Source of the DNA: Oligoflexia bacterium
GTDB lineage: Bacteria; Bdellovibrionota; UBA1018
Assembly: GCA_043732485.1 (NCBI GenBank)
Contig: JAYTHP010000091.1
Span: forward strand, 1 to 14,583
DNA: 14,583 bases
Reading direction: 5' to 3'
The stretch's first letter is position 1. Each line of letters starts with the position of its first letter. A program made the position numbers and the translations under genes. The notes below the pieces were generated by a model. That model saw only the letters and a program-made list of their open reading frames with translations. It had not been told where the DNA came from and ran no database searches. This document shows positions 1 through 14,583 of this stretch, piece after piece.

Positions 1-273
1 CCGTGGATCTCCCACCCTTCCAACGCATAATCACGCCGTTGCCGATGCACTGGCTCTTTCAAGATAGGGGGATGCCAGCTCCACTGACACCGCTCCCAAA
101 AATCGTCGATTTGAGTGATGCTGCAACCGCCACCAACGACAACGACACTGACCCCACCACCTACTCGCCCCTGTCACTTGCAGCTTTTCCTCGCTCCGAT
201 TTTGTAAGCCATAACGAAGCGCTCAGCTCGCGCGCCTGGAGCGTCTACCCCATGGTCACCGAACAACGCGGAA

Positions 274-436
274 GACCGTCACCCCTCCCCTCCACTCTTC
301 TTCCCCTGTTTCCAACCTGCGCAAACGCAAGCGCAAAAGTTTTTCTCTAATAAAATCAATATTTTTCAAGCACAAGCGTTACACCTTTTGCTGCTAGACC
401 CCTTGCCGCGCAAGCTCCCGCGACCGTCACCCCTCC
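274..436 (+). repeat. 15-bp exact direct repeat GACCGTCACCCCTCC (274-288 and 422-436), part of a possible degenerate ~150-bp duplication
   Basis: Identical 15-mers 148 bp apart. Weaker similarity follows each copy (CCCCTGTTT vs CCCCCTTTGTTT; CTAATAAAATCAA vs CTAATTAAAAGCAA). Confidence 0.55.
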
Positions 437-603
437 TCCCAAACCCGCTATCGCCGCTCCCCCTTTGTTTGACGCCTGATGCGGCGAAAAAAGCGTTGAC
501 CCTAATTAAAAGCAAAAATAATGGATTATCCGAAAAACCACTGTCATAACGGACTAAAACCTTACCCCAGCCCTTCCTGTGCGTGAGTGAACTTTTCAAG
601 TAA

Positions 604-876
604 AATCCACTTTCTGTGGTGCTTCGCATCACTGATTCTGGCGCTCGGATGATGCCTGAGGATTGCAGCAAACTTTTGCGGCCCTCTTCTTCCACCAAAA
701 GAGTAGGCGAGGGGACAGGCCTCGGGCTTTTCATTACGAAAAGCATCTTCGATGAACACAACGCCACCATCCACGTGGCCGACGACACTCCTCATACCTG
801 CTTTAAAATCCGCTTTCCAAGACCCCAGGCCGCAGCCGATTACGAGCCAAAAACTGCAAGCGCCACCAAAACCTGA
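604..876 (+). pseudogene. C-terminal fragment of a sensor histidine kinase HATPase_c domain
   Basis: The translation VVLRITDSGARM...LLRPSSSTKRVGEGTGLGLFITKSIFDEHNATIHV...TCFKIRFP retains the G2 box (GTGLGL). The G1 box is degraded (DSGAR instead of DxGxG), as is the F box (LRPSSSTK instead of FxPFFTTK). In-frame TAA codons lie at 601-603 and 547-549, and there is no H box or intact N box. Confidence 0.8.
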
Positions 877-877
877 G

Positions 878-2845
<1,968 letters not shown>

Positions 2846-2851
2846 CTTTTT

Positions 2852-2858
2852 ACCTCCT
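2852..2858 (-). promoter_or_regulatory. Shine-Dalgarno sequence AGGAGGT of the GH16-like gene
   Basis: AGGAGGT lies 6 nt upstream of the ATG at 2845. Confidence 0.8.
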
Positions 2859-3238
2859 GAGGGCTGCCTACTGCTAGGCCACTGCTTATCCCAGATGTCT
2901 CGACATTGATCCGTTCCAAGGTCCCACCACCTGTAAGCTGAGAGACCCTTTTGTTCCCCGTTTCACTCCCAAGGCGGGGCCCTATTTTCTCCCACTTTAT
3001 CAAATTAAGGATGAAATTAAAGTGCTAATCTGAATTTCTCGAGTTTGGGCGGCGTGTTGCAGCAGGCGGAGGGGAGGAGGCGCCAAACTTCTGACGCTCT
3101 AGCCCGCCTTCAAAGACCAAGACAGGCGCAACCAGCCACTTTAGGTAAAATGAAGGATAGAAAGGGAGAAAAAGCAGTTAAGAAGCTGATTCGCGGGAAA
3201 GACAGGCTACCTCAGCACGTAACGGGTGGCGCCCTTCA

Positions 3239-4981
3239 TCAGCCCTCAAGTCTGGCGTCTTTGAGATACAAGAAATCAAGCGCGTTGAGTCTTAAGTGCA
3301 GGGCAGGTTTCATGAGCAAGAGATTAGGCTCATAAAACAGCGGCACAATCACAGCTTCTTGCTCAAGCAGCAGCCGCTGCAAGTCGAGAAAGCGGGTCTC
3401 ACGCTCTGAGGCACTTTGGGCCTGTTTGGCTTTTGCTTCGTCTTGATCAAATTGCGGGCTACTCCAGGTGGTTTCGGTCATGTCTGAGGAGCTCAGGAAG
3501 AGACTGAGAAAATTTTCAGGATCCGGGAAATCGGCCGTCCAGGTGTTATAAAAGACGGGGGCCGGGTGCAAGGCGAGCTGCGTACGGTAGGCCGTGTGCT
3601 CAAAGGATTGAAAGGTCAGCTGAATGCCGAGATTTTTTTTCAGTTCAGCTGCAATCCAGTCCATCATTAGGATCGCCTTGCTCCACTGCGGTCGAATACC
3701 CGTGATAACCAACGTTTGACTGCGACTCCAGCCCGCTTTTTTCAGCTCCGCTCGCGCCTGCTCCAGGGAAAAGGGTAAACCTACGCTTTTTGAATAGGCC
3801 AGCATCCCCGGCGGCACAAAAGAAGTAGCCTGTGGCTGGGAGTTTCTCAGAAAATCATTGAGTTTTTTTCGGTCCAAGGCCATCGCAATGGCGCGCCGCA
3901 AGTGAACCTCCGAGGCTGGGTATTTCGTGGTGACAAAGCCCAGAAACACCGTCTTTAAGTGCGGGGACGCACGCAAATCCGGACGATTGAGCAGTTTTTC
4001 TGGATCCACCGTGCCTAAATCAGTCAGTAGATCAAGCTGCCCCGCATCAAACGTCTCAAGCGCTTCTTGATCCTCAGGCAGGATCATCGCTTCGATACGG
4101 TCCACATTGCCTATGCGACGCCCGCTGTACTGCGGGTTGCGGGTTAAGGTGATCTTGGAGTGAAACTCATGACTTTCGAGCAAATAAGGCCCAAGCGTGA
4201 CAATCCGCCCCGGAGTTGCCCAGGCGGAGCCATACTTTTGAATCAGATCCTCGCGCACTGGAAAAGTTACCCAGAAAGCAGGAATTTCAATCCAGTGCGG
4301 CAGGGCTGCTTTCAAGCGCACCTGTAACACCCCGTCACTCAAAGCCTTCACTCCCACTTGACTAAAATCGAGTGGCTTACCCTGGCTATAGGCACTCAGG
4401 TATCCCTCCACCCCTTCTAAGTCAGAGAGAAAATGGGCATACTGGGCGGCGGTGAGCGGGGAGAGTAAACGCTTCCAACTGTCGACAAAGTGCTGAGCAC
4501 GCAGCGGCTCGCCATCACTCCATTTCACGCCAGGCTGCAAATAAAAAGTCACCACCTTGCCGTCGCCTGAGATCTCCCAGCGCGAAGCTAAAGCAGGCAC
4601 CACCTTCAAATCAGCATCCAGGGACACTAAGCCTTCCATGAGATTCATCAGCAGGCTGGCTTCAAGCGTGGTGTGAGCACGATTCCAATCCAGGGTTTCA
4701 GGATCATCACGTAAACGAATTTTAAGCGTTTTTGGCCCCCCTGTGATCAGGGGCGAGGGGGATGCTTTGGCAACGGGAGCAGCAGGGAGTACCTGAGGCA
4801 AGCGTGAAGGAAAACGAGAACTCTTGCGCACAGCAGCCTGCGTCAACCCCCCCGAAGCAGCAGCCATGAGCAACCCAAGGCCAGCAAGTCCGCTTAAGGG
4901 AAAAAGACCTGAGGGGCCGGGCAAAAAACTGAGGAGGTGCTTGCGAAACTTCAGCATCGCTCCTGAGAATACCTGATACAC
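3239..4981 (-). CDS. oppA: Peptide ABC transporter substrate-binding protein (OppA/family 5 SBP); the true start may be ATG 4957
   Basis: Motifs DPETLDWN, LMEGLV, VVPALASRWEISGDGKVVTFYLQPGVKWSDGEPL, GPYLL, LRRAIAMALDR, WTADFPDPENFL and IVPLFY, plus a signal-peptide-like N-terminus. Substrate is unknown. Confidence 0.9.
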   Translation of the reverse strand: MYQVFSGAMLKFRKHLLSFLPGPSGLFPLSGLAGLGLLMAAASGGLTQAAVRKSSRFPSRLPQVLPAAPVAKASPSPLITGGPKTLKIRLRDDPETLDWNRAHTTLEASLLMNLMEGLVSLDADLKVVPALASRWEISGDGKVVTFYLQPGVKWSDGEPLRAQHFVDSWKRLLSPLTAAQYAHFLSDLEGVEGYLSAYSQGKPLDFSQVGVKALSDGVLQVRLKAALPHWIEIPAFWVTFPVREDLIQKYGSAWATPGRIVTLGPYLLESHEFHSKITLTRNPQYSGRRIGNVDRIEAMILPEDQEALETFDAGQLDLLTDLGTVDPEKLLNRPDLRASPHLKTVFLGFVTTKYPASEVHLRRAIAMALDRKKLNDFLRNSQPQATSFVPPGMLAYSKSVGLPFSLEQARAELKKAGWSRSQTLVITGIRPQWSKAILMMDWIAAELKKNLGIQLTFQSFEHTAYRTQLALHPAPVFYNTWTADFPDPENFLSLFLSSSDMTETTWSSPQFDQDEAKAKQAQSASERETRFLDLQRLLLEQEAVIVPLFYEPNLLLMKPALHLRLNALDFLYLKDARLEG

Positions 4982-5060
4982 CGTCAGGGTGCAAGCAGCA
5001 GGCCTTGATCAGGCACGCTCACGTTCCACCCAGCCCGCGCACTTTGGCCTAGAGGTTAGC

Positions 5061-5354
5061 TCAATCGACGTTGACCAACTCCACCACCACATCACCGAGC
5101 ACTTTGGCTTGGCAACTGAGCCTGGAAGAGGGCTGCGCGCCTGCGGCCGCATCGAGCCGATCTTGCTCCTCCTCATCGATCACAGAGAGCTGATCTGCCC
5201 CGGCCTTGACATAAACATGACAAGTGGTGCACGCACAAAACCCCCCGCAGGCATGCTGCATCGGGACGTCATGATCGAGGGCAACATCCAGCAAGGTATT
5301 GCCTTTTTTGGTTTCAAAACTCACATTCATCGGTAAAAAAGTCACTTTAGGCAT
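5061..5354 (-). CDS. fdx: ISC-system [2Fe-2S] ferredoxin (adrenodoxin type)
   Basis: HACGGFCACTTCH and SRLSCQ motifs; located after hscA. Confidence 0.95.
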   Translation of the reverse strand: MPKVTFLPMNVSFETKKGNTLLDVALDHDVPMQHACGGFCACTTCHVYVKAGADQLSVIDEEEQDRLDAAAGAQPSSRLSCQAKVLGDVVVELVNVD

Positions 5355-5472
5355 GAATCACACACACACACTTTCTCTCACGCTTGTTTTTTTCTCGCTC
5401 TCGTTTTTCGTCCCGGGCTGCAACCAGCGCTGCTTGCTTGCTTGCCTGTCTGCCTACCCTCATCCACGCAAA

Positions 5473-7302
5473 CTACGATGCCGTAGGCTTGAGCTCACCC
5501 TCACGCTTCGTCAACTGGTTCAAGGAACTGGCCAGCAAGCGCCCAGCCAAATCCACGGTTGCTTGATTCAAATCAGAAGTCAGGCTCGCAATCAAGCTGA
5601 TTTCATCCCCGCGCAATGCTTTTTCTAAGGCGTCAATTTGCCCTTGAATCTTGCTGACCTCTTGCGCCTCCAACTGTGCCGAAGCGCTCGGCCATTGCCG
5701 TAAAACCGCTTGCAACAGCGCCTCAGCCTGCTGCCTAGTGCCCAGCCGCTCGCGAAAAGCCTGATCCTCGGCATTGCCCTGCAAGCCTGCAGCCAGGCGA
5801 GCCTCAATTTCCTCAGGTTGCAAACCAAAACTTGGCTTCACCTCAATCGCTTGCTCCTTCCCGGTTAACACATCGAGCGCAGAGACCTGTAAAATGCCAT
5901 CGGCATCCATCACAAAGCTCACTTCTACTCGTGCCTGCCCGGCAGGAAGCGGCGTTAACCCCCCTAACTTAAAACGCCCTAAACTACGATTTTGCTCCAC
6001 CTGCTCACGCTCACCTTGTAAGACGTGAATCTCGACCCCGGTTTGCCGATCGGCAAAGGTAGTAAAGGTCTCACGCGCTGCAGCCGGTATCCGCGTGTTG
6101 CGGGCAATGAGCGGCGCCATCAGCCCGCCATAAGTCTCAATCCCCAGCGTTAAGGGAATGACATCCAGCAGCAGACATTTTTGATTTCCTCCTCCTAAGA
6201 TATCCGCTTGAATGGCGGCGCCTTGCGCCACCACTTCCTCTGGATGCAAGGAGGCATCCGGCACCCGGCCAAAAATCTCAGCCACGAACTCCTGCACGAC
6301 ACTGAGCCGGGTGGGACCTCCCACGAGAATGACTTGCGACAGTTGCTCACGCGTCAGCCCAGCATCAGCCAAAGCCTCAAGACAAGGCTGCCTGGTGCGC
6401 TCCAAAATCGGGGCAATCGCTGTGGCTAAATCTGCCCTGCTCCAGACTTTGCCAAACTGCTGACCTTGCCAGGAAGCCGTAAAGCTCGCTTCAGCGTGAG
6501 TCGCCAACGCAATTTTTACCTGCTCCGCCGCAGCCAGCAGGGTGGCTTGTAACTCCGCCCCCCAGCCCGACCCAGGCGCCCAGATCGCCTCAAGCTCCAC
6601 TTGCATTGCAGCGAGGATGGCTGCATCCAAGTCATCTCCCCCCAAGGCGGTATCCCCGTGGGTGGATAGCACTTCAAAAATACCGTGCGCCAGCTTTAAA
6701 ATCGACAAATCAAAGGTCCCGCCCCCTAAATCATACACCGCAACTAGGCCATCGTGCTGGCCATCGAGCCCATACGCTAGCGCAGCCGCCGTGGGCTCAT
6801 TTAAAATCCGCACCACTTCCCAGCCCGCCCAACGTCCTGCCGTGCGGGTGGCTTGGCGTTGCGCATCGTTAAAATAAGCAGGCACCGTCAAAACTGCCCG
6901 CTTGAGCTCTCGCCCGAGCGCCTTTTCGGCTTCCCGCTTGAGTTCTCGTAGAATCATCGCAGAAATCTCAGTCGGTGAAACCACCTTATCGCCTAAACGA
7001 ATGCCCACTTCTCCCCCCGCCACCGCCTCTTCCACCAGCTGGTGCGAGGCGCTAGCCGGCAAATCCGTGAGCTTTCTGCCTAAAAAACGCTTCACCGAGC
7101 GAATAGTGTGCGAGGCCTGCAAGACCTTTTGTGCTTTAGCAGCGTCCCCCAGCAACCACGCACCGTTCAACCAGCTCACCACCGACGGAAATAACTTGCT
7201 CCCCGATTGCAAACGCAACACCTCGGGGCGCCCCTCCCGCACCCAGGCCACAAGACTATGAGTGGTCCCTAAATCAATCCCAATAATTGGTGCTTGTTCC
7301 AT
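5473..7302 (-). CDS. hscA: Fe-S protein assembly Hsp70 chaperone HscA
   Basis: Hsp70 signatures GIDLGTTHS, TVPAYFNDAQRQAT, ILNEPTAAALAYG, YDLGGGTFDLS and LLDVIPLTLGIET. It has an HGDTALGGDD motif, a GGGAGG RBS and isc operon context. Confidence 0.93.
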   Translation of the reverse strand: MEQAPIIGIDLGTTHSLVAWVREGRPEVLRLQSGSKLFPSVVSWLNGAWLLGDAAKAQKVLQASHTIRSVKRFLGRKLTDLPASASHQLVEEAVAGGEVGIRLGDKVVSPTEISAMILRELKREAEKALGRELKRAVLTVPAYFNDAQRQATRTAGRWAGWEVVRILNEPTAAALAYGLDGQHDGLVAVYDLGGGTFDLSILKLAHGIFEVLSTHGDTALGGDDLDAAILAAMQVELEAIWAPGSGWGAELQATLLAAAEQVKIALATHAEASFTASWQGQQFGKVWSRADLATAIAPILERTRQPCLEALADAGLTREQLSQVILVGGPTRLSVVQEFVAEIFGRVPDASLHPEEVVAQGAAIQADILGGGNQKCLLLDVIPLTLGIETYGGLMAPLIARNTRIPAAARETFTTFADRQTGVEIHVLQGEREQVEQNRSLGRFKLGGLTPLPAGQARVEVSFVMDADGILQVSALDVLTGKEQAIEVKPSFGLQPEEIEARLAAGLQGNAEDQAFRERLGTRQQAEALLQAVLRQWPSASAQLEAQEVSKIQGQIDALEKALRGDEISLIASLTSDLNQATVDLAGRLLASSLNQLTKREGELKPTAS

Positions 7303-7377
7303 CTTGCAAAAGCCTCCCTCTTGTCTCGCACGCCTCTACCTGCTTCAAAAAAATACTCACACCCATTCACTCGACTC

Positions 7378-8280
7378 TCACTTTTGTTCGCCGTTAGCAC
7401 TGACCCCGAGCCGCTTTTGCATTTGCTTGAGCTGCTGCAGCAGCGAGCACACGTAACCTTGCTCGCGCAACTGGGCTTTGATTTCCCCGAGGATCTGCGG
7501 CAGCAGAGCGTGCGCGTGCGACAAAAACTCCTGCGACTCAAGACCCTCGTCTACCCGTGCTTCTAGCCGCTGCATCGCCGCCTCGGCTTGCACCTCGTGG
7601 GCTTGCAGCTGGTCCAGCATCTGCCCAAGCGCTAAGGCTCCTTGCTGAGGATCCTCCAAGACTAAATCCATCAGCGTAAAATACTGCTCTACAAACTGCG
7701 TCGGGATCCCCGCGTCTTTTGTAACGCCAGCCGCCGCCACGCCAGCCTCACCCCCGCGACTGGCTAGGCTCCAGGTTTTTTGTAACTGCTGCACGCGATA
7801 GTCCCGTGCGCGGGTGTGATCTCGCAGCGTGTCATAGGCCACATTGATCCAAGTCATGCGTGCTAAAGACGCCTGCTTGGCTGCGGCACTAGCATTAGAG
7901 AACCGATCCGGATGCAAGGTTCGCGAGAGTGCAAAAAAACGCTTTTCTAGCTCTTGCGTCTCCACTTGAAACTTCGGGGCGAGGCCAAACGCTGTGAAAA
8001 AATCCTCCGCTGAGTCAATCTCTTCCGCGACGGAGCGCTGAGGCGGGTTTGCAGGATCAAAATCCCCGGCCTCACTCCTCCCCAGAACCCCCAGACTCCC
8101 CAGCGGGGCTGGTGCTCCGCATTGCCCACAAAAGTGACGAGCCATCCAAGCCTCACGAACAGAAAGCAGGAAGGGCGTCACCCCCTGCTGATGACAAACG
8201 CCGCACTTAAGCAGAGAAACTGGAACCACAGCCACAAGTCCGTTTCGCATTGGGATTGTTAAAAACAAATCCTGTGCCAT
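7378..8280 (-). CDS. hscB: Fe-S assembly co-chaperone HscB (J-domain) with N-terminal CxxC motifs; start uncertain (8280, 8250 or 8145)
   Basis: DFFTAFGLAPKF..LEKRFFALSRTLHPDRF (J-domain HPD) and INVAYDTLRD, with a helical C-terminus. Located between iscA and hscA. Confidence 0.88.
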   Translation of the reverse strand: MAQDLFLTIPMRNGLVAVVPVSLLKCGVCHQQGVTPFLLSVREAWMARHFCGQCGAPAPLGSLGVLGRSEAGDFDPANPPQRSVAEEIDSAEDFFTAFGLAPKFQVETQELEKRFFALSRTLHPDRFSNASAAAKQASLARMTWINVAYDTLRDHTRARDYRVQQLQKTWSLASRGGEAGVAAAGVTKDAGIPTQFVEQYFTLMDLVLEDPQQGALALGQMLDQLQAHEVQAEAAMQRLEARVDEGLESQEFLSHAHALLPQILGEIKAQLREQGYVCSLLQQLKQMQKRLGVSANGEQK

Positions 8281-8629
8281 TCAAGCCATCGGAAAAATCA
8301 AGTACCGTGCCGGCTAAATACAAATAAGACTTCGAATCAATGACTAAGCGCACGCCTTCTTTTTCAAACACCTTGTCTTGACTGGCCAAAGGTTTTTCCT
8401 CAAAACCCAACTTGTAACTCATCCCCGAGCAACCCCCACCGACCACCATGATGCGCAACAGTGCGGCTGCGGCATGAGCCTCCTGGGTCTGGATCCGCTT
8501 AATCTCAGCCACGGCTTTCGCTGTGACCTCAATCATCACTTGCTCAATCTTGTGCTCAATCTTGTTCTCGACAGCCAGCTGAGTCAACTGCTGCTGCTGA
8601 TCGACTTCCTGATGCAATTTCTCACTCAT
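8207..8629 (-). CDS. iscA: A-type Fe-S carrier IscA (alternative start ATG 8536)
   Basis: GGGCSGMSY and NPNAKRTCGCGSSF motifs. The ATG at 8629 overlaps the iscU stop (ATGA). Confidence 0.93.
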   Translation of the reverse strand: MSEKLHQEVDQQQQLTQLAVENKIEHKIEQVMIEVTAKAVAEIKRIQTQEAHAAAALLRIMVVGGGCSGMSYKLGFEEKPLASQDKVFEKEGVRLVIDSKSYLYLAGTVLDFSDGLNGTGFVFNNPNAKRTCGCGSSFSA

Positions 8630-9021
8630 GTTGACACCGCCGCAGCTTTTTTCAAATAATCGGCAATCGCAGCCTTAATCGCATCTTCTGCTAACACTGA
8701 GCAATGAATTTTAATCGGCGGCAACGACAGCTCCTGGACAATGTCCGTGTTCTTAATCGACAACGCCTGCTGAATCGTCTTGCCCTTGATCCACTCCGTG
8801 GCAAGCGAGGAACTGGCAATCGCACTGCCACAACCAAAGGTCTTGAATTTGGCATCCTCAATCACCCCGGTTTTTGGATCAATTTGGACCTGCAACTTCA
8901 TGACATCACCGCACTCAGGGGCTCCGACTAACCCCGTACCGACACTGAGTGAGTTCTTATCCAAAGTGCCCACATTTTGTGGATTCTCGTAATGTTCAAT
9001 GACTTTTTTTGTATAGCCCAT
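8626..9021 (-). CDS. iscU: Fe-S cluster scaffold IscU
   Basis: HYENPQNVG, GAPECGDVMKLQ, FKTFGCGSAIASS and LPPIKIHCSVLAEDAI, with the three conserved Cys. Confidence 0.97.
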   Translation of the reverse strand: MGYTKKVIEHYENPQNVGTLDKNSLSVGTGLVGAPECGDVMKLQVQIDPKTGVIEDAKFKTFGCGSAIASSSLATEWIKGKTIQQALSIKNTDIVQELSLPPIKIHCSVLAEDAIKAAIADYLKKAAAVST

Positions 9022-9096
9022 GTTTTTTCGCTTCCTTTTTAATGACTTTTTTTACTGACTCTTTTTTTTCTGCTGCTTTTTTGCGCCCGCCCTCGC

Positions 9097-10311
9097 TTAA
9101 TGCCCGCTCCACTGGATCGACTTTAAATCAATGCCTTCTTTGACCATTTCGTATAAGGGTGACAAATCACGCAGTTTCTTCACACTCTCGACCACCTTCT
9201 CTAAAGCAAAATCAATTTCCTCAAGCGTGGTGAAACGACCTAAGCCAAACCGGATGCTGGTGTGTGCTAAGTCTTCTGAGACCCCGATACACTTTAAAAC
9301 ATACGAAGGCTCTAAACTCGAAGAGGTGCAAGCCGAGCCGCTCGAAACTGCTAACTCCTTCATCCCCATCATCAAGGATTCCCCTTCCACGTAGGCAAAG
9401 CTCACGTTTAAGTTATTGGGTAAGCGCTCCACCGGGTGACCATTGAGATACACCTCATCTAATTCCGCTTGAATCCCCGCCCATAAGTGATCCCGCAGCG
9501 CCTTGATGCGCGGCACTTCGACTTTCATCAAGGTGCGCGCCAGCTCTGCTGCCTTACCAAACCCTACGATCCCCGGCACGTTAAGCGTGCCTGAGCGCAT
9601 ACCGCGCTCATGCCCGCCGCCATAAATCAGCGGCTTTAAACGCACGCGAGGATTTCTCCTTCTCACGTATAACAGCGCAATCCCTTTCGGTCCGTAAATC
9701 TTATGGGCCGTAAGCGACAACAGATCGATGCCCATTTTCTCGACATCGAGCTCCATTTTGCCGCCCGCTTGCACCGCATCGCAGTGAAATAAAACGCCTT
9801 TTTCTTTACAAACTGCACCAATTTCTGCAATTGGATTAATCGAACCAATCTCATTATTAGCCGCCATCACCGAGACCAAGAGGGTCTGCGGCGTGATCGC
9901 ATTTCTTACCGACTCTGCGCTCACCCGACCAAATTGATCCACCGGCAAGTAGGTCACCTGAAAACCCTTTTGCTCTAAATACTGACAGGTGTCTAAAATA
10001 GCCTTGTGCTCCACCGGCGAGGTAATGATGTGATTACCCTTCTCCCGGTACATCTCAGCCACCCCCATCAGCGCCAGGTTATTACTCTCGGTTGCGCCAC
10101 TAGTGAAGATGATTTCTTTTTCCTGCGCACCAATCAAGCGCGCCAGCTCTTGCCGGGCTTTTTCAACCGCGCCCTCAGCCGTCCAGCCGTACTCATGATT
10201 GCGGCTCGCTGCGTTACCAAAGACTTCGGTAAAATAAGGCAACATCGCCTGCAAAACAAGCGGATCCATGGGAGTCGTGGAATGGTGATCAAGATAAATA
10301 GGCAACTTCAT
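9097..10311 (-). CDS. iscS: Cysteine desulfurase IscS
   Basis: MKLPIYLD start, PLP-lysine motif AHKIYGPKG, catalytic loop SSGSACTS, C-terminus [16 protein letters not shown], and an AAGGAG RBS. Confidence 0.98.
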
Positions 10312-10420
10312 GGTGAACTCCTTGAGAAAAGTGAAAACTGAAGTCTGAGCGGTGGCAGCTTAGCATACAGTGGAATCACTCTCTCGGTTTTTTGGGGTTA
10401 TTTGGGTTTAACAGCTTTTT

Positions 10421-11035
10421 TCAAATCTTTACTCTCGCCTCGGGCGGGGGCTGAGGACCAACTGCTTGCGCCGTTGCGCGAGTCTCCCACGCGCTCCTCC
10501 CGCCGTCTCCACCTTCAACGCGCTCGGTTAACTCAGTGAGCGGGATTTGTGCTAAAAATTGTACAATTCTCCGGTTTAGCTGCCCCATCACTTGCTTAAG
10601 CTCGCAGTGCGGCTCGTAGGCACAGTCCTTGGCGGTCACCGGACCGTCAGACAACTTCCCAGGACTGCCTGCGGGTACACCCACGAAGGCTGGTGAGAGG
10701 CCGTCGCCTAAAACATTCGAAGGTAAAGCACTCGCCGGGGAGGGCAACAAACAGTTGACCAGCGACTGCGGCCCCTCCATCAGCTCCAAAAAATCGACCA
10801 ACGAGACCGCCGCAAGCTCGCGGTGTAACCGATAGCCGCCTTTGGATCCTTGCGCGGAACGAATTAAGCCGCCGTCTTTGAGGCGCTGTAAGGTCTTAGC
10901 CGTCATCTCAAACGGAAAGCCATAATGCTCTGCAATTTCACGTGCGCTCGTTACCTCAGCAGGCTGATGCTGCTTCGTCGTCATATGCCTCAGCGCAATC
11001 AGGCCATATTCGGTGACGCGGTTCAATTTGATCAT
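10421..11035 (-). CDS. Rrf2-family Fe-S cluster assembly transcription regulator (IscR-like, atypical Cys spacing)
   Basis: Rrf2 winged-helix motifs TEYGLIAL, SAREIAE, LQRLKDGGLIRSAQGSKGGYRL and LELMEGP. Three Cys (95, 138, 144). First gene of the isc operon. Confidence 0.92.
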   Translation of the reverse strand: MIKLNRVTEYGLIALRHMTTKQHQPAEVTSAREIAEHYGFPFEMTAKTLQRLKDGGLIRSAQGSKGGYRLHRELAAVSLVDFLELMEGPQSLVNCLLPSPASALPSNVLGDGLSPAFVGVPAGSPGKLSDGPVTAKDCAYEPHCELKQVMGQLNRRIVQFLAQIPLTELTERVEGGDGGRSAWETRATAQAVGPQPPPEARVKI

Positions 11036-11043
11036 AATCTCTA

Positions 11044-11072
11044 TATATACGACCTTTAGAGTCCGATTTCAA
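11044..11072 (-). promoter_or_regulatory. Candidate sigma70 promoter of the isc operon (TTGAAA-N17-TATATA)
   Basis: Minus strand reads TTGAAA tcggactctaaaggtcg TATATA tagagatt ATG. The -10 element lacks the conserved last T. Confidence 0.45.
11045..11069. promoter_or_regulatory. Putative Rrf2/IscR type-1-like autoregulatory operator
   Basis: ATATACGACCTTTAGAGTCCGATTT fits ATA-N3-GAC-N7-GTC-N3-T(A/T)T, the 25-bp geometry of E. coli IscR type-1 sites. It lies just upstream of the Rrf2 start codon. Confidence 0.65.
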
Positions 11073-11540
11073 GCAAAACCGACGATTTCACCCCCTCCCC
11101 CCGCGAAAGGTCCTCAGCACAGTAACGATCCAACGACGCCCGCCAGGAAGCGCCCCTTAACTCAACAACCGAGCACCAGGGGTAGGGACGGTTGGCCCCG
11201 GGTCTCTACTGCCTCTTCATTTACTTTACTGCTTACTCTACTGTTCTCTTTTTCCCCCTAAATACCCTCTTACCGGCCCACCAACCGTTGTCGACACCAT
11301 TCCCGCTCGCGTCTCTGGTCGCGTTAAAAGACACACCCAGAAACACACTTTTCCTATTATTTTTTTATACTTAGTGCACGACAAGTCCATCCACGCCACA
11401 AAAATAGGATCAATCACTGGGACAAGGGTCAGCTGTCGTACTCGAAGAGCGGCAACTCACTCAGGCAACTAATTACTTTTATTGGTTAAATTCAAAGTGA
11501 GGCCCACACCACACAACGAACCTCCCCCAAGCCCTTGCCT

Positions 11541-11565
11541 ATACTTGACTATTTTACCCGGATAT
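11541..11565. promoter_or_regulatory. IscR type-1-like box overlapping the divergent promoter
   Basis: ATACTTGACTATTTTACCCGGATAT matches 22 of 25 positions of the E. coli type-1 consensus ATASYYGACTRWWWYAGTCRRSTAT (consensus as recalled). Confidence 0.6.
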
Positions 11566-11573
11566 ATTATATT
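11545..11573 (+). promoter_or_regulatory. Sigma70 promoter TTGACT-N17-TATATT, predicted TSS near 11580
   Basis: Both hexamers match consensus at 5 of 6 positions, with an exact 17-bp spacer in an AT-rich patch. Confidence 0.75.
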
Positions 11574-11579
11574 TGTATT

Positions 11580-11850
11580 AGATTAGGCGACGGGGAAACG
11601 GGTGCGGTGCCGGTTTGACGCTCTGCTTGACGCTAGTCGCTTCGAGCTTAGGGGTCATGAGGCCGAGACCCAGGCTCGATCAGTCCTACCGAGCGTGGGA
11701 CGAGGCCTGGGACTTTAAGGCCTACATCGCAGGAAACATTTAGAGGATAGAGGGGCATCCCGTGTGGTGGCTCCACTGTCATAGCCAAAGTGACGGCCGC
11801 GGACGTCTAGTTTTAACCTGTCTTTGGATCAAAGCACAAAGGAGTACTCG
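11580..11850 (+). ncRNA. Putative structured 5' leader or small RNA (family not recognised)
   Basis: Stems AGGCGAC/GTCGCTT (11585-91/11636-42); nested AGGCC/GGCCT, CCCAGGC/GCCTGGG and GTCCTAC/GTGGGAC (11660-11723); CTGTCAT/GTGACGG (11776-96); CTTTG/CAAAG (11822-34). Confidence 0.4.
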
Positions 11851-11852
11851 AT

Positions 11853-14177
11853 ATGCCATGCCCCTTCCATCAGCAGTCAGCTGGAAAAACTATCCGCCCA
11901 CTCACTCCTTCGTGCTCCGTGAGTCAATCCTTGACTCACGAAGCGAGAGCAACCCTGGCTTCTTGGAGCCCTGGAGCGGAATGCATGAACAGCAACACTT
12001 TGGATCTCTCCCCTAGCGTTCTTGCAAGTCCTGCAGCAACTCCTGCAGCCCGCGCTTCTTTAAAGGCGACTTTGAGCCTGGTCGTAGCAGTTGCCTCCGT
12101 AAGCTCGCTTCTCGCACCGTCACTTGCTCAGGCCGCACGCAGCGTCACTGGCAGCGTACCGGAAAATGCCAGTACACGCGATACCGATAGCGAGAGTAAT
12201 CCATCGCTGCACTCTGCCCGATCGTCTTTCGCCCCTAGCCAGGCAGAAGCAAGCGCAGCGCCAGGCGCACATGCCAGTGCAGCAGCCAGTCAAAGCTCCT
12301 CCGCGGCGCAGAAGAAACCTAGCCGATCGCAGCGGTTTGTGAGCTCCGTGAAAAACTTTATTGCCAAGAAGAGCAATCCAACTCAGAATACAGGTTCCGT
12401 AGGCCATGATGCAACTTCTCTTGCAGCAGCACAAAATGCATCACAAAATACTTCAGGAGACCCTCAGGAATCGATCCACGCCTCATCAGGTACTTCCTCA
12501 CGTAGTGACGAAACCTCACCCCTGCCAAATGGACGAACGACCGATGGAACGGTCCAAAGCCGAGCAGCAAAGTTGATTCAGTTTGTCACAAGACCCTTTA
12601 CGCCACTCACAGAAGCAGAACGCTATAAGCAAGAGGAGCTGAAAAAAGCAGGAGGCGCCGCTGATCGGGCCAAACTTGATTTCCAAGGATCGCTTAAAAA
12701 TGGTAGCGCCTTGAGATTTCCCTCCGATTCGGAACATCACCCTGAGAGTAAATTCGAGGTTTATAAAGCCAAAATCACTAATTATTTAAATAGAAAAATC
12801 ACTAACGAAGCCAAGAGAGATCAAGAAATTGATCGCAAGCTCAACAAACGTGAACGTGAAGCCTACGAACAAAACATTGAAATCAACCATAATGGAAAGG
12901 CACAAAACCAGACAAACCCGCAAACCTCTAGACAAGTAGCAGTGAATCGCGGCGGCGGACCGCCTGTGGCCGAAGACCTGCTCACGCTGAGAGTCAAAGC
13001 ACTACAGGAAAAACTAGCAAGCCTTCCTACGGAAAACCCAGCACACCGTGCTGTCCGTCAGACTACGCTCGATCAACTGGCACAAGATGCAAAACAGTTA
13101 GCCACTGAGAAGCGAAACGTTACCGAAGAAGTTTTAGAACAACAAGAGGTGCTGGCAAACCAAGCCAGGGAAAAACAGCAACTACCAGAAAACCATGTCT
13201 TATCAAAAGCTCTCAAGGAGAAATGGGATCATAAAAAAACGATCGACACCAGTATTAATCAAAAAAAGCAGGAGATCACGCAGCTCCGTCAAAGCATCCC
13301 TGATGCTCAAAGAGATAAAAACGGCAAGCTGTGGTCGATTCAGGAATTTGAGGCCGCACTTCAAACTCATGATAGTCGACTGGCAGCCGCCAATGCTGAG
13401 TTAGTTCATCTGCTACGCGCTCATAACGAAGTGGTGACCGATGCAACTGATGCTGGCGCAGTGAAAAAAGCCAACGCCCGCGCTCTCAAGGAGCTGCGCA
13501 AAACTAAAGCTATCGTTAGGACTGCTTTGAAAGAACACACTGCCAAGCTTGCAGTGACCGAAGGAAAAATAAGAACAGCTCAATCGAAGCTCGATGCACT
13601 CCACTCCGCTCTCAACGTTGCGACGGCAGCGAACCAGACGCGAACCGAATCTTCACAGGTACGAGACGCTAAGGTCGCAGCGCAACAAGCCAGTGCTCAA
13701 AAAAGAGCTGATCTTTCTGCACAAATTGCTGCACTCAATGCCCAATTAGAAGAAGAGAACAGAATAGGCGGACGGGCGCAAGCCGAAGCACTTGCAGCTG
13801 CTCGCGTTTTGCAGGAGGCGGATGATCTGAAGCTCAGAACCGCAGAGGAACTTCACACCACCTTTCTCAGGGCCGGAGAGCAACCCTCCTCAGCTTCTGC
13901 TGCTGCAAGGACCCACACCGCCGTCAAGAGTAATCCAGAGCAGCCACCAGGAATGCTACCTTTGTTGCCTCCTCCTCCTCCTCCGCCTGCACCAGCAGCT
14001 GCTGCACCGGCTGTTGCCCCCCCTCCTGCTCCTGCTGCAGGAGTGAATGCCCAAGAAGGAGGGTCGGCTGAAGCGGTCCCACTTTCCGCTCGGGGAACTG
14101 TCGAGAGGGTTTCTGTCGGAACCCAGACTGATCTTTCAGTCCCAAGCCAAATTCCTGCCCCCGCCGTTGGCCCTTAA
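11853..14177 (+). CDS. Hypothetical exported protein: signal-like segment, Ser/Ala-rich disordered region, long coiled coil and Pro-rich C-terminus (alternative start ATG 11985)
   Basis: 774-aa ORF. AAGGAG lies 8 nt before ATG 11853 and GGAG 8 nt before ATG 11985. It has a hydrophobic stretch LSLVVAVASVSSLLAPSLAQA ending in A-Q-A, a heptad-like A/L/E/K/Q-rich central region, and a P7 tract. Confidence 0.85.
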   Translation: MPCPFHQQSAGKTIRPLTPSCSVSQSLTHEARATLASWSPGAECMNSNTLDLSPSVLASPAATPAARASLKATLSLVVAVASVSSLLAPSLAQAARSVTGSVPENASTRDTDSESNPSLHSARSSFAPSQAEASAAPGAHASAAASQSSSAAQKKPSRSQRFVSSVKNFIAKKSNPTQNTGSVGHDATSLAAAQNASQNTSGDPQESIHASSGTSSRSDETSPLPNGRTTDGTVQSRAAKLIQFVTRPFTPLTEAERYKQEELKKAGGAADRAKLDFQGSLKNGSALRFPSDSEHHPESKFEVYKAKITNYLNRKITNEAKRDQEIDRKLNKREREAYEQNIEINHNGKAQNQTNPQTSRQVAVNRGGGPPVAEDLLTLRVKALQEKLASLPTENPAHRAVRQTTLDQLAQDAKQLATEKRNVTEEVLEQQEVLANQAREKQQLPENHVLSKALKEKWDHKKTIDTSINQKKQEITQLRQSIPDAQRDKNGKLWSIQEFEAALQTHDSRLAAANAELVHLLRAHNEVVTDATDAGAVKKANARALKELRKTKAIVRTALKEHTAKLAVTEGKIRTAQSKLDALHSALNVATAANQTRTESSQVRDAKVAAQQASAQKRADLSAQIAALNAQLEEENRIGGRAQAEALAAARVLQEADDLKLRTAEELHTTFLRAGEQPSSASAAARTHTAVKSNPEQPPGMLPLLPPPPPPPAPAAAAPAVAPPPAPAAGVNAQEGGSAEAVPLSARGTVERVSVGTQTDLSVPSQIPAPAVGP
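11918..11940. repeat. Perfect 10-bp inverted repeat CGTGAGTCAA-TCC-TTGACTCACG
   Basis: Read directly. The stem extends to 11913-11945 with one mismatch and one G-U pair. Confidence 0.9.
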
Positions 14178-14186
14178 GAATGGAAC

Positions 14187-14320
14187 ATCGTGAGAGGGAC
14201 AACACTTAGAGTGTGGTCCCTCCCCGGGAAGGGGAGTTGTCACGAGTGTCGGGAACCGCTTCGTTGACCCGATCCCTCATCGCCTGAATCGCTGAGGTGG
14301 CTTATCTGCGTGATCACGAT
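14187..14320. other. Multi-hairpin structured region immediately downstream of the 774-aa ORF
   Basis: Closing stem ATCGTGA/TCACGAT (14187-93/14314-20) encloses GAGGGAC/GTCCCTC, CTCCCC/GGGGAG, TCGGG/CCCGA and CCTCA/TGAGG. Confidence 0.45.
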
Positions 14321-14496
14321 AAATGACGTTCTTCTTTGCTCGCTCTTTGATGGTAAACTGCCCATATAACCCTGTTTCGCAATTGCCTTTTTTTGTTTAG
14401 TCTCCTGTTAACAGCAAAGACCACGAAAGAGCGGTGAAGATGGCAGGGTAGTCAATGGAGCGGCATTGAGCGTCAAATGGATCCCGTCAAGCGGCC

Positions 14497-14583
14497 ATGA
14501 CCGGCATTCGCACGACACCCGGAACGGACAGTAAGCACGCAATGATCCAGTGGCCTCCCAGCCACCCGCTCTACCGAGCGGCC
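14497..14583 (+). CDS. Possible 5' end of the next gene, truncated by the window edge (MTGIRTTPGTDSKHAMIQWPPSHPLYRAA...)
   Basis: Frame is open from ATG 14497 (or ATG 14542) to the edge. An extended -10-like TGGTAAACT lies at 14351-14359. Too short to identify. Confidence 0.25.
   Translation, partial: MTGIRTTPGTDSKHAMIQWPPSHPLYRAA

Follow-up and report, generated by a model that had tools for sequence, protein, structure and literature searches.

A candidate LC8-type octamer in the C-terminal tail of an orphan protein from a probably eukaryote-associated member of the Bdellovibrionota

Hijacking of LC8 through a TQT-type motif is established for viruses. Rabies P, Ebola VP35 and HPIV3 P are foreign to the host and combine a helical domain that oligomerises with a TQT-type anchor in a disordered region; these clients are polymerase cofactors made in the cytosol, and LC8 has been described as a structural clamp for viral phosphoproteins (PMC8615749). 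The EML3 sequence VSRGTQTE, which is the LC8 optimum evolved on phage, lies in disorder near a coiled coil. It binds at 0.08 uM, and Val at position -5 gave a twentyfold higher affinity (PMC3078936). Viral examples only, and no bacterial TQT-type LC8 client, were found in the open-licence literature. The nearest bacterial case in the literature examined is the Chlamydia trachomatis Inc CT850, an exported protein that binds the Tctex-type dynein light chain DYNLT1 and is type III secreted and membrane-inserted (PMC6717882). Expanded sets of ankyrin, LRR and ubiquitin-system domains mark amoeba symbionts such as Amoebophilus asiaticus (PMC8831229). Bdellovibrionota genomes have been treated as likely predators of bacteria (PMC13200544), and no eukaryote-associated member of the Bdellovibrionota group studied here was found in the open-licence literature.

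The protein described here, P0001, shares features with each of the LC8 systems. Its octamer VSVGTQTD is identical to VSRGTQTE at six of eight positions, including Val at -5, with D in place of E, and it lies in predicted disorder near a coiled-coil-like region (PMC3078936). It differs from EML3 in having Val instead of Arg at -3 and in being a bacterial protein with a single C-terminal candidate site about 78 residues past the helix. Like the viral clients it would be foreign to the host and pair a helical domain that may oligomerise with a disordered TQT-type anchor, but it is bacterial, must be exported and is without homology to them (PMC8615749). Like CT850 it is a bacterial protein of the exported type with a putative dynein light chain partner; its motif, however, is of LC8 type and its predicted leader of Sec type (PMC6717882). 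If binding holds, P0001 would work like EML3 or the viral clients.

The window, a stretch of DNA of 14,583 nucleotides, comes from a genome (G000) of 2.58 Mb in 250 contigs that is 89% complete. The gene and its surroundings are as follows.

5061..11035, minus strand: isc operon (iscR, iscS, iscU, iscA, hscB, hscA, ferredoxin), from profile matches and sequence features, context only
11545..11573, plus strand: sigma-70-like promoter match (10/12), divergent from iscR, by sequence match
11839..11844, plus strand: Shine-Dalgarno-like AAGGAG ahead of the ATG at 11853
11853..14177, plus strand: P0001, an orphan gene of 774 amino acids, by ORF calling; no Pfam or NCBIfam family and only a self-match in homologue searches

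The AAGGAG favours the ATG at 11853 over that at 11985 as the start. The promoter match is weak because three such sites were found against 1.7 expected. P0001 is transcribed divergently from the isc operon, in which four genes are taken to be iscU, iscA, hscA and the ferredoxin gene from sequence features. The site upstream of iscR is variable, with different genes there in the 16 relatives read and a positional homologue of P0001 in none of them. The GC3 of P0001, 0.44, lies below the median of 0.61 and is the fourth lowest among 966 long ORFs; such codon usage would suit a gene that is young or was acquired recently. Elsewhere in the window (878-2845, minus strand) is a 655-residue probable lipoprotein with zero Pfam or NCBIfam matches. 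Its stalk is very long and of (GT)n/(GS)n type, and one domain carries an E-x-D-x-x-E motif which we take to be glycoside-hydrolase-16-like.

Homologues of P0001 are absent from the 40 relatives' genomes (0/40), and there are no paralogues in its own genome. Beyond P0001 itself, none was found in the ESM Atlas, in genome and metagenome contigs, in 1.84 billion representatives, or among the 8000 candidates of near lengths scored from a 5.8-billion protein set with residues 230-774 as the query. The other holders are four sequencing runs in which it has a small share, as short pieces of the same strain at >=99%; none of these pieces spans the octamer, and there is no RNA sequencing run among the holders listed. 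Profile searches gave no Pfam hit at E <= 1 and no NCBIfam family, a fold search of the PDB with the model gave nothing at E <= 0.001, and the 38-residue tail matched no PDB sequence at E <= 10.

The protein can be divided into four parts, the last of which contains the octamer.

11853..12134, plus strand: long leader whose end has a basic residue, a stretch of hydrophobic residues (72-87) and, at residue 94, an A-x-A site, by eye and by the author's heuristic
12135..12572, plus strand: Ser/Ala-rich N-terminal region (residues 95-240), mostly low confidence, by model and composition
12741..13874, plus strand: helical, coiled-coil-like body (residues 297-674), by single-sequence model
13875..14174, plus strand: Pro/Ala-rich coil tail (residues 675-774), by model and composition
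14109..14132, plus strand: LC8/DYNLL-type octamer VSVGTQTD (positions -5 to +2, residues 753-760), by sequence

The leader is predicted to be a Sec-type signal peptide or a membrane anchor. The single-sequence AlphaFold2 model covers residues 95-774 and has a pTM of 0.24, with packing not resolved. It places long helices up to about residue 674, the last of them a predicted helix of 141 residues (534-674), followed by coil; the heptad signal in the body is moderate. From residue 700 onward the pLDDT is below 50, although low pLDDT without an alignment is weak evidence of disorder. The composition of the tail, with 23% Pro and 16% order-promoting residues, agrees with this placement of the octamer in a predicted disordered region.

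The first-pass annotation had reported a polyproline run and the octamer in this ORF and had proposed that both mimic ligands of host proteins. Both strings are present at their coordinates in ORF 11853-14177, and the disordered tail is borne out by the predicted coil, the low pLDDT and the proline content. RVSVGTQTD spans 14106-14132, so that the octamer ends 14 residues ahead of the stop. It has the TQT anchor at -1 to +1, D at +2, G at -2, V at -3 and S at -4. These residues agree throughout with the published positional rules, namely D, E or P at +2, a non-aromatic residue at -2, a residue at least as large as Val at -3, a polar residue at -4 and no internal Pro (PMC6607443). The Val at -3 stands where Arg or Lys is preferred (PMC3078936). 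Seven of 19 peptides predicted by PSSM were bound in PMC6607443, which counts against the octamer reading.

Frequencies were assessed on 2009 crudely called ORFs of >=100 amino acids, 459 of them export-like. The octamer is the top-scoring and sole top-tier site in this set and has all five favoured flanking positions. Locally shuffled proteomes contain 0.02 top-tier sites on average (2 of 100 shuffles had one), and the analytic expectation for TQT[DE] with at least three of the four upstream phage-consensus residues is 0.011; these chance figures are optimistic, since both the motif tiers and the C-terminal test were defined once the motif was known. At the genome level the LC8-type octamer is commoner than chance predicts. 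Across the order, 6 of 116 genomes match the DNA pattern V-[S/T-class]-x-[G/A]-TQT-[D/E], and V-S-x-G-TQT-[DE] occurs only in G000. The five matches outside G000 fall in short or apparently non-coding frames (three) or inside secreted-looking enzymes (two). A looser DNA pattern over 41 genomes was discarded because chance matches swamped the signal.

The second-best site in the proteome, RDMATQTP, lies seven residues from the end of P0002, an exported orphan of 629 amino acids encoded on two contigs (C241:1727-2359 and C47:4447-5796). P0002 has the layout of P0001, with a long leader, a helical body and a coil tail, and also an internal hydrophobic stretch. Both sites of tier >=4 thus fall within the last 30 residues of their proteins, where 0.09 were expected over all ORFs, and two such C-terminal sites occurred in none of 100 shuffles. 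The gene for P0002 adjoins one for an exported class-3 lipase (L171:2032-3882, minus strand). A tier-3 site is found in another exported orphan (C141:13713; L169:13713-14879), outside the segment common with its paralogue. These two exported orphans (the second at L169:11055-11801) are 42% identical over 129 residues. The longer one starts with five short repeats and also contains a duplicated block of 29 residues.

It is possible that P0001 is host-directed but that its helical body does the work, the octamer having arisen by chance in a tail that evolves fast and being without a selected role. The octamer was picked post hoc out of a very large scan, and the unusual codon usage hints at a gene that is young or drifting. 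Look-alikes also exist. Of 41 genomes, 32 contain VGTQT[DE]; 30 of the loci were read, and 26 of these proved to be UvrA, as [ST]VGTQTE; the UvrA of some relatives reads SSVGTQTE, with six residues identical to the P0001 octamer. A BCCP of G024 carries a tier-4 site. LC8 look-alikes therefore occur in cytoplasmic enzymes. No effector-like tail site recurs in the loci read from the four effector-rich relatives G021, G024, G005 and G020, where 11 matches are without a locus. The low expectation of 0.01-0.02 per proteome argues against a chance string, as does the fact that the top two sites both terminate exported orphans sharing one layout, and we regard this explanation as unlikely but far from negligible. 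For the candidate LC8 client, the positional rules, the disordered setting, the nearby helical body and the rarity of such a site by chance speak in favour, and we estimate that the putative LC8 binding of P0001 in a host has about as good a chance of being real as not. UvrA, which reads VGTQTE in this order (L140-L168) and VGSQTE in the G000 copy, may serve as a negative control for LC8-motif scans.

The first-pass annotation had named enrichment of the motif among secreted proteins as a check. TQT motifs are not clearly enriched in G000 overall. There are 10 strict TQT[DEP] sites that obey the rules, where shuffling predicts about 5.2, and 42 matches to the wide TQT pattern, where it predicts 35.5. 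The export-like set has 5 sites against 1.6 expected, a noisy difference.

The polyproline run lies in the same tail.

13962..13988, plus strand: LLP7 run on a (CCT)n repeat, with P7 at 13968-13988 (residues 706-712), probably a linker expansion

ActA, RickA and Sca2 are proline-rich exported actin effectors. P0001 resembles them in being of the exported type with a Pro-rich stretch, but it has one P7 run, no convincing WH2 or acidic domain and no homology to them. The suggestion that LLP7 recruits profilin or EVH1, WW or SH3 domains, so that P0001 would modulate actin alone or alongside LC8 binding, draws on two points. The pattern [GL]PPPPP is found in just three of the 2009 ORFs, P0001 among them, which makes a ligand role possible, and LLPPPPPPPA (13962-13991) lies in a coil that is accessible in the model. 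However, the run is a lone one, and its DNA, (CCT)5 CCG CCT, is microsatellite-like. Runs of at least five Pro occur at the same rate in all ORFs (21 of 2009) and in export-like ones (5 of 459). Runs of at least six occur in seven ORFs, some of them housekeeping, including what are presumably MutL-like, MlaE-like and GspK-like proteins. P7 is not above chance. Pattern scans of P0001 gave no convincing WH2, PPxY or acidic-Trp terminus of the Arp2/3 type; two L-[KR]-[KR]-[TA] strings were rejected as WH2 because they lie in helical context with the wrong spacing. The (CCT)n repeat and the like runs in housekeeping proteins leave actin mimicry unsupported, and the engagement of actin regulators that had been read from P7 is not upheld. 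A linker expansion is probably the simpler explanation, and an actin-modulating P0001 appears improbable to us.

The case for a eukaryotic host can be made independently of both motifs. LRR_6 has at least 45 matches in G000, 37 in G021 and at least 150 in G024, and none in the other 38 of the 41 genomes. Ank_2 has 28 matches in G000, second to G005 with 85, with some in 32 of the 41 genomes. F-box-like matches over the cut-off are confined to G000 (two) and G020. Several G000 proteins are ordered as a signal, an F-box-like stretch and LRR. Export-like proteins were hand-picked from 20 regions chosen for their repeats (three of 55 were dropped as housekeeping), and the remaining 52 include 16 with LRR, six with ankyrin and two with IBR. 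Mis-binning of the effector contigs was rejected, as the 22 contigs checked have tetranucleotide z values of -1.3 to 1.6 and nine foreign loci 8 to 38. F-box and RBR/IBR modules function only through eukaryotic ubiquitin machinery. The set of signal-peptide LRR, ankyrin, F-box-like and IBR proteins, with LRR_6 in just 2 of 40 relatives, therefore points to a eukaryotic host, which is likely for this bacterium, and the eukaryotic host or prey proposed in the first-pass annotation gains support from these proteins, which are encoded on contigs of native composition. The two IBR proteins (L175:9036-10628 and L182:4485-6374, both on the plus strand) have signal peptides and Cys-rich stretches flanking the IBR. 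They resemble RING-IBR-RING ubiquitin ligases, and one adds ankyrin repeats.

The IscS of G000 is 80% identical to that of same-family genomes, and the best matches that carry a name are MAGs of Bacteriovoracia; one of these falls among same-order genomes in the IscS tree. These matches and the tree placement assign G000 to the Bdellovibrionota. In the tree its neighbour is G005, a weakly supported placement (0.83), and it is separate from G021 and G024, which is compatible with one origin of host association or with several. G000 resembles Amoebophilus-like symbionts in its expanded ankyrin, LRR and ubiquitin-system domains (PMC8831229). It differs from them in belonging to the Bdellovibrionota, in having no match to the TLC transporter (ATP/ADP translocase), for which relatives have partial and weak matches, or to the T6SS sheath, and in keeping Tad-type genes and four secretins. 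The lack of a TLC match, the Tad-type genes and the secretins count against a strict endosymbiont, and the Tad-type genes suggest that G000 may still prey on bacteria.

The route of export was judged from one marker per system. In this genome, 89% complete, the VipB (T6SS) and VirB4 (T4SS) profiles have zero matches, and FHIPEP has a single match with a score like those of relatives, from which Sec followed by type II secretion or surface display is inferred. With neither T6SS nor T4SS marker matched, P0001 could instead be the bacterium's own periplasmic or membrane-anchored helical stalk, which never enters a eukaryotic cytosol and for which both motifs are irrelevant. Its Sec-type leader might stay uncleaved and act as an anchor, Pro/Ala linkers are frequent in this proteome, and the described Bdellovibrionota are treated as predators of bacteria (PMC13200544). 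On the other hand, relatives would be expected to share an envelope protein, and P0001 is in none of the 40. The F-box-like and IBR proteins bear like leaders, and their domains need eukaryotic ubiquitin machinery. A stalk of this kind seems distinctly unlikely.

The favoured explanation is that P0001 is exported, specific to its lineage and made by a eukaryote-associated member of the Bdellovibrionota that probably infects or attacks protists. P0001 would leave the cell by Sec and then cross the outer membrane via type II secretion or stay bound to the surface. In the host cytosol the C-terminal octamer would dock as an added beta-strand in the groove of a host LC8 dimer. Two P0001 chains may be paired by the helical body, and their tails would then be clamped with avidity by a single LC8 dimer, the P7 run being part of the flexible spacer. 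The clamp may stabilise the P0001 dimer or tether it to LC8-containing assemblies, and transport by dynein is not a necessary consequence. That P0001 is exported, reaches the host cytosol and binds LC8 through its tail is given an even chance.

A wider reading is that a branch of the bacteria-hunting Bdellovibrionota turned to eukaryotes and exports F-box-LRR and RBR-like ubiquitin-ligase mimics plus at least two unrelated helical proteins with convergent C-terminal LC8 docking sites. It is held more tentatively, at somewhat less than an even chance. A confirmed bacterial client would extend mimicry of this hub from viruses to bacteria, and testing its peptide would be an inexpensive way to probe whether an uncultured organism contacts a host. 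The genomic context may outweigh the motif in importance. G000, G021 and G024 by their LRR, G005 by its ankyrin repeats and G020 by its F-box look host-adapted compared with the other relatives, which would make a switch from predator to symbiont testable, and repeated shifts to eukaryotic hosts within this family are possible. The repeat expansions within the family are separate, with LRR_6 in G000, G021 and G024, Ank_2 in G005 and F-box-like matches in G020. Three of these five genomes are 2.0 Mb or smaller.
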